Part shown: in pieces, positions 1-64,000 of the stretch | Layout: the number at the start of each line of letters is the position of its first letter | How positions within the stretch are numbered: the stretch's first letter is position 1 | Origin: a virus | Virus record (IMG/VR): IMGVR_UViG_3300032325_000466 | Span: 127,028-191,027 of that record | DNA: 64,000 nt | Reading direction: 5' to 3' (one strand) | Notes under the pieces: generated by a model | What the model saw: the letters and a program-made list of their open reading frames with translations, nothing else | The model's database searches: none | What the model was told of the DNA's origin: nothing | Translations under genes and position numbers: made by a program

Positions 1-6
1 GCAGAA

Positions 7-303
7 ATGGACAAGAGCCGCGGCATACAAGATCCTGCTGATGTTATTCGTAGAATGCGTGGCCCACAGAACCAACCATTAGAATCAACAGGTGATGCTC
101 TAGGTGATGCAGCTATTGCTAAACAGCGTATGGAACAAGCACACAAAATGGAACGGGAAGCTAAAGGGTTACTGGCTGAGGCACAGCGTTTAATTACCGA
201 AGCACAATCATTAGACCCTTCATTAACCGCGCAGCCAGCACCAGTTGTAACAGAAGCTGCACCGGCTAAAGTAAGAAAAACCCGAGCTAAAGTTAGTACA
301 TAA
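7..303 (+). CDS. Hypothetical protein, probably 5'-truncated by the window edge
   Basis: Frame is open back to base 1; stop overlaps next start (TAATG). Confidence 0.6.
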   Translation: MDKSRGIQDPADVIRRMRGPQNQPLESTGDALGDAAIAKQRMEQAHKMEREAKGLLAEAQRLITEAQSLDPSLTAQPAPVVTEAAPAKVRKTRAKVST

Positions 304-599
304 TGTCTCCTGATTTTTTTGACAAATGGGAACACATCCTTGAGGATGTTGAAAAAAGTAGAATACCTATTCAATTTATAAAGAAGTTGGTTTTAAAGCT
401 AGAAGGCAAAAAACAACAAACTATAAATATACAGAAATTTTTATCTCAAGGATTAGACCCCGATCAAGTAGAAGAAGCTATTAGCCGTAAATTGGATGAA
501 ATGGATCATATCATAGTTAGTATAGAATTCATTTTAAACATTGAAACTATAGCTGAAATTGTTCAACCTGAAACGGACAAGCTTCTCCAAAAGTTATGA
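303..599 (+). CDS. Hypothetical phage protein
   Basis: 98-aa ORF coupled to both neighbours (TAATG, ATGA overlaps). Confidence 0.7.
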   Translation: MSPDFFDKWEHILEDVEKSRIPIQFIKKLVLKLEGKKQQTINIQKFLSQGLDPDQVEEAISRKLDEMDHIIVSIEFILNIETIAEIVQPETDKLLQKL

Positions 600-1258
600 A
601 AGCGGTAGTAGCCTGCGATCCTAACGGGGGCATTGGATATCAAAACAAATTACCTTGGACTCAACTTCAAGGTGATTTGCCTAGATTTAAATCTCTTACT
701 GAAGGCCAAGTAATCGTAATGGGTAGAAATACTTGGGAAAGTTTGCCCAAGAAACCCTTACCTAATAGATTGAATATCGTAGTCAGTTCTAAAAAATTAG
801 ATTTACCTGCTGGTGCAATTGCAACAAATAACATAGAGCATTTTGCACATTTCAAAAATGCTTGGTTAATAGGTGGTAGTCAGTTGATTAGCAGTTGTTG
901 GCATTTGATTGATGAGATACATCTTTCAAGGACCATTGCCCGTTACACTTGCGATACTTTCATAAACCTGATATCATTAGAAAATGATTTTAGACTATTT
1001 TTAAAAGATCCTACCCCAGTTGATCATCAATATGAGATATGGAAAAAGAAAGTGAACCAACAAATATTTCAAAAAGAAGAAAAATGTAGTTGTGAAACTT
1101 GTATGCTAAATCCACCTTTTGGTGGTCGTATGCGTTTTATTGTATGTAGCAAATGCGGCAATAAAAGATGCCCACATGCTACTAATCATATCTACGAATG
1201 CACTAACAGCAATGAACCTGGGCAAAAAGGTAGCAGTTGGGAGAACTATAAATTATGA
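596..1258 (+). CDS. folA: Dihydrofolate reductase with C-terminal Cys-rich extension
   Basis: IGYQNKLPW, DLPRFK, VIMGRNTWESL, PLPNRLNIV, WLIGG motifs; extra CSCETC...CSKCGNKRCPHA tail; upstream of thyA. Confidence 0.93.
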   Translation: MKAVVACDPNGGIGYQNKLPWTQLQGDLPRFKSLTEGQVIVMGRNTWESLPKKPLPNRLNIVVSSKKLDLPAGAIATNNIEHFAHFKNAWLIGGSQLISSCWHLIDEIHLSRTIARYTCDTFINLISLENDFRLFLKDPTPVDHQYEIWKKKVNQQIFQKEEKCSCETCMLNPPFGGRMRFIVCSKCGNKRCPHATNHIYECTNSNEPGQKGSSWENYKL

Positions 1259-1500
1259 ACAAACGAATCCTTGAACTTGCTAAGAAGGCGGGCTTTGAAG
1301 ATGGTCACCAAGATCGTTATGGTAACTCATTATCATATGACCTAGAAAAGTTCGCTGCGCTAATTGCCCAAGACTGTGCTGAACTACTTGATACCAGCCG
1401 ACTGAATACTCCCTCGGATCATTGGGGTTTTGTAGCTAGGATATGGACTCTACAAGAAGCAGCCAAGATTATTCGCAATCATTTTGGAGTTAGTAAATGA
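1255..1500 (+). CDS. Small phage protein (MNxRI..LEKFA.LI...HFGV family), paralog 1
   Basis: Coupled ORF, clear similarity to next ORF. Confidence 0.75.
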   Translation: MNKRILELAKKAGFEDGHQDRYGNSLSYDLEKFAALIAQDCAELLDTSRLNTPSDHWGFVARIWTLQEAAKIIRNHFGVSK

Positions 1501-1712
1501 ACGAACGAATTCGCGACCTTGCCAAAGATTGTGATTTGGATTGGCATAGACATTGGAATGACGACAACAGCAATCGGTTAGAAAAGTTCGCCGAGCTTAT
1601 TGTCAGGGAATGCGTTGCTCAGTGCGAGAAAAATGCCGAGCATACATATTTGGGACTTGGCAGTAAGTTGAGTGCGTTTAATATTAAAGAACATTTTGGA
1701 GTTGATGAATGA
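1497..1712 (+). CDS. Small phage protein, paralog 2
   Basis: MNERIRDLAK...LEKFAELIVREC...IKEHFGV. Confidence 0.75.
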   Translation: MNERIRDLAKDCDLDWHRHWNDDNSNRLEKFAELIVRECVAQCEKNAEHTYLGLGSKLSAFNIKEHFGVDE

Positions 1713-2554
1713 AAGCATACCATGACTTGCTAAGTGAAGTATTAGCTAACGGAGAAGAAAAAGATGACAGGACTGGCGTTGGAACTATTAGTGTGTTTGG
1801 ACCTAGTATTCGCACTGATTTGCGTAGGGGCTTTCCCGCTATCACTACTAAAAAACTGGCTTGGAAAGCTGTAGTAGGTGAACTACTTTGGTTCATTGAA
1901 GGTTCTAGTGATGAGCGCAGATTAGCAGAAATCACACATGGTACTAGAGATGGCGTCACAACAATTTGGACTCCAAATGCACTTGCACCTTATTGGAAAC
2001 CTAAGGCTCAGTATGAGGGTGACCTAGGTAGGATTTACGGTGTGCAATGGCGTAGTTGGGGTCCTAGAATTGGGCCACATATTGACCAACTCAAAAATCT
2101 TATCGAGGGTATAAAAAAAGATCCCAATAGTCGTAGGCATATACTTACAGCTTGGAACCCAGGTGAGTTAGATCAAATGGCACTACCACCATGCCACATT
2201 ATGTCTCAGTTCTATGTAAATAAAAATCGTGAATTGAGTTGCCATATGTACCAACGATCCGCGGATTTATTTTTAGGTCTACCCTTTAATATTGCCAGCT
2301 ATGCTCTATTAACACACATGATTGCTCAAGTATGCGAATTGAAAGTTGGCGAACTAATCATAAGCATGGGTGACGCTCATATCTATAAAGATCATGTTGA
2401 CCAAGTTAAAGAACAGCTAACCAGAGAACCACTGCCAAGCCCTAGACTATATCTTAACTATGACAAAAAAACAATTGATGAATTTACAATGGCAGATATC
2501 GTGTTAGATGAGTATAAAAGTCACGGTGCTATTAGCGCAAGAATGGCTGTGTAA
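1709..2554 (+). CDS. thyA: Thymidylate synthase
   Basis: DDRTGVGT, GDLGRIYGVQWR, AWNPGELDQMALPPCH, YQRSADLFLGLPFNIASY. Confidence 0.98.
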   Translation: MKAYHDLLSEVLANGEEKDDRTGVGTISVFGPSIRTDLRRGFPAITTKKLAWKAVVGELLWFIEGSSDERRLAEITHGTRDGVTTIWTPNALAPYWKPKAQYEGDLGRIYGVQWRSWGPRIGPHIDQLKNLIEGIKKDPNSRRHILTAWNPGELDQMALPPCHIMSQFYVNKNRELSCHMYQRSADLFLGLPFNIASYALLTHMIAQVCELKVGELIISMGDAHIYKDHVDQVKEQLTREPLPSPRLYLNYDKKTIDEFTMADIVLDEYKSHGAISARMAV

Positions 2555-2815
2555 ATGAATGTGAATGAAGGTAAGTATGTATCTACACCAGTGCATTCTT
2601 TTAGAATGAGCGATGTAGAAGATTTTGAAATATATGCTTATCAAATTATACAAGAATGGAAAAATACCGAAGAAGGTCAATGGATAATAGAGAATGCAGT
2701 AGAACCTCCCCATTGGGAAAATATGATTGACCATGAAACATATGGCTATAAATGCACGATAGTAGCTAAGTTTTTAGAAGTAAATTACTTATATTGGAAG
2801 TTGAGGTTTAGATGA
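2555..2815 (+). CDS. Small hypothetical protein ending YLYWKLRFR
   Basis: Coupled ORF; C-terminus resembles the 27-29 kb small-protein family. Confidence 0.7.
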   Translation: MNVNEGKYVSTPVHSFRMSDVEDFEIYAYQIIQEWKNTEEGQWIIENAVEPPHWENMIDHETYGYKCTIVAKFLEVNYLYWKLRFR

Positions 2816-3555
2816 AACACGCATTTATGATTACAAGCGCAATTAATGTTGATATGGGAGTATTTACCCCAATAGATCGCTTACGGCAAACTCTACTTAC
2901 GATAAACAGTATCAAAGCAAAAGTACCTGATGCTAAAATAATACTTATTGAAAGTGCTCCCAATCCATTGAACGATAGACAAAATGCTATGCTATTAGAT
3001 GCTACCGATCTATTGATAGACTGTACTGATGATACTGAAGTTAAAGAAATATACGCAACTAAAGAATGGGCGTTAGCTAACAATTCTAAATTTACTAGTC
3101 AAGATATAATCAAAAATCTAATAGAACCTATATGTTTCTTAACCGCATTAAAAATTTGTGTAGAAGATAATGATTTTAATGGGATAGATAGAGTACATAA
3201 AATATCCGGCAGATACATAATAAATGACAATTTTAAATTAAGTAGGTATGAATTATTGCCCGATAGAATAATCATTGCAAACAGACAAAAATCACAGTTC
3301 CCACTTTTCGTTAATGGAATAGATACACAATATATGTCTAGGTTATGGTCTTGGCCTACTAAAGAAACAGACAAAATTATTAATACCTACACAGAAGGAT
3401 TGACCTTTATTAAAAAATGCATTAATAGTGGGCAAGCATATTGTGATATGGAACATATGCTTTATAAATTCTTACCCCCTAACCTAATCACAGAGTTTGC
3501 TAAGATAGGTGTAGAAGGAGGTCTAGCTCCCAATGGATCGGTAGTAAGTGATTAA
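2812..3555 (+). CDS. Putative glycosyltransferase-like protein
   Basis: N-terminal ITSAIN, IILIES, HKISGRY; resembles GT-A-like phage proteins; function inferred. Confidence 0.45.
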   Translation: MKHAFMITSAINVDMGVFTPIDRLRQTLLTINSIKAKVPDAKIILIESAPNPLNDRQNAMLLDATDLLIDCTDDTEVKEIYATKEWALANNSKFTSQDIIKNLIEPICFLTALKICVEDNDFNGIDRVHKISGRYIINDNFKLSRYELLPDRIIIANRQKSQFPLFVNGIDTQYMSRLWSWPTKETDKIINTYTEGLTFIKKCINSGQAYCDMEHMLYKFLPPNLITEFAKIGVEGGLAPNGSVVSD

Positions 3556-3580
3556 AACGATTTTATAGATAAATAAGTGT

Positions 3581-4099
3581 ATGTGGTTACTATCTTTTAT
3601 AACCGAATGGATGACTCATGCAATTCTTGCTGTGGGTATTATATTGGTTATAGTGGGATTCGTATTAGATTTTATTCCCTTTGTAAAACCCTATCAATTA
3701 GCTTGCCAAGTTATAGGCATAATTATGCTTGGATTTGGTCTGTACTCTGAAGGTAAGTTAGCAGAATCACAGTCTTGGGATGCTAAAATAAAAGACTTGG
3801 AAGTTAAATTAGCTGAGGCGGAAGTTAGAGCAGCCAATGTTAATACTGAAATAGTAACACAAACAGTAACAAAAAAACAAATTATAAAAGAAAAGGGTGA
3901 GGATGTAATAAAATATATCGACCGAGAAGTTGTAAAATACGACAATACTTGCCCTATACCTCAATCTGTAATCAAAGCACACAATGCAGCCGCACAAAAT
4001 AAAAAAGTAGATGAAGATGTTATCGTTACTACAGATACTCCTATCACTACACAAGATCACAATGCTGCTACAAAGCCACCAATAAAACTAACCAAATGA
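3581..4099 (+). CDS. Inner-membrane spanin (Rz-like)
   Basis: N-terminal hydrophobic segments then coiled coil; overlaps a lipoprotein gene; late promoter upstream. Confidence 0.7.
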   Translation: MWLLSFITEWMTHAILAVGIILVIVGFVLDFIPFVKPYQLACQVIGIIMLGFGLYSEGKLAESQSWDAKIKDLEVKLAEAEVRAANVNTEIVTQTVTKKQIIKEKGEDVIKYIDREVVKYDNTCPIPQSVIKAHNAAAQNKKVDEDVIVTTDTPITTQDHNAATKPPIKLTK

Positions 4100-4365
4100 A
4101 AAATATACTACTATTTTGTGCAGTTATGTTACTTGCTGGATGCCATACTATCCCTATCACACAAAAATTTCCTGACGCACCTGCAATTTTAATGGATAAA
4201 TGCCAACCACTAGAAACACTTGACAAGCCCACTGTTTATCTAAGTGAATTGATGACTACAGTTACCAATAATTATACAAAATATCACATTTGCGCTAACC
4301 AAGTCGAATCTTGGCAAGATTGGTATAACAAACAAAAAGCAATATACGATAAGATAAACAAATAG
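4096..4365 (+). CDS. Outer-membrane spanin lipoprotein (Rz1-like)
   Basis: Signal peptide with lipobox LLAGC, Pro-rich mature region with two Cys. Confidence 0.75.
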   Translation: MKNILLFCAVMLLAGCHTIPITQKFPDAPAILMDKCQPLETLDKPTVYLSELMTTVTNNYTKYHICANQVESWQDWYNKQKAIYDKINK

Positions 4366-4401
4366 AAACCAGATAAATAGATTATAATCTCGGGATTCTA
4401 T

Positions 4402-4932
4402 ATGGCACAAGAAATTATTAATATTGGCGCGCAAGCGAATGACGGTGAAGGTGACCCCCTACGCACGGCCTTTACTAAAGTAAATAACAACTTTACTCAG
4501 TTATTTGCTACTGCATATAATACTGCTGAAGTAATCACTTACGGGAATACTGCTCAAGAGATTTTTAGTATCTCTGCAAATGCTTTTACTCAAGGCATAT
4601 TTCAAATTAACTCAGTTGCCGCTAATACATCAGATAGTCAAAACATCACTATAACTGCTGCTATTAAAGATGACCAAACAGGAGTAAAATACACTGGCCA
4701 CAGCGCACTATTTAATGGTAATGCTATAACTCAATACAGCATGATAGTAGCAGATAGTAATGTAATACTGTTAGTTAATCCCTTTATAACAGGTCAAATG
4801 ATCAACTTTATAAACTATCAAGTAACTTATAATAATGCAGTTCCTGGAATGAGTTTAGCACTAAATCAATCTCCTACAAATGTTCTAGGAACAGAATATC
4901 TACAACCTATTACTACTCAGCAGGCGTCATGA
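4402..4932 (+). CDS. Virion/baseplate protein with gp9/gp10-type N-terminal motif
   Basis: ANDGEGDPLRTAFTKVNNNF motif; late promoter upstream. Confidence 0.65.
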   Translation: MAQEIINIGAQANDGEGDPLRTAFTKVNNNFTQLFATAYNTAEVITYGNTAQEIFSISANAFTQGIFQINSVAANTSDSQNITITAAIKDDQTGVKYTGHSALFNGNAITQYSMIVADSNVILLVNPFITGQMINFINYQVTYNNAVPGMSLALNQSPTNVLGTEYLQPITTQQAS

Positions 4933-5303
4933 GAGCTAAAGAGTTTATAACTGAACAAAACAAGTTACCTGATCGAATTACCAATCCATTACCTGCTACT
5001 TGGGTAATACCAGAGTTACAAAATCAAAATGCATATTTACAATATAGATTTTCTGTGGCATTGGCCGGTGCACGAGCGGCTCGCAACGGCGATATACCTA
5101 AAATAGATAAAGATACGGTTTGGGGAGAAAATCAAATCGTATCAGGCTACATGAATCCAGATATAGAAGAAGATATTGACTTTGCTTTAGGTGAAATGGG
5201 CCTTAAAGGTAAATTATTAGTCACTAGTAAAGAAAGTGAAGAAACAAGTGATACCGATATCCACAGTCCTTTAAATCCTTTTGCGGGATACAAAAGAAAA
5301 TGA
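4929..5303 (+). CDS. Putative internal head protein, paralog 1
   Basis: Begins MRAKEFITE (capsid-targeting-like); ends PFAGYKRK. Confidence 0.6.
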   Translation: MRAKEFITEQNKLPDRITNPLPATWVIPELQNQNAYLQYRFSVALAGARAARNGDIPKIDKDTVWGENQIVSGYMNPDIEEDIDFALGEMGLKGKLLVTSKESEETSDTDIHSPLNPFAGYKRK

Positions 5304-5677
5304 GAGCCAGTGAATTTATAACTGAAGCTAAGATGGGTAAAATATCCAAACATCAACAACAACCTACCCGCGGGTTAAATATTTTTACAAAGAAAATGGA
5401 TACTTATGATAAGCTATATGATTTAAATCGTTTAATGATGGCTGTCGCAAGTAGCGATGGTATAAACCCAATAGAAATGCCTGCTGAAAGTTGGGTAGGT
5501 AAACACAACACGGCACATGCTTACACTAAAGAAGAACAAGCTATGCTTAATATGGCATATAAAGCGGCTGGCTTAGAGTATATAGATTTAAATAATGGTG
5601 ATTTAGATAGCGAAGAACTATCTGATACAAATACTCAAAGTATAGTAAAACCATTTAAAGGCTATAAGAAAAAATAA
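5300..5677 (+). CDS. Putative internal head protein, paralog 2
   Basis: Begins MRASEFITE; ends PFKGYKKK. Confidence 0.6.
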   Translation: MRASEFITEAKMGKISKHQQQPTRGLNIFTKKMDTYDKLYDLNRLMMAVASSDGINPIEMPAESWVGKHNTAHAYTKEEQAMLNMAYKAAGLEYIDLNNGDLDSEELSDTNTQSIVKPFKGYKKK

Positions 5678-5731
5678 TATAGCAACAATCATTTAGAATA
5701 AGTAATCTTATATAACTTATAGGATATTCAG

Positions 5732-6424
5732 ATGATTGATATTAACAACACCCTTGATTTAGTAAAGTTAAAACTCTATAACGAATGGCTTTATACAGCA
5801 CATATTTACGAAGAAGGTGATAGTCCCTTTCATAAGGATCTTACTTCACAAATCGTAAAACAATATATCGACCCAATTAATCTTAAAAAAGATGCTAAGA
5901 TTTTAGACTTAGGCTGCGGCCCAGGCTATTTCTTAGATGAAATGAAAGCACGTGGATATACTGATTTAACTGGAGTTACGCTATCACCCGGCGATATCAA
6001 AATATGTGAAGATAAAGGCCATGCAGTTAAGCCATATGATCTAACTTTCTTACCACAAAAAGATGGTTACTATGATGAAAGCGTTGATTTTATCTTTCTA
6101 CGCCACGCCCTAGAACATAGCCCATATCCTATCTTTAGTTTAATGGAATACAATCGCGTTCTAACACAATATGGTAAGCTTTATATTGAAGTGCCTGCCC
6201 CAGGTGGCGAACGAAATCACGAGGCAAATCTAAATCACTATAGTATTTTTGGTGAGACTATGTTAGCTGCACTGCTAGACCGAACTGGCTTTAATATCGA
6301 TGTGTTTAATAACTTAGACTTCGATGTTAAAACTGAACCCGATGCAAATGGAGTTGAAAAAGTATTTCACGAAAAATACTACTGCATCGTCGCTACTAAG
6401 CAGCGCCCACTAGATATAAAATAA
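5732..6424 (+). CDS. Class I SAM-dependent methyltransferase
   Basis: ILDLGCGPG motif I; VDFIFLRHALEH; GKLYIEVP. Confidence 0.9.
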   Translation: MIDINNTLDLVKLKLYNEWLYTAHIYEEGDSPFHKDLTSQIVKQYIDPINLKKDAKILDLGCGPGYFLDEMKARGYTDLTGVTLSPGDIKICEDKGHAVKPYDLTFLPQKDGYYDESVDFIFLRHALEHSPYPIFSLMEYNRVLTQYGKLYIEVPAPGGERNHEANLNHYSIFGETMLAALLDRTGFNIDVFNNLDFDVKTEPDANGVEKVFHEKYYCIVATKQRPLDIK

Positions 6425-6425
6425 A

Positions 6426-6911
6426 ATGCCAAAAAAAGTTGCTGCAACTGCAAAAAAGCAAACTAATAAAAAAGTATGCACTTATGTAGTTGCAGTAACT
6501 ATTGGATTCAGTCTACTTGGTACAATAAATTACACAAAAGCTGAAATTGTTAACTCAGATGCTTGGATTGGGCAAGATAAAGTTAAACATTTTACAGTAT
6601 CAATGGGGTTAGGAATACTAGGGGCTAGTTTTTTTAGTGATGCTCAGACCCCTGCAAATCAATTTTTTTATGGTACATTGTTGGGTTCTATACCCGGGCT
6701 CATAAAAGAAATAAGAGATATACATCATCCTGGTTCTACTGCATCGTACAAAGACATGACTTTTAATGTTTTGAGCGCAGCAACAGGTGCTGCAATTGCG
6801 ACACTAATGAATTCTTTTACAGATACGCCCCAAACAAAATGGACAATTATTCCAACCAGCACTAAAAATCAAATGAATGGTGTTGTTTTTCAATATCGAG
6901 TAGAGTTTTAA
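6426..6911 (+). CDS. YfiM/DUF2279-like membrane protein
   Basis: DAWIGQDKVKHF motif, hydrophobic helices, KEIRD...ASYKD. Confidence 0.6.
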   Translation: MPKKVAATAKKQTNKKVCTYVVAVTIGFSLLGTINYTKAEIVNSDAWIGQDKVKHFTVSMGLGILGASFFSDAQTPANQFFYGTLLGSIPGLIKEIRDIHHPGSTASYKDMTFNVLSAATGAAIATLMNSFTDTPQTKWTIIPTSTKNQMNGVVFQYRVEF

Positions 6912-6962
6912 TCGGTTAAGTTTATAATACGCACAATGGGTTAATGCCAGCTAAATACTCTT

Positions 6963-8516
6963 ATGAGTAAAACTGGAACAGCCTCACTAGTTAAAAACCC
7001 ATATGTAAAGACCCACTTCGCCAATCAAACGCAGTTAGATGATTTTATGAAGTGCTGCGATCCAGTTACTGGATATCTTTACTTTATGAGTAATTTCTTC
7101 TACATACAGCACCCAACTAAGGGTAGTATGGCGTACCAGCCATGGGGCTATCAAAAGCGACTAATCGATACTTATCATAATTATCGTTACTCAATATCAC
7201 TTATGCCTCGACAAAGTGGTAAATCTACTTCGGCTGCTGGGTATTTGCTATGGTACGCTATGTTCGTACCTGACTCTACTATATTAGTTGCTGCACACAA
7301 ATATACTGGCGCACAAGAAATTATGCAGCGTATTAGATATGCATATGAGAATTGTCCAGATTATATCAAAGCAGGTGTAACAACATATAACAAAGGGTCA
7401 TTGGATTTCGAAAATGGTAGTCGCATTGTTTCAGCAACTACTACTGAAAATACAGGTCGTGGTATGTCTATCACACTGTTATACTTAGACGAGTTTGCGT
7501 TCGTTAGACCAAGTATTGCTAAAGAATTTTGGACTGCTATAACTCCAACTCTATCCACTGGCGGTAAGGCGATTATCACTTCAACTCCAAACTCAGATGA
7601 GGATCAATTTGCTTTTATTTGGAAAGGCGCTAACAAAACAGAAGATGAGTTTGGTAATACTACCCCAGTTGGAATAAATGGATTTAAAGCATATCGAGCG
7701 CATTGGAGCGAACAGCCAGGCAGAGATGAAAAATGGGCTGAGGGAATGAAAGCCCAACTTGGAGAAGATCGTTTCAATCGAGAAATAGGATGCGAGTTCA
7801 TTATTGCTGATGAAACACTGATTAATCCAAATACTCTTATTCAACTTGAGGGAATTGAACCCGTTACCCGTATAGGACAAATTCGTTGGTATAAAAAACC
7901 TGAAAAGGGCAATATCTATTGTGTTGGACTAGATCCCAGCATTGGTACAGGCGGCGATCCTGCTGCTATACAAATATATGAAGCAAATACTACTACTCAA
8001 ATTGGTGAGTGGAAGCATAATAAAACTGATATTCCTAATCAAATTAAACTACTATCACAAATAAACAAGTATATTGTAGAATGCACCGATGAACCCGATA
8101 ATCTTTACTATTCAATAGAGAATAATTCTATAGGCGAAGCCGCACTAGTATCACTCAATGAATATGGGGAACACAATATACCAGGTGCTTTTTTAAGCGA
8201 GCCAGGTAAAAAGCGTAAAGGTTTCACTACAACTAATAAGTCTAAAATACAAGCTTGTGCCAAGTTCAAAACACTAGTAGAAAATAAAAAACTAAAAGTA
8301 AATAGTCGCAGTCTTATATCTGAATTAAAAGCATTTGTAGCAAGTGGTGGTAGTTATGCGGCCAAAATAGGTGATACCGATGATTTAATTATGGCTACAC
8401 TATTGGTTGTTAGAATGTTTCAACAACTAAGTGATTATCATTACAATTTAGAAGAACAAATTAAAGACCACAGTGAATTTTTAGCTCCGCTACCCTTTTA
8501 TGCAATATTAGGATAA
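6963..8516 (+). CDS. terL: Terminase large subunit (T4 gp17-like)
   Basis: Q motif WGYQ, Walker A PRQSGKS, Walker B LYLDEFAF, GLDPSIG nuclease Asp, DDLIMA. Confidence 0.96.
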   Translation: MSKTGTASLVKNPYVKTHFANQTQLDDFMKCCDPVTGYLYFMSNFFYIQHPTKGSMAYQPWGYQKRLIDTYHNYRYSISLMPRQSGKSTSAAGYLLWYAMFVPDSTILVAAHKYTGAQEIMQRIRYAYENCPDYIKAGVTTYNKGSLDFENGSRIVSATTTENTGRGMSITLLYLDEFAFVRPSIAKEFWTAITPTLSTGGKAIITSTPNSDEDQFAFIWKGANKTEDEFGNTTPVGINGFKAYRAHWSEQPGRDEKWAEGMKAQLGEDRFNREIGCEFIIADETLINPNTLIQLEGIEPVTRIGQIRWYKKPEKGNIYCVGLDPSIGTGGDPAAIQIYEANTTTQIGEWKHNKTDIPNQIKLLSQINKYIVECTDEPDNLYYSIENNSIGEAALVSLNEYGEHNIPGAFLSEPGKKRKGFTTTNKSKIQACAKFKTLVENKKLKVNSRSLISELKAFVASGGSYAAKIGDTDDLIMATLLVVRMFQQLSDYHYNLEEQIKDHSEFLAPLPFYAILG

Positions 8517-8555
8517 TTCATACTTTAGATAAATATTTAATAACTTGAGTAAATT

Positions 8556-11500
8556 ATGCCAAAGAATAACTCTTCAATCAACAATTCGCTATTTGACCTA
8601 CTAAAAGGCAGGGGATATTCTCCCACAATGCTTAGTACCGCGGGTAAAGAAATACCTACCCCTGATGAAGCTGAAGTATTTCAGTTTAATTTTGTAAAAG
8701 ATGGGGAAGATTATGGTAAAGTAACCCTAACAATAGATGATTCCAGTAACCTGATAGTGTATTATAGCGACGATGTTGCTGACAGTGAAAAAGGTAATGG
8801 ATCAACTTATGATTGGGATGATTTTATTGACAAAGTAAAAGACTTTAAGAAATCCAAAAAAACATCCAAATTGAAAGAAGAAGATGATGATGATGAGGAC
8901 TTTAAAAGTGAAGGTGGTGATTTATCTTGGTATGGTTTATTAAATCAATTAAAGCGTTTCGCACAAAGATATCAACTAAGCTTTGAACTTAGAAACACAG
9001 ACAATCTAAAGTCTGATATGGCCAAAAGAGATTATATGAAGAAACAAGACCAAATTTCAGAAAGCAAAAACCATAGTATGGCGGAAGGTTACTCACTAAA
9101 GAAAACTAATGTTGAAAAAACATTTGATCCAGGTGATCCTGATGAATACACACAAGATGTCAATACAACATATACTGATTACGAAATTATCAACAATAAG
9201 ACAGGTCAAGTAGTTGGAACTGCTAGTTGGACTACTAATGATTTTATGGGCCCAGGAGCACTAAAGATTACTATGAAGAATGGTGCTACTAGATGGTTAG
9301 ATATTTGGGAACGAGAAAAGGGTAATCCACAAACAGCATTCAATCGTTTTGTTAAAGATCCCAAAACTGCTAAGAAGTATAAAGAACAAGATAATAAAGG
9401 TGTAACAGAAATGGACAATCGTACCCCAAGTGGTGATCGCAGAGAACAGCGTGCCAATAGCCCAGAAGAAAAAGCAAAGCGTGAAAAAGAACAACAAGCA
9501 AATCTAAAAAAAGTAAGTCCAAAAATGCGCGAAAAATTACGCTTACCTGAACCTAAAGAAGATATGGCAGAAGGCACTGAAAGTATTCTTGCTCGTGGCA
9601 CAGAGGTAACTGTTCCACACAGAGGCAAAATGGTGCCAGGCAAAATTCTTAGATATGTTGCTGGTAAAGGTGGCTATTCAGATGCTTATGTAGTTGATAT
9701 TGGTGAGTATGAGTCCCTGACTGTACCAACATTTAATGTTAAAACTCAAGTTATGGCGGAAGCCAGCGGTGATCAAGTTAAAAAAGTGTTTAAGAAAAAT
9801 GGTAAGCCAGTAGGTGAAGTTGGTATTGATCCAGAAGCAAGTCCGGGCGTTGGTCAATGGTATATGAAGTGCTATCAATACAAAATAGATAATAGTGGCT
9901 ATGACTCATACGAAGAAGCTGTAGAAGAATTAAAGTATTGTATGAAGCAAGGTATGGTGGAAGCACGAAATCCAGAAGACTTCATCAAGGATATTAAAAA
10001 TATTCCCTTACGCCAACGCCAACGAATTGGCAAGTCATTAATCAAACATGCTGAGGAAGCAGGATTAAGGCCTGAAACAATAAAAGTGGGTTATAGTGAA
10101 ACAACTGGGGTTTATCAGGTCACCGGTCTAGCCATGAAACACGGTGCGAAATACGACTGGAGATACAAGTCTGACCCGGCTACTAATAAAATGGTCTCTC
10201 TTGATGCCATGCAATCTGATACTGAGTATGCCCCTGATAAATTTATGCCAATCGTATTTGATAAGTTAGATGAGCAAGATATGGTGAAAGGCACTGAGGA
10301 CTCAACTCAAGTATTAAGCGATATTGTTGCTAATGACGATTTTGATGCATTGTATGACTTAATGTCGTCTAATACTGAAGCAGGTAAAATTGTTCAACGA
10401 ATGTATAACGATGTTGCTGGTGAAGAAGGCTTACATCCAGATGATGATTTTGAACAGATTCTAAACCGTGTGTTTGATCACCTGTCACAAGATTATGGTC
10501 AGCAAGGTATGGAGGAAGGCTTAGGCAAAGATATCAAGCGTTTGGCTACAGGCAAAGATGTTAAAAGTCGTGCTGGACAAGAAATAGCCAAGTCACAAGA
10601 TGCCAGTATGAAGGGCGATACTAAAACTTCTAAAAAGCATTTTGACCGCTATGATAAACTAGATAAGTTAGCAAACAAAGGTATGGCGGAAGGCTGGAAT
10701 AAGGGACGCCGCGCCGCAGATGTGGATCGGGATGACAATAAAGACCCAGACGATTCATTAGATCAACTCATTGATCTGCAAGGACAAAGGGATTGGTTTG
10801 CTAAAATGAGTAAGCCTAAGAATATGAGAAACGGCCGCCAGAAGCCAGCTAAGGATGCTATAAAAAGGTTACCAGTGGCGGAAGGAGCTATAAAGAAATT
10901 ATCAAAGGGCGCAAAGGTGTATCACACACTTCATGGTACTGGTACTGTTATTGACTTCTCAACTGGTCCTGCTGCATCTCATTGGGTAGATGTGAAATTT
11001 ATCAAAGACGGAAACAAAGGCAAGCCTACTAGGGTTGATCGTAAGCAACTTAAGTTAGCAAAAGTTGAAAGTATGGCCGAAGGCTATTATGGTGATGATC
11101 GTGGTGATTATAGAAAAACTGCTAGGGAAGCAAATGCTGCATCTAGGTTGGCAAAATCATCAAAAACTCATGCTGAGGCCGCCCGCCTACATAATTTAGC
11201 AGCAACATATGCGCTATCAGCAGGCCAAGATCAGTCAGTAATACGCGACCATCAGATGGCAGCACATGAACATAATCAGGCTGCAAAAAAATATAAGAAA
11301 GGTATGGCGGAAGGCTACACTGTAACTCGTGGAATTGATACAGAAAGATATCAAGAACGCCCGGGATTGGAAGGTCCCTTTGCTACCAAAAGCGGTAAAG
11401 TTGTATACTATGACAAGCGTGAAGGAAAATACTACGATCCCGATACTGATATGTATATTGAATATGATGATTGGCAAGCTATGAATGAGCAAGATATGGC

Positions 11501-12635
11501 AGAAAGTAATCAACAAGTCAATGAAAGTTACTACCCAATGGGCAAACAAGGTAGCTATAGTGATGCTGTACCAACAACTAAAATCATTATTCAGCATAGC
11601 CGCAGAATAGAAGAAGGTGAGCAGCGTTATCGTAATATCGCTAAAATCTTTGTAGAAAACAGTGAAGGTGAGCGTTTTGCGGTACCAACTAATAAGCCAG
11701 GACTAGCCCGCGTATATGCCCGTCATATAGCAGAGGGTGGCACACCTTATGATGAGCGTGGCCGTCATATTACTTCATTAGTAGAAGAATATTCTAAAAT
11801 GTCTGGCTTTATGCGTGCCACAAGAGGCAAGCAGTTTAATGAGTCAGCACAGCAATTAGTAACCGAAGCTGTAAATTATTATCAAAGTTTGCGTGAAAGT
11901 TTAAGCAAGATGACAGGTCATCGTGGCTATTCAGCATACTTTGAAAGTTGGACACCTTCACTAATGGAAGATGGAGAAGAACAAGAAACCAATCTTAACG
12001 AACTATTCGTACAAGAAACCCTCGACCCCAGAATTGAAAGTGTAATGCCAATCTTAGGTAAGCTACAAAGAAAATTGGGCACCATAAAAGAAGTTGATGC
12101 ACTAGCAGAATGGGCTGATAATATTATTGAAGGTGATGGCGGACAAGAGGCTCTTACCCCACAAGGTATTCCTGAAGCTGCTGGTCCAGAAACTTTAGCT
12201 CATAATATAAGAACCGATCGTAGTAATCTAAAAGCATTTGACTTAGAAGAAACTACTGGTGTAACTGACTATAACCCAAAATCTCAGGGTGGTACTAGAG
12301 CAGAACTTCTTCGCAAATATGCTAACACTAAAAAGCCAAAAGATGCCGAAGCTGCAAGGCGTGCAGGTGCTAGCCAGTCAGAATTAAAAGCTGCGGCCGA
12401 TTCTACTGAAGAAATACATGAAGGTGAGCATGGTCTAGATGAAAACCTAGATGCTAACCAAATTAGTGCAGGACAATTGGGCCCTACAGAAAAAGCCAAG
12501 TCTATTAGTCCAGTATTAGGTGCTCAACCCAAACAGCATCCTTTTAAAGGCAAGTTAGTTGGTGCTGAAGAAAGCGTCAATGAAAGTGAAAATGAATTGG
12601 CTAGAATTTTACAAATGGTCAAGCATAAACGATAA
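8556..12635 (+). CDS. Large modular late protein with repeated MAEG junctions (putative processed head polyprotein)
   Basis: 1359-aa ORF behind TAAATA; 12 (G/S/D/V/P)(M/V)xEx-like junction motifs in the central third. Confidence 0.8.
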   Translation: MPKNNSSINNSLFDLLKGRGYSPTMLSTAGKEIPTPDEAEVFQFNFVKDGEDYGKVTLTIDDSSNLIVYYSDDVADSEKGNGSTYDWDDFIDKVKDFKKSKKTSKLKEEDDDDEDFKSEGGDLSWYGLLNQLKRFAQRYQLSFELRNTDNLKSDMAKRDYMKKQDQISESKNHSMAEGYSLKKTNVEKTFDPGDPDEYTQDVNTTYTDYEIINNKTGQVVGTASWTTNDFMGPGALKITMKNGATRWLDIWEREKGNPQTAFNRFVKDPKTAKKYKEQDNKGVTEMDNRTPSGDRREQRANSPEEKAKREKEQQANLKKVSPKMREKLRLPEPKEDMAEGTESILARGTEVTVPHRGKMVPGKILRYVAGKGGYSDAYVVDIGEYESLTVPTFNVKTQVMAEASGDQVKKVFKKNGKPVGEVGIDPEASPGVGQWYMKCYQYKIDNSGYDSYEEAVEELKYCMKQGMVEARNPEDFIKDIKNIPLRQRQRIGKSLIKHAEEAGLRPETIKVGYSETTGVYQVTGLAMKHGAKYDWRYKSDPATNKMVSLDAMQSDTEYAPDKFMPIVFDKLDEQDMVKGTEDSTQVLSDIVANDDFDALYDLMSSNTEAGKIVQRMYNDVAGEEGLHPDDDFEQILNRVFDHLSQDYGQQGMEEGLGKDIKRLATGKDVKSRAGQEIAKSQDASMKGDTKTSKKHFDRYDKLDKLANKGMAEGWNKGRRAADVDRDDNKDPDDSLDQLIDLQGQRDWFAKMSKPKNMRNGRQKPAKDAIKRLPVAEGAIKKLSKGAKVYHTLHGTGTVIDFSTGPAASHWVDVKFIKDGNKGKPTRVDRKQLKLAKVESMAEGYYGDDRGDYRKTAREANAASRLAKSSKTHAEAARLHNLAATYALSAGQDQSVIRDHQMAAHEHNQAAKKYKKGMAEGYTVTRGIDTERYQERPGLEGPFATKSGKVVYYDKREGKYYDPDTDMYIEYDDWQAMNEQDMAESNQQVNESYYPMGKQGSYSDAVPTTKIIIQHSRRIEEGEQRYRNIAKIFVENSEGERFAVPTNKPGLARVYARHIAEGGTPYDERGRHITSLVEEYSKMSGFMRATRGKQFNESAQQLVTEAVNYYQSLRESLSKMTGHRGYSAYFESWTPSLMEDGEEQETNLNELFVQETLDPRIESVMPILGKLQRKLGTIKEVDALAEWADNIIEGDGGQEALTPQGIPEAAGPETLAHNIRTDRSNLKAFDLEETTGVTDYNPKSQGGTRAELLRKYANTKKPKDAEAARRAGASQSELKAAADSTEEIHEGEHGLDENLDANQISAGQLGPTEKAKSISPVLGAQPKQHPFKGKLVGAEESVNESENELARILQMVKHKR
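9075..11507 (+). repeat. Dispersed in-frame repeat, consensus AAGGTATGGCGGAAGGC
   Basis: Copies at codons starting 9075, 9399, 9561, 9750, 9951, 10278, 10506, 10680, 10872, 11070, 11301, 11493; 19-nt identity at 10677-10695 and 11298-11316. Confidence 0.85.
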
Positions 12636-12652
12636 GGGTAAATTACTTATCA

Positions 12653-12679
12653 AAAACCTCACTCAAAAGGTGAGGTTTT
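12653..12679 (+). terminator. Intrinsic terminator
   Basis: AAAACCTCAC-TCAAAAG-GTGAGGTTTT just after the 1359-aa gene. Confidence 0.75.
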
Positions 12680-12700
12680 CCATATATGGCATAAATGGAC

Positions 12701-12767
12701 TAAATAAAGGTGTAGTTCACGGGACGGCAATCCCCAACTACTCTAACGCTTACAAGGAGCATCAGCA
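12701..12767 (+). promoter_or_regulatory. Late promoter plus structured leader of endonuclease gene (copy A)
   Basis: TAAATA then GTAGTT-CAC-GGGA-CGGCAA-TCCC-C-AACTAC hairpin; GCTT/GAGC stem over the RBS. Confidence 0.65.
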
Positions 12768-13340
12768 ATGTTATTTAGTAAAAAGCATCTACCCGCGGGA
12801 TTTTATGTGTATTTTTGGATACGAGTAAAAGATTCCCCCATTGCTAAGGCAGGCACTCCTTACTATGTAGGAAAAGGTAAAAATATTAGGGCTTGGCGAA
12901 AGGATAAGCATGGAAAAGATAAATTGGTCATTATTGCAGAATCAAACCTTACTGAATTGGGGGCTCTTTCATTAGAAAGGCGTTATATCGAATGGTATGG
13001 TAGAAAAGATTTAGGTACTGGGATACTTAATAATAAGACTGATGGGGGAGAAGGTGCTACTAATTTTAAAAAATCGTATATAAGAAAAAAGAGGTCCATT
13101 GCCACAACTACATTAATGAGTCTTACCAAACTTGGCAAAAAATACCCTAAAATAAGTGAGGCGCTTAAAGGTAAATCTAGGGGAATCAGGACTACTGAAT
13201 GGAAAAATAATATTGGACTCGCTAAAAAAGGTAAAAAGATATCTCCCCAGGAAGTAGTACAATGCCCACATTGTAGTAAGGTAGGAGGCAAATCTTTACT
13301 AACTCGGTATCATTTTCAAAATTGCAAATTTATTAAATAG
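12768..13340 (+). CDS. Free-standing GIY-YIG-family homing endonuclease
   Basis: FYVY...PYYVGKG...R, E...[18 protein letters not shown]; NUMOD-like basic repeats; C-terminal CPHC...RYHFQNCK. Confidence 0.8.
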
Positions 13341-13383
13341 GGCATAATAAAATTCATTTCCCCCACAAATGGCATAAATACTA

Positions 13384-13412
13384 TTGACATACAGCCGAGA
13401 GTAAAGTATACT
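13384..13412 (+). promoter_or_regulatory. Sigma70-type promoter for ssb, preceded by late TAAATA (13375-13380)
   Basis: TTGACA-17 bp-TATACT. Confidence 0.75.
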
Positions 13413-13501
13413 CATAACATGTGTGTTAGATGACTCATAGGGAGTTGTCGAATATATACATTTTAGATATTAAACAGAGACCATCTCAAGGAGCAATTAA
13501 A

Positions 13502-14488
13502 ATGACATCACTAGCAGACATCCGCGCCCGTATTTCAGCGCAAGAAAACAAAACACAAAAGGGTACAGCTACCCAATCAGATAACTCAATCTTCCCACAT
13601 TGGAACGCAGACGAAGGTACTACTTCAACTGTTCGATTTCTTCCAGACGCAAATAGTAGCAATACTTTCTTTTGGATCGAACGCGCACTAATCAAACTAC
13701 CATTCAATGGCGTAAAAGGTAATCCAGAAGCCAAGCGTGTAGAAGTACAAGTTCCTTGTATGGAAATGTGGGGAGATGCTTGCCCTATTCTAGCAGAAGT
13801 TCGCCCATGGTATAAAGATGAATCACTAAAAGAAATGGCAAACAAGTATTGGAAAAAGCGTTCATATCTGTTTCAAGGCTTTGTTCGTCAGAATCCAATT
13901 GGTGATGACAAAGTTCCTGCTAATCCAATTCGCAGATTTATTATTTCCCCACAAATCTTTACTATTATCAAGTCAAGTTTGATGGATCCTGAAATGGAAG
14001 AACTACCAACTGACTATATGCGTGGTCTTGACTTTAACATCAAAAAGAGTAAAAAAGGTGACTATGCAGATTATTCAACTAGCACTTGGGCTCGTAAAGA
14101 ATCAGCACTAACTCAAGTTGAGCAAGCTGCCATTGAAGCACATGGTCTATTCAATCTAGCCGACTTTCTACCCAAGAAGCCAGGTGAAGCAGAAATGCGC
14201 GTCATCAAAGAAATGTTTGAAGCATCCGTTGATGGACAAGCTTATGATGTAGGGCGTTGGGGATCATACTACAGACCATTTGGTATTGAAGCTCCAGCAG
14301 GATCTCAACCAGCTACCCAAGCTGCTGAAACTCCTCGACCAGCAAGTGTCGCTTTATCAGTGCCAGAAGCTATGGATGATGAGCCAGCTGAAGCTACACA
14401 ACCTATCACAGTTCCAAAAACAACATCAAGTGACAAGGCTACCGACATTCTTGCAATGATTCGCGCCCGTCAGACAAAGACTGCTTAA
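13502..14488 (+). CDS. Single-stranded DNA-binding protein (T4 gp32-like)
   Basis: VRFLP, CPI, KYWKKRSY, LDFNIKK...YADYSTS; AGGAG RBS favours ATG 13502 over track start 13430. Confidence 0.92.
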   Translation: MTSLADIRARISAQENKTQKGTATQSDNSIFPHWNADEGTTSTVRFLPDANSSNTFFWIERALIKLPFNGVKGNPEAKRVEVQVPCMEMWGDACPILAEVRPWYKDESLKEMANKYWKKRSYLFQGFVRQNPIGDDKVPANPIRRFIISPQIFTIIKSSLMDPEMEELPTDYMRGLDFNIKKSKKGDYADYSTSTWARKESALTQVEQAAIEAHGLFNLADFLPKKPGEAEMRVIKEMFEASVDGQAYDVGRWGSYYRPFGIEAPAGSQPATQAAETPRPASVALSVPEAMDDEPAEATQPITVPKTTSSDKATDILAMIRARQTKTA

Positions 14489-14496
14489 AGGCACGG

Positions 14497-14518
14497 GGGA
14501 GTGTAGCAATACACTCCC
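14497..14518 (+). terminator. Stable GNRA-loop hairpin after ssb (terminator or mRNA stabiliser)
   Basis: GGGAGTGTA-GCAA-TACACTCCC; no clear U-tract. Confidence 0.55.
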
Positions 14519-14535
14519 TACCTTAGGAGAATACC

Positions 14536-14760
14536 ATGACCATTCCACATGAAAGATATCGTGCCATTAAGCAAAGTAGAAAGTTTTTAGAAGAACTATG
14601 CGACCCCGGTAGAACTCCCAGAGTACCGGGAGCAGTTAGGGACAAAGCCCGAACACTACTTAGGCACTATCCGGGAGATTGGGAACTAGACCAAATCACA
14701 GAAAAAGCACCCGACTTACTTGATAATAAATCTGTTTCTGATAAAATATACAATACATAA
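14536..14760 (+). CDS. BPSL0761-family small protein
   Basis: MTIPHERYRA...FL..L...R..A..LLRHYP pattern; AGGAG RBS. Confidence 0.7.
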   Translation: MTIPHERYRAIKQSRKFLEELCDPGRTPRVPGAVRDKARTLLRHYPGDWELDQITEKAPDLLDNKSVSDKIYNT

Positions 14761-14772
14761 ACAGGAAAAATA

Positions 14773-15837
14773 ATGACGAAGCCATTTGATGTTTCAAAAT
14801 TCAGGAAGGAAATTACTAAGTCCATTGAAGGACTTAGTATCGGATTTAACGACCCGACAGACTGGGTCAGTACAGGAAATTATGCTCTCAACTATCTCAT
14901 TAGCAACGATTTTAATAAAGGCGTTCCTCTTGGTAAAGTTACTGTCTTTGCCGGAGAATCAGGATCAGGAAAATCATTCATCTGCTCGGGAAACTTAGTC
15001 AGACATGCACAACAACAGGGTATTTTTGTTGTTTTGGTTGACTCAGAAAATGCACTAGATGAGAGTTGGTTACATGCACTAGGTGTATCTACAGACGAAG
15101 ATAAATTGTTAAAGTTAAATATGGCCATGATTGATGATGTGGCTAAAACGATTAGTAAATTTATGGCTGATTATAAAACTCTGCCCGCAGATGATAAACC
15201 AAAAGTACTGTTCGTAATTGATTCACTTGGTATGTTGCTAACACCAACTGATGTAAATCAATTTGATGCAGGTGATATGAAGGGTGACATGGGTCGTAAG
15301 CCCAAAGCACTTACCGCGCTAGTTCGCAACTGTGTAAATATGTTTGGTAATCATAATGTAGGACTTGTAGCTACTAATCATACATATGCAAGTCAGGATA
15401 TGTTTGACCCAGATGATAAAATTTCAGGTGGTCAAGGATTCGTGTATGCTAGTTCTATTGTAGTTGCTATGAAAAAACTCAAGCTTAAAGAAGATGAAGA
15501 TGGCAACAAGATTAGTGAAGTTCGTGGTATTCGCAGTGCATGTAAGATTATGAAAACACGCTATGCTAAACCATTTGAAAGTGTTCAAGTTAAAATCCCA
15601 TATGAAACAGGTATGAGCCCCTACAGTGGATTGCTAGACTTGTTTGAAAAATCAGGCGTTCTAGCTAAAGAAGGTAATCGTTTGGCTTATACTACCGTAG
15701 ATGGTGAAATCATTAAATTCTTCCGCAAAGGTTGGGAAGCTAATGAAAACGGTTGCTTAGATAAAGTAATGGCTGAATTTCAACAAAAAGGAAAAGCTAG
15801 TATAAGTACTCAAGAAGTTCAAGAAACCACTGAATAA
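14773..15837 (+). CDS. uvsX: RecA-like recombinase UvsX
   Basis: Walker A GESGSGKS, VDSENALD, VIDSLG, TNHTY, SGGQGFVYASS. Confidence 0.96.
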   Translation: MTKPFDVSKFRKEITKSIEGLSIGFNDPTDWVSTGNYALNYLISNDFNKGVPLGKVTVFAGESGSGKSFICSGNLVRHAQQQGIFVVLVDSENALDESWLHALGVSTDEDKLLKLNMAMIDDVAKTISKFMADYKTLPADDKPKVLFVIDSLGMLLTPTDVNQFDAGDMKGDMGRKPKALTALVRNCVNMFGNHNVGLVATNHTYASQDMFDPDDKISGGQGFVYASSIVVAMKKLKLKEDEDGNKISEVRGIRSACKIMKTRYAKPFESVQVKIPYETGMSPYSGLLDLFEKSGVLAKEGNRLAYTTVDGEIIKFFRKGWEANENGCLDKVMAEFQQKGKASISTQEVQETTE

Positions 15838-15847
15838 AGGAGTTATT

Positions 15848-16105
15848 ATGGATTTGCAGTTAGTAGAAGAAATATGGTACGCATTAAAAAGTCACATTCA
15901 CAGTACCTATGATATCGAAGCCGCAGCAGATACACTTGTCAATTTACTAATTGATAACAACTGTGAAGCAGAAGATATTAAAGACACCTTTAAGGGTGAG
16001 CGTGTGATTATGTCTGCACTAAAAGCATACATAGACCAACATGATTCCGAAGATGATGAAGATGATGACGAAGAGTGGGATAAAGATGAAGATGATGAGT
16101 GGTAA
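15848..16105 (+). CDS. Small acidic hypothetical protein
   Basis: AGGAG RBS; D/E-rich C-terminus; between uvsX and uvsY. Confidence 0.75.
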   Translation: MDLQLVEEIWYALKSHIHSTYDIEAAADTLVNLLIDNNCEAEDIKDTFKGERVIMSALKAYIDQHDSEDDEDDDEEWDKDEDDEW

Positions 16106-16108
16106 CCA

Positions 16109-16567
16109 ATGAACTGGTACACTAAAGTATCACAAGATTTATCAGTTATCCCTGACTTTATTACTCATTATGAAGCTGAGTTAGAGTCTGCCAGACAAGA
16201 TGTAAGGGTAAGAGGCAATGTAGAAAAGAACATTGCTTCTTTACCTGGTATTACTGAGCATAGATTTAATCAGCTACAAGAATTAGAAGCGGTGTTAAAC
16301 TTTCTCAACATTCAATTACGAAAAATCCGTAGAAAACACTTTCAAAAATATTTAGAAGCGTATAATCGAGCCCTAACTTCTAGGGACGCAGAAAAATATG
16401 TAGATGGTGAAGATGAAGTTATCCAATTTGAAATTCTTATAAATGAATTGGCACTAATGCGAAATAAATGGTTAGGAATTTTAAAAGGTTTGGATAGCAA
16501 AAACTACATGTTAGGACATGTGGTAAAGCTACGAACTGCTGGAATGGAAGATATTGTTATCAGTTAA
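16109..16567 (+). CDS. uvsY: Recombination mediator UvsY-like
   Basis: LTSRDAEKYVDGE, RNKWLGILKGLDSK; near uvsX. Confidence 0.8.
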   Translation: MNWYTKVSQDLSVIPDFITHYEAELESARQDVRVRGNVEKNIASLPGITEHRFNQLQELEAVLNFLNIQLRKIRRKHFQKYLEAYNRALTSRDAEKYVDGEDEVIQFEILINELALMRNKWLGILKGLDSKNYMLGHVVKLRTAGMEDIVIS

Positions 16568-16642
16568 GTGGGTAAGTTGTTACTTGTATAGGTTCATTAC
16601 TCAGTGTATAATGATCACATCATAAACTAACTTTAGAAAATC

Positions 16643-17416
16643 ATGTCCTCACAATCTTCAAGGTCAACTTCAATATTGGGTCAACTACTCAAACAAGCAC
16701 TCGACTCACCTGATTTATGTGAGCTACGGCCCGCCCAGCCTACTGTAAATAATTTTCTAGCAGATCCACTTGCCCAAAGTGTAGCTATGTATCTAAATAA
16801 GCAAAATGGGTATAAGATTGGTGGGTTTAGAGGTAACTTAAGTCCTATCTCGGAACAGTATGTAGAAAGACTTATTACCGACGATGATTATCAAATAGCT
16901 GGACAAATTCGTGATTACTACAGCAAAAAAATCATGATGTGGAAACTTCTAGGCCACCCTCTTACTAATTTTAGACAAGACCTAAATGCATTCATTCACC
17001 AAAATGATTTTTCTGAGGTCTCAGATAGAATGCTGCCTCTTATCTACAAGTTGCCTGAATTTTATTTTCAAGATATTAAACTTGAAGATGTTCTATATAA
17101 ATGCATTAAATTTAACGGTGTGATTGGTGAAAGAGCCGGTGTTAAAAAACTTACCTACTTAGATTCTATTACTAAGAAGTCAAAACTCAAAGTATTAGCT
17201 ACAGTGGAATACTGGTTTCACGATGAAAATAAGTATCCAGTACTTATTAGACTACAACAAAATCCTTTATCTCAGTTTTGGGAAAAGATTATCCAAGACC
17301 ATCATGAAGAAAACAAACCTCTAACTATGTATGCCAGTCGCTATGGTACTTGCAAGTATCGAGGAGAAATTAATGTGATTGTTCCTGAATCTTATCATCT
17401 ACAATTAAAATTATAA
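16643..17416 (+). CDS. Hypothetical protein
   Basis: 257-aa ORF; TATAAT promoter-like site upstream. Confidence 0.7.
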   Translation: MSSQSSRSTSILGQLLKQALDSPDLCELRPAQPTVNNFLADPLAQSVAMYLNKQNGYKIGGFRGNLSPISEQYVERLITDDDYQIAGQIRDYYSKKIMMWKLLGHPLTNFRQDLNAFIHQNDFSEVSDRMLPLIYKLPEFYFQDIKLEDVLYKCIKFNGVIGERAGVKKLTYLDSITKKSKLKVLATVEYWFHDENKYPVLIRLQQNPLSQFWEKIIQDHHEENKPLTMYASRYGTCKYRGEINVIVPESYHLQLKL

Positions 17417-17592
17417 TGGATAGAGATAGAAAAATAATCGTATGGTACAATCACATGTTAAATATGTGGACAGCTATGTACAATGACGATAAAAAGTATC
17501 GTGTAGGCTTAGTTGGATATGGTACAAATAAATCAAGCGCAGTAGATGATTTAAAATACCAAAACACAGAAATTAAAAATACAGGAAAGTAA
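17416..17592 (+). CDS. 58-aa ORF absent from the supplied track
   Basis: MDRDRKIIVWYNHMLNMWTAMY...NTGK; exactly fills the gap between flanking genes. Confidence 0.6.
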   Translation: MDRDRKIIVWYNHMLNMWTAMYNDDKKYRVGLVGYGTNKSSAVDDLKYQNTEIKNTGK

Positions 17593-18528
17593 ATGGCAAA
17601 GATTAAAAAAGCAAGCACTAATAGTAGTGCAATGATACACGACCAACTAACCATTGTTTCTGTGTTTGGACATAACAATGGTTCTTCAGTCATTCCTGCT
17701 ATATTAAAAAGTATGGAAGAATTGCCTGGCAGTCGAGGGCTTCTTTTATCTATTGAAAAACCAAAAAATCTTCCCCCTGAAATTGAATGGAAACAGATTC
17801 ACAATTTAAATTATAAACAGTACACTCTTTTTATGATGCATTCTTTGTATGCATTTATCAAAACTGACTATTGTTTGACAGTACAAGAAGATGGCTGGGT
17901 TATAAACGGCAATAATCTTACTGAAAAATATTACGAATACGATTATATTGGACCAATTACCCATTGCGCTATAAAAATGGATGATAGTCTTACTTCATTG
18001 CAGCATTTATTTTTACAGTTTCATTGGTGTGGTAAAGCAGATTCAACTACATTTGTGATACAAAATGGCGGATTTTCACTTAGAAGCAAAAGATTTTTAG
18101 AAGCTTGCAATGTTCATGGAATCACCCATACCACTGATCTTGGTCTAAAAATAACAGGTGCAAACGGCAAAGAAGAATTATGGACACCTATTTGGAACGA
18201 AGATGTACAACTAAGTGGTATGCTTAGGCCAAAGTTGATGAGGTGTGGTTATAAATATGCACCCACTGAAGTAGCAATGGAGTTTGGAGTAGAATACTTA
18301 CATACTGAACTACACAAAACTATGGACTTTAATACTATCGTAGGACATCATGCTAAGTCTAGGGTGTTAGTAGACCAAGATACTATAAAATTGCCAAACA
18401 ATGTGGGCACCTTAGGAATGATGGAAAAACGATTCATAGAATGGCTGCGCGACACAAAAAAATACAAGTTCATGTTGGATGCTGAATGGCAAAGTAAATT
18501 TGGGATGAATTCTGGCTCCAAAGGTTGA
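17593..18528 (+). CDS. DUF5672-like (glycosyltransferase-like) protein
   Basis: YCLTVQEDG, YDYIG, NGGFSLRSKRFLEA, NEDV motifs. Confidence 0.75.
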   Translation: MAKIKKASTNSSAMIHDQLTIVSVFGHNNGSSVIPAILKSMEELPGSRGLLLSIEKPKNLPPEIEWKQIHNLNYKQYTLFMMHSLYAFIKTDYCLTVQEDGWVINGNNLTEKYYEYDYIGPITHCAIKMDDSLTSLQHLFLQFHWCGKADSTTFVIQNGGFSLRSKRFLEACNVHGITHTTDLGLKITGANGKEELWTPIWNEDVQLSGMLRPKLMRCGYKYAPTEVAMEFGVEYLHTELHKTMDFNTIVGHHAKSRVLVDQDTIKLPNNVGTLGMMEKRFIEWLRDTKKYKFMLDAEWQSKFGMNSGSKG

Positions 18529-18553
18529 CAATAAATAAGCATTCTGTTATATT
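18525..18553 (+). promoter_or_regulatory. Early promoter cassette 1
   Basis: TTGACA-ATAAATAAGCATTCTGT-TATATT. Confidence 0.8.
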
Positions 18554-18582
18554 AAATCTATAGTAGATAGAGGGAGTAGATA

Positions 18583-19026
18583 ATGAAAAAAGGTGAAATG
18601 CTTGACAAAATGCTAGTCATTGTCACCAACGCACACCATGGTCAATTTGATCGAGGCGGAAATCCCTATATTCTGCACCCACTCAAAGTAATGCACTACC
18701 TAAGATCGGATGACGAGGAACTAATGTGCATGGCTCTTGGACATGATGTTATTGAAGATACTTCGGTAACTTACAAAGACTTGCGAGATGCTGGTATCAG
18801 TGAGAGAGTTATCGCAGGGATCCGCGCACTGACCAAAGTACCCGGACAGACTTATGATGAATACAAAGAAGGGGTCTTTGCTAGCTCAGATGCGATGAGA
18901 GTTAAGCTGGCCGACTTGCGACACAACACCGATATTCGGCGTCTAAAGGGTGTTACTGAAAAAGACATTGCTAGAATGGCAAAGTATCATACTTTCTATA
19001 TGGAAATAAAAGCAAAACTAGGTTGA
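18583..19026 (+). CDS. HD-domain (p)ppGpp hydrolase-like protein (Mesh1/small alarmone hydrolase type)
   Basis: AHHGQFDRGGNPYILHP, ALGHDVIEDT, ALTK, VKLADLRHN. Confidence 0.88.
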   Translation: MKKGEMLDKMLVIVTNAHHGQFDRGGNPYILHPLKVMHYLRSDDEELMCMALGHDVIEDTSVTYKDLRDAGISERVIAGIRALTKVPGQTYDEYKEGVFASSDAMRVKLADLRHNTDIRRLKGVTEKDIARMAKYHTFYMEIKAKLG

Positions 19027-19051
19027 CAATAAATGGGTTTGGGCGTATAAT
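19023..19051 (+). promoter_or_regulatory. Early promoter cassette 2
   Basis: TTGACA-ATAAATGGGTTTGGGCG-TATAAT. Confidence 0.92.
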
Positions 19052-19081
19052 ATGGTTATACACTGAAACACAGGACTAAAA

Positions 19082-19321
19082 ATGAAGACCTATCAAGAAG
19101 CAGTTTGGAAACTGGCACTGACGCACGCCCGTTACGATATGGGCGGTGGCTTGCCACGCGCCGTAGCCGGCTTAGATACAGTGGCATGGATCTTTGATGT
19201 TTCTGAAAAGCAAGTCCAAAAGGATGTGGACAAGGCCCTCAAAGAAGCCTGGAAAGTTGCCGGCAAGACTTGGGAAGTGGGCTGGGCCGCAATGCCGATA
19301 ATCAAAACCCCCAAAACTTGA
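19082..19321 (+). CDS. Early hypothetical protein
   Basis: Directly behind cassette-2 leader with CAGGA RBS. Confidence 0.7.
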   Translation: MKTYQEAVWKLALTHARYDMGGGLPRAVAGLDTVAWIFDVSEKQVQKDVDKALKEAWKVAGKTWEVGWAAMPIIKTPKT

Positions 19322-19346
19322 CAATAAATGGATTTGGGCGTATAAT
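19318..19346 (+). promoter_or_regulatory. Early promoter cassette 3
   Basis: TTGACA-ATAAATGGATTTGGGCG-TATAAT. Confidence 0.92.
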
Positions 19347-19377
19347 ATCTTTATACACTGAACAAACAGGCACAGAA

Positions 19378-19737
19378 ATGAACTACACTTTCGATAGCAA
19401 CATTGTTTCCGATCTTCACAAAGATGCTTATGGCCGTCGTCCCAGCGACAGCTTTTGGTCGCAATGGACCGATGCTTCGGATGCTGAAAAGCAGACCATT
19501 TGGGACGGACTGTTGCGTTCCTTGGAAATCTCTATGGAGATCGAACGGGAGGCAGAGCAGCGGGCCATTGAGCGGTTCGAGGCTTTGGTTCGGGTAAACA
19601 TTGACGCAGGTGCAAAGGACCGTGAGACCGCACTGCGTTGGATCATGGATGCTAGCAAGTGTAACGGTGACTGGGAATATCTGTGCTACACTCACGGTCT
19701 GCCCTATAAGTACTTCAATGCCCGAGTGAGTGCCTGA
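19378..19737 (+). CDS. Early protein with SDLHKDAYGxRP motif
   Basis: Start reassigned to ATG 19378 downstream of promoter 3; motif recalled from T4-like aquatic phages. Confidence 0.75.
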   Translation: MNYTFDSNIVSDLHKDAYGRRPSDSFWSQWTDASDAEKQTIWDGLLRSLEISMEIEREAEQRAIERFEALVRVNIDAGAKDRETALRWIMDASKCNGDWEYLCYTHGLPYKYFNARVSA

Positions 19738-19740
19738 ACA

Positions 19741-20226
19741 ATGAGTGCTTGGAGTCATCTACCAAACGCGGTGCATATCGACCGAGTACTGGCTTCAGTT
19801 AAGTCACATCCCAAATTATGGCTGCATACAAGGGATCAGGCATGGCAACAGACAAATTTTAATGCCTGGGATCAGGCAAGAGATCAGGCAAGAGATCAGG
19901 CATGGTATCAGGTATGGGAGCAGGCAAGGGGTCAGGCATGGGAGCAGGCAAGGGATCAGGTAAGGGTCCGAGCATGGTATCAGGCAAGGGATCAGGTAGG
20001 TGTTCGGGCAAGGGGTCAGGTATGGGATCAGGCATGGGGTCAGGAAGGGGGCCAAGCAATGGGTGCTATGCTCGCACTGGTCGCATATGATGATTGTGCT
20101 ACTTATTTGCAGCTTCCCATTGACCAACTTAAAATGCTTTACCAGTTAAACGAACATCCAGCTTGTCTATTACTTCAGCCCGCGGTTATTGTATTCGCAA
20201 AAGAAAAGGAACTGGTCCAAAGTTGA
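19741..20226 (+). CDS. Early protein with tetrapeptide (W/R)xQ(A/V) repeats
   Basis: RDQAWQQ...WDQARDQARDQAWYQVWEQARGQ. Confidence 0.7.
   Translation: MSAWSHLPNAVHIDRVLASVKSHPKLWLHTRDQAWQQTNFNAWDQARDQARDQAWYQVWEQARGQAWEQARDQVRVRAWYQARDQVGVRARGQVWDQAWGQEGGQAMGAMLALVAYDDCATYLQLPIDQLKMLYQLNEHPACLLLQPAVIVFAKEKELVQS
19831..20052. repeat. Degenerate 12-bp tandem repeat, approx. GGGATCAGGCA(T/A)
   Basis: About 17 imperfect units; leaves several frames open on both strands. Confidence 0.9.
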
Positions 20227-20251
20227 CAATAAATGGGTTTGGGCGTATAAT
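20223..20251 (+). promoter_or_regulatory. Early promoter cassette 4
   Basis: TTGACA-ATAAATGGGTTTGGGCG-TATAAT, identical to cassette 2. Confidence 0.92.
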
Positions 20252-20282
20252 AGCTACATACACTGAACAAACAGGAACAGAA

Positions 20283-20597
20283 ATGACTCAGTTCGACAAA
20301 ACCAAATTTCACGGTGCTACTTTCGTTCACTACAGTGGTTCGGGCGAATATCGATTCGTTGCTCGATTCAAATACGGCGGAAAGGCTGCGTTTCTGAAGT
20401 TCTTGGCCGAGAATTTCACGGTCGAGGAATACTTTCAGGAACTGGATAAGGGCACTCCCCCGCTCAGGATTGTTGAAGCCCGTGGATATGTTCAGCCCCA
20501 TGTGAAAAAGATCCTGAAGGCCGAGGGCTATCCCCAGACTACCGCAGGCATGCGTCAGTACATTGCCGAGAGCGTTATCGCTCGGCGCGCTGCTTAA
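20283..20597 (+). CDS. Early hypothetical protein
   Basis: Start reassigned to ATG 20283 after ACAGGA RBS; FLAENFTVEEYF...GYP.T motif. Confidence 0.75.
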   Translation: MTQFDKTKFHGATFVHYSGSGEYRFVARFKYGGKAAFLKFLAENFTVEEYFQELDKGTPPLRIVEARGYVQPHVKKILKAEGYPQTTAGMRQYIAESVIARRAA

Positions 20598-20619
20598 AGG
20601 ATTGGGATAAGGAGTAATT

Positions 20620-20997
20620 ATGAAAAAGCCCAAAATTTTTCCCCATCGTTATTACTGCTCGGATCGCGATGGTTGTGCCCGGTGTCCTAAATTGGCCGAG
20701 GTAGTTTGGAATCGTATTCGTGGAGACCGCAGTAGGTATGCAGTTGACATGGAGATTATTAGCGAGAACTCCATCAAAGTATACGCCTACACGATGGCCT
20801 GCAATGTGTATGGTGGTATTGGTAATCGTACTCACGAACAGATGGTTACTGAATTCACCGAAGTAGAGCAGGCAATGCTTGACGAATACATTCTTGAACT
20901 CAAGACGGCGGCGGCAGCCAAAGAGTTTGAAAAGCGAGAGGAAGAAAAAAGGAACAAAGCCGTAATGAAGATTAGAAAGGAACTCTTTGGCGTCTAG
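20620..20997 (+). CDS. Early hypothetical protein
   Basis: AAGGAG RBS; 125 aa. Confidence 0.7.
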   Translation: MKKPKIFPHRYYCSDRDGCARCPKLAEVVWNRIRGDRSRYAVDMEIISENSIKVYAYTMACNVYGGIGNRTHEQMVTEFTEVEQAMLDEYILELKTAAAAKEFEKREEEKRNKAVMKIRKELFGV

Positions 20998-21001
20998 CCG
21001 G

Positions 21002-21030
21002 TTGACAATAAATGGGTTCGGGTGTATAAT
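21002..21030 (+). promoter_or_regulatory. Early promoter cassette 5
   Basis: TTGACA-ATAAATGGGTTCGGGTG-TATAAT. Confidence 0.92.
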
Positions 21031-21062
21031 ACTTGTATTGAAACTGAAGAACAGGAACAAAA

Positions 21063-22091
21063 ATGACTCAAATTCTTATCAAGCGCGGCGCGTATCGTGG
21101 TACTCCCGTTATCAATCAAACCTTTACACTGGTCAAAGGTTTTCAGGTAGGTGCCAAAGGTAACTATGTTACTGTCAAAAACGAGGGACATTTCCCGATC
21201 GCTATTGATGTAGTAAAGGTTAAAGTAGATAATATGGGATCATTCGAATTTACTTCAGGAGAGCCTGTGACTAGCACCGCAGTGGAAATCAAGCAAGTGT
21301 ACAAGCCCGCAGAAACCGACGAGGCAGCTATGGACCGAATCGCTACTCGGTTCTCAGTACTAGATGAGATGTCGCAAGCTTGTATCAAAGGCGATATCCG
21401 AGCCATGATCGTGTCAGGTCCCCCGGGCGTTGGCAAATCGTTTGGCGTCGAGCAGCAATTGGAAAAGGCCGCACTGTTTGACAAAATCGCAGGCAAGCGG
21501 GTTCGCTTTGAGATTGTCAAAGGTGCAATGACCGCACTGGGCCTCTATGTTCAATTGTACAAGTTTTCGGACCCGAAAAACATTCTAGTGTTCGATGACT
21601 GTGACTCGGTTTTGCAAGATGAACTGGCCCTGAATATTCTCAAGGCTGCGCTGGATTCGGGCAAGCGTCGTCGCATTTGCTGGAACTCGGATTCGTCACT
21701 GCTTCGCCGTGAGGAAGTGCCCGATTCTTTCGAATTCAAGGGCTCGGCAATCTTTATTACGAACCTGAAATTCGGCAACATCAAGTCGAAGAAACTTCAG
21801 GATCACCTCGAGGCTCTTCAAAGTCGCTGCCACTTTCTGGACCTAACGATTGATACCGAGCGTGATAAGATGCTGCGTATCAAGCAGGTCCATCGTGATG
21901 CCGAGGGCGGTCTGTTCAAAGACTATGATTTTGAGGGTGATGAGGCTGCTGAGATTCTTTCGTTCATGGAAGTCAATCGCACTAAACTGCGCGAAGTGTC
22001 ACTGAGGATGTGTCTCAAGGTTGCTGATTTGGTTAAGATCAGCCCCGCGAATTGGCGGAATCTGACCCAGGCTACTTGCATGAAGGCATGA
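21063..22091 (+). CDS. AAA+/P-loop ATPase with N-terminal beta domain
   Basis: Walker A SGPPGVGKS, Walker B ILVFDDCD, IFITN sensor, ALQSRC Arg finger. Confidence 0.88.
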   Translation: MTQILIKRGAYRGTPVINQTFTLVKGFQVGAKGNYVTVKNEGHFPIAIDVVKVKVDNMGSFEFTSGEPVTSTAVEIKQVYKPAETDEAAMDRIATRFSVLDEMSQACIKGDIRAMIVSGPPGVGKSFGVEQQLEKAALFDKIAGKRVRFEIVKGAMTALGLYVQLYKFSDPKNILVFDDCDSVLQDELALNILKAALDSGKRRRICWNSDSSLLRREEVPDSFEFKGSAIFITNLKFGNIKSKKLQDHLEALQSRCHFLDLTIDTERDKMLRIKQVHRDAEGGLFKDYDFEGDEAAEILSFMEVNRTKLREVSLRMCLKVADLVKISPANWRNLTQATCMKA

Positions 22092-22107
22092 TTGTAGTCA
22101 GCAAAAT

Positions 22108-22133
22108 AAAAAGGGGCTTAGGCCCCTTTTTTT
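22108..22133. terminator. Intrinsic terminator closing the early island (potentially bidirectional)
   Basis: AAAAAGGGGC-TTAG-GCCCCTTTTTTT. Confidence 0.9.
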
Positions 22134-22178
22134 ACCTTTACGCTTTACTTGATACCGGCAACAGTGTATTATAGCTAA

Positions 22179-23219
22179 ATGCAAACGCCAACCTTTACTG
22201 TAACTGAAGAATGCATTACATATCTACTTACTGTTATCAGGCTAAGTAGAGTTGATGCCCATTTATTTAACAACTTAGTTGTACTAAGTACGCATTCGGG
22301 TAAGATTACTACAAACCAAGTAAACCTATTTAATCGCGTAGTGTCCAAATATGAGAAACAACTGACAGAACATCTTTTAACACCCGAATATGTCGTCAGC
22401 TTGCCATGGGCATGTACAATCATAGAAAGCTTGCCCCAATATGCCGAGGCTCATATTTGGATTAAAGATAGAATGATCTATCTAAAGTCACCTTTTAGTA
22501 GAGAATTTCTTGCCGCTCTAAACCAAGATCCTATATACACTATGCATTGGGATCGAGATAATAGAGAATACAGTTTAGAGTTTGGTACAGCAGCATTAAA
22601 ACAATTGCTTCGCATGGTTAATGCCTGCTATAAACAGGTAAATTACTGTCCCATTGTAACTAAACTTTTAGCTGATGTAAAGTCATTTGAATCAGTTAAA
22701 TATTGGACTCCAACTTTAGTAATACGCAAAGAGCAATTATATATTGTCGCTTGCAATAAAAGCTTGATGGAAGCAATAGCGCATATACCACTTACTACTG
22801 ATTTAAAATCAATCTCGGCTTTACTACAATATGGGATACTGATAGATACTGAGGTCTATGATTTCTTACTAAACACTCACGATCCACATGAAGTTAAATT
22901 TGCAATTAACCACGCCCCAGCTATTGAAATAAGTGAGTTAGATAAGGTAATACATTGGTTAAAAGATTACGGGTGTGATGCGATACATATGTCACCTGAA
23001 ACTAAATTTCAGCGTAGAAAATCCCACATTTGGTGCAGCATAGAAAAAATCATAACTGACTTACATATTACAATACTTGATTCTGAAGAACAGTTGAAAC
23101 TCTATACGAATCCTGTTATAATAAGTGTTAGATCACTCTTACCTACAGCAAAAAATCCCTATAAATACTATAAGTTAATTAAAGTAATGAACACACAACC
23201 TATTGATTTACATAAATGA
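22179..23219 (+). CDS. Hypothetical protein
   Basis: 346-aa ORF coupled to uvsW. Confidence 0.7.
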   Translation: MQTPTFTVTEECITYLLTVIRLSRVDAHLFNNLVVLSTHSGKITTNQVNLFNRVVSKYEKQLTEHLLTPEYVVSLPWACTIIESLPQYAEAHIWIKDRMIYLKSPFSREFLAALNQDPIYTMHWDRDNREYSLEFGTAALKQLLRMVNACYKQVNYCPIVTKLLADVKSFESVKYWTPTLVIRKEQLYIVACNKSLMEAIAHIPLTTDLKSISALLQYGILIDTEVYDFLLNTHDPHEVKFAINHAPAIEISELDKVIHWLKDYGCDAIHMSPETKFQRRKSHIWCSIEKIITDLHITILDSEEQLKLYTNPVIISVRSLLPTAKNPYKYYKLIKVMNTQPIDLHK

Positions 23220-24673
23220 AAAAATGTACCATAAAAATAACAGATGAAGTTAATACCAAAATCATTGGTTTGGAGTTGGCTGAGCGCAAAACATTAATGA
23301 AAATGTTTGAGTATCAAGATCCAACTGCAAGATTTAGACCCTCATACAAGCTTGGCAGATGGAGTGGTAAGGTAAGTTATTTTTCACTGGCTGGTAGTAC
23401 TTATATTAATCTGTTACCTGATATTGTTCCTGTATTGGATCGCGCAGGGTATGATATAGAATTAGAAGACACAAGAGAGTATCGAACTACATTTGAATTC
23501 AACCGAGTAACCGAAACAACTTTTTCTGAATATACTTGGCCAGTGGGACATCCTAAAGCAGGGGAACCAGTCAGACTTAGAAATTATCAAGTTGAAATCG
23601 TTAATAACTTTTTAGCTAATCCACAATGCATTCAAGAAATCGCTACTGGGGCAGGTAAGACTATTATGACTGCTGCGCTAAGTTATAGCGTACAGCAATA
23701 TGGACGTAGCATTGTAATCGTACCCAATAAATCATTGGTAGTACAAACAGAATTTGACTATAAAAATATTGGACTTGATGTTGGAGTGTATTTTGGTGAC
23801 AGAAAAGAAATAGGAAAAACTCATACTATCTGTACTTGGCAAAGTTTGAATAACATGCTAAAGGATACTAAATCAGGTGAAGCGGTAGTTCCAATTGGTG
23901 AATTTTTAGAAGGTGTGGTATGTGTTATTGTTGATGAAGTACACATGGCCAAAGCAGATGCCCTAAAAACTTTGTTAACTGGTGTTATGTCTCAGATGCC
24001 TATTCGCTGGGGATTAACAGGTACTATTCCCAAAGCCGAACATGAAGCACAATCACTATTTGTAAGCTTAGGTCCAGTTATCAGTAAGCTATCAGCCAGT
24101 GAATTACAAGATCGGGGTGTACTGGCTAAGTGTCATGTAAATGTTATTCAGTTGCAAGACAAAGTAGAGTTCACTAATTACCAAAGTGAATTAAAACATC
24201 TATTAGAAGATAAGTTAAGATTAGATCATATAGCAGAAATGATTTTAAAAATCAAAGACACAGGAAACACTTTGGTGCTGGTTGACCGCGTAAATGCAGG
24301 CCGCGAGTTAGTTAGCAGGTTGCCTGACAGCGTGTTCATATCAGGTGAAACAAAACTTACAGAAAGAAAGGAAGAATATGACGAGATTGCTACCAGTACT
24401 GGTAAGATTATTGTGGCTACCTATGGTGTTGCCGCTGTGGGCATTAATATCCCTAGGATTTTTAATTTGGTTCTTTTGGAGCCCGGAAAAAGTTTTGTCC
24501 GTGTTATCCAGAGCATTGGCAGGGGTATAAGAAAAGCGGAAGACAAAGACTTCGTACAAATTTGGGACATAACTTCAAGCTGTAAATTTGCTAAACGACA
24601 TTTAACACATAGAAAAGCTTTTTATAAAGAGGCCTCATATCCATTTGAAGTGGAAAAAGTCGATTACAAATAA
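23216..24673 (+). CDS. uvsW: SF2 DNA helicase UvsW-like
   Basis: LRNYQ, ATGAGKT, IVDEVH, GLTGT, QSIGRGIR. Confidence 0.93.
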   Translation: MKKCTIKITDEVNTKIIGLELAERKTLMKMFEYQDPTARFRPSYKLGRWSGKVSYFSLAGSTYINLLPDIVPVLDRAGYDIELEDTREYRTTFEFNRVTETTFSEYTWPVGHPKAGEPVRLRNYQVEIVNNFLANPQCIQEIATGAGKTIMTAALSYSVQQYGRSIVIVPNKSLVVQTEFDYKNIGLDVGVYFGDRKEIGKTHTICTWQSLNNMLKDTKSGEAVVPIGEFLEGVVCVIVDEVHMAKADALKTLLTGVMSQMPIRWGLTGTIPKAEHEAQSLFVSLGPVISKLSASELQDRGVLAKCHVNVIQLQDKVEFTNYQSELKHLLEDKLRLDHIAEMILKIKDTGNTLVLVDRVNAGRELVSRLPDSVFISGETKLTERKEEYDEIATSTGKIIVATYGVAAVGINIPRIFNLVLLEPGKSFVRVIQSIGRGIRKAEDKDFVQIWDITSSCKFAKRHLTHRKAFYKEASYPFEVEKVDYK

Positions 24674-24696
24674 TGATAATTCTTTACATAACTGCA

Positions 24697-24725
24697 TTGA
24701 CTTCTCACACACATTATGTTAAAAT
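24697..24725 (+). promoter_or_regulatory. Sigma70-type promoter
   Basis: TTGACT-17 bp-TAAAAT. Confidence 0.65.
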
Positions 24726-24739
24726 ATCGCTAATAGCGA

Positions 24740-25255
24740 ATGGAGATTAAAATTAAAATATTATCATTAGATACAAATAGTCCTTACGATCTTACAGAGT
24801 TACCAGATGAGATTGATGATTTAAGATTTGCGATTTTGGATAACTCCAACCCAAACGCAGTAGACTATCATTATATCCCACTTATTTTCTTAGAGTCTTT
24901 TAACTCGCCTGCGCTGGTACTGCGAATCGGCAATCATACTATCAAAATGCCTGTAGATTGGCAAATTCTTATTGGCGAACCTGATCATGGTGACTTAGAA
25001 ACGCTGCCACTTACCAGTATCAATGATCGTGGCTTCAATGTATTTGAGTTTAATCCACTAAGTGCGTTTAGCCCTAGCTTTTTGCCCATAGAAATCCTAG
25101 ATGTGTATCACGATGTAACTTGGTATGCACCTAGATTAAAGAATGGCCAATTCTTATGCGTACCTATTAGTGATGGTATTAGACCCAAGTGCGTTTACTT
25201 TGTTAAAGAGATTAGCAGAAATTGTGAATTGGTTGATTATAGGTTAGCTTGGTAA
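24740..25255 (+). CDS. Hypothetical protein
   Basis: 171-aa ORF behind promoter. Confidence 0.75.
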   Translation: MEIKIKILSLDTNSPYDLTELPDEIDDLRFAILDNSNPNAVDYHYIPLIFLESFNSPALVLRIGNHTIKMPVDWQILIGEPDHGDLETLPLTSINDRGFNVFEFNPLSAFSPSFLPIEILDVYHDVTWYAPRLKNGQFLCVPISDGIRPKCVYFVKEISRNCELVDYRLAW

Positions 25256-25278
25256 GAATATACCTGTCAGGAAAAAAT

Positions 25279-25989
25279 ATGATTATTTATTATTTGATGG
25301 TTAAAACTCATACCGTGACTGGACTTAAATATCTTTGCCAAACAAAAAAATCGGACCCGCACAATTATCTTGGATCGGGTAAATATTGGAGACTACATTT
25401 AAAAACACATGGGAACGACATCCACACTGAAATCTTAAAAGAGTGCTCCTCTAAGTTAGAATTAAGAGAATGGGGCATACATTATAGCAATTTATGGAAT
25501 GTTACAAAGAGTAATGAATGGGCTAATTTGAAAGATGAAACCGGTGACGGTGGCCAACCAAAGGGATTTGGTTTAGGAAGAAAGCTATCCGACTCCCACG
25601 TAGACTCATTGAAAAAAGCAAAAACAACAATGAATGAAGAAACTATTCAAAAAATGGTTCAATCTGGAAAAAAATCATACGAAAAAACATTTGCGTTGCT
25701 TACTACTGAACAGCGGAAAGAGAAATATAAAAATAGTTTAGGAAAATTAACATTAGAACAGCGACAAGAAATTGGACGAAAAAATGAGAACAAAGGTGGA
25801 GCTATTTGGAGCAGGGCGTCATCAGGACAAGTTACAGTGACCTATAAAAACGGTATTAGTAAAAGAATTCCACAACAGTTATTTAACGACATGAAGAATG
25901 ATATGATTTTAAAAAATATACCAATGAATGAATGGGATTTCGTTCAAGTGAGTTCATTAGAATCTAAAAAGAGAAAAAATGGCTGCTAA
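25279..25989 (+). CDS. Seg-like GIY-YIG homing endonuclease
   Basis: IYYLMVKTHTVTGLKYLCQT, YLGSGKYW, WANLKDETGDGG; start probably ATG 25279. Confidence 0.8.
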   Translation: MIIYYLMVKTHTVTGLKYLCQTKKSDPHNYLGSGKYWRLHLKTHGNDIHTEILKECSSKLELREWGIHYSNLWNVTKSNEWANLKDETGDGGQPKGFGLGRKLSDSHVDSLKKAKTTMNEETIQKMVQSGKKSYEKTFALLTTEQRKEKYKNSLGKLTLEQRQEIGRKNENKGGAIWSRASSGQVTVTYKNGISKRIPQQLFNDMKNDMILKNIPMNEWDFVQVSSLESKKRKNGC

Positions 25990-26575
25990 AAAATCTGTAG
26001 TACCAGCAGACGAAAAATTTGAAAAACAAGACTTTGACTTGTTTGAGTCATTGGTTGCACTGGATAAAAAAGACTATGACTGGTACGATAGATTAACCAC
26101 AGATCAAAAGAAAAAGTTCGTTCCCTATATGTTGTTACATTGGATGAGTGCGATTAAGGGGTCACCAGAGTTACAAGGATATTATTTGCGTAGTGTAGAT
26201 TACTATGCGAACAGACATATGTTTAATGAACATGTACAGCGGCATCCCAAGCTACAATGGTTGATGTTGTGTGCAGCAAGTCCAGGATTAGGTAAACAAT
26301 TTCATCAATGGATTCCCCATCTTAGCAGCAAAGTAACTCAACTAAAAGAACCAGCAAAAGTAAAAGACATTAAAGAATACTTTAAGAAGATTTATCCAAA
26401 AACAAATGATAGTGATATTACTGAATACGCTGAAGCATTTGTAGCAGACCATAAAAAGAAATGCTATTTGGCTAAGATTTATCCAACTTTAAGTATCACT
26501 GATATTGAAACTCTAAGTCAAATAATAACAGAAGATGATATTACAAAATACGAAAGAGATAATGGCAACGGATAA
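25979..26575 (+). CDS. Putative clamp-loader small subunit (T4 gp62-like)
   Basis: KKFVPYMLLHW...QWLML...PGLGKQFHQWIP resembles gp62 core; weak. Confidence 0.5.
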   Translation: MAAKKSVVPADEKFEKQDFDLFESLVALDKKDYDWYDRLTTDQKKKFVPYMLLHWMSAIKGSPELQGYYLRSVDYYANRHMFNEHVQRHPKLQWLMLCAASPGLGKQFHQWIPHLSSKVTQLKEPAKVKDIKEYFKKIYPKTNDSDITEYAEAFVADHKKKCYLAKIYPTLSITDIETLSQIITEDDITKYERDNGNG

Positions 26576-27251
26576 TACAGAATCGGGTTGTGAATTCTGT
26601 GGTAGAAAATTTAAAAGACCTTCTACTCTACTTTCTCATATATGTGAGTATAAGCACCGTTGGTTGGAAAGAGATAGGCCTGCAAATAGGATAGGCTTTC
26701 AATCTTGGTTACAATTCTATAGTAAAAACTCTGCATCTAAAAAGAATCGCACTTATGAAGAATTTATTCGTAGTCCATATTATACTGGATTTATAAAGTT
26801 TGGACTACATTGTGTAGAAATCAAAGCGTTAAATATAAGTAGATATGTAGATTGGTTACTAAAGAATCAAATTAAATTAGATACTTGGAATACTGATACT
26901 GTATATACTAAGTTTTTAATTGAATATCTACGCACAGAAGATCCTTTTGACGCTATTGCCAGAAGTGTAGAAACTACTATTGAATTGGCCGAAACAGAAA
27001 AAGTCAATCACAATGATTATATCAGATATGGCAATGTAAATAGGATTTGCTATAATATTACTACGGGTAATATTAGTCCATGGTTACTGTATCATAGTGA
27101 AAGTGGTGTTAAGTTTTTAGAAAACTTAGATCCTATTCAAGTAAAGATGATTATTGATTACATTAATCCTGAACTGTGGGCTATTAAATTTAAACGCGAA
27201 CCTGCAGTAGTTAAGCAAGTTAAAGAGTTATTGGTTCAGGCTAAGTATTGA
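26562..27251 (+). CDS. C2H2-like zinc-finger protein
   Basis: CEFCGRKFKRPSTLLSHICEYKH. Confidence 0.65.
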   Translation: MATDNTESGCEFCGRKFKRPSTLLSHICEYKHRWLERDRPANRIGFQSWLQFYSKNSASKKNRTYEEFIRSPYYTGFIKFGLHCVEIKALNISRYVDWLLKNQIKLDTWNTDTVYTKFLIEYLRTEDPFDAIARSVETTIELAETEKVNHNDYIRYGNVNRICYNITTGNISPWLLYHSESGVKFLENLDPIQVKMIIDYINPELWAIKFKREPAVVKQVKELLVQAKY

Positions 27252-27252
27252 T

Positions 27253-27453
27253 ATGAGATTTGTTCCCTTCCACTGGCATGTTAGAGTATACGGTCTTGTG
27301 ATATGTGATCCAGCTTGGTGGGTAGACAATGAAGAAGAAATACATGCTTGGATGGATGAACATATAGCAGGTGGATCTACTTGCCAACTAGGTATGACGA
27401 TTCAATTTAAGAGTGACCAAGATCAACTATTGTTTCTTTTAAGATGGGAATAA
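27253..27453 (+). CDS. Small protein, C-terminal FLLRW family
   Basis: Ends DQLLFLLRWE. Confidence 0.7.
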   Translation: MRFVPFHWHVRVYGLVICDPAWWVDNEEEIHAWMDEHIAGGSTCQLGMTIQFKSDQDQLLFLLRWE

Positions 27454-27455
27454 AA

Positions 27456-27719
27456 ATGATGAATTATGACTACTTATGTTTACATGTAGGTCGAAAGTTT
27501 GGACGTATTTTTTCTGATATAAAAAACGCATATTTTTTAGACACTGGAGTGAATGAGTCTACATTTAAGCTTCAAGCTTTTAATTCTTATATTGAAGAAC
27601 ACTATGGTGTTAGGCTCTTCAATGATATAACTATTCCTGCACGGGGAAGAAATATTGCTGTTGATGATATCATTATATTAGATGAGAAGAAATACCTGAT
27701 GTTTTTATTACGGAAATAA
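27456..27719 (+). CDS. Small protein, FLL(K/R) family
   Basis: Ends DEKKYLMFLLRK. Confidence 0.7.
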   Translation: MMNYDYLCLHVGRKFGRIFSDIKNAYFLDTGVNESTFKLQAFNSYIEEHYGVRLFNDITIPARGRNIAVDDIIILDEKKYLMFLLRK

Positions 27720-27720
27720 T

Positions 27721-27927
27721 GTGGATCATAATCTTATTTTGTCTGCTCTTAAATTAATAAGAAAAGAATATCTTACCGATCCCCGTTACGCAGATAAACA
27801 ATTTGACACATATCGTTTTGTAGAGTATGTACGAGATAAATATGGCATTGCAATGAAAGTAGGAAGAAGAGGTTATCGAATAGTAGATGAAACAAAATAT
27901 ACATACTTTTTACTTAAATTCACATGA
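27721..27927 (+). CDS. Small protein, FLL(K/R) family
   Basis: GTG start; ends DETKYTYFLLKFT. Confidence 0.65.
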   Translation: MDHNLILSALKLIRKEYLTDPRYADKQFDTYRFVEYVRDKYGIAMKVGRRGYRIVDETKYTYFLLKFT

Positions 27928-28268
27928 ACAGCCGATACCCCATATCAAAAAAAATATATAAAGGTAAAAGACCCAAATGGATAATCTCATGGGCTGAAAG
28001 AGATAATCCAAAAGGTCTTAGTAGGCAACCTATTATAGGATTGGTGTGTAAAAATTATATGGGTGAATTTGGTGTACAAATTAGAATGTTTAACGGTGAT
28101 TATAATTTATTATGGATCAATGAATTAGCCACAGATTTCAATAGATATACTCAATGGGTAGAAGATACCTACGATATGACCGCTATGATATTTGACAATG
28201 AAGAATCAGCACAAAAAGCACAAGCTGTTTTAGAACAATTGCTAATGGTTAAGATACTTACAGCATGA
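27924..28268 (+). CDS. Hypothetical protein
   Basis: Coupled by ATGA overlaps. Confidence 0.65.
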   Translation: MNSRYPISKKIYKGKRPKWIISWAERDNPKGLSRQPIIGLVCKNYMGEFGVQIRMFNGDYNLLWINELATDFNRYTQWVEDTYDMTAMIFDNEESAQKAQAVLEQLLMVKILTA

Positions 28269-28513
28269 ACAAAATTACTTTTGACCAAGAACATTATCAT
28301 TCTATCCCGAGTATGGAAGCATGGTGTACGGAACAATTTGGTCCAGGTACTTGGATATTTATTACTCCCCAACGTTCTTTAGGATGGATCAGTGAAGCTA
28401 TATGGCAAGGGTTAGACGCTTATGCGTGGGCTATAGACCATTCTTTTGGAAGTACAACCTTTATCTTTAAAAAAGACGAACACTATGAGTGGTTCGCACT
28501 AAGATGGGGTTAG
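28265..28513 (+). CDS. Small protein, F.LRW family
   Basis: Ends DEHYEWFALRWG. Confidence 0.7.
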   Translation: MNKITFDQEHYHSIPSMEAWCTEQFGPGTWIFITPQRSLGWISEAIWQGLDAYAWAIDHSFGSTTFIFKKDEHYEWFALRWG

Positions 28514-28515
28514 CG

Positions 28516-28785
28516 ATGGATTGGGGTAAAAGCAAATTAAACATAGAAGAAACAAAGTACGCTGCATATATTGACAAGCGCAGAAAGTATTGGGAATCTC
28601 TAAGAAAGATACGAGAAGAGTATTCTAAGACTATTGGGAACAATCTGTTCAATGCCAATGATTTTGAAATGCATGTAGAAGAAACATATGGTATAAGATT
28701 GGTATATTATGAGGGTAACATAGCTGGAACTTATGAAATACTTGATGAACAAAAACACCTTATCTATTTGTTGAAATTCACATAA
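28516..28785 (+). CDS. Small protein, LLKF family
   Basis: Ends DEQKHLIYLLKFT; start reassigned to 28516. Confidence 0.65.
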   Translation: MDWGKSKLNIEETKYAAYIDKRRKYWESLRKIREEYSKTIGNNLFNANDFEMHVEETYGIRLVYYEGNIAGTYEILDEQKHLIYLLKFT

Positions 28786-28796
28786 GCCCAAATCTA

Positions 28797-28825
28797 TTGA
28801 TAAAAATAAAAACCCATGCTATACT
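28797..28825 (+). promoter_or_regulatory. Sigma70-type promoter
   Basis: TTGATA-17 bp-TATACT. Confidence 0.65.
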
Positions 28826-28856
28826 GCAAGATAATATTTCTAGGAACTTGGATATA

Positions 28857-29354
28857 ATGATTATTTATTTGGATATGGATGATGTAGTAGCTGATTGGAC
28901 TGGTGCCGCAAGCACTTACTTAGGTATTGACTTAACTAAAGAAAATGAGCGATTACCCGAATCACAGTGGGATATCTTAAAACAATTTGGTAGATTTTAT
29001 CGCAACTTGCCTCTTAAAGAAGGTGCTGACGAATTGGTCACTTGGTGTGCACAGTATTGTATTAAAACTGGGGCAGGCCTAAGGTTCTTAACAGCACTAC
29101 CAAGTCAAAACGATATGCCTTGGGCAGTACAAGATAAAGTATGGTGGGCAGCAGATCATTTCCCTAACATACCAGTATTCATTGGTCCTTATAGTGGTGA
29201 CAAATGGAAACACTGCCAGATAGGTGATGTATTGATTGATGATAGAGAGAGTAATTGTAGTGATTGGGCTAAAGCAGGTGGCTTGGCTCATGTATATAGA
29301 AATTGGGAACAATGCCAACATTGGCTAAAAAACACATTACCAGGAGCAGAATAA
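28857..29354 (+). CDS. HAD-family 5'(3')-deoxyribonucleotidase-like protein
   Basis: IYLDMDDVVAD, FLTALP, K..W, LIDDR; start downstream of the promoter. Confidence 0.85.
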   Translation: MIIYLDMDDVVADWTGAASTYLGIDLTKENERLPESQWDILKQFGRFYRNLPLKEGADELVTWCAQYCIKTGAGLRFLTALPSQNDMPWAVQDKVWWAADHFPNIPVFIGPYSGDKWKHCQIGDVLIDDRESNCSDWAKAGGLAHVYRNWEQCQHWLKNTLPGAE

Positions 29355-29905
29355 TGGCAGCAGACCATATTATGGTGGATATTGAAAGTTTAGATACAAG
29401 CCCCACTTGTGTAATTCTTACGATCGGTGCAGTACTATTTGATCCCAAAGGCATGGGTATCACTGATAAGTTAGAACTTAGACCCGTGATAGATGAGCAA
29501 ACTGAAAAGTTTAATCGCACTATCAGTGACTCTACTATTAAATGGTGGAGTACGCAAAGTCCTGAGGCTATAGAAGAAGCTATGGGAGATCAAGGCCGTG
29601 AAAGTTTGAGAACCTGTATGGAGAGATTGCATAAATTTTGTTGGAATCGTAAAGCAATATGGTCACATGGTGCTCCGTTTGATGTAGTAGCTATGGAAAC
29701 AGCGTACCGACAACTTGAAATGAATATCCCATGGCAGTATTGGACAGTTAGAGATACACGCACACTGTTCGACATTACAGGAGTTAGCTTGAAAGATGGC
29801 GGGCATGTGACAACACACAAAGCGGTAGAAGATGCGGAACGTCAGGTTATCGTAGTGCAAAATGCTTATCGTAAGTTAATTAAAGCAGGTGTAGTTGCTC
29901 CATGA
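29354..29905 (+). CDS. DEDDh 3'-5' exonuclease (DnaQ-like fold)
   Basis: IMVDIESL, SHGAPFDV, RDTRT, HKAVEDA. Confidence 0.88.
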   Translation: MAADHIMVDIESLDTSPTCVILTIGAVLFDPKGMGITDKLELRPVIDEQTEKFNRTISDSTIKWWSTQSPEAIEEAMGDQGRESLRTCMERLHKFCWNRKAIWSHGAPFDVVAMETAYRQLEMNIPWQYWTVRDTRTLFDITGVSLKDGGHVTTHKAVEDAERQVIVVQNAYRKLIKAGVVAP

Positions 29906-30489
29906 AATTAAAAGGCGATATTGATATTGACTTTGGATCAAGAGATGACCTATTAAAATTAATCACTCATACACCAGCAGCTATGCGTAAGGTTAATCCT
30001 ATTCGCAAACATGCTACTGGAGTATATGTTACCGATATCCCATATGATCCCATTAACGATATGGCTGCAATAGATTATGCAGATGCAGAAGACAGAGGTT
30101 ATTTTAAATTAGACTTGCTTAATGTGTATGTATATTCACAAGTTAAAAATGAACAGCACTTGATATCACTGATGAGAGAACCTAATTGGAATCTTCTATT
30201 AGATAGAAAATTTGTCGGGCAACTGGTTCATTTGAATAATCATTATCAGTCTATCAAAAGAATGCCAGAACCTATCAATAGTATTCCCAGATTAGCTATG
30301 TTTTTAGCATTGATTCGACCATCTAAAAAACATTTAATTGGTGAGTCTTGGCAAGAAGTAGCTAAGACTGTATGGGATAAAGAAGATGATGGCTATAGCT
30401 TCAAAAAAAGTCACAGCGTATCCTATAGCCAACTAGTAGTAGTACATATGAATTTATTGGAAGAACAAAATGTACCAATTAGTACCTGA
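29902..30489 (+). CDS. Miniature DnaE (C-family polymerase)-like protein
   Basis: GDIDIDF, KHATGVYV, FKLDLL, GYSFKKSHSVSY in DnaE order within 195 aa. Confidence 0.75.
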   Translation: MKLKGDIDIDFGSRDDLLKLITHTPAAMRKVNPIRKHATGVYVTDIPYDPINDMAAIDYADAEDRGYFKLDLLNVYVYSQVKNEQHLISLMREPNWNLLLDRKFVGQLVHLNNHYQSIKRMPEPINSIPRLAMFLALIRPSKKHLIGESWQEVAKTVWDKEDDGYSFKKSHSVSYSQLVVVHMNLLEEQNVPIST

Positions 30490-30946
30490 AACAGACCCTA
30501 TTCTTAAAAAGAAAGCTGAACCTTGGCTACCCGAAGACTCTTCGCTCAATGAATTGATCTCCGCTATGACTACCATAATGTTTCAAAATAATGGTATAGG
30601 TCTTGCTGCACCGCAAATAGGTGTTAGTAAAGCTGTTTTAATCATGGGTAATCCTGACAAAGTATATGCTTGTATAAATCCTGAAATCATATCAGGTGAG
30701 GGCGAAGTAAAAGACATTGAGGGATGTTTAAGCTTTCCCAAGCTTTGGCTTCATGTAAAGCGATACACCAAGATTAAAGTTAGGTATTGGGGAATAACAG
30801 GTGAGTTAATTGAGTGCGAGTTCGAAGGCTTATTGGCCCGAGTGTTTCAGCACGAATACGATCATTTACAGGGTCAATGTTTTACTGAAAAAGTAGGTAA
30901 GCTAAGTTTAGATTTAGCTAAAAAACGCAGGTTAAAATCAAGATAA
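30470..30946 (+). CDS. def: Peptide deformylase
   Basis: GIGLAAPQIG, EGCLSFP, QHEYDHLQG. Confidence 0.97.
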   Translation: MYQLVPETDPILKKKAEPWLPEDSSLNELISAMTTIMFQNNGIGLAAPQIGVSKAVLIMGNPDKVYACINPEIISGEGEVKDIEGCLSFPKLWLHVKRYTKIKVRYWGITGELIECEFEGLLARVFQHEYDHLQGQCFTEKVGKLSLDLAKKRRLKSR

Positions 30947-31318
30947 TCGTTTTACTAAGGTAATACTTCTACGCTTGATTCGTTTTTTGTTTAGCTCACT
31001 AATACTACAAGCTGGACCATGCAATATGGTTAAGCTTTTATTAGTAAATGTTCTTAGATATGGTTTGAAAATTATCCAATCTTCTTTTAAAAACAAATTG
31101 ATTGGGATTAATCTATTGCTTTCCCACCACCATATCTCACCTAATTCTAAGAATTTTTCTTTGATCGCAGCATCTACAATAGCACCATAATCATATATAG
31201 TGGTAACAATATCATCACGATTTTGAACTATGCCTACAAAGTCTTGATTAGCATAATGGCAAATGGTAATAAATGGATGTGTTTCGCTTAACTTCTTAAA
31301 AAAATCAGGTTGCGTCAT
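30938..31318 (-). CDS. Hypothetical late protein on the opposite strand
   Basis: Natural-looking 126-aa ORF with minus-strand GATAAATA about 25 bp upstream. Confidence 0.75.
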   Translation of the reverse strand: MTQPDFFKKLSETHPFITICHYANQDFVGIVQNRDDIVTTIYDYGAIVDAAIKEKFLELGEIWWWESNRLIPINLFLKEDWIIFKPYLRTFTNKSLTILHGPACSISELNKKRIKRRSITLVKRLS

Positions 31319-31430
31319 CGTTTTAATTTCATCTTATGCGATATTTATCACCGAATATTTAACCAAATTATTTTGATATTATGGTTAACGGTATCATTTT
31401 TATTGATAAATAAAATATAGGAGTTTTTTT

Positions 31431-32231
31431 GTGTACTCAACCCAAGTATTTCTTTATACTCAGCGCAACATTGTTGTGCTTTTATCCGGATTTTCAGCGA
31501 GATCATATATGCCTCAATACGCCAAACCATTGACCCTGCACAAAGGCGTCGATAACCAAATACAATTTCAATTTTTAAATCAGGAACAAAAACCGGTTAA
31601 CATCACAGGTAAAGTCATTACTTGTAGAATTATCAACTATGAAGGTAGTATGTTGTTAATATCTAAGTCTTTGACTTTGGATTCTTCAGTAGATTTCCCC
31701 GCCAATGGAATTGCTTCTTTATATCTGTCTATTGCTGATTTGGCTGATATTGAAGTGCAAAAATGCTATTACTCACTTGAATTTTCGACCGCGAATGCTG
31801 CTTTACCAGTCTTTGTAGATCAAAATGCAGGTGCTCGCGGTGAAATGAATATTGTAAATTCGGTGCTACCTTCCTTTATTCCTTCTATGCAAATTACTAT
31901 TCCAACAGGACAAGCTTTTCCCAATACATCATACTTAGATCAGTATGGAAACTATTATGGTAACGCAAACAATATCATTTATTACACCAGCGTTATTAAT
32001 ACTGATGGGATACCTGTAGTATCACTACAAGCTTCATATGAACAGTTTAATGGTAATGTAGTAATAGAAGGGTCTACGATTGTTGATGGTGATTGGTATC
32101 CAGCAAGCCCAGTTTATTCTTATGCTAATGTAACAGATACAGTTGGGTATACGGTTAGAGGATATCATCCCTATATTAGAATGCAGTTTGCAAGCAATGC
32201 AGGAGTAGTAACAAATATTTGGTCACGCTAA
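31431..32231 (+). CDS. Probable virion structural protein
   Basis: GTG start after AGGAG; beta-rich; TAAATA upstream. Confidence 0.6.
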   Translation: MYSTQVFLYTQRNIVVLLSGFSARSYMPQYAKPLTLHKGVDNQIQFQFLNQEQKPVNITGKVITCRIINYEGSMLLISKSLTLDSSVDFPANGIASLYLSIADLADIEVQKCYYSLEFSTANAALPVFVDQNAGARGEMNIVNSVLPSFIPSMQITIPTGQAFPNTSYLDQYGNYYGNANNIIYYTSVINTDGIPVVSLQASYEQFNGNVVIEGSTIVDGDWYPASPVYSYANVTDTVGYTVRGYHPYIRMQFASNAGVVTNIWSR

Positions 32232-32277
32232 TACCAAACTTGTTGCGAGTGTAGCTAAAATATGCTATACTACATGA

Positions 32278-33252
32278 ATGTTTGACATATTGTCTATTAT
32301 TCCCGGTAAGAAAAAGATGTCAGGTAGTGGCTGGCACAGCTTTAATGCTGTGTGTTGCCATCACCGAGGGCATCGAGCAGACCGCAGGCAGCGAGGTGGA
32401 ATCAAGTTTGATGGTCAAACTAATTGGACAATGCATTGTTTTAATTGCAAATATAGTTGCAGTTTTATATTGGGCAGAAGTATACATTATAAAACAAGAC
32501 AATTATTGATATGGTCTGGTGTAGATGAACAGCAAATACAGCGTTGGAACTTAGAAAGCTTACAACAAAAGGACTTGCTTGATTTTACTATAACCAAACG
32601 CTCAAGAAACAAGATAAAGTTTACTGATCACAAATTACCAGACGGTGAACTTATTGATCCAAAGAATCCCAAACACACACACTTTGTTAAGTATTTGAGT
32701 TCACGAGGACTGCAGCCAAGTGATTATCCATTCTTAGTGACTCCTAATTTGCCTGGTAGATACAGTAACAGAATTATCATACCCTACACTTATAAAGATA
32801 AGATAGTTGGACATACCAGTAGATTTTTAGATTCAAATCTTCCCAAATATATCAACGAACAACAACCTGGATATGTTTTTGGTATAGATTTTCAACGTCC
32901 TGATTATAGTGTATGTATTTTGGTTGAGGGTATATTTGATGCACTTAGTTTAAATGCTTGTGCCCTAATGCATAATGATATCAATGAGGGTCAAGTAGCA
33001 CTATTAGCTAATTTGAATAGACAAATTATTTTCGTACCAGACAGAGATAAGACTGGTCTTGCATTGTGTGATAAAGTATTAGATTTGGGCTATAGTGTAA
33101 GTATGCCCAATTGGAGTGAAGATATAAAAGATGTAAATGATGCAGTAGTTAAGTATGGTAGACTACCTACACTACTAAGTATATTAGAAAGCGCGACGAT
33201 GAGTAAGATAAAAATTGAAATGAGGAGAAAAAAGATTGCTAAAGGATTATAA
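32278..33252 (+). CDS. DNA primase (Zn-finger plus TOPRIM; gp61/DnaG-like)
   Basis: CC...HCFNC Zn module, RIIIPY, VEGIFDAL, PDRD, KDVND. Confidence 0.92.
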   Translation: MFDILSIIPGKKKMSGSGWHSFNAVCCHHRGHRADRRQRGGIKFDGQTNWTMHCFNCKYSCSFILGRSIHYKTRQLLIWSGVDEQQIQRWNLESLQQKDLLDFTITKRSRNKIKFTDHKLPDGELIDPKNPKHTHFVKYLSSRGLQPSDYPFLVTPNLPGRYSNRIIIPYTYKDKIVGHTSRFLDSNLPKYINEQQPGYVFGIDFQRPDYSVCILVEGIFDALSLNACALMHNDINEGQVALLANLNRQIIFVPDRDKTGLALCDKVLDLGYSVSMPNWSEDIKDVNDAVVKYGRLPTLLSILESATMSKIKIEMRRKKIAKGL

Positions 33253-34660
33253 TTTTGAGGTACAAAAGCTATTTTTGCGTATGATGGTAACAAATGCCGA
33301 GTTATTTACTCGCGTAGCCAACATTGTAAACGGTGATAATTTTGATAAAACACTTAAACCTGTTGTAGAATTTTTGATAGAACATACTAACAAGTATAGC
33401 GTAATGCCAGACCCAGCACAGATACAAGTTACAACTGGGGTAGAAATTGAATTAGTACCAGAGCTAACTGAAGGACATTATGAATGGTTCTTTGATGAAT
33501 TTGAAGCGTTTACTCGCCGGCAAGAATTAGAAAGAGCAATTCTAAAAAGTGCAGACTTATTGGAAAAAGGTGAATACGATCCAGTAGAGAAATTAATTAA
33601 AGATGCAGTGCAAATAAGTTTACAGAAAGACATGGGCACAGATTACTTTGCTGATCCTAAGGGTCGTATCAATAAGTATTTTAATAGTGGCGGGCAAGTA
33701 TCAACTGGTTGGCCACAAATGGATAAAATCTTATATGGTGGGTTTAGTCGAGGTGAATTGAATATCTTTGCAGGTGGTTCAGGTTCAGGTAAGTCATTGG
33801 TTATGATGAACATTGCACTGAGTTGGCTACACATGGGCTTAAGTGGAGTTTATATCACACTAGAATTGAGTGAAGAACTAACCTCATTAAGAACAGATGC
33901 TATGTTAACTCAAATGGGAACAAAAGCGATTCGCAAAGACATTGATACAACCGAGTTGCGAGTTAAAATGGCTGGTAAAAAATATGGTAAGTATCGTGTT
34001 AAGGGCTTGCCAGCGCAAAGCAATGTAAATGATATTAGGGCTTATTTAAAAGAAGTTCAAATACAAACTGGAATTAAAATTGATTTTGTTATGGTCGATT
34101 ACTTAGATTTAGTTATGCCAGTAAGTGTTAAAGTTAATCCAAATGATCAGTTTATTAAAGACAAGTATGTAGCGGAAGAATTGCGTAACTTATCAAAAGA
34201 GTTGGGAATTCTTATGGTTACTGCCAGTCAGTTGAATCGTAGCGCAGTTGATGAGATTGAATTTGATCATAGTCACATTGCAGGTGGTATTAGTAAGATT
34301 AACACAGCAGATAATGTGTTTGGTATTTTCACAAGTCGTAGTATGCGTGAGAGGGGAATATATCAGCTTCAATGTATGAAAAGTCGTAGTTCAACTGGGG
34401 TAGGAATGAAGATTGATTTAGAGTATGATATTGAAACTATGAGAATTAGTGACCCTGATCCAGACAGTGATAATACATATTATAATACTAATAAGCCCCC
34501 TCAAGATAGTCCCAACGATATTATGTCTAGACTTAAGACTACTTCATCGGTTATAGATCAATCGACAGGTGAAATTTTAGAACCTATTGTTAAAAAAGTC
34601 ATAGTAAATGCAGAAGGTGCCAAACTTAACTCAATGTTAAAACATTTAAAGAACAATTAA
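33236..34660 (+). CDS. Replicative helicase (DnaB/gp41-like)
   Basis: AGGSGSGKS, ITLELSEE, VDYLDL, TASQLNR, KSRSS. Confidence 0.95.
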   Translation: MLKDYNFEVQKLFLRMMVTNAELFTRVANIVNGDNFDKTLKPVVEFLIEHTNKYSVMPDPAQIQVTTGVEIELVPELTEGHYEWFFDEFEAFTRRQELERAILKSADLLEKGEYDPVEKLIKDAVQISLQKDMGTDYFADPKGRINKYFNSGGQVSTGWPQMDKILYGGFSRGELNIFAGGSGSGKSLVMMNIALSWLHMGLSGVYITLELSEELTSLRTDAMLTQMGTKAIRKDIDTTELRVKMAGKKYGKYRVKGLPAQSNVNDIRAYLKEVQIQTGIKIDFVMVDYLDLVMPVSVKVNPNDQFIKDKYVAEELRNLSKELGILMVTASQLNRSAVDEIEFDHSHIAGGISKINTADNVFGIFTSRSMRERGIYQLQCMKSRSSTGVGMKIDLEYDIETMRISDPDPDSDNTYYNTNKPPQDSPNDIMSRLKTTSSVIDQSTGEILEPIVKKVIVNAEGAKLNSMLKHLKNN

Positions 34661-34696
34661 TCCAAAATGAATAAATACTAATAGGAACCTCACTAT

Positions 34697-34936
34697 ATGC
34701 AAAAACAAACTCGCAGCCTATTAGAAGAACTAGAAGCTATCGGCAACAATCGTGATACTACTCACTTGATTGAAAGTCGTGGGCATAATATCATTACCAG
34801 TGCGATTAATCTCATAGAAATGATTAATCGTCATTATTCCCCTGAACAAGCGGCTATTCTAGAGAGAAAATTGTTAGGTGCTATAAAAAGTAGAGACCAA
34901 ACTAAGTTTTCGAAATCTCTAAAGAAAAAGCCATGA
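34697..34936 (+). CDS. Small late hypothetical protein
   Basis: TAAATA upstream; AGGA RBS. Confidence 0.75.
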   Translation: MQKQTRSLLEELEAIGNNRDTTHLIESRGHNIITSAINLIEMINRHYSPEQAAILERKLLGAIKSRDQTKFSKSLKKKP

Positions 34937-35871
34937 AAATAAACGAATTCAACGATAAAAAAAGAATAGATGAGCTAGACCTAGGTAACTTAATGAATAA
35001 ATTGAGGGGTCGTCCCACAATGACTTCGGCCGATAAGAGGGCCAAAGATATCTTTATAAAAGGCTTCTTAAGTAAAGTAGTAGGTGGTTTGGATAGCGCA
35101 ATAAAAAGCACCTTAGTATCAACTACTGCAACAGCACCTGCAACAGCACCTGCAACAGCCTCGCCCGCTCCCGGTGCAAATGCATTTGGTCAAATGACTA
35201 CCCAATTACAACCCAAAGCGGCGCCAAAAACATCAAGTACCGGCGGAACTACACAACAAACTCCTACCGGGCAAACTCATACTGCCAAAGCAGCACCAAT
35301 AAAACCTGTACCCTCACCCGGTGCGAATGCATTTGGTCAAATGACCACCCAATTACAACCCAAAAATAAGGCGCCTCTACCTATAAAATCAAGCACTGGT
35401 GGAAACATACAAAAAACTAGAACCGGATTAAAGCATACCTTTGAGGACGATCAATATAGTAAATTAAATGCAATTTTTGAAGGAATAATTAGTTTAGATG
35501 AAGTCTCTACTCAACAAAGCATTAGTCAATATGTAATGAATTTTACTAATAAATATTTAGGCGATAACCCAAATTTTAAACCATACCAAGCCAATATTCA
35601 GCAATTAGCACAAAGAGTAGAAAAAGAGTACTCTAGAGATCGAGGAAATAAGGCTCTTACTGATTTGGCAAATTTAGTTTATTCTATGGCACAGACTGTG
35701 CCTCGTGATTCTACTAGTTCTAACACTACAAGCACTGTAACAAATCAACCGCAAGCGCAAACTCCTCAAGCATTACAAGCTAATCAAACACTTAAAAATT
35801 TATTGGCTAATGCCACTGTACAACAAAAAGCACAAATTATACAATTTTTAAACAAAGCAAACAATCCATGA
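34933..35871 (+). CDS. Probable internal virion protein with 49-aa duplication
   Basis: MKINEF...IDE start; SPAPGANAFGQMTTQLQPK twice. Confidence 0.65.
   Translation: MKINEFNDKKRIDELDLGNLMNKLRGRPTMTSADKRAKDIFIKGFLSKVVGGLDSAIKSTLVSTTATAPATAPATASPAPGANAFGQMTTQLQPKAAPKTSSTGGTTQQTPTGQTHTAKAAPIKPVPSPGANAFGQMTTQLQPKNKAPLPIKSSTGGNIQKTRTGLKHTFEDDQYSKLNAIFEGIISLDEVSTQQSISQYVMNFTNKYLGDNPNFKPYQANIQQLAQRVEKEYSRDRGNKALTDLANLVYSMAQTVPRDSTSSNTTSTVTNQPQAQTPQALQANQTLKNLLANATVQQKAQIIQFLNKANNP
35170..35364 (+). repeat. In-frame direct repeat, period 147 bp
   Basis: CCCGGTGC(A/G)AATGCATTTGGTCAAATGAC(T/C)ACCCAATTACAACCCAAA at 35170 and 35317. Confidence 0.9.
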
Positions 35872-37031
35872 ATCTAACCGAGTCATTAGCTCAACTTAGG
35901 AATACAGTAGAGAATTTTTCTGCAACCAAAGAACCGTTAAGAGAAGCTAAAGGTCATTTAGATCATCCAGAAGATTTAATATTTTTAGAAGGACCAGTTG
36001 GTGCTAAACGGGCGGTAGATGCTATTGTAGCCACCGTTAAAAATCCAAAAACAGTTACTATTAAATGGGACGGATATCCTGCTTTAATATTTGGTCGTGG
36101 ATCTGATGGTAAATTTAGCATCATGGACAAGCACATGTTTAACAAAAAAGATGGTTCAGGCCGTTTAGTGCATAGCCCAGAAGAATTTGTACAGTATGAC
36201 CAAGCTAGGGGAGTAGATCGATCACAACTACACGCTCTTATCGCTGAGATATGGCCTGGCTTAGAAAAAGCATCTTCAGGTTCAAAAGGATATTATTGGG
36301 GAGACTTGCTATTCAGTCAACCCCTAGCAATAAAAAATGGGGTATATCAATTTAGAGCTAATCCAAATGGCATAACTTATACCGTAGATCCTGAAAGTGA
36401 TGTTGGTAAATTAATGACGGACAAAGTAGCTGGTATAGCAGTACATCAACAAATACCTGCTGATGCTATGAGTACTGATCAAGCTCAAACTCTGCAGGGG
36501 ACTATAGGTAATTTAAAGAACAATAGTGATGTAGCAATCGTGCCCAGCGCAATGCCAAATGCACCCGCTATCAAGTTAGACAATAAATTAGTAAATCAAG
36601 CAAATAAAGCTATAACTCAATCGGGAAATGCAGTTGAACAACTAATGAATACTGCCCCTCAAGCTAGAAATACATTTAACGGGTTATTTACTACTTACAT
36701 AAACAAGAAAATTGTAGCAGGTGATCTTAACAACTTAGTAGATGATTTTATGGATTATGTAGCCAGTAGACCAATGACTGATACTATGCGTAATAAAATA
36801 ATGACACATCTACAAAACAATACTGAGGGTATAATAGGCGCATTTACTATTTGGATAGCACTTTATCAACTCAAAATGAGTATAGTACAACAGTTAAACA
36901 CCGCTGCTGAAACAAGCCCTGTACAGGGATACTTACAAGATGGCACTCAAACACAAGAGGGTTTTGTAGCACAGGGTTTAAAATTTATTGATAGAATGGG
37001 TTTCAGTAGACAAAATTTAGCGGGTAGATAG
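35868..37031 (+). CDS. DUF6267-like protein with ligase-type nucleotidyltransferase motifs
   Basis: HLDHPED; KWDG (motif I), WGDLLF, QEGFVA, LKFIDR. Confidence 0.6.
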   Translation: MNLTESLAQLRNTVENFSATKEPLREAKGHLDHPEDLIFLEGPVGAKRAVDAIVATVKNPKTVTIKWDGYPALIFGRGSDGKFSIMDKHMFNKKDGSGRLVHSPEEFVQYDQARGVDRSQLHALIAEIWPGLEKASSGSKGYYWGDLLFSQPLAIKNGVYQFRANPNGITYTVDPESDVGKLMTDKVAGIAVHQQIPADAMSTDQAQTLQGTIGNLKNNSDVAIVPSAMPNAPAIKLDNKLVNQANKAITQSGNAVEQLMNTAPQARNTFNGLFTTYINKKIVAGDLNNLVDDFMDYVASRPMTDTMRNKIMTHLQNNTEGIIGAFTIWIALYQLKMSIVQQLNTAAETSPVQGYLQDGTQTQEGFVAQGLKFIDRMGFSRQNLAGR

Positions 37032-37107
37032 CCCAAAACCATGTTTTTTTGTACCTAGCATAAATAATAGTAGAGCTACAGGCTCATAAACTTAAAGGAA
37101 TTTTATC

Positions 37108-37530
37108 ATGGCACAATTTACAAGAACAAACGGTGATGCACAACCAGTATTCGCAACCGACGTACTAAACGGTTCACTACCACCAAGCACAGCCGCAAAT
37201 GGCACCACTACCAACTTCATGGGCCCAGGAATGCAGTTTTTTGGCATGGACCTAGGTGCTGCTCCAACTTCACAGTTAGGTGTTAGTGGCGCAATCTCAG
37301 CAGTATTACAGTGTATCGCACAATCCGCTACTGTAATGATCTATTCAGTTGCAGCTACATCAAATGTAACTAATATGTCAGTTGCTTCATATCCATTAGA
37401 TGGTTGGACAGCAGCCGATCTACAAGCAGCAATACGCGCACTAGGTACAGTAAACGGTTACGATCTATCAGGTGCAACAGTTACAAACGTAGGTTTCCGC
37501 CTAGCGTCTACAGCAACATCAGCATCATAA
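37108..37530 (+). CDS. Small virion structural protein
   Basis: TAAATA promoter, AAGGA RBS, own terminator; A/T/G/S-rich. Confidence 0.65.
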   Translation: MAQFTRTNGDAQPVFATDVLNGSLPPSTAANGTTTNFMGPGMQFFGMDLGAAPTSQLGVSGAISAVLQCIAQSATVMIYSVAATSNVTNMSVASYPLDGWTAADLQAAIRALGTVNGYDLSGATVTNVGFRLASTATSAS

Positions 37531-37546
37531 TATTTTATCATGCACT

Positions 37547-37578
37547 AAAAACCCTGGGTTTATTCTCAGGGTTTTTTT
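37547..37578 (+). terminator. Intrinsic terminator
   Basis: AAAAACCCTG...CAGGGTTTTTTT. Confidence 0.85.
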
Positions 37579-37596
37579 ACCTCTATAAATATAGCA

Positions 37597-38058
37597 ATGA
37601 GTTTTACAATAAGTTGCTATTCACTTTTCGATATTACCCAAACAGGTGTTCTTAATAGACATAAACCTGTCATGGATATGGACCACGCCGACTGGATCGT
37701 GAAAAGAAATACCCAATGTAATTTTGATACTGTGCTACAAGCTATCTCTTTAAGATCACAACCTGAAATATTAAATTTACCCAAACTAACTAAGATTAGA
37801 TTTGATGACTTCACCAATTTTGGTTTCTTATTTGAACAACAAGAAAATGAAGAATATAACTGTTGGACTTTTGATTTTAGCGTACAACATCCCAGTGTGT
37901 TTGATAATGGTATTGATGAATTAGGTGCCCTTTATGCAGACTGTGATAGAACACCCATGATCAAGTGTGGTACAGAATGGGAAAAATTACCCACATTCTT
38001 AGACTCATCTCCCGAATTAAGAAACATTTATTTTAAGGTATTGAATGATGATAACTGA
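37597..38058 (+). CDS. Hypothetical late protein
   Basis: TATAAATA immediately upstream. Confidence 0.75.
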   Translation: MSFTISCYSLFDITQTGVLNRHKPVMDMDHADWIVKRNTQCNFDTVLQAISLRSQPEILNLPKLTKIRFDDFTNFGFLFEQQENEEYNCWTFDFSVQHPSVFDNGIDELGALYADCDRTPMIKCGTEWEKLPTFLDSSPELRNIYFKVLNDDN

Positions 38059-38545
38059 TAGTATTGAACGCACCCTCTTACAAATGATAAATTCCAACGA
38101 TATAAAGAAACTACAGAGTTTTCTTATAACAGAAGAAGCTGGTAAATATCATTTATTCAATGATTATGTAATTGAAAAACAAAGTGATGATACTGTTTTG
38201 GTGTCAGTAAATAGACAATCAGTATCACAAATATTCTCTAATATTAAAAATGCTGTGGCTTGGTGTATTTGTAATAAAAGAAATAAATACTATGAAGCTA
38301 CCCGAATTGTAGAACTAGATAGAAGATTGATAGGGTTAGAAATGGACATAAAAATACATAAAAAGTTATTTTTAAAATCCAAAGAAGAAGAAATGAAATT
38401 GCTTTATTTTGACAAATTAACTGAAGATAAACTTAAGAAAACACATTTAACCGAATACTTGAATTCTTATATTTTAGAATCTACAAGATGGCAAAGAAAG
38501 CGTTTTGAGCAAATACAAAACATTAAACAAAAAGATAAATACTAG
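38045..38545 (+). CDS. Hypothetical protein
   Basis: 166-aa coupled ORF. Confidence 0.7.
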   Translation: MMITDSIERTLLQMINSNDIKKLQSFLITEEAGKYHLFNDYVIEKQSDDTVLVSVNRQSVSQIFSNIKNAVAWCICNKRNKYYEATRIVELDRRLIGLEMDIKIHKKLFLKSKEEEMKLLYFDKLTEDKLKKTHLTEYLNSYILESTRWQRKRFEQIQNIKQKDKY

Positions 38546-38567
38546 ATATTAGTCTTGGAATATAACT

Positions 38568-39284
38568 ATGAAACTAACTGATCTTGATAACAAACCCGTA
38601 ACTGTTGCTGCTAAAGCACTTAAAGAGCATTATGGCGTACCAATGAACATCGAAAGAATGCCCTATGGTAAAGCTAAAGCTATGCTACAAAAAGTTCGTG
38701 GCTTAATCGCAGAAACAAAGCAAACACGCAACTTCTATGAAAGCCAAAATAATCCAAATTATTTAAAAATGGTATTCATGGAGCAAGCACTATCAAAGCA
38801 TATTGCTCAATTTAGCTTTAAGCAACCAAGAATTGTGGTTGAAAACGAAGAAGTTGAAAAATCACAAGTTATCTTGGCCGCTCAGGATATGGTTGATTCT
38901 ATTCAGAAAATGTTAGAAGATACTAGTGAAATGCTAGTCAAAGAACTTCCCGCACTAGTAAATGGTGTTCAGGCAGAGATTGGCGTTAATGAAAGCGAAC
39001 AGTTTAACTCACAAACTAGCGAAGCTTTAACTTCACTTCAGGCGGCTCTTAACCAAGCTAAATCATCACTACAATCTGCACTTAATGAAATAACAGGTCA
39101 AGGCGGTGGCGCTGAGGCTTTTGGTGGGCAACCAAGCGAGCCAACAGATGTTAATGTTGATATTAATGCTGAAATGCCTCCAGAAGGTGGTCCTCCTGAT
39201 ATGGCAGCACCTGAAATGCCTGATCCAACTCCTGAAGAACCAGAAGAAGAGCCTGTTCCAGGCGCTGGCCGCACTAGACGATAA
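38568..39284 (+). CDS. Putative prohead core/scaffold-like protein
   Basis: Helical, acidic Pro-rich tail, IVVE|NE-type sites; late promoter. Confidence 0.5.
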   Translation: MKLTDLDNKPVTVAAKALKEHYGVPMNIERMPYGKAKAMLQKVRGLIAETKQTRNFYESQNNPNYLKMVFMEQALSKHIAQFSFKQPRIVVENEEVEKSQVILAAQDMVDSIQKMLEDTSEMLVKELPALVNGVQAEIGVNESEQFNSQTSEALTSLQAALNQAKSSLQSALNEITGQGGGAEAFGGQPSEPTDVNVDINAEMPPEGGPPDMAAPEMPDPTPEEPEEEPVPGAGRTRR

Positions 39285-39285
39285 A

Positions 39286-39615
39286 ATGCGTTTATACGAA
39301 TTCGAAAGTAGTCCCTTGGATGTTAGGCTAGTAGCTACTACTGCTCAACTGAAAAGTGATATTGACTCTAACAAGAAAAAGGGCGATTGGACTACTGAAG
39401 AACTATTGCAATTCTACAAGAACAATGATATAATTGTAGATAAGTCAGATTTATACGATATGATTAAAAGACCGCCCCTGAATAAGTACATTAGTAACAT
39501 TCAGGGTGATAAGGTAATTTTTAAAGGGCAAGCGGATGATGCAGTAGCGCCTGATGAAAAAGATAAAAATCAAGAAATCGTAAAGTCAATGGCTAACAAA
39601 GCAATGAAGAATTAA
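39286..39615 (+). CDS. Hypothetical protein, probable head protein
   Basis: True start MRLYEFE at 39286; track start 39106 overlaps the previous gene. Confidence 0.65.
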   Translation: MRLYEFESSPLDVRLVATTAQLKSDIDSNKKKGDWTTEELLQFYKNNDIIVDKSDLYDMIKRPPLNKYISNIQGDKVIFKGQADDAVAPDEKDKNQEIVKSMANKAMKN

Positions 39616-39941
39616 TGATAACTATCACCGAACTAGCCGCAAACAAAGTCAAACAAAATATAGAACGAAGAGGTAAAGGATTGGGTATCCAAATTGGTGT
39701 AAAAACTACTGGATGTTCTGGTCTTGCTTATGTTTTAGAATATGTAGATACACCGCCCATTACTAGAGATTGGATAACATACGAACGCTATGGACTTACT
39801 ATATGGGTCAAGGGTAGCAATATGCCATATATTAATGGGCTACAAATGGATTGGGTTCGCAATGGACTCAATGAAGGTTTTGAATTCGTCAATCCCAATG
39901 AAAAAGATCGTTGCGGCTGCGGCGAGTCATTTAGAGTATAA
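39615..39941 (+). CDS. iscA: Fe-S cluster assembly A-type carrier IscA/HesB
   Basis: TTGCSGLAYVLEY, EGFEFVNPNEKDRCGCGESF. Confidence 0.95.
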   Translation: MITITELAANKVKQNIERRGKGLGIQIGVKTTGCSGLAYVLEYVDTPPITRDWITYERYGLTIWVKGSNMPYINGLQMDWVRNGLNEGFEFVNPNEKDRCGCGESFRV

Positions 39942-39944
39942 ATC

Positions 39945-40661
39945 TTGTTAAATCTTAAATTCAATTATAAACCTATTCCCAAAGAAACGATTGGTGGTAA
40001 GCGACTATATGCTACCCCAGATGGACAAAAGCTTCCTTCAGTCACGACCATATTAGATGCTACTAAAAGTGACGAAAGTAAAAAGGCGTTACAAAATTGG
40101 CGTAATGCAGTAGGGCATGATAAAGCACAAGCGATTACTACAGAAGCAGCTAATCGTGGTACCCGTATGCATACTTATTTAGAAAATTACATCAAGACGG
40201 GCGAGTTAAAAGATCGAGGCACTAATCCCTTTTCTTGGCCCAGTCATGCTATGGCTCAAGTTGTAATCAATGAAGGCTTAAAAAATGTAAATGAATTTTG
40301 GGGAATTGAAATCCCTCTATATTTCCCTTCAATCTATGCAGGAACTACAGATGGAGTGGGTATTCATTTAGGTAATGAAAGTATCCTTGACTACAAGCAA
40401 ACCAATAAGCCTAAAAAACGCGAATGGATCGATGATTATTTCACACAGTTATGTGCATATGCTGAAGCACACAATGAATTATATGGAACTAAAATTTCCA
40501 AGGGCGTAGTTCTAATGTGTGTTAAGCCCGAAATCGACGCTAATAATCAAATCATCACGCAACCACAATATCAAGAATTCATATTAGAAGGTGTTGAATT
40601 TCAAAAATACCGTGATATTTGGTGGAAAAGAGTAGAGCGATATTACCAACAATTTTTATAA
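39945..40661 (+). CDS. PD-(D/E)XK exonuclease
   Basis: LPSVTTIL, RGTRMH, AGTTD, ILDYKQT, QLCAYA. Confidence 0.9.
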   Translation: MLNLKFNYKPIPKETIGGKRLYATPDGQKLPSVTTILDATKSDESKKALQNWRNAVGHDKAQAITTEAANRGTRMHTYLENYIKTGELKDRGTNPFSWPSHAMAQVVINEGLKNVNEFWGIEIPLYFPSIYAGTTDGVGIHLGNESILDYKQTNKPKKREWIDDYFTQLCAYAEAHNELYGTKISKGVVLMCVKPEIDANNQIITQPQYQEFILEGVEFQKYRDIWWKRVERYYQQFL

Positions 40662-40705
40662 CTTTCCTATGATAAATAAGTGTAATTATCTCAGAGATTA
40701 CACTT

Positions 40706-43498
40706 ATGTCTATCATTCAAATCAGCAAAATACAGCAGCGAGCAGGAAACCTAGTTGATCTTCCACAGCTAGATAATGCTCAACTTGGTTGGGCTACCGA
40801 TGCAAGAAGATTATTTATTGGTAGAGTTAGTGCTCCTTATGTTGATGAAAATGTAGAAGTAATAACTTCTTACTCTAATATCAGCTTTAGTCAAATAGTT
40901 GGTTCATATGGTGCCAATGTTAATTTTACCAATGCAGAAAATGGTCAAATACTAGGTATAGAAACTATTGGATCAGATACTTATGTGGTTAACAAGGGTG
41001 GAAACGCAGGTGGCCTAGTAACATTGGGAACAGTAAGCAATGTTAAAATTACAGGTGGTGCGATTGGTTATGTACTAGAAACTGATGGTACTGGTAACTT
41101 AAATTGGACTCCCAAAGGTTATGTAATAGCTAACATACAAGCATTATCTAACGCCACTCCAATCATAATGACTGTGGCTAATACTACACCATTTACAAAT
41201 GGTACTGATGTAACTATAACTGGTGTACAAGGTGCTAATGCAAACACTATTGTTAATAGTCAAGTTTTTTATGTAAAAGTAGCCAATGATTATCCTACTT
41301 CAGGAAATGTAGAACTTTACACTAACGCTGGATTAACCGTTCCCGCTGTTGGTACTAATTTAACTGCTACCCCAAATACAGGAACTGCAACTTTCCTAAT
41401 ATCATCTAGTGGAGGAACTGCTTCAGCAGGTGGATCACAGGGTTCAGTGCAATTTAATAACAGCGGTGTTATAGATGGTTCTTCTAATTTAGTTCTATCT
41501 GGTGCTAATTTAGACTTAGTAGGAACATTTACTGCGGGTAATATTTTTGCTAATTCGGGTTCAATATCTAGTGGAAATCTCGTAATAACAAATAGAATAA
41601 GTGCAGGTGGCAATATAACAGGTGGCAATCTAATTGGTATATTTGCAAATGGCACTAGTAGTATAAGAATTCCAACTGTTAATGGCAATATTAATATGGG
41701 CGCCGCAGGTAATACTACAGTGGTAGTAGTTACTGGAACTGGCGCTAATATAAATGGAACGCTAAGTGCTACCGAAACTGCAACAGCAAATTATTTCATA
41801 GCATCTAATAGCTTAAATGGATATTTTTTAGCTAATACTGGTACTACTGTAGGAAAAGTATATGAAAACGGCAACATCATTAAGTTAGAGGCCAACCCTG
41901 CTAACTATGGCGTAGCACTAGCAGCCAATGGTAGAGTACAGTTAAGCTTTGACGCCAATGGATATGGCGCTGTTGGTGCAAGTGGTGGTACTACTGGGTA
42001 TGCACTACGAATAGCAAAAAATACTACTGGTGCTACTACTGCAGGTTCAATATTAATAAACCCTACCGTTCAAACAGATGTAACCGCACTGGCCTCAGGT
42101 ATCAGAGTTTCATTAAATACCGCATCCAATTCCGCACCCTACACTATTACTAATTTAGTAGGCTCTGGGGTATATGGTGGAACATATGGTGCAAATACTA
42201 CGGTAACCAATCAATTTGGATATTATGTAGATTCCACAATGACAGGAGCTACCAATGATTATGCTTACTATAGTGGTCTAGCAGCGGCAACCGGTGTTTG
42301 GAACCTATATATGGGAGGTACTGCCAATAACTATATGGCAGGTAATCTTGGTATTGGCACTACATCACCAACCAGCACATTGACTGTAGCCGGCACTTTA
42401 AGTGTGTCAGGTAATACCAATATTGGTGCTAATTTAAGTACAACTGGCTTAATAACAGCAGGCGGAAATATAACTGGTGCTAATTTAATAACTACGGGAT
42501 TATTGAGTGTAGCAGGCAATGCTAATGTAGGTTATTTAGCAGTGAATAGACAAGATACAGGATCCGAAGGTGGTCAATTACAACTAAACAAAGCACTAGA
42601 CAACAATCCTGCTTGGTACATGGATGTTTATGGCAACACCGGTTCACCTATTTTAAGATTTTTTAATGGGGACGGACAAGTTCGCTCACAATTAGATTGG
42701 AATGGACAGTTATTAGTTAATTCACTTACTGCAACAACTGGACAAATTACTCCTACAGCGGGCTCGGGCGGTGCCGGTATTATATTTCCCCCTAATCCAG
42801 GCGGAGGCAGCGGCGACTTCGCTGCTATACAATATTATCCATATAATGGAGAACAGACGGTACTAGCATTAACTGTTAGAAACGATACAGATGATTTAAT
42901 TCAACTTGATGCTAGTGGTGGTACAGCCGTACTGAATTATCTTACGGTATATGGTGGAGAAAATGTTACCGGGCAGCTAACAGCAGGCTCTATGGTATCT
43001 ACTGGAACTATTTCAACTTCTGGATCTATTATTGGCGGATATGTACAATCTACTGGAACTGTGCAGGGTGCGTATGTATATTCGACTGGCGAGATCCGAG
43101 CGGGATCCAATTTGATTACTGATGGTGGTTCAGTATATGCTAAAGGTTATCGTGTTTCTTATTATCCTCAATCGGGTTATATTGGGGGACAGTTTACTCC
43201 TCCCAAATCACCCTTTGGCGGCATTTATGAACCTTCCGGAGGATGGCGGCAGGGGGGAGCAGCTTTTGGTATCCAAGGAGCATATGTATATCCTCCTGAA
43301 GGATTTTCAATTACTAACTTTGCTGGTGGTATAGTGTCTAATCAACAAACTGAGTTCAGAGGCGATGTTGACGGTAATGATACCCTTGTAGCATCGTTTT
43401 CTGTTAATTACGGAGAGGGAAGAATTGAATTAGTATTTGGTGATACTGAGACAAGGGGAAATCCTTTCGCTCTTTATATGTTTTGGTGGTCTGTATGA
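40706..43498 (+). CDS. Tail fibre / receptor-binding protein
   Basis: N-terminal IQQRAG...LPQLDNAQLGWATD..RLFIG anchor; G/N/T-rich beta repeats; GNLGIGTTSP; followed by chaperone. Confidence 0.8.
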   Translation: MSIIQISKIQQRAGNLVDLPQLDNAQLGWATDARRLFIGRVSAPYVDENVEVITSYSNISFSQIVGSYGANVNFTNAENGQILGIETIGSDTYVVNKGGNAGGLVTLGTVSNVKITGGAIGYVLETDGTGNLNWTPKGYVIANIQALSNATPIIMTVANTTPFTNGTDVTITGVQGANANTIVNSQVFYVKVANDYPTSGNVELYTNAGLTVPAVGTNLTATPNTGTATFLISSSGGTASAGGSQGSVQFNNSGVIDGSSNLVLSGANLDLVGTFTAGNIFANSGSISSGNLVITNRISAGGNITGGNLIGIFANGTSSIRIPTVNGNINMGAAGNTTVVVVTGTGANINGTLSATETATANYFIASNSLNGYFLANTGTTVGKVYENGNIIKLEANPANYGVALAANGRVQLSFDANGYGAVGASGGTTGYALRIAKNTTGATTAGSILINPTVQTDVTALASGIRVSLNTASNSAPYTITNLVGSGVYGGTYGANTTVTNQFGYYVDSTMTGATNDYAYYSGLAAATGVWNLYMGGTANNYMAGNLGIGTTSPTSTLTVAGTLSVSGNTNIGANLSTTGLITAGGNITGANLITTGLLSVAGNANVGYLAVNRQDTGSEGGQLQLNKALDNNPAWYMDVYGNTGSPILRFFNGDGQVRSQLDWNGQLLVNSLTATTGQITPTAGSGGAGIIFPPNPGGGSGDFAAIQYYPYNGEQTVLALTVRNDTDDLIQLDASGGTAVLNYLTVYGGENVTGQLTAGSMVSTGTISTSGSIIGGYVQSTGTVQGAYVYSTGEIRAGSNLITDGGSVYAKGYRVSYYPQSGYIGGQFTPPKSPFGGIYEPSGGWRQGGAAFGIQGAYVYPPEGFSITNFAGGIVSNQQTEFRGDVDGNDTLVASFSVNYGEGRIELVFGDTETRGNPFALYMFWWSV

Positions 43499-43893
43499 TT
43501 GATAAAATGAAATCTAGTTTATATGTAATCTATGATACTGAAATAAAAAGTATCAATTTCTCTTCCTGTAGAGTAAATCCATTAGATCATTTAATACAAG
43601 TAGAATGTACTGAAATTGATAAAGCTAATTATTTTGCAGGTACTCACTATTTTGACGAAACTCTAAAGAAAGTAGTAAGTAAATCCAAACCAGTTTTAGA
43701 TCAAATAAAGCAAAAACAAGATACTGTTAGAAAAAATAAAACTTTACTTAAATTTTTAGCTGATACTGATTGGAAAATTCTAAGACATATTAGAGAAAAA
43801 GCTCTTAATTTACCCACTACTCTAAGTGATAGTGAGTACATTGCTTTAGAAAAATCTAGGCATGATGCGGCAACAGAGATTACTAAAGATTAA
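43495..43893 (+). CDS. Tail fibre assembly chaperone-like protein
   Basis: FLADTDWKILR...R..A pattern directly after the fibre. Confidence 0.65.
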   Translation: MIDKMKSSLYVIYDTEIKSINFSSCRVNPLDHLIQVECTEIDKANYFAGTHYFDETLKKVVSKSKPVLDQIKQKQDTVRKNKTLLKFLADTDWKILRHIREKALNLPTTLSDSEYIALEKSRHDAATEITKD

Positions 43894-43922
43894 AGATAAA
43901 TACAATAATAGGAATTTTTAAA

Positions 43923-44483
43923 ATGGCATCATACGCATATACAGCAAGTTCATCAGTAGCAGCATCAGCAAATATTGCTACTGATAAAGTACAAATAGCG
44001 ACTACAAGTAGTCCTATTCAATATACTACTAGTTTTCCAAATGTAGCACTAACTGGAACTATAACCGCTGCCACTAATAGTGCAACCATAACAGGTTCAG
44101 GTACTGCCTTTTTATCACAGCTAAATGTTGGTGCATGGATCGGCAACACCACAGGAGCCACAATAGGTATCATACAGTCAATTGGTAACAATACAAGTTG
44201 CACACTAACTGCTAATGCCGCAGTAGCTGTTGGCTCAGGTGGAACAGCAAGATACAATCCATATGGTGTTCCATATACTGTAGCTAATGCTAATTCAACA
44301 ATCATCCCTGCCAATACAATTAAAAATAGCATTATCGTAGGTCAGGGTAATATAGTATCATTCTTAGAAGTAACTGGAGTAACATCAGCACCATTTACTA
44401 TAACAGAATTGGGCATGCCACATGCTAATACAGGTACTACTGGTGTATTACCTACCCCAAATCTAGGCGGACCTACAACTTAA
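43923..44483 (+). CDS. Virion structural protein
   Basis: Late promoter; T/A/G/N-rich. Confidence 0.65.
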   Translation: MASYAYTASSSVAASANIATDKVQIATTSSPIQYTTSFPNVALTGTITAATNSATITGSGTAFLSQLNVGAWIGNTTGATIGIIQSIGNNTSCTLTANAAVAVGSGGTARYNPYGVPYTVANANSTIIPANTIKNSIIVGQGNIVSFLEVTGVTSAPFTITELGMPHANTGTTGVLPTPNLGGPTT

Positions 44484-44514
44484 TTTTACCCACATAAGAT
44501 AAATAGTTCTATAC

Positions 44515-44567
44515 ATTCTCATAGGGAGAATTTATGCAGTACCCACTGCGTAGCGGCTAGAACCCGC
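44515..44567 (+). promoter_or_regulatory. Three-hairpin 5' leader downstream of a late promoter
   Basis: ATTCTC/GAGAAT, TATGCAGT/ACTGCGTA, GCGG/CCGC stems. Confidence 0.5.
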
Positions 44568-44589
44568 CAATCTAATTAAGGAAAAACAA

Positions 44590-46002
44590 ATGGGACGTCC
44601 TCTAAAAATCGCAAAGGCTCAAGCAGTCTTAACAATCACTGATACAGCACAAACAGGCAGTATCGTTACCGTAACACAAAATCTAACTACTTCACCAACT
44701 GTTGGTGTAACATTAGGTATGCCATTCCAAGTAGATACCACAGTAGGTGGGCTAACAGCAGGTGTTACATATTATATTAACTCAATCTTATCAAACAATA
44801 CTTTTGATGTATCAGCTACTCAACTAAGCGTTCAACCACAAGTTATGGCTACTCTGACTGATACTACTGGTCAATCAGTTAGTGCTTCAGTTAATGTAGT
44901 GGATTATGGTTTCAATAATCCAGACAATTCTAATACTTCTGCACCAACTGGTTCTAATGAATCATTTGGTGTTGTAGGTGGCAATACCGCAATCGTTGGC
45001 CCACAAACAACTATCACCGTTGCTATTGGTCGTAGCGGTGCAGGCGTAATTTACGGTGACACTGGTAATTTGAATATTTATGGTGCCGGCACAGATTTTG
45101 CTAACACTCTATCAGTTGGATCTGCTCTTCAAGTTGCTATTCCAAACGGACCTGGTTTCACCACTGATACTAATATTGGGTTCGTTGATACAAATACAGG
45201 TTATATCACTGTTGCAGTGGCTAATACAAATGCTACAGGTAATGTTATCCGCACTTCAGGTAATGCCCAAACTCTATTCGTTGGCGCACCAGTAGTATTC
45301 GATGCTAGCACAGGCGGTTTAGTTGCAAACACAGTATATTTCGTTGATACAATCGCTAACGCTAGCGCATTTACCGTAGCTACAACTCAGTATGGTCCAC
45401 AGAAAGCAGTTATTACTGGCACCACAGTATCAAATGCTACTATAGATGTAACAGTATTAGCTGCTACTCCACCAGCAAACTTTACAGGCGCAACATATGT
45501 TTATGCAAATGACGAAGCAGGCTTTATTGTTCGTCAAAAAGGTAAAACAAAGTATCTAGCTACTGGTTTATCAACTGGCTTAACAGCACCTTGCTATACA
45601 GCTAATATAACAACTTCAGCATTAACACCAAATACACTAAGTATTGTTGCTACATATGCGGATGCTAGCACTGCGTTTGTCTCAAGTCTAAACGATTATC
45701 AAACTCAAGTATTCCCAACACAAGTCGCTGATGGTTCATTGACTCCTGGTTCACTATACACAATTTACTATTCAGGTGACACAAACTGGACAGCAATTGG
45801 TGCAGCGTCTAATATGACAGGCGTTACATTTACTGCGTTATCAGCAGGTGGTTCTGGAACAGGTACTGCAATATTAGCTCAGTCATCTGGTGAGACAACT
45901 TCTCAGGAAAATCCTGATGTAATTTCATCATTTAATACTGCATATGCTGCTAATACATTCCCTGGACAGCCTAACCCAGTAGTAACAATTAGCAACGCAT
46001 AA
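44590..46002 (+). CDS. Virion structural protein (MGRPLK N-terminus)
   Basis: Strong RBS, late promoter, beta-sandwich-like repeats, IVRQKG motif. Confidence 0.7.
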   Translation: MGRPLKIAKAQAVLTITDTAQTGSIVTVTQNLTTSPTVGVTLGMPFQVDTTVGGLTAGVTYYINSILSNNTFDVSATQLSVQPQVMATLTDTTGQSVSASVNVVDYGFNNPDNSNTSAPTGSNESFGVVGGNTAIVGPQTTITVAIGRSGAGVIYGDTGNLNIYGAGTDFANTLSVGSALQVAIPNGPGFTTDTNIGFVDTNTGYITVAVANTNATGNVIRTSGNAQTLFVGAPVVFDASTGGLVANTVYFVDTIANASAFTVATTQYGPQKAVITGTTVSNATIDVTVLAATPPANFTGATYVYANDEAGFIVRQKGKTKYLATGLSTGLTAPCYTANITTSALTPNTLSIVATYADASTAFVSSLNDYQTQVFPTQVADGSLTPGSLYTIYYSGDTNWTAIGAASNMTGVTFTALSAGGSGTGTAILAQSSGETTSQENPDVISSFNTAYAANTFPGQPNPVVTISNA

Positions 46003-46004
46003 AA

Positions 46005-46319
46005 ATGAATAATCGAGTTACTATGACCCCTGCTCAAAAAACAGATACCGACATTGCAGTCTTACAAGTGCAAGTTGGTAATGTTGAAGAAAAAGTAGCA
46101 GAGATTAAGGTAGATTTGAAGGAACTGCATGATTGTATGGATCGTCATGCAGAGTCTTATCAAACTATGCTTAAAAAATTTCATGAGGAAAATGTAGCAG
46201 AACATAAGTCTCTATCTAGTAAGATTTCAGTTCTAGAAAAATGGCGTTGGATGATCATGGGAGCAGGTATAGTATTAGGATCGTTGGGATTTGAAACTAT
46301 ATCTAAGTTGTTTAAATAA
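46005..46319 (+). CDS. Coiled-coil protein with C-terminal TM helix (XhlA/holin-like)
   Basis: Heptads then WRWMIMGAGIVLGSLGF. Confidence 0.5.
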   Translation: MNNRVTMTPAQKTDTDIAVLQVQVGNVEEKVAEIKVDLKELHDCMDRHAESYQTMLKKFHEENVAEHKSLSSKISVLEKWRWMIMGAGIVLGSLGFETISKLFK

Positions 46320-46345
46320 AAAAGCGACTTAGGTCTCTTTTTTCA
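46317..46345. terminator. Bidirectional terminator between convergent genes
   Basis: AAAAAAGCGAC-TTAG-GTCTCTTTTTT. Confidence 0.6.
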
Positions 46346-47024
46346 TTGACAATTTCCATCCCTTATGTGACTTGCGCTCACCAGATAATAATCCACAGAC
46401 TGCACTGGGGGAAAGATGATATTTATCAATTAGCTCTTTTCTTGTGCACCGCTCATAAATCCCGCTTGAATTCTCAAACTCGTATATACAATGGTCATAT
46501 CTAGGAGCTAGTTTACCAACTTGTTTACTGCGCCTGTCTTTCGCTTCTGTTGATGCAAGTGTTAACTTCATAGACTCTCGTTTACGTTCTTGTACTCCAG
46601 GAATACGTGCGGCCTCTAATGAGCGTTGACGATGAAACTTTTTGAATTGAGGATTGGCATGCATTTCTTTTGACTTAATACTACGCTTTTTTCTTTCTTC
46701 TGGATTATTAGAAAAAATTTTCATTAACTCAGAACTCCCTCCGCCGGATTCGATTATTCTATTAGCCCATATTTTATTACCAAAATCATCCATTGCGGTG
46801 GTAATTTTCCATAGACTACTGTAGTAACGCCCCATGAAAGTTAGTTCTTCCCAATCATTGGTTTCAAGTATTATTTCTGTATTAACTAGGTTTTTTCCGT
46901 AAATCTGATAATGGATCTTCCAGTCGATACCTGATCCTGGATAAGTATACGGGTCATGGGTAGTGTAACCTAAGTATTTTAGCCCTGTGGTTTGATGTGT
47001 TTTTATGTATAAGTAATATGGCAT
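46329..47024 (-). CDS. Seg-like GIY-YIG homing endonuclease with C-terminal HTH-like module
   Basis: YYLYIKTHQTTGLKYLGYT, YPGSG, WANRIIESGGG; end RKSHKGWKL; minus-strand TAAATA upstream. Confidence 0.82.
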   Translation of the reverse strand: MPYYLYIKTHQTTGLKYLGYTTHDPYTYPGSGIDWKIHYQIYGKNLVNTEIILETNDWEELTFMGRYYSSLWKITTAMDDFGNKIWANRIIESGGGSSELMKIFSNNPEERKKRSIKSKEMHANPQFKKFHRQRSLEAARIPGVQERKRESMKLTLASTEAKDRRSKQVGKLAPRYDHCIYEFENSSGIYERCTRKELIDKYHLSPSAVCGLLSGERKSHKGWKLSMKKET

Positions 47025-47043
47025 GATAGAACCTCATACTTAT

Positions 47044-47457
47044 TTATTCCTTTTGGGTCAAAATCAGCAATTTAGATTGAACTACATCAAAATTTACAGT
47101 GCTAAATAATCCAGGATGTAATGGTTTAGGATACTGATTTTCTTTTACCCAAGCATAACCGGTGTGTTCATCATTAAGAGTGGGGATAAATTCACGATCA
47201 ACTTCACAGAAAAATGTGTGATAAACAAATGAATTATTGACGAATTTTTGTATAGGAACTAATTTAGCTCGCTCAGGAAAAAATCCTATTTCTTCTAAAC
47301 ACTCACGCTCTATACCTTCAAGTAAAGTTTCATCACTTTCTATTTTGCCACCAGGAATACCCCAGTTTGGGGAATGCTTGTTATCGGTTCTAAGTAAGTA
47401 AAGATATCTTTTATTATCTATAGAGTAAAAAAAGACTCCTGCGGAAATTATGTTCAT
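47044..47457 (-). CDS. NUDIX hydrolase
   Basis: Nudix box GGKIESDETLLEGIERECLEEIG. Confidence 0.93.
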   Translation of the reverse strand: MNIISAGVFFYSIDNKRYLYLLRTDNKHSPNWGIPGGKIESDETLLEGIERECLEEIGFFPERAKLVPIQKFVNNSFVYHTFFCEVDREFIPTLNDEHTGYAWVKENQYPKPLHPGLFSTVNFDVVQSKLLILTQKE

Positions 47458-47475
47458 ACTAACATTTATCTAAAA

Positions 47476-48846
47476 TCAAATGACGATAGAATAATCTCCC
47501 TGAGAATACCATCCTTCATATGACTTCATCCAAACACCATCTGTATATCTATACTGTAAATTAGTAGTTAAATTGGTAACATATTGAATAGCAGTGTCTT
47601 GAGTAGAATCAAAGCTAACAAACCATCCACCCTCAGAAGTTTGAAATTCTATAATATCGTTTGCATTAGCTACTAAATTACCCCAAGCTACTGTGGGACT
47701 ACCTGGCGATCCAATTGACTCTACTATCAAATACCTTCTGCCATTTGTAGGTCCTGGTAATCCTGCATTAGGTCCTGCTACTAAAGGATTGATAATGCTA
47801 GTAATAGGTTGAAGAGTATTTTGTGGTAGTGTATCAGTGTCAATGTTATAAATCAATAATCTATCATCAAGTGGATCAAGTGCAATAGTACCTACAATTT
47901 CAGTATCCATGTAGGGATTTTGCAACCAAATTTGACTAATACCTGGTCTAATCACACCATACACATTTAACAGTGCTGACCAATATAAATCAGTATCAGG
48001 CATAGTTGGTAATGTAGTATCTAAATTAGAAGGATCAAAATTTTGATTACCAGGTAATAATTGTAGCGTATTACCAACCAACAATAAATTGTAACCATAT
48101 GGTGTTATTTTTTGACGAGTACCCAATAATAAATCATCATCTTGTATATCAGTAAGAGCATGTCCTTTAAAGATAGATGCAATAATTTTTTCAATAACAC
48201 CAAACTTTTTAAGTTTAGCAGGAGTGCTAATCCATATAGGCATGTAAAACTTCCAACTGAAAACATCTATTGGATTGCCTGATCCTTGTGGTATACTACG
48301 CGAAGTCCAAGTTATACCATCTTGATATACTACCGATAAAGAAGTCCAATCAATAAAATTATCAGTGCTTTGTATCTCTAGTGAGGGGTTAAATAGTGTA
48401 CCCAATTGTTCTACGAATTCTAATTTTTGGTTGATATTAGTAGTCCATAATTCTAAGTTGATTCTTAGAGTATATGGAACCGGCATCAAACGCTCTACAT
48501 TAAATGCTTGCCCTTGCACCTGTTCATATGATTGTGTGTCACTATTATAAGCACGCTGTCTAACATTTATCTTATCTACAAAGGTTGGATCTTGTGTTCT
48601 ACGCTGATCATACTCTAGACCACTAATATAATAAGTTAGTAAAGGGGCACTGGGCAGATTACTAGCACTATTATTAGCAATGATTGTTGCTGCTTGACGG
48701 CTACTATCCCCATACATAATAGGTACACGCATCAATATTGGATTACCGGCAGGATCTTTTCCCTTAGTCACTTGCCACATAGAGAAAATTTTTGCGAATT
48801 GTATTAAGAATCTGCGGATTTGTTGATCATAGAAAAATTGTGCCAA
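47476..48846 (-). CDS. Tail terminator/sheath stabiliser (T4 gp15-like) with C-terminal extension
   Basis: FFYDQQIRRF, RVPIMYG, PVPYTLRINL..WT; next to gp14-like. Confidence 0.8.
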   Translation of the reverse strand: MAQFFYDQQIRRFLIQFAKIFSMWQVTKGKDPAGNPILMRVPIMYGDSSRQAATIIANNSASNLPSAPLLTYYISGLEYDQRRTQDPTFVDKINVRQRAYNSDTQSYEQVQGQAFNVERLMPVPYTLRINLELWTTNINQKLEFVEQLGTLFNPSLEIQSTDNFIDWTSLSVVYQDGITWTSRSIPQGSGNPIDVFSWKFYMPIWISTPAKLKKFGVIEKIIASIFKGHALTDIQDDDLLLGTRQKITPYGYNLLLVGNTLQLLPGNQNFDPSNLDTTLPTMPDTDLYWSALLNVYGVIRPGISQIWLQNPYMDTEIVGTIALDPLDDRLLIYNIDTDTLPQNTLQPITSIINPLVAGPNAGLPGPTNGRRYLIVESIGSPGSPTVAWGNLVANANDIIEFQTSEGGWFVSFDSTQDTAIQYVTNLTTNLQYRYTDGVWMKSYEGWYSQGDYSIVI

Positions 48847-48856
48847 TTTTTATCCT

Positions 48857-50539
48857 TTAAGGTCTGGGTGGAAGATTGTCTGGGGCAATGGTTAATATAG
48901 TAGACAGATTTTGTTTTTCTGGTATTACCGCCCCAGTGGTACTCATAAATGTATTGCTATTATTTATGAATGTAGATCGTAGTGATTTATCTTCGTCAGT
49001 GAATCCAGTGCCTGTTCTAACATTAGAAGAAATTCTAATCCATAAGTCGCCATTCCAACGATACAGAATTTGAGGTAAATAATCGATTCGTAAGAAGTAA
49101 TCCCCAATCTTGGGACTCTGTGGGAAAGCTATCCCGACGCCAGTGGGTACGCCATTTGGTGCTTCTTGCGTTCCAGTTAAATAACCATATGAATAACCAA
49201 AGCTTCTTGGTGTTGATCTGGCAATGAATTGGAATCTAGGATCGCAATCTGCTCTAAAGTCCATCCAAGGCTCAATGGTGTCGGTAAATCCTGGTAGTTC
49301 TGGGTTTTGGTCTGCTGTTGAATAAGTATTGTCCGCAGTACCATATGGACCAGTTATCAAGCCCATACTTCGTATAGCAACTACACCAGTACCTGATACT
49401 GCACCTGACCCGGTTTCTGTTACAGTAGCTGGTAATACTAGCGACTCTAGCGTTAGTGTAGAGTAATCAGCAATAGAAGTTATATCAGCGTCTACCGTCA
49501 TATCCCAAATGCTTTTTGCTGCTGCTTTGGGTATTCTGATAACAGGACTAGGTCTTGTATAACCCGGTGTAGTAATCATAGCTACTCTACCCACAGCCGG
49601 CGAACCAAACGGCACAACTAAATTAGTAGGTGGTGCAGGTTGATCAAGTTTACCTGATCCTACCCCATATGTAGGTACAACATAAAGATTTTGATTATCA
49701 TACCCACTAAGTGGTAATAATCTTCTAGCTTCCTCAAGAGCCGCATTATTGATTGCAATGTTCTTGTTATAAGTAGAAATAATATCTGCAAGATTTCGAT
49801 TCGTATCAACCTCCCAATATTCAGGATCAGGCGGATTAACGCCAGGTGGAACTGGTTTTTTAGAAATATAGTTCGTACCACCATATGAAATCACATACCC
49901 TTCAGGATACGGTTTATCTTTGTCCCATAATCCAAGATAGTTGTCTTGGTTAATGGGCTCATTTAATATCTGACTAAATTCTTCAGTGTTTACTAGGGGC
50001 TCACACTTAATACGCCATAAATGAGGGTACCAAGTTTGACTAAACCCTTCGCTAGCAAAATTACCATCTGTAATTTGATAAAATCTTCGTAAGGCTACAG
50101 GGATAGTTTCGTCTAGTGGATTATAATCTAGCAGATGGGGTAGTTCTAGTACATCACCTACAATTAGTTTTCTACCCACTAAATCAATCATATTGTTATA
50201 GTGAACAGTGATAAAAATGATATCGTTGTTTAAAAATAATCCAAACTGACTTAGATCAAAGTCTAGATTCTGTACATTGTAGTGCCCACGCAATCTAATA
50301 ATGCTACTGTCATATGTCCGATCTCTATTCTCTAAAAATAGTAAATCTTGTATATTAGTAGGGCTAAGTATATCGTATTGAGGCTGAGTAGCATCGTTAG
50401 AAGGACCTTGAGGTGTTGGGCCCAAATACTTGTGAATGTATAAATCAGTCCCGCCCACAGTAAATTGTTGATAAATGGTTTTATCAAAAAAACGATAGTC
50501 ATTGGACTTGACTGGTCTATAAAGTGATAATTTTGGCAT
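48857..50539 (-). CDS. Neck/head-closure protein (T4 gp14-like) with inserted CBM5/12-like module
   Basis: FDLSQFGL, GDVLELPH, WYPHLWRIKC; insertion WDKDKPYPEGYVISYGG..Y...PP..EYW. Confidence 0.72.
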   Translation of the reverse strand: MPKLSLYRPVKSNDYRFFDKTIYQQFTVGGTDLYIHKYLGPTPQGPSNDATQPQYDILSPTNIQDLLFLENRDRTYDSSIIRLRGHYNVQNLDFDLSQFGLFLNNDIIFITVHYNNMIDLVGRKLIVGDVLELPHLLDYNPLDETIPVALRRFYQITDGNFASEGFSQTWYPHLWRIKCEPLVNTEEFSQILNEPINQDNYLGLWDKDKPYPEGYVISYGGTNYISKKPVPPGVNPPDPEYWEVDTNRNLADIISTYNKNIAINNAALEEARRLLPLSGYDNQNLYVVPTYGVGSGKLDQPAPPTNLVVPFGSPAVGRVAMITTPGYTRPSPVIRIPKAAAKSIWDMTVDADITSIADYSTLTLESLVLPATVTETGSGAVSGTGVVAIRSMGLITGPYGTADNTYSTADQNPELPGFTDTIEPWMDFRADCDPRFQFIARSTPRSFGYSYGYLTGTQEAPNGVPTGVGIAFPQSPKIGDYFLRIDYLPQILYRWNGDLWIRISSNVRTGTGFTDEDKSLRSTFINNSNTFMSTTGAVIPEKQNLSTILTIAPDNLPPRP

Positions 50540-50592
50540 AGTTTTAGATTCTTATGTTTTATTTATCGTAAAATCTCAATGTTAAATAAAGG

Positions 50593-50621
50593 TTGACATA
50601 AATTAAAGATGATGCTATAAT
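50593..50621 (+). promoter_or_regulatory. Early promoter, divergent from minus-strand late promoter at 50560-50565
   Basis: GGTTGACA-TAAATTAAAGATGATGC-TATAAT. Confidence 0.88.
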
Positions 50622-50653
50622 AGCGTTTCAAAATTACTATTTTGGAGTTACAA

Positions 50654-51880
50654 ATGGTTCGTAAAGCTGCTACCCGTAAACCCACTGCCCGCACTCGTGT
50701 CAGTTCAGATCATAACTCACTAGTCAAGGCACTTAATCCAAAAGATACCGATACTGGGTATTTGGGTAACGAACCTTACTTTCCCGAACAGCCCCAAGAT
50801 GAGGTTCGACTTGGCGTACTGACGAAATCATTTTCATGGTACAGCAGGTTCTTTGGCCGCAAAGACGCAAAAGAACTAATGATTCAGTTTTTGGACATGA
50901 CTGGCAAGACACAAGAAGCCAAGGCTATGGCCAAAGTTGATGATGCTTCCTTTGTAAGCACTTACGCTTGGCTGGCTAGAATGTCGCTGCGCGGACTTGA
51001 ACTCACTGAGCAAGAAAGTGCCCGAATCGAAGCCGAAGTAACCCGACTCATTGAAACTGTGACTAAGCCCCAGGCAGCAGTAGAATCTAGAATCAGTGGC
51101 AAAAAGCAAGTCAAAGAAGAAACTAGTTCTAATCGTCCCAATGTGCAAGAAATTATGCGCGAGCGGGCCCGCGAAGCAGGCGGCGAGCTTGAAGGCGCTA
51201 TGGATGACTTTATTCAAGCCGGTAGCAAGGCAAATGCATCAGCCGATGCTGTGGGCTTTCTTACAAAATACAATGTGCTTCCCCAACATATCAGTATCGT
51301 CATCGATGCTTGGAAACGCAAGCTAGCAGAATATGAAGAAGTGTTGGCGGGAACAGATTCTCAACTAGTTCAGGCATACGGCCATCTTACTAAAACTCAG
51401 GTCAAGAACACGATCAAGTTTATTGAGGCAATGCTAGGCAACATCAATAGCTATATCAGCAACAAAAAAGCTACTAAAGCGCCTCGTAAGCGTAAAGCTG
51501 TCCCGCCCGAAAAGCAAGTTGCTAAACTCAAGTACTTGAAAGAGTTTAAAGACCCTGCTAACAAAATCGATCTAGTTAGCATTCATCCCGCTAAACTGCT
51601 AACTGCCAGTGAAGCTTGGGTCTATGATACTGCTAAACGAAAGCTACATCACTATGTTGCTGATGATCTTAGCAAGACTTTTTCAGTTAAGGGCAATACG
51701 ATTCTAGGAATCGACACTGTACAGAGTGAGATGAAAACTCTACGCAAGCCCGGTGAGCAATTGAAAGAAGTAATGGGCAGCAAGCCCGCAGCTAGAAAAT
51801 ACTTTAAGACTGTGAAAGCAGTTAGCACTGTGCCTAATGGTAGGTTCAATGCAGGAATGATTATCTTACGATGCTTTTAA
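50654..51880 (+). CDS. Early hypothetical protein
   Basis: GGAG RBS then ATG 50654; GC-richer codons like the early island. Confidence 0.8.
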   Translation: MVRKAATRKPTARTRVSSDHNSLVKALNPKDTDTGYLGNEPYFPEQPQDEVRLGVLTKSFSWYSRFFGRKDAKELMIQFLDMTGKTQEAKAMAKVDDASFVSTYAWLARMSLRGLELTEQESARIEAEVTRLIETVTKPQAAVESRISGKKQVKEETSSNRPNVQEIMRERAREAGGELEGAMDDFIQAGSKANASADAVGFLTKYNVLPQHISIVIDAWKRKLAEYEEVLAGTDSQLVQAYGHLTKTQVKNTIKFIEAMLGNINSYISNKKATKAPRKRKAVPPEKQVAKLKYLKEFKDPANKIDLVSIHPAKLLTASEAWVYDTAKRKLHHYVADDLSKTFSVKGNTILGIDTVQSEMKTLRKPGEQLKEVMGSKPAARKYFKTVKAVSTVPNGRFNAGMIILRCF

Positions 51881-51886
51881 GGAGTT

Positions 51887-52330
51887 GTGATGACGCAAAA
51901 TATTGATTTAAACAAGTACTCAGCATTTGTAGAGGCTGTAACTAGCGAGGCTAGCGATGATCTAACTACATTTATCAATAGACTAGATCAAGTAGATGAT
52001 GGCGATGGGACTTTAGCAGGCAAACAGGGCCCTGATATCAATGTACCTCTACTCTTAACCGCTTGCCTTGGGCTTGCAGCAGAAGCGGGTGAATTTATCG
52101 AAGTGCCCAAGAAGATTTTTTTTCAAGGCAAACCCTTAACTGAGGAAAATGTCTTCCACATGAAGCGTGAACTAGGGGATGTGATGTGGTATTGGATTAA
52201 TGCTTGTCGCGCACTGAACCTTGACCCTAACGAAGTGATTGCCGAGAATGTGCGTAAGCTAGAGTCACGCTATCCCGGCGGATCATTCGATGCACATTAC
52301 TCAGAGAACCGTAAAGAGGGCGATCTATAA
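51887..52330 (+). CDS. mazG: MazG-like NTP pyrophosphohydrolase
   Basis: GLAAEAGEFIE..KK, ELGDVMWY, N..KL..RY. Confidence 0.92.
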   Translation: MMTQNIDLNKYSAFVEAVTSEASDDLTTFINRLDQVDDGDGTLAGKQGPDINVPLLLTACLGLAAEAGEFIEVPKKIFFQGKPLTEENVFHMKRELGDVMWYWINACRALNLDPNEVIAENVRKLESRYPGGSFDAHYSENRKEGDL

Positions 52331-52548
52331 TGGCACCTTGGGATGAAAAGTTATTTTTATTTACTATTGATGAATATAATCAACTGCCTGATGGTATTGA
52401 GTTGACCTGTATAGATGGAAAAACATCCATAAAAGGCAAAGACGATATCGACCTAGATACTAGATTTGGTCATCTTGCTTATGGTGTAAATGATCCTTGG
52501 AATCATTCACTCAAAGATTTGTTTTTAATTTTTAAACTGGTACAATAG
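52330..52548 (+). CDS. Small hypothetical protein
   Basis: Coupled ORF. Confidence 0.65.
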   Translation: MAPWDEKLFLFTIDEYNQLPDGIELTCIDGKTSIKGKDDIDLDTRFGHLAYGVNDPWNHSLKDLFLIFKLVQ

Positions 52549-52549
52549 A

Positions 52550-52750
52550 ATGGGACTAGGTCCTCCCGTTTGTGATTATTGTAATGTATGGATGAGACTA
52601 TATCCTCCGCGTGTTAAGGACCAAGAATGGCTTTGTCCCGTGTGTGAAACAGGTGGGGGACACGGAAATGGATACAAAAACTCTCAACCGTTAGATGATA
52701 GCAATATACCTTTTTTAAGATTCTTAAAGGGGAAACCTCCCGCTGAATAA
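52550..52750 (+). CDS. Small Zn-ribbon protein
   Basis: CDYC and CPVC pairs. Confidence 0.55.
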   Translation: MGLGPPVCDYCNVWMRLYPPRVKDQEWLCPVCETGGGHGNGYKNSQPLDDSNIPFLRFLKGKPPAE

Positions 52751-52789
52751 GTTCCTGATAAATACTCTTATCTTAATCAGGGAACTACC

Positions 52790-53587
52790 ATGACGATTTC
52801 ACAATCAGCAAATCCTCTTTCTACCCCAACTGGGCTAACACTAGATGAACTAAAACAAGCAATATTTACTAACTGCCGTTATAGGTTAGGTGATGGTATC
52901 ATCGACTTAGAGTTAGATCCAGAGCATTACGAAGCTGCATATAACTATGCTATTAAGGTATATCGTCAACGTGCCCAAAATGCTACAGCAGAGTCATACA
53001 CACTACTGACCACTGTAGCTGATATAGATACATATACTCTACCACAAGAATTCATCAATGTGCGTTCACTGTTTAGAAGAACAGTGGGTATGGAAACAGG
53101 TCCAAGTTCTTCATCATTCGACCCATTCTCTAGTGCTATTCTAAACACTTATTTGTTAAATTATAACTTTGCAGGTGGTATGGCAACATATGACTTTTAT
53201 GCAGGGTATGTTGAATTAGCCGCTCGCATGTTTGGCGGATATGTAATTTACACTTTTGATCCTGTTACCAAAGTGCTTAGAATTGTTAGAGATCCAAAAG
53301 GTACAGGCGAGCGTGTTCTTATTTGGGCTGACGTTCAGCGGCCCGAAATAGTCTTATTGCAAGATCCAGGTGCTGGCGTATGGATCACTGATTGGATTAT
53401 AGCCACCCTTAAAGGTATTATAGGAGAAGCTAGAGAAAAGTTTGGTACAATCGCAGGTCCAGGTGGTGGCACTACTCTAAATGGTACTGCTATGAAAGCT
53501 GAATCAAAAGAGCTACAAGCTGCGCTGATCGATGAGCTAAAGAGATATGTGGATTATTCACAGCCCCTGACATGGATACAGGGCTAA
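52790..53587 (+). CDS. Neck protein / head-tail adaptor (T4 gp13-like)
   Basis: YRLG...LELD.EHY, GEAREKFGTIAGPGGGTTLNG. Confidence 0.88.
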   Translation: MTISQSANPLSTPTGLTLDELKQAIFTNCRYRLGDGIIDLELDPEHYEAAYNYAIKVYRQRAQNATAESYTLLTTVADIDTYTLPQEFINVRSLFRRTVGMETGPSSSSFDPFSSAILNTYLLNYNFAGGMATYDFYAGYVELAARMFGGYVIYTFDPVTKVLRIVRDPKGTGERVLIWADVQRPEIVLLQDPGAGVWITDWIIATLKGIIGEAREKFGTIAGPGGGTTLNGTAMKAESKELQAALIDELKRYVDYSQPLTWIQG

Positions 53588-53651
53588 CCTAAATACTTTA
53601 TTTTGTAATCTATTTGTAGTATAATAAGTATATCTACAGGGGGATTGAAAA

Positions 53652-54332
53652 ATGATTGTAGGAATCACCGGGCTAATCGGATCTGGCAAGGACACGATTG
53701 CAGAATATCTTATCACTCAGCATGGTTTCAAAAAACTAAGTTTTGCTGCATCTCTAAAAGATGCCGTAGCAGCGGTATTTGGTTGGGACCGTAATCTACT
53801 TGAAGGTACTACTCAAGAGGGCAGAGCATGGCGTGAAGAAGTTGACCAGTGGTGGGCTAAAAAATTAAATATGCCCCATCTTACTCCCCGTTGGGTTTTA
53901 CAATATTGGGGAACTGAAGTCTGTAGACATGGCTTTCACAATGATATTTGGGTAGCTAGTTTAGAAAATCAACTACGCCAAACTAAAGATAACACCGTCA
54001 TCACCGATTGCAGATTTATCAATGAACTAGATGCTATTAAAAATGCAGGCGGAGTAACTATTAGAGTATCGCGTGGACCCGATCCTAAATGGTACGATGA
54101 TGCTATTGCTTATAACTCTGGACCTCATAACATGGGTTGGGCTCTGAGTAGAGACCGTTTGCAGAAAGCAGGAATTCATGCTAGTGAATACAGCAGTGTG
54201 GGTCTAGCGTATGACTATGTAGTTGATAACAATGGTACACTTGTTGAACTGCACAATAAGATTGAAAAAATTGTATGGGTTAATGGTCAACCGTCAAGTC
54301 TCCTCGACGCCAAGTTACTTGCTTCTTCTTAA
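53652..54332 (+). CDS. Deoxynucleoside monophosphate kinase (T4 gp1-like)
   Basis: GLIGSGKDT, SFAASLKDAV, PRWVLQYWGTE, ITDCRFINE. Confidence 0.93.
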   Translation: MIVGITGLIGSGKDTIAEYLITQHGFKKLSFAASLKDAVAAVFGWDRNLLEGTTQEGRAWREEVDQWWAKKLNMPHLTPRWVLQYWGTEVCRHGFHNDIWVASLENQLRQTKDNTVITDCRFINELDAIKNAGGVTIRVSRGPDPKWYDDAIAYNSGPHNMGWALSRDRLQKAGIHASEYSSVGLAYDYVVDNNGTLVELHNKIEKIVWVNGQPSSLLDAKLLASS

Positions 54333-54636
54333 CTACCTCTACACAATTTAAACATATACTTCTCAGATTTGTAAGAGCGATATTTTCTAAATTGCCGTCG
54401 ATGTGAAAAACGGTGATTTGTGAAGTGTAAGTACTTCTAAACCCACATAAATCACATGTGGGTTTTTTCTTATACCCACTTTTAGTCCAATTGGGTTGTC
54501 TTGGACGAAGTTTGTTTTTCTTCCTGCCACACTCATCACACATACTACGATAATGGGTAGTATCATTACGCTTGTAGTTAATAGCGCAAAAATTCTTATT
54601 GCAGTTCTTGCAAATGGGTCTAATAAGTGATTCCAT
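54280..54636 (-). CDS. HNH endonuclease-like Zn protein
   Basis: CKNC, CDEC, CDLCG, FHIDGNLEN...NLRSICLNC. Confidence 0.8.
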   Translation of the reverse strand: MESLIRPICKNCNKNFCAINYKRNDTTHYRSMCDECGRKKNKLRPRQPNWTKSGYKKKPTCDLCGFRSTYTSQITVFHIDGNLENIALTNLRSICLNCVEVVKKKQVTWRRGDLTVDH

Positions 54637-54753
54637 AATATATATTTATTGCCATACCTTCGAAGGTTGTGATGTTTTTTTATTTTTTGCATAAATAAAT
54701 GTATGCAATTTTAGGTAAGTAAACCTCATAATTTTACAATAAAGGAAAGAAAA

Positions 54754-57700
54754 ATGGCACTAGTATCCCCAGGCGTAGAAGTTACGATCATTGACCAAAG
54801 TCAATATCTTCCTGCCCCAACTAATTCAGTACCTTTTATTTTGTTAGCAACAGCGCAAGATAAAGCAAATCCAAATGGTACTGGTGTTGCCGCAGCCACT
54901 ACAGCAGCAAATGCAAATAAATTATTTTTAGTTACTAGTCAGCGTGACTTAGTATCACTATATGGTTCACCATTCTTTTACTCAACAACTAATGGTACAC
55001 CAATTCAAGGTTATGAACTAAATGAATATGGCTTATTAGCGGCTTATTCATTACTAGGTATCACTAATCGTTGTTATGTATTAAGAGCGGACGTTGATTT
55101 AACTAGTTTAGTTGGACAAACAACTCGCCCAACTGGTACCCCTCCTAATGGAACTTATTGGTTAGATACAACTAATAGTACTTGGGGAATATTCTTATTC
55201 AACTCAACTACTGGTAGATTCACACAGCAAACTCCTATTGTAATTACTGATCCAGATAACTTATCAGGTGGTGTTCCTTTAACCAGTATTGGTAATATCG
55301 GTGACTATGCTGTAAATGCTATTCAGGTAGTGGGTTACCCAACTAATGCAGCAGAACAACAATTCTTCTACAAAACAACAGACAATGTATGGGTAGTATT
55401 AGGTGGCGCTGATTGGAATTTAGATATTCCTTGCGTACAGGGAACTAATTCTAATCCTTCATTAACAGCAGCACAAACCTTTACAATTGGCATGAGTGGT
55501 ATATTTACTGCTACTATTACAGTACCAGCAAGTCCAAACAATACAGTTGCAGGCGTTGCAGGTGTAATCAATGCATTGGACTATGCAGGTCTTACCGCGG
55601 CAGTTGTTAGTGATAAGTTAGTAATTTATTCTAATCAACGAGTTACATCAGGTACCGCATCTTTAGTAATGACAGCCGGCGGCTCAGGAACTGCTCTATC
55701 AGATTTAGGAATAACTGCGGGTACTTATTATCAACCCATAGTACAGTGGGGCACTTCTGCTCAAATGCCACTTTGGACTACAAGTCAAACTACACCAAGA
55801 CCAACTGGGTCTGTTTGGATGAAAGCAGGTTCAGCAGGTAATGGTTTAAACGCAGTAGTTTCAGTGTTTAGTACTGCTACCAATACATTTATCGCTAAGA
55901 CAGTTAGCTCACAAACATCAGATTGGGCAGCTTGTGCAAATCTAGACGCTACTGGTGGTCAAACAATACCAGCTGGTACTATATATGGTCAATATTCATA
56001 TGGTGGTGATTTACCCTCTTCTCCATATTACTTATGGGAAAGACTTGCGGCAGGTGCTACAGTTATTACTGGGTCAGTAGTCTCTCCAGAATTTACATCT
56101 GGTCCATATACATTAGATGTTGAAGTAAGTGTTCCTGGAAGCCCTACTTTATCTTCAGTTTATGCAATTTCTTTAGCAGATAATACAGATGCAACTGACT
56201 TTGTTGCTGCATGGCAAACCGCTGGTATTCCTAATACCACAGCAACTCTAAACACAGATGGCGCTATTGTACTAACACATACTAAGGGTGGTGTTATTAT
56301 ACTAAATGACTTCGTTGATGGTGTAAGTAATGGTTTAGTTGCTGCTGCCGGATTTGAAGCAGGTACAACTACAGGTTGCAAATATGGACCAACAGTAACT
56401 ACAACATTCAGTGCTGTATCAGGTACAGGCGGCGCTGGTAGTGCTGCAACATTCAATGTTCAATCACAATACGGTGTATATACATTAGTTGGTGATGGTG
56501 TTCAAGCAGGTGGTACAGGATACGCATTAGGTAATCAAATTGTTATTGACGGTGCTGATTTAGGTGGCGTATCTGGTGCAAATGATTTAACTGTTAAAGT
56601 TGCAGCACAATCAGGCGGCATTATTTCTGCTGTTACTATTGTATCAGGTACTGCTACTCAAAATTATTCTACACAATTAAGCAATTGGGTAGAATTTACA
56701 TATATTGCAAATGAGGGTGCTCCATCAGAAGCACCCGCTGAAGATACAAACTGGTTCTACTCAGTAGTAGATCAAGTTGATATCATGGTTCAGAAAAATG
56801 GTTCATGGATTGGTTATCGTAATACTGCATACGACTCAACCGGTGCCCCAGCAGCTACTGGTTCTAATACAACAGATCCAGCTGGTCCAATTATAAGTGC
56901 TTCTAGTCCAACTACTCAAAGTGATGGTACAACAGCCCTATCATATGGTGATCTATGGATCGATACTAGTGACTTAGAAGTGTACCCTGTTATTCGTCGT
57001 TGGCAAAGTATTAATGGTGAAGATGGTTGGGTATTAATTGATAACACTGATCAAATCAGTTCCAATGGTGTTCTATTCCAAGACGCTCGTTGGGCAACTA
57101 GTGGATCAGTTAGCCCAGTTGATGATCCTATTCCATCAATCACTTCTCTATTATCTAGCAACTACTTAGACTTAGATGCACCTAATCCAGATTTATATCC
57201 ACAAGGTATGCTGTTGTTTAACACACGCCGCTCAGGGTATAATGTTAAGAAATTTAAAACAAATTATTTCAATGCTGTAAGATTCCCTGATGAATCACTA
57301 CCAGCACAAACTAGCACATGGTTAAGTGTTAGCGGAAATCAAAGTAATGGTGCTCCATTCATGGGTCGTTTTGCTCAACGCAGTATGATCGTAGAATCAC
57401 TAAAAGCATCTATCGACACCAATACAGACATCCGTGATGAAGATAACTTCTTTAATCTATTAGCTACACCAAACTATCCAGAACTACAACCTAACATGGT
57501 CGTTCTAAATGCAGATCGTGGTGAAACTGGGTATATCATTGGTGATACACCACTAGGTCTTGCAGACAGTGCTACTGAAATTCAAGCTTGGGCTAATAAT
57601 ACCGCTGGTGCTACATCAACTGGTGAAAAGGGACTTGTTACTAGAAATACATATTTAGGTCTGTTCTATCCAAGTGGACTTACAAATGACTTGTCAGGAA

Positions 57701-58311
57701 ATGAAGTAGTTGTTCCAGCATCACATATGATGCTAAGAACATTCTTGCGTAATGATAACATTGCCTTTCCTTGGTTAGCAGCAGCAGGTACCCGTAGAGG
57801 TAATATTGATAATGCACTAAACATTGGTTATCTAAATAGAACAACTGACGAGTTTGTACCAATCAAAACTCGCATTGGCATTCGTGATGTTCTATATACT
57901 AATCAGATTAATCCAATGGTATTCTTTACCGGTGTTGGTCTACTAAACTATGGTAATAAGAATAGTTTCGATTCTACAAGTGCGCTAGACAGAACCAACG
58001 TAGCTCGTTTAGTAAATTACCTTCGTCGTCAACTGACTATTGCAGCTAGACCGTTTGTATTTGAACCAAATGATTCAGTTACTCGTCAATCAATTACAGG
58101 CGTAGTACAGACACTACTGGTTGACTTAGTTGCAAAGCGTGGTATCTATGATTATCTAGTAGTTTGTGATGAATCAAATAACACACCTGCAAGAATTGAT
58201 AGAAATGAGTTATGGATTGACGTTGCAATTGAACCAGTTAAGGCAGCTGAATTCATTTACATTCCAGTTAGAATTCTAAATACTGGCGAGATAGGAAATC
58301 AACCACAATAA
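54754..58311 (+). CDS. Tail sheath protein, enlarged (1185 aa)
   Basis: MALVSPGVEVTIID; C-terminal PWLAAAGTRRG, INP, RTNVARL, FVFEPND, NTPARIDRNEL, AEFIYIP. Confidence 0.96.
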   Translation: MALVSPGVEVTIIDQSQYLPAPTNSVPFILLATAQDKANPNGTGVAAATTAANANKLFLVTSQRDLVSLYGSPFFYSTTNGTPIQGYELNEYGLLAAYSLLGITNRCYVLRADVDLTSLVGQTTRPTGTPPNGTYWLDTTNSTWGIFLFNSTTGRFTQQTPIVITDPDNLSGGVPLTSIGNIGDYAVNAIQVVGYPTNAAEQQFFYKTTDNVWVVLGGADWNLDIPCVQGTNSNPSLTAAQTFTIGMSGIFTATITVPASPNNTVAGVAGVINALDYAGLTAAVVSDKLVIYSNQRVTSGTASLVMTAGGSGTALSDLGITAGTYYQPIVQWGTSAQMPLWTTSQTTPRPTGSVWMKAGSAGNGLNAVVSVFSTATNTFIAKTVSSQTSDWAACANLDATGGQTIPAGTIYGQYSYGGDLPSSPYYLWERLAAGATVITGSVVSPEFTSGPYTLDVEVSVPGSPTLSSVYAISLADNTDATDFVAAWQTAGIPNTTATLNTDGAIVLTHTKGGVIILNDFVDGVSNGLVAAAGFEAGTTTGCKYGPTVTTTFSAVSGTGGAGSAATFNVQSQYGVYTLVGDGVQAGGTGYALGNQIVIDGADLGGVSGANDLTVKVAAQSGGIISAVTIVSGTATQNYSTQLSNWVEFTYIANEGAPSEAPAEDTNWFYSVVDQVDIMVQKNGSWIGYRNTAYDSTGAPAATGSNTTDPAGPIISASSPTTQSDGTTALSYGDLWIDTSDLEVYPVIRRWQSINGEDGWVLIDNTDQISSNGVLFQDARWATSGSVSPVDDPIPSITSLLSSNYLDLDAPNPDLYPQGMLLFNTRRSGYNVKKFKTNYFNAVRFPDESLPAQTSTWLSVSGNQSNGAPFMGRFAQRSMIVESLKASIDTNTDIRDEDNFFNLLATPNYPELQPNMVVLNADRGETGYIIGDTPLGLADSATEIQAWANNTAGATSTGEKGLVTRNTYLGLFYPSGLTNDLSGNEVVVPASHMMLRTFLRNDNIAFPWLAAAGTRRGNIDNALNIGYLNRTTDEFVPIKTRIGIRDVLYTNQINPMVFFTGVGLLNYGNKNSFDSTSALDRTNVARLVNYLRRQLTIAARPFVFEPNDSVTRQSITGVVQTLLVDLVAKRGIYDYLVVCDESNNTPARIDRNELWIDVAIEPVKAAEFIYIPVRILNTGEIGNQPQ

Positions 58312-58340
58312 AAATGATACCCCGAAAGGGGTATCATTTT
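58311..58340 (+). terminator. Intrinsic terminator
   Basis: AAAATGATACCCC-GAAA-GGGGTATCATTTT. Confidence 0.9.
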
Positions 58341-58482
58341 AAAAGATAAATAAGAATATGAAAAATAATTTCTCTATAATTGGATGTTATGTTTATGCAT
58401 ACTTGAGATGTGACGGGGCACCTTATTATATCGGAAATAGAAATAAAAATTTAACGGCCCTAGTGCCACACGGAGAATAATT

Positions 58483-59130
58483 ATGGCCACAGCTAGCCAA
58501 AGTCTTTTTAATATGACCGTTGCATCTGACAATGCAGGCGGAAACCAGGGCTTGTTAATGCCCAAACTACAATATAGATTTAGAGTATTATTTCTAAATT
58601 TTGGTGTTGGTGCTTCTACTACAGAATTAACCAAACAAGTAATAGACATTAATCGTCCTACTCCAACCTTTGCAGAAATTCCATTACAAGTATATAATTC
58701 TACACTATATTTGGCAGGCAAGCATTCTTGGAATGAATTGACAGTTAATCTTAGAGATGATGCACAAAACGCCGTAGCAAAATTGGTTGGCCAACAACTG
58801 CAAAAGCAGATGGATTTCGTTGAGCAAGCCAGTGCTGCAACAGGACAAGACTATAAGTTTCAAACTAATATTGAAATTCTAGACGGCGGAAACGGTACCG
58901 CAGTGCCTCAAGTATTAGAAACTTGGGAATGCTATGGTTGTTTCTTAAAAACAGCTACATACGGTGCATTAAACTACGCTACTAGTGACGCCGTTCAGAT
59001 TCAACTTGCTATTAGATATGATAACGCAATTCAATCACCACTTGGTTCTGGTGTTGGTACTAATATTGGTAGAATCTTAGGTGGTTCAAGTGTTACTGGT
59101 ATTGGTGCTGGTCAAGGCAACCAAGGCTAA
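58483..59130 (+). CDS. Tail tube protein (T4 gp19-like)
   Basis: Follows sheath; KLQYRFRV, YLAGKHSW..LT..LRDD, ETWECYGCF, IRYDNA. Confidence 0.9.
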   Translation: MATASQSLFNMTVASDNAGGNQGLLMPKLQYRFRVLFLNFGVGASTTELTKQVIDINRPTPTFAEIPLQVYNSTLYLAGKHSWNELTVNLRDDAQNAVAKLVGQQLQKQMDFVEQASAATGQDYKFQTNIEILDGGNGTAVPQVLETWECYGCFLKTATYGALNYATSDAVQIQLAIRYDNAIQSPLGSGVGTNIGRILGGSSVTGIGAGQGNQG

Positions 59131-59141
59131 TAACATATAAT

Positions 59142-60362
59142 ATGAGTGGATTCTTTCAAAATCTACTGCAAGATTCTGTAAATCAAATTAAGACCGGTGC
59201 CGGACAAGCTGTTAACAGCTTTTTCGGCAGCGAGTATCTTAGAGATTATACTCATGCAGCAAAAACATTTAGACCAAATGCGTATCAGTACGCACCTAAG
59301 TTTAAATTTCTATTTCATGTTCAATTTGAAATTAACAACAACCTATACCAAACTGAGTTTCCCGAAGGATCTAACTTTGGTTTAGCCGTCAAAACAGTAA
59401 AATTACCAAGTTATCAAATAGACACTGCGACATTGAATCAATACAATCGTAAAAGAATTGTACAAACCAAAATCAAATATGATCCTATTGATATTCAATT
59501 TCATGACGATAATGGTAATATGATTAATAAATTATGGTATAATTATTACACTTATTATTACAAAGATGCTACTCAACCAGTAGTACAACCAAGGGGTAGA
59601 AGTACTCCTGCCCCGCAAGATAATCCAAATGCTACTAGTGTTTTAGTAAATTATAATCTAAGGACTACTTATTCTCCTAAAATAGCGGGCAATGATGATT
59701 GGGGATATATAGGAGAAACATCTGTTCCTGTTACAGAAGCCAATGCTGGTCTAGGACGAACTAAAATACCGTTCTTTAAAAATATAACTATATATGGATT
59801 TAATCAGCATAATTTTATAGCATATACTCTAATAAATCCTGTTATTAGTAGATTTAATCATGATACTTATAGCTATGCCGAAAGCGCCGGGACGATGCAG
59901 AATAGTATGACCATTGAATATGAAACTGTAACATACGCCGAAGGAGCTGTCGATGGATCTAAACCCAGTAATGTAATTACTTCATTTGGTCAAGATGCAA
60001 ACTATGATAGAACTCTAAGCCCTATTTCTAGGCCCGGATCGCAAGCTAATATTTTGGGTCAAGGTGGATTAGTAAATGCGGCCGGCGGTGTGGCACAAGA
60101 TTTAGCAACTGGTAATATATTAGGCGCTATACAAAAATCAGGTGCAGCGTATAATACATTTAAAAATGCTAATTTAAAACAAGTAGTTAGATCCGAAATA
60201 AATAATACACTATACAATGCTACACTGCAATCAATACCTGGAAACCCAAGAAGTGATAGATATTACCCGGCTGCTAGTAGTACTCCTGGCCCCGGATTGG
60301 CAGGTAGCACTGCTGGTACCGGATTGTCTGCCCCACAACCAATACAACCACCTAATAGATAA
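59142..60362 (+). CDS. Tube-fold baseplate/tail-initiation protein (gp48/gp54-like)
   Basis: VKTVKLP, NQYNRKR, YDPI.I.FHDD, MTIEYE. Confidence 0.7.
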   Translation: MSGFFQNLLQDSVNQIKTGAGQAVNSFFGSEYLRDYTHAAKTFRPNAYQYAPKFKFLFHVQFEINNNLYQTEFPEGSNFGLAVKTVKLPSYQIDTATLNQYNRKRIVQTKIKYDPIDIQFHDDNGNMINKLWYNYYTYYYKDATQPVVQPRGRSTPAPQDNPNATSVLVNYNLRTTYSPKIAGNDDWGYIGETSVPVTEANAGLGRTKIPFFKNITIYGFNQHNFIAYTLINPVISRFNHDTYSYAESAGTMQNSMTIEYETVTYAEGAVDGSKPSNVITSFGQDANYDRTLSPISRPGSQANILGQGGLVNAAGGVAQDLATGNILGAIQKSGAAYNTFKNANLKQVVRSEINNTLYNATLQSIPGNPRSDRYYPAASSTPGPGLAGSTAGTGLSAPQPIQPPNR

Positions 60363-60365
60363 ATT

Positions 60366-60725
60366 ATGGCTAGAATAATAGATTCCCGAGCATCACTAGA
60401 TCAAACCGTTAGGATCTTTGATCAATTTTATAATTTTGACTTAGTAGTCAGTGGTAGTGAATATGATATTGTTCACTCTTATTTCATTTCTGTATGCGAA
60501 GCCAAACAAATCGCGGATAATTTTACAGTATATTTGTTTAGGATATCTCAAGAAACTAAAGTTTCGGTACTAGACTTATTAGAAAATATTCAAGGCCGTA
60601 ATCAATTAGAAATGAATGTGTTCATTACTTATTATCTAAATACTTTCAAATCTAAAACAGCACTATATGGTATAGGTGCTATTCCCCAAGCTAATCAATT
60701 TGTAGCAAGAAATGTAGTTCAATAA
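60366..60725 (+). CDS. Hypothetical tail-region protein
   Basis: Coupled ORF in the tail operon. Confidence 0.7.
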   Translation: MARIIDSRASLDQTVRIFDQFYNFDLVVSGSEYDIVHSYFISVCEAKQIADNFTVYLFRISQETKVSVLDLLENIQGRNQLEMNVFITYYLNTFKSKTALYGIGAIPQANQFVARNVVQ

Positions 60726-60726
60726 A

Positions 60727-61164
60727 ATGAGCAAGTGGGCACAAGGCTTATATACAGTAAAGAATGCTGCTAAGTATGTAGGCAAGCGTCAACCAAGATA
60801 TCGCTCAGGTTGGGAACTAACATTTATGACCTTTTGCGACAATAACAATAGTGTTCTATATTGGGCAAGTGAAGCAATAGCCGTCCCTTATAGAAACCCA
60901 CTAACTGGTAAACCCTCAATGTATATCCCTGATTTTTTTGTAGTATATCAAAACAAAACAGGTAAACAAATAGCAGAAATTGTAGAGATAAAGCCAAAAA
61001 AACAAAGTCTTATTGAAAGCAGAACCGCAAGTGCTAGAGATAAAGCAGTAGTAGCAGTAAATCATGCTAAGTGGCAAGCGGCCAGCGCATATTGCAGACA
61101 AAACGGTTATACTTTTCGCGTAATTACTGAAGACGATTTGTTCCGTAATGGTGCTAGAAAATAA
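60727..61164 (+). CDS. Head completion nuclease (T4 gp4, TnsA-like)
   Basis: YRSGWE..FM..CD, WASE...PY.NP, YIPDF, EIKP, NHAKW.AA. Confidence 0.92.
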   Translation: MSKWAQGLYTVKNAAKYVGKRQPRYRSGWELTFMTFCDNNNSVLYWASEAIAVPYRNPLTGKPSMYIPDFFVVYQNKTGKQIAEIVEIKPKKQSLIESRTASARDKAVVAVNHAKWQAASAYCRQNGYTFRVITEDDLFRNGARK

Positions 61165-61199
61165 TTAGCAGTATTGGTCATGCCCAGAATAAATACATT

Positions 61200-61685
61200 A
61201 TGACTAAACGATTGCAAGAACTTTTCAACCTCCCGGACAGTGTAGAATCTGATCTTACTATACCTATACCTGAAAATGCAGAACTAATTACTACAGAAGC
61301 ACTTAGTAATTTAGAAAAAATTGAAAACGCACTACCCCAAGTTAGAGGGTTAGAATCTAGTGATACTGAACTTGATGAATTATCTGAGCTAGCTATCGAT
61401 AGCTTTAAAAATCTTCAAGACTTGGGTATGCAAGTAGAAGCCAGATTTTCTGCTGAATTGTTTAACGCTGCTGGTACTATGCTTGGTCACGCTATCACTG
61501 CTAAAACAGCAAAAATAAACAAAAAGTTAAGAATGATTGAGCTACAGTTGAAAAAAGCTGTGTTAGATCAAAAAGAAGCTCAAAAAGGTAAAGAAATTGA
61601 AAATACCCCACTAGGTGAAGGCAGATCATTAGATAGAAATGAATTACTCAAAATGGCTCAAAATCTAAAGAACAATGATAAATAA
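61200..61685 (+). CDS. Helical late protein, candidate terminase small subunit
   Basis: All-helical, ends DRNELLK as in gp16-like proteins; next to gp4; weak. Confidence 0.35.
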   Translation: MTKRLQELFNLPDSVESDLTIPIPENAELITTEALSNLEKIENALPQVRGLESSDTELDELSELAIDSFKNLQDLGMQVEARFSAELFNAAGTMLGHAITAKTAKINKKLRMIELQLKKAVLDQKEAQKGKEIENTPLGEGRSLDRNELLKMAQNLKNNDK

Positions 61686-61751
61686 ATTGTAGTTCGCGGA
61701 ATTGGCGTTCCCAACTACTCTAATGCTTATATTTCGAAAGGAAGCACCAGC
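61679..61751 (+). promoter_or_regulatory. Late promoter plus structured leader of endonuclease gene (copy B)
   Basis: TAAATA then GTAGTT-CGC-GGAA-TTGGCG-TTCC-C-AACTAC; TGCTT/AAGCA stem over RBS. Confidence 0.65.
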
Positions 61752-62363
61752 ATGACTATTTATCTATACAAGAAAACGCATAACATTACTGGATTGAAGT
61801 ATCTTGGTAAAACTATATCACCAGATCCCCACAAGTACAAAGGATCAGGTGAAATATGGATACCTCATATAAAAAAACATGGGTATGATGTTACAACAGA
61901 AATTCTTAAAGAGTGTCAAACAACTGAAGAACTAAAACATTGGGGATTGTACTATAGTGAGCTATGGGACGTAGTTAATTCTCGTGATTGTAATGGTAGA
62001 AAAATTTGGGCTAATTTAAGGCCTGAATCAGGGGACGGCGGCGCAGTAGTAACCCCTTGGAACAAAGGTATAAAGACGGGTCCTCAATCACCGGAAATAA
62101 AAGAAAAAAGGTCTAAAAGCATGAAGGGTAAACCTGCTCATAATAAAGGTGTACCTAACCCGTCAATATCATTATCTAATAAAAAACGCCTTACTGGAGT
62201 ACCTAGATCAGAAAAGGATAAAGAAGCGATATCCAAAGGTGGAAAAGGTAAAAAAATGGCTACTATTACCTGCCCTCACTGTATGATGACCGGTGGTCGA
62301 GGTAATATGAATCGGTACCATTTTGAAAATTGCAAATATATTACCAAAAAGATAAATACTTAA
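61752..62363 (+). CDS. Seg-like GIY-YIG homing endonuclease
   Basis: IYLYKKTHNITGLKYLGKT, YKGSG, WANLRPESGDGG, PWNKG/PAHNKG NUMOD3-like repeats, CPHC...RYHFENCK. Confidence 0.85.
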   Translation: MTIYLYKKTHNITGLKYLGKTISPDPHKYKGSGEIWIPHIKKHGYDVTTEILKECQTTEELKHWGLYYSELWDVVNSRDCNGRKIWANLRPESGDGGAVVTPWNKGIKTGPQSPEIKEKRSKSMKGKPAHNKGVPNPSISLSNKKRLTGVPRSEKDKEAISKGGKGKKMATITCPHCMMTGGRGNMNRYHFENCKYITKKINT

Positions 62364-62383
62364 TAAGTTTAAAGGCTAACTAA

Positions 62384-63010
62384 ATGAAAAGTTTAAAGCA
62401 TTATATAGTTGAATCTGTTCGCACATACAACTACACCATTAAAATTGCCGGTGAAGTAGATAAGAATTTTATTGAGTTGTTTAAATACAACCTTAATAAG
62501 TTTGATCCAGTTAAAATCAGTGATCCCGTAACAACACCTATTCAAAAAGATCCATATGGTTTTCCTAACTTATCCAATCAGAGTGTTACTATCATTAAAG
62601 CAGAATTTCGTTATCCAACCACTGAACCAATGATTCAACAAACGGTCCAATTACTTGGTTACAATGTGAATATGGTTAGAGTTATTTCCAGTGCTTATGA
62701 TGATAGCATCAACAGTGAAGCAGAAAGTTACGCTAATGAAATGAAGAATAGTCCAGTGCTTACTCATGAAGAAATGGGTGAACAACCTGGTGCTAAAGAA
62801 GCTAGCAAAGCATATGGTGGATCTTATTTGGGAAGTATCAAAGATCAAATGAAGGGATCAACTATTGATATCCCTTATGATGGTAAAAAGACTCCCGCTG
62901 CATTCGACCCGTTCAAACCATATTTAGACGACAAGAAATTGGGTGATAAGAGCCCAATGACTACAATAACACGCCCACCTAAGCCAAAAACTGGCTCGAT
63001 GGCCAAATAA
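62384..63010 (+). CDS. Probable head-associated late protein
   Basis: MKSLKHYIVE|S propeptide-like start; TAAATA upstream. Confidence 0.65.
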   Translation: MKSLKHYIVESVRTYNYTIKIAGEVDKNFIELFKYNLNKFDPVKISDPVTTPIQKDPYGFPNLSNQSVTIIKAEFRYPTTEPMIQQTVQLLGYNVNMVRVISSAYDDSINSEAESYANEMKNSPVLTHEEMGEQPGAKEASKAYGGSYLGSIKDQMKGSTIDIPYDGKKTPAAFDPFKPYLDDKKLGDKSPMTTITRPPKPKTGSMAK

Positions 63011-63023
63011 GAGGATTATTAAA

Positions 63024-64000
63024 ATGGATTTCAAAAAACTATTATCACAGCTAGACCAGTTACATGAAGCCGATGTTAAACACAAAGGCACCTATGGCAC
63101 TTCATACCAAGGTGATGACGATGAAGATGACGACAAAAAAACAGCGCCTGCTCCAACTGAAAAGCGTGGCCGTGGTCGTCCAAAGAAAGCTGGTGGCGCC
63201 GCTGATACTTCAGCCAAATATAGTGGTGCAAAAGATTTGCAATCGATGATAGTTGGTAATGTTCCTAAAGATAGTAAAGAATTAAAAAATCTTCCAAAGA
63301 CTAAAAACAAATTATCCGATGAAGAACCTAAGAAAAAGAAAAGCACTACTGAAAGTCTAAAAGATTGGATAGCTACTATTGATGAGCAGCGTATGTTAGC
63401 AGAAGCTGGCTTAGCTGTACAACCAATTGGTAAGCCAGGTCAAAACTTTCTAATTAAAGATCCTGCAAATCCATCAGCCTCAGCAATCACTACTAGCGAT
63501 CCAGCAGTAGTTGATGCTGCTAAAAAAGGTACATTATCAATGCAGAAGCCAGGTGCAGCACCAGCAACAGGTGCAGGCTCACAAGTTCGTGCTATGCGAG
63601 AAGGTGAGGGTTCAGGTAGTAAAGAAGAATTAGCAAGACGAATTTATGACTTAGGATTCTCGATTCACCGCAACCTTGGTCCAGGTGATCCAAAAGAGTA
63701 CGAGTTACTTGACCAATTAAAAGCTCAATTCGCTCAACAATTCCCAGGTGAAGATCCCTTTAAAATTGGAGGAGAAGCTTCGCGCAAGGCTAGCAGCGCA
63801 GCTGCCGACCTTGCAGCTAGCAAACTTCCAAAACGAATGTTTGGTGGAAATACAAAACCAATGTTTGGTCAACGAAATGAATCTATGCGAGAAGGTGAGG
63901 GTTCAGGTAGTAAAGAAGAATTAGCAAGACGAATTTATGACTTAGGATTCTCGATTCACCGCAACCTTGGTCCAGGTGATCCAAAAGAGTACGAGTTACT
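63024..64000 (+). CDS. Partial late protein with AT-hook and duplicated module (runs off the window)
   Basis: My translation: MDFKKLLSQLDQLHEA...KRGRGRPKK...MREGEGS; no stop before 64000; GAGGA RBS. Confidence 0.85.
   Translation, partial: MDFKKLLSQLDQLHEADVKHKGTYGTSYQGDDDEDDDKKTAPAPTEKRGRGRPKKAGGAADTSAKYSGAKDLQSMIVGNVPKDSKELKNLPKTKNKLSDEEPKKKKSTTESLKDWIATIDEQRMLAEAGLAVQPIGKPGQNFLIKDPANPSASAITTSDPAVVDAAKKGTLSMQKPGAAPATGAGSQVRAMREGEGSGSKEELARRIYDLGFSIHRNLGPGDPKEYELLDQLKAQFAQQFPGEDPFKIGGEASRKASSAAADLAASKLPKRMFGGNTKPMFGQRNESMREGEGSGSKEELARRIYDLGFSIHRNLGPGDPKEYEL
63592..64000 (+). repeat. Exact in-frame direct repeat, period 291 bp
   Basis: 63592 onward equals 63883-64000 (118 bp visible). Confidence 0.92.

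Follow-up and report, generated by a model that had tools for sequence, protein, structure and literature searches.

We propose, at a probability of roughly two in three, that an open reading frame (ORF) of a giant T4-like lake phage, an uncultured jumbo phage, encodes a head-internal cargo polyprotein, from which the prohead protease would cut out a string of small proteins (henceforth referred to as 'cassettes'), and that the junctions between cassettes would act as crossover points. The ORF (P0001, 1359 aa) occupies 8556..12635 of the 64,000-nucleotide stretch of DNA that was analysed (henceforth referred to as the 'window') and is an uninterrupted reading frame without internal stops on the + strand, on which its parts and the other small ORFs located below also lie. 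According to the proposed mechanism, 11 unrelated cassettes would have been inserted at a single protease site between a 169-aa N-terminal domain and a C-terminal core, and the N-terminal domain would bring the precursor into the prohead core in the manner of T4 capsid-targeting sequences (CTS) and the long propeptides of giant phages. A gp21-type protease would then cut after each Glu and, within the capsid, set free the N-terminal domain, the core and the cassettes; the freed small proteins would remain with the DNA and exit with it at infection. Exchange of cassettes would most likely occur by short-homology recombination or template switching during recombination-driven T4-type replication, and repeated crossing-over at the junction would also hold its DNA word uniform.

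A conserved backbone interrupted by 11 dissimilar cassettes

The polyprotein gene lies directly downstream of TerL (6963-8516), and the gene order TerL, polyprotein gene, SSB and UvsX is common to the phages PA5oct and Vibrio phage 2.275.O. By sequence reading, a box with consensus resemblance to a T4 late promoter (GATAAATA, 8527..8534, + strand) precedes the ATG by 22 nt; in the window, the exact word TATAAATA shows no enrichment. The conserved N-terminal domain (aa 1-169, 8556..9062), a candidate long targeting propeptide, ends in KKQDQISE|S and was found in 118 of the 120 homologues listed, and 64 BLAST high-scoring segment pairs stop at its last residue. This domain stands in place of a short CTS (~10–20 aa, ending in hydrophobic-x-E), which is absent from the N-terminus of the polyprotein. 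An 8-aa spacer (SKNHSMAE, 9063..9086) separates the first two junctions. The conserved C-terminal core and tail (aa 984-1359, 11505..12635) are present in all 120 homologues listed; the core matches phrog_13484 ('virion structural protein'), and the annotation of the PA5oct backbone homologue, gp278, records that it was found in virions by ESI-MS/MS. The AlphaFold2 (AF2) model of the core has a pLDDT of 65 and gave no fold match in the PDB. A Pfam search with the whole ORF returned no family at E ≤ 0.01 and a single sub-threshold OCRE match (E = 0.017), and neither Pfam nor phrog profile matches revealed a peptidase domain inside the polyprotein.

Between the N-terminal domain and the core lie cassettes M01 (108 aa, 9087..9410, segment family 6), M02 (54 aa, 9411..9572, rich in Lys, Arg and Glu and without aromatic residues), M03 (63 aa, 9573..9761), M04 (67 aa, 9762..9962, segment family 9), M05 (109 aa, 9963..10289), the acidic M06 (76 aa, 10290..10517, net charge -16), the basic M07 (58 aa, 10518..10691), M08 (64 aa, 10692..10883) and M09 (66 aa, 10884..11081), the basic and Ala-rich M10 (77 aa, 11082..11312) and M11 (64 aa, 11313..11504). 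They are mutually dissimilar, the best cross-match having E = 0.04 under very permissive BLAST settings, range in mass from 6 to 12.5 kDa and span net charges from -16 to +7. The size range of the T4 internal proteins takes in these masses. M11 is predicted to form a four-strand meander plus a helix, matches phrog_13298 and, weakly, an OCRE-like profile, and in its AF2 model is a compact domain with termini that are disordered at the junction residues; it gave no fold match. Overall, Pfam, phrog and structure comparisons assigned no recognisable function to the cassettes, and with the core and M11 both lacking a fold match, no function backs the label 'effector' that the original prediction had attached to the array.

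Junction DNA and the exchange of cassettes

As the original prediction had claimed, 12 in-frame x(M/V)xE(G/A) junctions delimit the 11 dissimilar modules, whose sizes were also as predicted, and each junction was recovered at its predicted position: SMAEG (9075), GVTEM (9399), DMAEG (9561), VMAEA (9750), GMVEA (9951), DMVKG (10278), GMEEG (10506), GMAEG (10680), PVAEG (10872), SMAEG (11070), GMAEG (11301) and DMAES (11493). A further site, the 13th, is QDQISE|S; it closes the N-terminal domain at residue 169 and had not been listed. The consensus at cassette boundaries is (K/E/Q)-Q-(G/D)-(M/V)-x-E|(G/A), encoded by a word of ~20 nt (RAR CAA GRT RTG GCG GAA GGY). The predicted conservation at synonymous sites was borne out: the third base at P2 is G in 8 of the 12 junctions against 0.83 expected from the codon usage of the gene (p ~8e-8), and the enrichment of GCG in the (M/V)-A-E alanines (5/8) is evident against 5/95 alanines in the rest of the gene. 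Genome-wide, GCG makes up 8% of alanine codons, 3% before Glu and 3.7% after Met. At other loci, 22 of 42 independent junctions likewise have a third-base G at P2, against a background of 3–6% in codons for Ala, Ser, Thr and Val and of 15% in those for Glu, and nearly all P2 variants are one substitution away from GCG. The exact repeat that had been noted is the 19-nt word AAAGGTATGGCGGAAGGCT, present in exactly two copies (10677 and 11298; 0 expected); ATGGNGGAAGG has four copies in the window (0.05 expected), every one within the polyprotein ORF. At the protein level, M[AV]E[GAS] has eight copies in this ORF against just two in the remaining ORFs of the 191-kb genome taken together, and no MAE-type sites were found in the rest of the 54% of the genome that has been sequenced. 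The codon statistics indicate that the junction DNA is conserved more than the amino acids demand. The word may be selected as a recombination site, or may be passively carried and homogenised by exchange; because exact identity between junctions covers only 11–19 nt, it would be a poor substrate for classical homologous recombination.

The array occupies a pre-existing site, because in relatives of the basic form (~750 aa) the N-terminal domain is joined directly to the core by KKQxISE|GYYPMGK; the corresponding joint reads VSE|S in the PA5oct homologue and LAE|G in that of Vibrio phage 2.275.O. Other relatives hold the same cassettes, at identical lengths, in other orders and combinations and with up to 10 different neighbours. 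M01 keeps a length of 105–108 aa in 19 family proteins, in which it has 10 left and six right neighbours, all different, and M04 is invariably 67 aa long with nine left and seven right neighbours. In L089, whose backbone is 96–97% identical at the nucleotide level, the order is M04-M07-x-M06 as opposed to M04-M05-M06-M07 in the window, and the repositioned M07 has a dS of 0.62 against a backbone dS of 0.14. M10 is 60% identical to its counterpart in L090 (dS 0.70) and M11 has a dS of 0.67 in the same comparison, against a backbone dS of 0.15. Conversely, M11 lies on the opposite side of the core in L004 with a dS of 0.64 against 1.68 for the backbone, and M05 is 99% identical in P0003, the backbone of which is only 66–75% identical. 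Hence cassette dS is discordant with backbone dS, being higher in some pairs and lower in others. Breakpoints between relatives coincide with the junction codons: 50% of segments match end to end with cuts at the true junctions compared to 29–36% with cuts shifted by 15–25 aa, and in rearranged relatives homology stops within the CAAGGTATG-NNG-GAA word itself. The relatives compared are metagenome assemblies, so some architectures could be chimeras formed via near-identical cassettes. The orthologues, with their conserved N-terminal domain and core, are not colinear, in agreement with the predicted gain, loss, replacement and reordering of modules at the junction, and the comparisons show that cassettes are exchanged, deleted, duplicated and moved there, whether between positions, genes or diverged phages.

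We considered whether the junction could be a protease site only, with its nucleotide conservation and the coincidence of breakpoints as by-products. Selection would then remove recombinants broken elsewhere, in which a domain or a cut site is destroyed, and the rare NCG codon would be kept for other reasons, for example a pausing of translation at domain borders or a recent common ancestry. Consistent with this, only P2 (NCG) and partly P1' (GGC) are unusual, the remaining junction codons being the common ones of the genome; a third-base G at P2 reaches 41% family-wide and is not fixed; and the exact shared word is short. However, lineages with cores that have reached saturation at synonymous sites show a ~tenfold enrichment of GCG, TCG and ACG, and it is difficult to attribute this to recent descent alone. 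Moreover, homology between rearranged relatives ends in the junction word itself and not just anywhere in the linker, and the promoter-early stem-loops (PeSLs) offer a precedent for short conserved motifs that mediate cassette exchange in T4-type phages (PMC2839356, PMC4122927). We therefore regard a protease site alone as unlikely, albeit the strongest of the alternatives. That the junction is a dual-purpose element, in which one ~20-nt in-frame word is both a head-protease site and maintained at the nucleotide level as a crossover point, is a tentative proposal to which we assign slightly less than even odds. If it holds, T4-like jumbo phages would draw on a pool of interchangeable capsid-cargo cassettes common to the whole community (a single cassette already has >1000 sequence clusters); these cassettes could be placed behind a targeting leader of any kind or within any head protein already present and would constitute a self-shuffling combinatorial library of injected proteins.

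The head protease and other carriers of the cassettes

Prohead proteases of T4-type and giant phages cut C-terminal to the Glu that follows a short motif (PMC5694885, PMC9026906). The phage encodes a Peptidase_S77 of the T4 gp21 family (PF03420, G000:65663-66136(-), E = 2.8e-30), adjoined in T4 gene order by a gp23-type capsid protein and a gp22-like scaffold. The N-terminus of the capsid protein carries LLE7, LLE19, ILE34 and KKQLLAE43|S, and the part that can be aligned to mature T4 gp23* follows immediately; the scaffold contains 14 [LIVM]xE[GAS] sites. The junction motif, as the original prediction had suggested for a gp21-type site, resembles these capsid-propeptide sites and is in keeping with the specificity that the gp21-type protease of this phage should have. 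Since the capsid protein and scaffold have L, I or V at P3, Met at this position is inferred to be acceptable.

An alternative that we consider improbable, marginally more so than the previous one, is an uncleaved virion protein of the beads-on-a-string type, in which the junction would serve as a conserved flexible linker connecting the independently folded domains in a decoration or structural protein, and shuffling would resemble that of the Ig-like domains of phage surface proteins. The PA5oct homologue is annotated just as a 'virion structural protein' with no mention of processing, and two motif copies (RIEEG and HIAEGG) lie within the folded core, so the motif alone is no proof of cutting. 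Against this view, the linker has the gp21-type form (hydrophobic P3, Glu at P1) and matches KKQLLAE|S of the capsid propeptide, the cassettes differ in sequence and charge, unlike repeated structural domains, and in other proteins cassettes begin exactly after the Glu of CTS-like leaders.

The polyprotein's cassettes recur in hundreds of other proteins, many directly after T4-style capsid-targeting leaders such as MRFNEFNLNE|GYTV and MKIRDVKE|GYTV, with the cassette beginning one residue after the leader Glu. M01 occurs in 17 other, shorter proteins and M04 in 47/120 shorter proteins, many with CTS-like leaders at the head, while P0178 is an 84-aa single-cassette protein in which M07 follows a leader. 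M11 matches 1046 clusters at 50% identity; among 129 representatives at 50% identity, 112 have E just before the cassette, 110 begin it with G and 90 have V, L, I or M at P3. Within the window, the first of two tandem small ORFs (4929..5677) starts with the T4 CTS-like leader MRAKEFITE, and a 208-aa ORF (62384..63010) has the CTS-like leader MKSLKHYIVE|S. A second cassette-type protein (63024..64000, leader MDFKKLLSQLDQLHE|A), truncated by the contig end, contains one module in two copies with an xMRE|GEG junction before each, and is homologous to P0170, which has the M04 cassette and belongs to a 348-kb relative.

A fusion of once-separate small genes, in which MAEG would be the relic of an N-terminus (ATG GCG GAA GGC...) left after loss of stops and intergenic DNA, and its Met a former or current internal start, is very improbable: P3 is ATG in 10/12 junctions and single-cassette genes are known (P0178, P0182, P0143), but family-wide Val is as frequent at P3 as Met (42 V versus 36 M), residues that precede the Met are conserved too (Q at P5, G/D at P4), cassette homology begins after the Glu and not at the Met, standalone versions open with a CTS-like leader and not with MAEG, and the ATGs have no Shine-Dalgarno spacing upstream. 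Least probable of all is an assembly artefact, in which metagenome assemblers joined strains through shared cassettes or junction repeats: every sequence in the comparison comes from a metagenome, but the repeat word, at no more than 19 nt, falls short of the k-mers normally used in assembly, the ORF is open across 4 kb in every relative, cassettes of unchanging length recur across independent samples and sources that number in the hundreds, chimeric joining alone cannot yield dS discordance, and the cultured phage KVP40 has a standalone M11 relative (KVP40.0154).

Comparison with known systems

We found no published description of a cassette-array polyprotein, and the claim that the system is undescribed is qualified by three close published precedents, namely the T4 internal proteins with their CTS, polyvalent proteins and PeSL shuffling. 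Overall, the interpretation given in the original prediction is partly supported.

The T4 internal proteins IPI, IPII, IPIII and Alt combine a CTS with gp21 processing (PMC3012670, PMC9026906, PMC5694885). The phage of the polyprotein likewise has a T4-type head module with a gp21-family protease, and the cassettes similarly appear to be small and diverse proteins that evolve fast and are targeted to the prohead core, with a hydrophobic-x-E motif after whose Glu cleavage is predicted; like classical IP genes, they also occur singly after CTS-like leaders. However, each T4 internal protein has its own gene and its own leader of 10–20 aa, whereas the polyprotein joins 11 cargo units in a single frame within a conserved virion protein, behind a 169-aa domain and divided by a repeated putative site that is conserved at the DNA level too.

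In the giant phages phiKZ, 201phi2-1 and SPN3US, many proteins inside the head, namely inner-body and ejection proteins, have propeptides of >100 aa and multiple cuts after the Glu of a short motif, and cargo is ejected into the host (PMC5694885, PMC7411985, PMC10052503). The long candidate propeptide and the many short-motif Glu sites of the polyprotein are features of the same kind, though predicted from the sequence, again in a giant phage. In contrast, the protease of those phages belongs to a different lineage with the motif (S/A/G)-x-E, their proteins are paralogous families and not a string of unrelated cassettes, and shuffling at cut sites is not described for them.

Polyvalent proteins of phages and conjugative elements contain 2–15 domains and are proposed to be packed in virions, processed and injected (Iyer, Burroughs, Anand, de Souza, Aravind 2017, PMC5512222). 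The polyprotein, with 13 segments without mutual similarity in one polypeptide, shares with them the many domains, the highly variable composition and a gene beside head and packaging genes (TerL directly upstream). Unlike polyvalent proteins, which carry recognisable conflict effectors (ART, MPTase, ParB-like, methylases, nucleases), the polyprotein has no Pfam domain at threshold, and known domains are only sporadic in its relatives, which occasionally have ParB_N, Sigma70 r3 or r4, SLT, LysM, RMF-like or methyltransferase cassettes. Polyvalent proteins also often embed a zincin-like MPTase for autoprocessing, whereas the polyprotein has no peptidase and its candidate protease is the stand-alone gp21 homologue, for which it would offer a uniform inter-unit site; a conserved inter-domain DNA word is absent from the description of polyvalent proteins.

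A parallel to the shuffling itself is provided by PeSL cassettes in T4-type genomes (Arbiol et al. 2010, PMC2839356; PMC4122927), where, as in the polyprotein, short conserved DNA motifs lie beside small variable units without assigned function, and insertions, deletions and replacements between close relatives break at the motif. PeSLs are intergenic and consist of a sigma-70 promoter and a stem-loop terminator between separate early genes, whereas the junction motif is coding, in frame and inside one (possibly late) gene, where it doubles as a putative protease site.

The polyprotein gene and its junctions

The window forms the final 64 kb of a viral contig of 191,027 bp with a G+C content of 38.6%; CheckV puts this contig at 54% completeness, so that the whole genome would measure about 350 kb. 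The stop-free polyprotein ORF (8556-12635, + strand) encodes 1359 aa and starts 40 nt downstream of the TerL gene (6963-8516), with a GATAAATA box 22 nt upstream of its ATG. Downstream lie, in order, a homing-endonuclease-like ORF, SSB and UvsX, and the gene order TerL, polyprotein gene, SSB, UvsX is shared with Pseudomonas phage PA5oct and Vibrio phage 2.275.O. A nucleotide search of cultured phages with the polyprotein gene gave no match, and tblastn against cultured phages matched only the C-terminal core and M11, the last of the eleven cassettes (M01-M11) that separate the N-domain from this core. The homing-endonuclease-like ORF (12768-13340, + strand; 190 aa; weak similarity to phrog_655 and phrog_15526), which lies between the polyprotein and SSB genes, is absent from the close relatives L001 and L002, where the polyprotein gene directly precedes the next long ORF, which has an SSB-like start; this absence suggests that the ORF is a mobile insertion. 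No evidence was found for a link between this ORF and the polyprotein; relatives with shuffled arrays lack it.

The junctions carry both a protein motif and a bias at the DNA level. All 12 in-frame junctions of the original prediction were found where it had placed them, the 11 module lengths agreed, and similarity between modules, said to be mutually dissimilar, was undetectable. A 13th site, QDQISE↓S (arrow, putative cut after Glu), lies at residue 169. The cassettes have masses of 6.4-12.5 kDa and net charges of -16 to +7. Of the motif M[AV]E[GAS], the polyprotein ORF has eight copies and all remaining ORFs of the genome together have two, and ATGGNGGAAGG has four copies in the window, each inside the polyprotein ORF, where 0.05 are expected. 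The exact two-fold DNA repeat that had been claimed proved to be a 19-mer, AAAGGTATGGCGGAAGGCT, found twice with none expected. GCG encodes five of the eight junction alanines, as had been reported, and 5 of 95 in the rest of the gene; genome-wide it accounts for 8% of all alanines, for 3% of those before Glu and for 3.7% of those after Met. Set against the gene-wide background, a synonymous bias at the junctions was evident: at P2, the residue preceding the Glu at P1, 8 of the 12 codons have G as third base (five GCG, two GTG and one GAG) where 0.83 were expected (Poisson-binomial p = 7.7e-8). Of the eight junctions with Gly at P1', six encode it by GGC (p = 0.009).

Other loci, some of whose cores are synonymously saturated, supplied 42 more junctions of unique context, in which the third base of P2 was G 22 times (GCG at 14 of 26 Ala, TCG at 5 of 5 Ser, ACG at 2 of 3 Thr). 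In the background, a final G is found in 15% of Glu codons and in 3-6% of those for Ala, Ser, Thr and Val. Nearly all P2 variants are a single substitution away from GCG. The consensus of 78 junctions is (K)(E/K/Q)Q(G/D)(V/M)(A/E/T/S)E↓(G/A/S) in protein and RAR CAA GRT RTG GCR GAA GGY in DNA. An exact-word scan of viral contigs with GRTATGGCGGAAGGC gave at least 117 loci with one match apiece, a number that chance could produce for a 14-15-mer. The junction ATGs were rejected as internal translation starts, since Val is as frequent as Met at P3 and homology begins past the Glu.

The backbone family and cassettes elsewhere

A word-indexed search returned 594 homologues of 747-1751 aa. The N-domain was present in 118, and the core in all, of the 120 homologues listed, and the middle modules had 2-20 homologues each among the matches listed; the orthologues align as anticipated, with conserved ends and modules variable in content and order. 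The commonest form is about 750 aa long. Because this basic form already joins N-domain and core through KKQxISE↓GYYPMGK, the comparison shows the array to occupy a pre-existing hydrophobic-x-E site. Of the cultured homologues, PA5oct gp278, which ESI-MS/MS places in the virion according to its annotation, has VSE↓S at the same place, and that of Vibrio 2.275.O has LSE↓SYLAE↓G. A structure model of the core (pLDDT 65) found no fold match in the PDB, and an RNase H-like fold was rejected (weak matches, TM about 0.15).

Copies of the modules outside the array, for which the original prediction had called, were found in leader-headed and single-cassette proteins. Comparison of the array with shorter proteins gave 255 matches; M01, M04, M06, M07 and M11 turn up in proteins 84-746 aa long, whose contigs reach 570 kb. 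A hydrophobic-x-E site lies in the first 16 residues of 72 of 115 Met-starting cassette proteins versus 40 of 219 control ORFs of this genome, and many of the shorter cassette proteins begin with leaders resembling a capsid-targeting sequence (CTS), such as MKITDVVEG, MRFNEFNLNEG, MRADEFITEA and MKTLRDYINLIEN. P0178 (84 aa) is a leader plus M07, P0182 a leader plus M04 and P0143 a leader plus M01. These homologies show that cassettes are common to the polyprotein and to proteins with putative targeting leaders.

For M11, an exhaustive HMMER search recovered 1046 clusters (50% identity), 545 of them with E <= 1e-10; the cassette lies at any position in proteins of 115-1926 aa. The residue before M11 is E in 112 of 129 cases, its first residue is G in 110 of 129, P3 is V/L/I/M in 90 of 129, and in 34 cases the cassette directly follows a leader. 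Its AF2 model (pLDDT 76) is a four-strand meander plus helix, with disordered termini at the junction residues; no significant PDB match was found for it, and a WW-like identity was rejected (partial overlaps, E > 0.7). No usable match for M01 was found in the ESM Atlas. The 83-aa KVP40.0154 (L008:1414-1665) of the cultured T4-like Vibrio phage KVP40 is a standalone M11 relative; its N-terminus, MQGFKDYFKKGEVKLQE, may itself be a leader for targeting, with LQE as its site.

Known domains are rare in cassette-bearing proteins and comprise ParB_N, RMF-like, Sigma70 r3 and r4, GP88, DUF6321, DUF7230, LysM, SLT, AT-hook and methyltransferase. At cassette positions, P0033 (backbone family) has Sigma-70 region 4 (E = 2.4e-17), P0237 an RMF-like ribosome-modulation match just under the Pfam cut-off, and P0194 a ParB_N match at the cut-off; these domains are a hint that some cassettes of the pool act in host takeover.

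Cassette exchange at the junction word

A first breakpoint analysis was dominated by divergence of the C-terminal tail, and segment clustering with a shifted-cut control was used instead. When 190 non-identical family proteins were cut at the motif and the pieces clustered, 323 non-backbone families resulted, 99 of them with at least two members; each cassette keeps its length, with 108, 67, 76, 63, 83 and 89 aa as examples. End-to-end matches made up 50% of those among homologous pieces with the true cuts versus 29-36% with cuts moved by 15-25 aa. The cassette order is M01-M02-M03-M04-M05-M06-M07-... in the polyprotein studied here (P0001), M02-...-M06-M04-M01-...-M09-M10 in its relative P0002 and M01-M02-M07-M05-M09 in P0003, although chimeric metagenome assembly may lie behind some architectures. 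M01 has 10 distinct left neighbours, M04 has 9, and M11 has 8 on the left and 10 on the right; in some lineages cassettes, M04 and M11 among them, lie C-terminal to the core.

The DNA-level tests drew on loci L001-L004, L089, L090 and L092 and about 80 basic-form loci, with few loci for long relatives (locus searches with P0007 and P0004; a single metagenome scan). L089 has a backbone 96-97% identical in DNA to that of the window, yet its cassette order is M04-M07-x-M06, and homology between the two stops within the CAAGGTATG-NNG-GAA word. Synonymous divergence (dS) between window and L089 is 0.14 for the backbone, 0.62 for M07 and 0.07-0.16 for the remaining shared cassettes; for L090 it is 0.15 for the backbone, 0.70 for M10 and 0.67 for M11. 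For L004, in which M11 lies on the opposite side of the core, the core has a dS of 1.68 and M11 0.64. Cassette and backbone divergence are thus discordant in both directions, which indicates that the cassettes have histories independent of the backbone. Taken together, these comparisons show the modules to behave as cassettes, with breakpoints at the word and discordant dS.

Breakpoints may fall at the word by selection, if recombinants broken elsewhere are removed. Against selection of this kind alone stands the tenfold NCG enrichment across synonymously saturated lineages; it favours, but does not prove, either upkeep of the word as nucleotide sequence or its constant homogenisation through exchange. 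The proposal that the junction is both a protease site and a recombination site is supported in part: motif, DNA bias, insertion site, breakpoints at the word and discordant dS all stand, and the word itself would be the recombination substrate.

Head protease and proposed delivery

The genome has a gene for a Peptidase_S77 (T4 gp21) at G000:65528-66175 and one for a gp23-type capsid protein, and homology shows that the phage encodes a predicted T4-type protease. Between these genes lies a gp22-like protein of 364 aa with 14 [LIVM]xE[GAS] sites. At its N-terminus the capsid protein has ...LLE7↓S...LLE19↓G...ILE34↓N...KKQLLAE43↓SS, and its residue 46 aligned to residue 15 of mature T4 gp23*. 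In T4 and in giant phages, prohead proteases cut C-terminal to Glu at P1 behind a short motif, and processing of the T4 CTS is governed by residues 8 and 10, P3 and P1 (PMC5694885, PMC9026906). Given this Glu specificity and the capsid site KKQLLAE43↓SS, the junction KKQDMAE↓G resembles the phage's own predicted maturation site.

The polyprotein is a real feature, and a variation on the theme of T4 internal proteins. Its N-domain would take the precursor to the prohead, a gp21-type protease would cut every junction, and the released pieces would remain in the head and then be ejected. Small proteins carried in the T4 capsid include anti-restriction factors, and their origin and fast turnover are, to our knowledge, poorly understood. 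If true, this reading accounts for the way in which T4-like giant phages make and replace small host-delivered proteins. It also offers a very large but bounded set of mini-proteins of no recognised role, naturally cut to size, which are prime candidates for acting early in host takeover or against host defences. It would be a rare case of coinciding protease and recombination sites, with domain shuffling inside one frame, and it suggests a natural format by which one gene could fill T4-type capsids with several proteins.

Four published systems come close: T4 internal proteins, a diverse set with the CTS as sole common part (PMC3012670), the CTS being seen as an evolutionary device to load varied proteins (PMC9026906); polyvalent proteins (PMC5512222); PeSL-mediated modular shuffling (PMC2839356, PMC4122927); and the processed ejection proteins of phiKZ-like phages (PMC5694885). 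As described, none has in-frame strings of unrelated cargo whose head-protease separator is the exchange point, and a full-text literature search found no report of in-frame cargo-cassette strings with a combined protease and exchange site.

Further candidate internal proteins were noted. A highly acidic 279-aa ORF outside the window (source contig G000:66191-67030, - strand) has the protease on one side and portal-side genes on the other; with its C-terminal SPVAE↓SR it is a possible core protein of the gp67/gp68 type. Within the window, the first of two tandem small ORFs (4929-5677, + strand) has the CTS-like start MRAKEFITE↓Q, and a small protein at 62384-63010 (+ strand) has MKSLKHYIVE↓S; from these starts, both are candidates for classical internal proteins of this phage. 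A second cassette-type protein (63024-64000, + strand) runs past the contig end; it has a CTS-like leader, MDFKKLLSQLDQLHE↓A, followed by a basic low-complexity stretch and two copies of a module beginning GEGSGSKEELARRIYDLGFSIHRNLGPGDPKEYEL, each preceded by xMRE↓G, and its homologue P0170, from a 348-kb relative, includes an M04 cassette.

Follow-up and report, generated by a model that had tools for sequence, protein, structure and literature searches.

In the RNA-OUT/RNA-IN system of IS10/Tn10, convergent and overlapping promoters are situated 5' of the enzyme gene of a selfish element, and RNA-OUT, an antisense RNA that folds into a stable stem-loop, pairs with the ribosome site. RNA-OUT consists of one stem-loop and belongs to one element, whereas the leader cassette that is the subject of this paper possesses two hairpins and a predicted terminator, stands in a phage late context and is common to unrelated genes. 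A further parallel is provided by SymR and SymE of E. coli: the symE ORF, which encodes a nuclease-like toxin, contains the embedded promoter of SymR, a small RNA lying opposite the ribosome site and start of its target (PMC1891008). The cassette would share with this system the position of the small RNA, the antisense promoter inside the first codons of the target, and the proposed repression of a harmful nucleic-acid-cutting protein. It differs in its predicted phage late promoters on both strands, in serving several families of homing endonuclease genes (HEGs) and in being portable.

Hairpins at ribosome binding sites of T-even phages (gene e, I-TevI, mobE and segB; PMC3014915) likewise combine a late promoter with a structured HEG translation initiation region, and the purpose, i.e. 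limiting or delaying nuclease synthesis, would be the same. There, the promoter lies inside the hairpin and late transcripts escape it, whereas in the cassette both covarying hairpins are located downstream of the sense promoter TAAATA, as an earlier note on this DNA had claimed; the median predicted probability of a TAAATA/TATTTA helix, the one pairing in which this promoter would take part, is 0.014, and the cassette fold fits the opposite strand. The PeSL cassettes of T4-type phages (PMC2839356, PMC4122927) also are short, portable combinations of a promoter and a stem-loop at the borders of variable genes. A PeSL combines an early promoter of sigma-70 type with a terminator stem-loop, and a genome has many of them, in hyperplastic regions and without specificity for HEGs; the cassette, by contrast, has late-type promoters, is present in 2 copies in 191 kb and is HEG-specific.

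Two further reports concern HEGs directly. In ocean-survey metagenomes, Dassa et al. 2009 described GIY-YIG and Vsr-like HEGs preceded by hairpins in which a TATAAATA element is accompanied by two conserved motifs that are complementary (PMC2677866). Conserved hairpins and a late promoter 5' of free-standing phage HEGs from different families are common to that description and to the cassette, and, to judge from the description, the hairpins may be the same or related. That paper gives the hairpins a translational reading on the sense strand, and an antisense promoter, strand asymmetry and large-scale covariation do not figure in it. In the T4-like cyanophage S-PM2, the antisense RNA CfrI runs over a HEG (Millard et al. 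2010, cited in PMC2984593), as the antisense RNA predicted for the cassette would do; as far as the citing paper describes it, CfrI has ~225 nt, links the HEG to psbA and is not a conserved 5' two-hairpin cassette.

The leader cassette and the genes it precedes

The window, i.e. the whole 64-kb stretch of DNA analysed here, contains two copies of the cassette, both on the + strand (12698-12778 and 61676-61763) and ~80 nt (~80 bp) in length. A degenerate 41-nt pattern spanning both copies matches only 12712-12752 and 61689-61729, the expectation from shuffled sequence being 0.00 matches, and the whole 191-kb record harbours no copy beyond this pair. The earlier note had described the same architecture at both copies, which is borne out base by base (Table 1): both possess the internal loop C(A/G)C, the linker TCTAA and CAGC(A)ATG. 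In copy 1, 5 nt separate the promoter core from G12712, the predicted mRNA start, and the Shine-Dalgarno sequence AAGGAG (12754-12759) lies in the loop of hairpin 2, the - strand carrying the anti-Shine-Dalgarno. In copy 2, the spacing between the core and G61689 is 4 nt, and the core runs into the stop codon (61683-61685) with which the ORF upstream ends.

Table 1. Features of the two cassette copies and of the genes behind them, in window coordinates.
Copy	Feature	Position	Strand
1	Sense T4-type late promoter core CTAAATA (TAAATA = 12701-12706)	12700..12706	+
1	Hairpin 1: outer stem GTAGTT/AACTAC, internal loop CAC/C, inner stem GGGA/TCCC	12712..12741	
1	Hairpin 2: lower stem CTAAC/ATCAG, upper stem GCT(T)/(G)AGC	12743..12765	
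1	TATTTAG box in codons 2-4, bottom strand CTAAATA; predicted antisense late promoter	12772..12778	-
1	Predicted cis-antisense RNA, ~62-67 nt, 2 hairpins, U-rich tail ACCUUUAUUUAG	12700..12766	-
1	HEG, 190 aa, C-terminal C2HC zinc finger	12768..13340	+
2	Sense late promoter core ATAAATA (TAAATA = 61679-61684)	61678..61684	+
2	Hairpin 1: GTAGTT CGC GGAA ... TTCC C AACTAC	61689..61718	
2	Hairpin 2: lower stem CTAAT/ACCAG, upper stem GCTT/AAGC, long loop with Shine-Dalgarno AAGGAAG	61720..61750	
2	TATTTAT box in codons 2-4, bottom strand ATAAATA; predicted antisense late promoter	61757..61763	-
2	Predicted cis-antisense RNA, ~70-75 nt	61677..61751	-
2	HEG, 203 aa, C-terminal C2HC zinc finger	61752..62363	+

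The canonical pattern was found in at least 120 IMG/VR viral contigs, to which variant patterns add 51, so that at least 171 IMG/VR contigs carry the cassette; the matches listed comprise 162 distinct leader cores. The cassette is common in uncultured T4-like lake phages, where it always heads HEG ORFs. With E values of up to 10 admitted, no family of Rfam 15 matches any strand of the two leaders, in agreement with the earlier suggestion that the RNA motif is unlisted; the only Rfam match in the window at gathering score is freshwater-2 at 44515, away from the leaders. Among GenBank phages, blastn with the leader gave no real match, and a search with the ORF region returned just weak matches to freshwater Synechococcus phages. 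One lake metatranscriptome run contains 6% of the words that make up a 6-kb stretch, and its contigs that are 90-99% alike reach parts of the neighbouring genes and neither the leader nor the HEG, which is uninformative on expression. If the interpretation given below is true, the cassette would represent an RNA motif that is widespread in uncultured phages, covaries strongly and is missing from every curated RNA library. In phage contigs from metagenomes, it can also be used as a marker of late promoters and of the true start codons of HEGs.

The ORFs 12768-13340 and 61752-62363 resemble each other only in their C-terminal ~100 aa (35% identity, E=2e-12), which include the motif C-x2-C...H-x3-C, and the earlier observation of different N-terminal sequences and a common C-terminal Cys/His part is thereby confirmed. 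It had also been noted, correctly, that the Seg-like genes 25279 (+, ATG) and 46329-47024 (-) possess neither leader nor finger. The N-terminus of the copy 1 HEG belongs to a cluster with a YVY...YYVGKG motif, typical of GIY-YIG, and has no significant family match, while that of the copy 2 HEG is SegE-like GIY-YIG by a weak match under the Pfam cut-off, relatives scoring clearly. The two ORFs match phrog_314 and phrog_655 ('homing endonuclease'). Both are classified here as free-standing HEGs with a modular DNA-binding tail, situated between phage core genes; the genes near them include those of a gp32-type SSB and a head closure protein.

The association of the leader with HEGs is exclusive: among the ORFs of the collected cassette loci, which also form the basis of the finger counts given below, it is found on 121 of 184 HEG-like ORFs and on 0 of 1343 other ORFs (Fisher 8e-133). 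Leader-bearing HEGs fall into ten N-terminal clusters, including GIY-YIG, HNH, HNH_3, DUF559/Vsr-like and DUF7487. Nine of the ten are homing endonucleases or intron-like DNA endonucleases according to PHROGs, which reaches only the C-terminal part of the cluster of copy 1. Nucleases of four or more unrelated families, with several C-terminal modules, are headed by the leader together with the first 3-4 codons, and, if our interpretation is true, unrelated HEG families would be restrained by one portable regulatory cassette and not by gene-specific devices.

Covariation and strand asymmetry of the hairpins

The cassette is a real covarying nucleic-acid structure, and every helix in it covaries. 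The inner pair 26:36 of hairpin 1 occurs as AU (58), GC (28), UA (12) and CG (3) and is never unpaired (0), and changes in the outer stem are compensated at 26 of 27 and 19 of 23 loci, one-sided changes being rare. In hairpin 2, the pairs 53:73, 54:72 and 55:71 covary. Diverged copies display additional swaps, namely GUGAGU/ACUCAC, GAGA/UCUC and, at 50:76, A-U, U-A and G-C, and in two such copies the pair 47:79 has changed from C-G to T-A (U-A). The compensatory change in the inner stem that had been claimed from the two window copies (GGGA/TCCC versus GGAA/TTCC) is therefore backed by more than 100 further copies. A mutual-information scan for tertiary or pseudoknot contacts between the hairpins gave helix pairs alone. 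We also considered a double-stranded DNA operator for a dimeric protein, which was rejected because the half-sites GTAGTT and AACTAC are spaced differently among leaders, by several bp, and because the inner stem conserves pairing, not sequence.

Mismatches, tallied over 156 distinct leaders, are distributed unequally between the strands. At nine pair positions of hairpin 1 and the lower part of hairpin 2, A.C cells occur on the gene strand and sense G.U is absent, the only site of sense G.U in these stems being the loop-closing pair 27:35 (12 A.C and 6 G.U). Without this pair there are 287 A.C cells, and 131 when the invariant 49:77 is also left out, though the leaders are related sequences and cell counts do not equal independent events. 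Pair 49:77 is A.C in 156 of 156 leaders and pair 50:76 in 17, whereas pair 51:75 is (C,A) in 77, (T,A) in 57, (C,G) in 15 and never (T,G). Hairpin 1 outside 27:35 has 37 A.C cells and 0 G.U. The lower stem of hairpin 2 shows A.C and C.A on the + strand of copy 1 and two A.C on that of copy 2; these correspond to G.U on the - strand (two in copy 2), where hairpin 2 of copy 2 forms a 9-bp stem. The RNAalifold consensus amounts to -16.1 to -17.4 kcal/mol for the antisense versus -10.2 for the sense strand, and when sequences are folded singly, 93 of 107 leaders have the lower energy on the antisense strand. In copy 1, the antisense fold has -20.3 kcal/mol (z=-2.5, equalled by 3 of 200 shuffles) and the sense fold -15.3 kcal/mol (z=-1.36); the antisense fold of copy 2 has -17.1 kcal/mol (z=-1.83). 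As A.C on the gene strand is G.U on the opposite strand, the wobble asymmetry places the selected fold on the strand opposite the HEG, contrary to the earlier claim of a gene-strand RNA leader. Such G.U/A.C asymmetry lets a helix form on one strand only.

On the mRNA strand, the lower stem of hairpin 2 is broken by A.C, and the upper part forms a weak hairpin of 3-4 bp (mean ~-2.5 kcal/mol) with the Shine-Dalgarno partly in the loop; the claim of a second hairpin burying the Shine-Dalgarno is not supported. The asymmetry is reversed in upper hairpin 2, where sense U.G occurs in 67 leaders at 56:70 and in 8 at 55:71, and which is more stable on the sense strand in 99 of 138 leaders. Because of this opposite wobble, the mRNA fold may matter too.

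Candidate promoters on both strands and their possible role

The late promoter of T4-like cyanophages is NATAAATA (PMC2984593). In the leaders, the sense TAAATA is located 5 nt ahead of hairpin 1 in 93 of 105 cases; since the window contains 94 copies of TAAATA, this motif alone is insufficient to define a promoter. At the other end of the cassette, a TATTTA box is nearly invariant although it lies outside the search pattern. It is found 6 nt past CAG in 89 of 105 leaders, independently of the reading frame, as the ATG offset slides through three frames, being 5 (69), 3 (22) or 4 (13). In two variants (L035 and L062) the ATG lies elsewhere and TATTTA is still 6 nt from the stem, in one exception (L106) the box stands at 11 nt, and ~10% of leaders are without it. 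In GIY-YIG genes, Ile-Tyr codons account in part for TATTTA, and the leaderless gene 25279 has TATTTA too. We predict that TATTTA, read on the bottom strand, serves as the core of a T4-type late promoter, its layout there ('TAAATA, 5 nt, G') being a mirror image of the spacing at the sense promoter; the predicted antisense starts are the complements of C12766 in copy 1, 5 nt after the core, and of C61751 in copy 2. If true, this would be an example of a promoter that is accommodated by a gene's first codons whatever their reading frame.

Directly after antisense hairpin 1, at least 5 U occur within 8 nt in 102 of 107 leaders, compared with 0 of 107 in the sense direction. This U-rich tail follows automatically from its being the complement of the sense promoter sequence. 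The hairpin and U tract of a terminator are present at the level of the nucleotide sequence only, and in copy 1 the bottom strand of hairpin 1 is predicted to act as the terminator hairpin at the end of the antisense RNA; a simple terminator scan left antisense hairpin 1 uncalled, probably owing to its stem bulges. As predicted, the antisense RNA spans the Shine-Dalgarno and start region and has a conserved fold of its own. The cassette would accordingly overlap its signals, with a promoter in codons 2-4 in any frame and a terminator tail complementary to the other promoter.

The explanation that we prefer, and whose chances we take to be about even, is that convergent late promoters produce the HEG mRNA and a ~65-nt cis-antisense RNA over its ribosome site, in the manner of SymR/SymE or IS10 RNA-OUT. 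A portable two-faced expression cassette would then sit 5' of free-standing HEGs in an uncultured T4-like phage clade. On the gene strand, the (A/C)TAAATA late promoter would give rise to a HEG mRNA whose 5' end is the first base of hairpin 1, with the ribosome site in and beside the weak upper hairpin 2. On the opposite strand, the TATTTA box in codons 2-4 would serve as a second late-promoter core, and its firing would yield a bottom-strand RNA of ~65 nt starting at the complement of the C in CAGC. This RNA would fold into a stem-loop of 8-9 bp, the loop and the bases next to it containing the anti-Shine-Dalgarno; antisense hairpin 1 and the U-rich tail would come next, resembling an intrinsic terminator at which transcription may end. 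Since its whole length is complementary to the mRNA leader, this RNA could pair with the ribosome site, probably via initial loop-loop contacts, and nuclease synthesis would be lowered by ribosome blocking, duplex cleavage or promoter interference.

Alternatively, the cassette could be a sense-only cis-regulatory leader, with a protective 5'-terminal hairpin on the late mRNA, a weak Shine-Dalgarno hairpin throttling translation, and no antisense RNA, which we regard as possible but on the unlikely side. The conserved A.C mismatches would then serve to hold the ribosome-site hairpin weak. By the promoter-hairpin spacing, the mRNA starts exactly where hairpin 1 begins, Watson-Crick covariation is strand-neutral, and the sense U.G pairs and sense stability of upper hairpin 2 fit such a leader; moreover, RBS hairpins are established on I-TevI, mobE and segB mRNAs (PMC3014915), and Dassa et al. 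2009 interpret similar metagenomic hairpins in this way (PMC2677866). Yet compensatory changes in the lower stem 47-51:75-79 are unexplained if this stem never forms, and so are the A.C cells of hairpin 1 without G.U (27:35 aside) and a TATTTA that is fixed relative to CAG across three frames. A temporal gate of the T4 gene e/I-TevI type, in which (A)UAAAUA of read-through transcripts pairs with UAUUUA(U), closes a three-way junction and blocks the ribosome, while late transcripts begin inside the junction and are translated, seems improbable. Indeed, TAAATA and TATTTA are exact complements with 8 bp of pairing in both window copies, and a late promoter forming the 5' arm of an inhibitory hairpin is the T4 paradigm (PMC3014915). 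Furthermore, the number of contexts with a same-strand upstream ORF is 20-47, according to the size cut-off applied to ORFs, and the median distance from stop to hairpin 1 is 13 nt where the nearest upstream ORF is on the same strand. The flanks of the proposed TAAATA/TATTTA helix, however, show no covariation, its median predicted pairing probability is the low value given above, the accessibility of the ribosome site hardly differs (0.49 vs 0.53), and the box is kept equally with a divergent upstream neighbour, where read-through is unexpected (49/55 vs 37/42). Long-range TAAATA-TATTTA pairing had been our first idea and was dropped for its lack of flank covariation and its low thermodynamic support.

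Slightly less probable again is a DNA-level recombination cassette similar to PeSLs, conserved for the shuffling of HEG modules and without an RNA function of its own. Recombination is required to join the leader and first codons to unrelated nuclease families and C-terminal modules, and PeSLs have been described as exchange points (PMC4122927). But homology needs no base-pairing, and yet every helix is kept by compensatory changes; the genome has two copies only, and in PeSLs the promoters are early and the terminator serves the gene upstream, whereas the promoters here are late-type. The earlier note had considered the RNA and the C-terminal Cys/His domain as a pair, acting as an autoregulatory operator or ribonucleoprotein, a model that has become scarcely credible. 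Within the window, the association is 2/2 vs 0/2, but across the collected loci the C2HC finger occurs on 43 of 121 leader-bearing HEG-like ORFs, being absent from 78, and on 16 of 63 leaderless ones (odds ratio 1.6, p=0.19), so that the proposed co-occurrence check found the leader to be independent of the C-terminal domain. The finger is combined with six different nuclease N-termini and resembles classical C2H2/C2HC DNA-binding fingers, and an autoregulatory operator is not supported, as HEGs with one and the same leader differ in their DNA-binding tails, several of which are unrelated, and represent at least four types of nuclease.

As an extension of the preferred explanation, the cis-antisense RNA might act as a general brake on HEGs of at least four nuclease superfamilies and also in trans during mixed infections, where rival nucleases would be silenced or the loops would keep gene specificity. 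We find this rather doubtful; if true, it would add an RNA layer to the contest of selfish elements and phage genomes. The idea of an action in trans is suggested by the antisense stems and linkers, which are near-identical between phages while the loops differ.

Architecture, distribution and covariation of the cassette

Two homing endonuclease genes (HEGs) of the window, which derives from a T4-like phage (it encodes a single-strand DNA-binding protein, SSB, of gp32 type and a head closure protein resembling gp4), are headed by a leader of about 80 nt, the cassette. Its architecture, as laid out in the earlier note, is present base by base in both copies: a promoter core is followed by hairpin 1, a TCTAA linker, a short hairpin 2 round the Shine-Dalgarno sequence, CAGC and the start codon. 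In both copies the outer stem of hairpin 1 is GTAGTT/AACTAC and its internal loop has C(A/G)C facing C, while the inner stem is GGGA/TCCC or GGAA/TTCC. The promoter of copy 2 contains the stop codon of the upstream ORF. A degenerate 41-nt pattern matched these two copies only (chance expectation 0.00), and the whole 191-kb virus record likewise contains just two.

Coordinates of the cassette and of other features
Feature	Position	Strand	Basis or remark
Copy 1 late promoter core, T4-type (CTAAATA)	12700-12706	+	sequence
Copy 2 late promoter core, T4-type (ATAAATA)	61678-61684	+	sequence
Hairpin 1, 30 nt, copy 1	12712-12741		
Hairpin 1, 30 nt, copy 2	61689-61718		
HEG headed by copy 1	12768-13340	+	
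HEG headed by copy 2	61752-62363	+	
HEG, N-terminal family of ORF 61752	25279-25989	+	abuts upstream ORF
HEG, N-terminal family of ORF 61752	46329-47024	-	intergenic space just 19 nt
ORF of 1359 aa	8556-12635	+	
Terminator-like hairpin	~12657-12682	+	
Freshwater-2 RNA (RF02980) match	44515-44592	+	67.4 bits; gathering score 49.9
ORF with internal repeat	63024-63998	+	runs off window
Truncated cassette, IMG/VR locus L109	1136-1179	+	promoter and hairpin 1 only

A canonical exact-pattern scan of IMG/VR recovered the cassette on at least 120 contigs, scans forcing a change in the outer stem added 51 further contigs, and a profile run against the fetched DNA gave 197 copies with 162 distinct cores. 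No copy was found in the GenBank phage collection, and Rfam 15 holds no family matching the leader on either strand, so that the motif is indeed unlisted there. Covariation extends to these additional copies (pairs are numbered by columns of the leader alignment, A3). Among 107 distinct leaders the inner pair 26:36 of hairpin 1 is A-U in 58, G-C in 28, U-A in 12, C-G in 3 and unpaired in none, and pairs 53:73, 54:72 and 55:71 of hairpin 2 show two-sided switches too. The outer stem of hairpin 1 was fixed in the first scan and its variation was read from later ones: A17->G is accompanied by T43->C in 26 of 27 loci and T16->C by A44->G in 19 of 23. One-sided changes are rare, three scans dedicated to them having found 0, 1 and 0 loci. 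Diverged copies carry compensatory swaps (GUGAGU/ACUCAC; GAGA/UCUC), with pair 47:79 changed from C-G to U-A and pair 50:76 being A-U, U-A or G-C.

Association with homing endonucleases

The earlier note had coupled the leader to a C-terminal Cys/His domain, possibly as its autoregulatory operator. Similarity between the ORFs of copies 1 and 2 is limited to the final ~100 residues (35% identity, E=2e-12), which end in C-x2-C...H-x3-C, and the Seg-like genes 25279 and 46329 (M-x-I-Y-Y-L...KTH...GLKYL) were confirmed to possess neither cassette nor finger. In the larger sample the coupling dissolves. Leader-headed ORFs fall into ten N-terminal clusters, with representatives including GIY-YIG (classical and SegE-like), HNH, HNH_3, DUF559/Vsr-like and DUF7487 proteins; PHROGs annotates nine of the ten as homing endonuclease or intron-like DNA endonuclease, and its match to the copy-1 cluster runs through the C-terminal part only. 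The fetched DNA contains 1527 distinct ORFs with a length of 120 aa or more. Of the 184 that are HEG-like, defined by similarity to leader-bearing ORFs, 121 are preceded by the leader, vs 0 of the 1343 others (Fisher 8e-133). The C2HC finger ends 43 of the 121 leader-bearing HEG-like ORFs vs 16 of 63 leaderless ones (odds ratio 1.6, p=0.19); a few of the latter merely seem leaderless, through the choice of start codon or because their leaders have diverged. This finger (C-x2-C-x13-14-H-x3-C in the C-terminal ~36 aa; alignment A4, loci L001-L121) is a shuffled module found with six different nuclease N-termini, and it most closely matches classical C2H2/C2HC zinc fingers. The two-of-two association in the window is therefore a small-sample coincidence: the leader is HEG-associated, not zinc-finger-associated, and an operator for one DNA-binding domain is untenable.

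The folding strand and the TATTTA box

The real motif outside Rfam thus stands and the zinc-finger link falls; the strand on which the note had folded the leader is probably also the wrong one, as indicated by the asymmetry of wobble pairs. In 156 distinct aligned leaders, the non-Watson-Crick cells of hairpin 1 and of the lower stem of hairpin 2 are gene-strand A.C/C.A, i.e. G.U on the opposite strand, except for one C.U cell (17:43) and a few A.A or gapped cells (51:75). Sense G.U is confined there to the loop-closing pair 27:35 (6 cells), while nine pairs (16:44, 17:43, 18:42, 22:39, 25:37, 26:36, 49:77, 50:76 and 51:75) have A.C without any sense G.U; with 27:35 set aside, A.C amounts to 287 cells, or 131 without the invariant 49:77. 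The latter is A.C in 156/156 and remains so in diverged copies with switched neighbour pairs, and pair 51:75 is (C,A) in 77, (T,A) in 57, (C,G) in 15 and (T,G) never, which is exactly the set permitted on the antisense strand. The RNAalifold consensus fold of the antisense strand reaches -16.1 to -17.4 kcal/mol, that of the sense strand -10.2; single sequences fold better as antisense in 93 of 107 cases, and for copy 1 the energies are -20.3 kcal/mol (z=-2.5) antisense and -15.3 (z=-1.4) sense. Close to its loop, hairpin 2 shows the opposite trend, with U.G at 56:70 in 67 leaders, the G being a Shine-Dalgarno base.

Beyond the linker, CAG is invariant (A3 columns 77-79) and TATTTA nearly so (columns 87-92), although no search pattern extended past TCTAA. 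The gap between them is 6 nt in 89 of 105 leaders, whereas the start codon lies 5, 3 or 4 nt before the box (69, 22 and 13 cases), so that TATTTA encodes x-Ile-Tyr, Tyr-Leu or x-Phe-x; one HNH family contains both Met-Tyr-Leu-x-Asn-Lys-Tyr-Thr and Met-Ile-Phe-Ile-x-Asn-Lys-Tyr-Thr. Two variants, L035 and L062, have the start codon inside the stem, yet their stem-to-box distance is still 6 nt; L106, with the box at 11 nt, is an exception. By its fixed spacing across frames and in these two variants, the box is a nucleotide-level signal that goes with the structure rather than with the encoded protein. Ile-Tyr codons contribute to the box in GIY-YIG genes, and the leaderless gene 25279 also has it.

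It is well established that T-even HEGs are controlled by hairpins over the ribosome-binding site in combination with late promoters, and in the T4 gene e / I-TevI design the promoter pairs near the start in read-through transcripts (PMC3014915). We first considered that (A)UAAAUA of the promoter pairs with UAUUUA(U) in such transcripts. Three results speak against this pairing: its flanks do not covary, its predicted probability has a median of 0.014, and the box is conserved alike behind divergent (49/55) and co-oriented (37/42) upstream neighbours.

Proposed sense/antisense control and genomic context

The best explanation, to which we give an even chance, is that the cassette is a two-promoter sense/antisense control device for homing endonucleases, in which a bottom-strand RNA would repress the nuclease. 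Read from the bottom strand, TATTTA is a TAAATA; after a further 5 nt comes a G, which pairs with the C of CAGC. The sense promoter is spaced identically (TAAATA, 5 nt in 93 of 105 leaders, then G15), TAAATA alone being frequent (94 in the window). From this candidate promoter an RNA would start at the G and form a stem-loop of 8-9 bp with the anti-Shine-Dalgarno CUCCUU in and beside its loop, then antisense hairpin 1 and the 3' end ACUUUUAUUUAU. At least 5 U occur in the 8 nt after antisense hairpin 1 in 102 of 107 leaders (0 in the sense direction), a tail that follows automatically from the sense promoter sequence. Owing to the G.U/A.C asymmetry, the hairpin at the ribosome site would be weak in the mRNA but strong in the antisense RNA. 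Window copies 1 and 2 have alike stems and differing loops, by which each predicted RNA may be specific for its own mRNA at first contact.

As predicted from sequence, this RNA is built like a cis-encoded antisense sRNA, similar to IS10 RNA-OUT. A promoter embedded in the target ORF, as proposed here, is also found in SymR/SymE (PMC1891008), and antisense RNA over a HEG is known from cyanophage S-PM2, according to a passage citing it (PMC2984593). Dassa et al. 2009 (PMC2677866) describe hairpins upstream of GIY-YIG and Vsr-like HEGs in ocean-survey metagenomes, with a TATAAATA element and two conserved motifs that are complementary to each other. These hairpins, which are interpreted there as sense-strand structures, may be the same element. 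As far as we found, no publication presents the antisense reading, the frame-independent promoter box or covariation on this scale.

The nearest upstream ORF is divergent in 55-60% of contexts, and in many of these a bottom-strand TAAATA belonging to that ORF lies in the stretch from its start to the cassette. At L003, L016, L031, L063, L066 and other loci (at most 60 nt upstream of hairpin 1), this lies often 10-45 nt from the sense TAAATA, giving back-to-back late promoters. Nearest upstream ORFs that are co-oriented stop a median of 13 nt before hairpin 1. The truncated cassette at L109, with unrelated sequence beyond, may have been left behind when an endonuclease gene was lost.

Between the 1359-aa ORF and the copy 1 promoter lies the terminator-like hairpin CCTCAC-TCAAAAG-GTGAGG, followed by TTTT, which a simple terminator scan did not call. 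That ORF has acidic and basic low-complexity stretches and repeats (G/S/D)MAEG(Y/W/T) at least 8 times, which might mark repeat units or processing sites; the ORF at 63024 contains an exact internal repeat of ~38 residues (MREGEGSGSKEELARRIYDLGFSIHRNLGPGDPKEYEL) twice. The freshwater-2 match begins ~10 nt past a TAAATA at 44500, which probably makes this RNA the 5'-terminal part of a late transcript.
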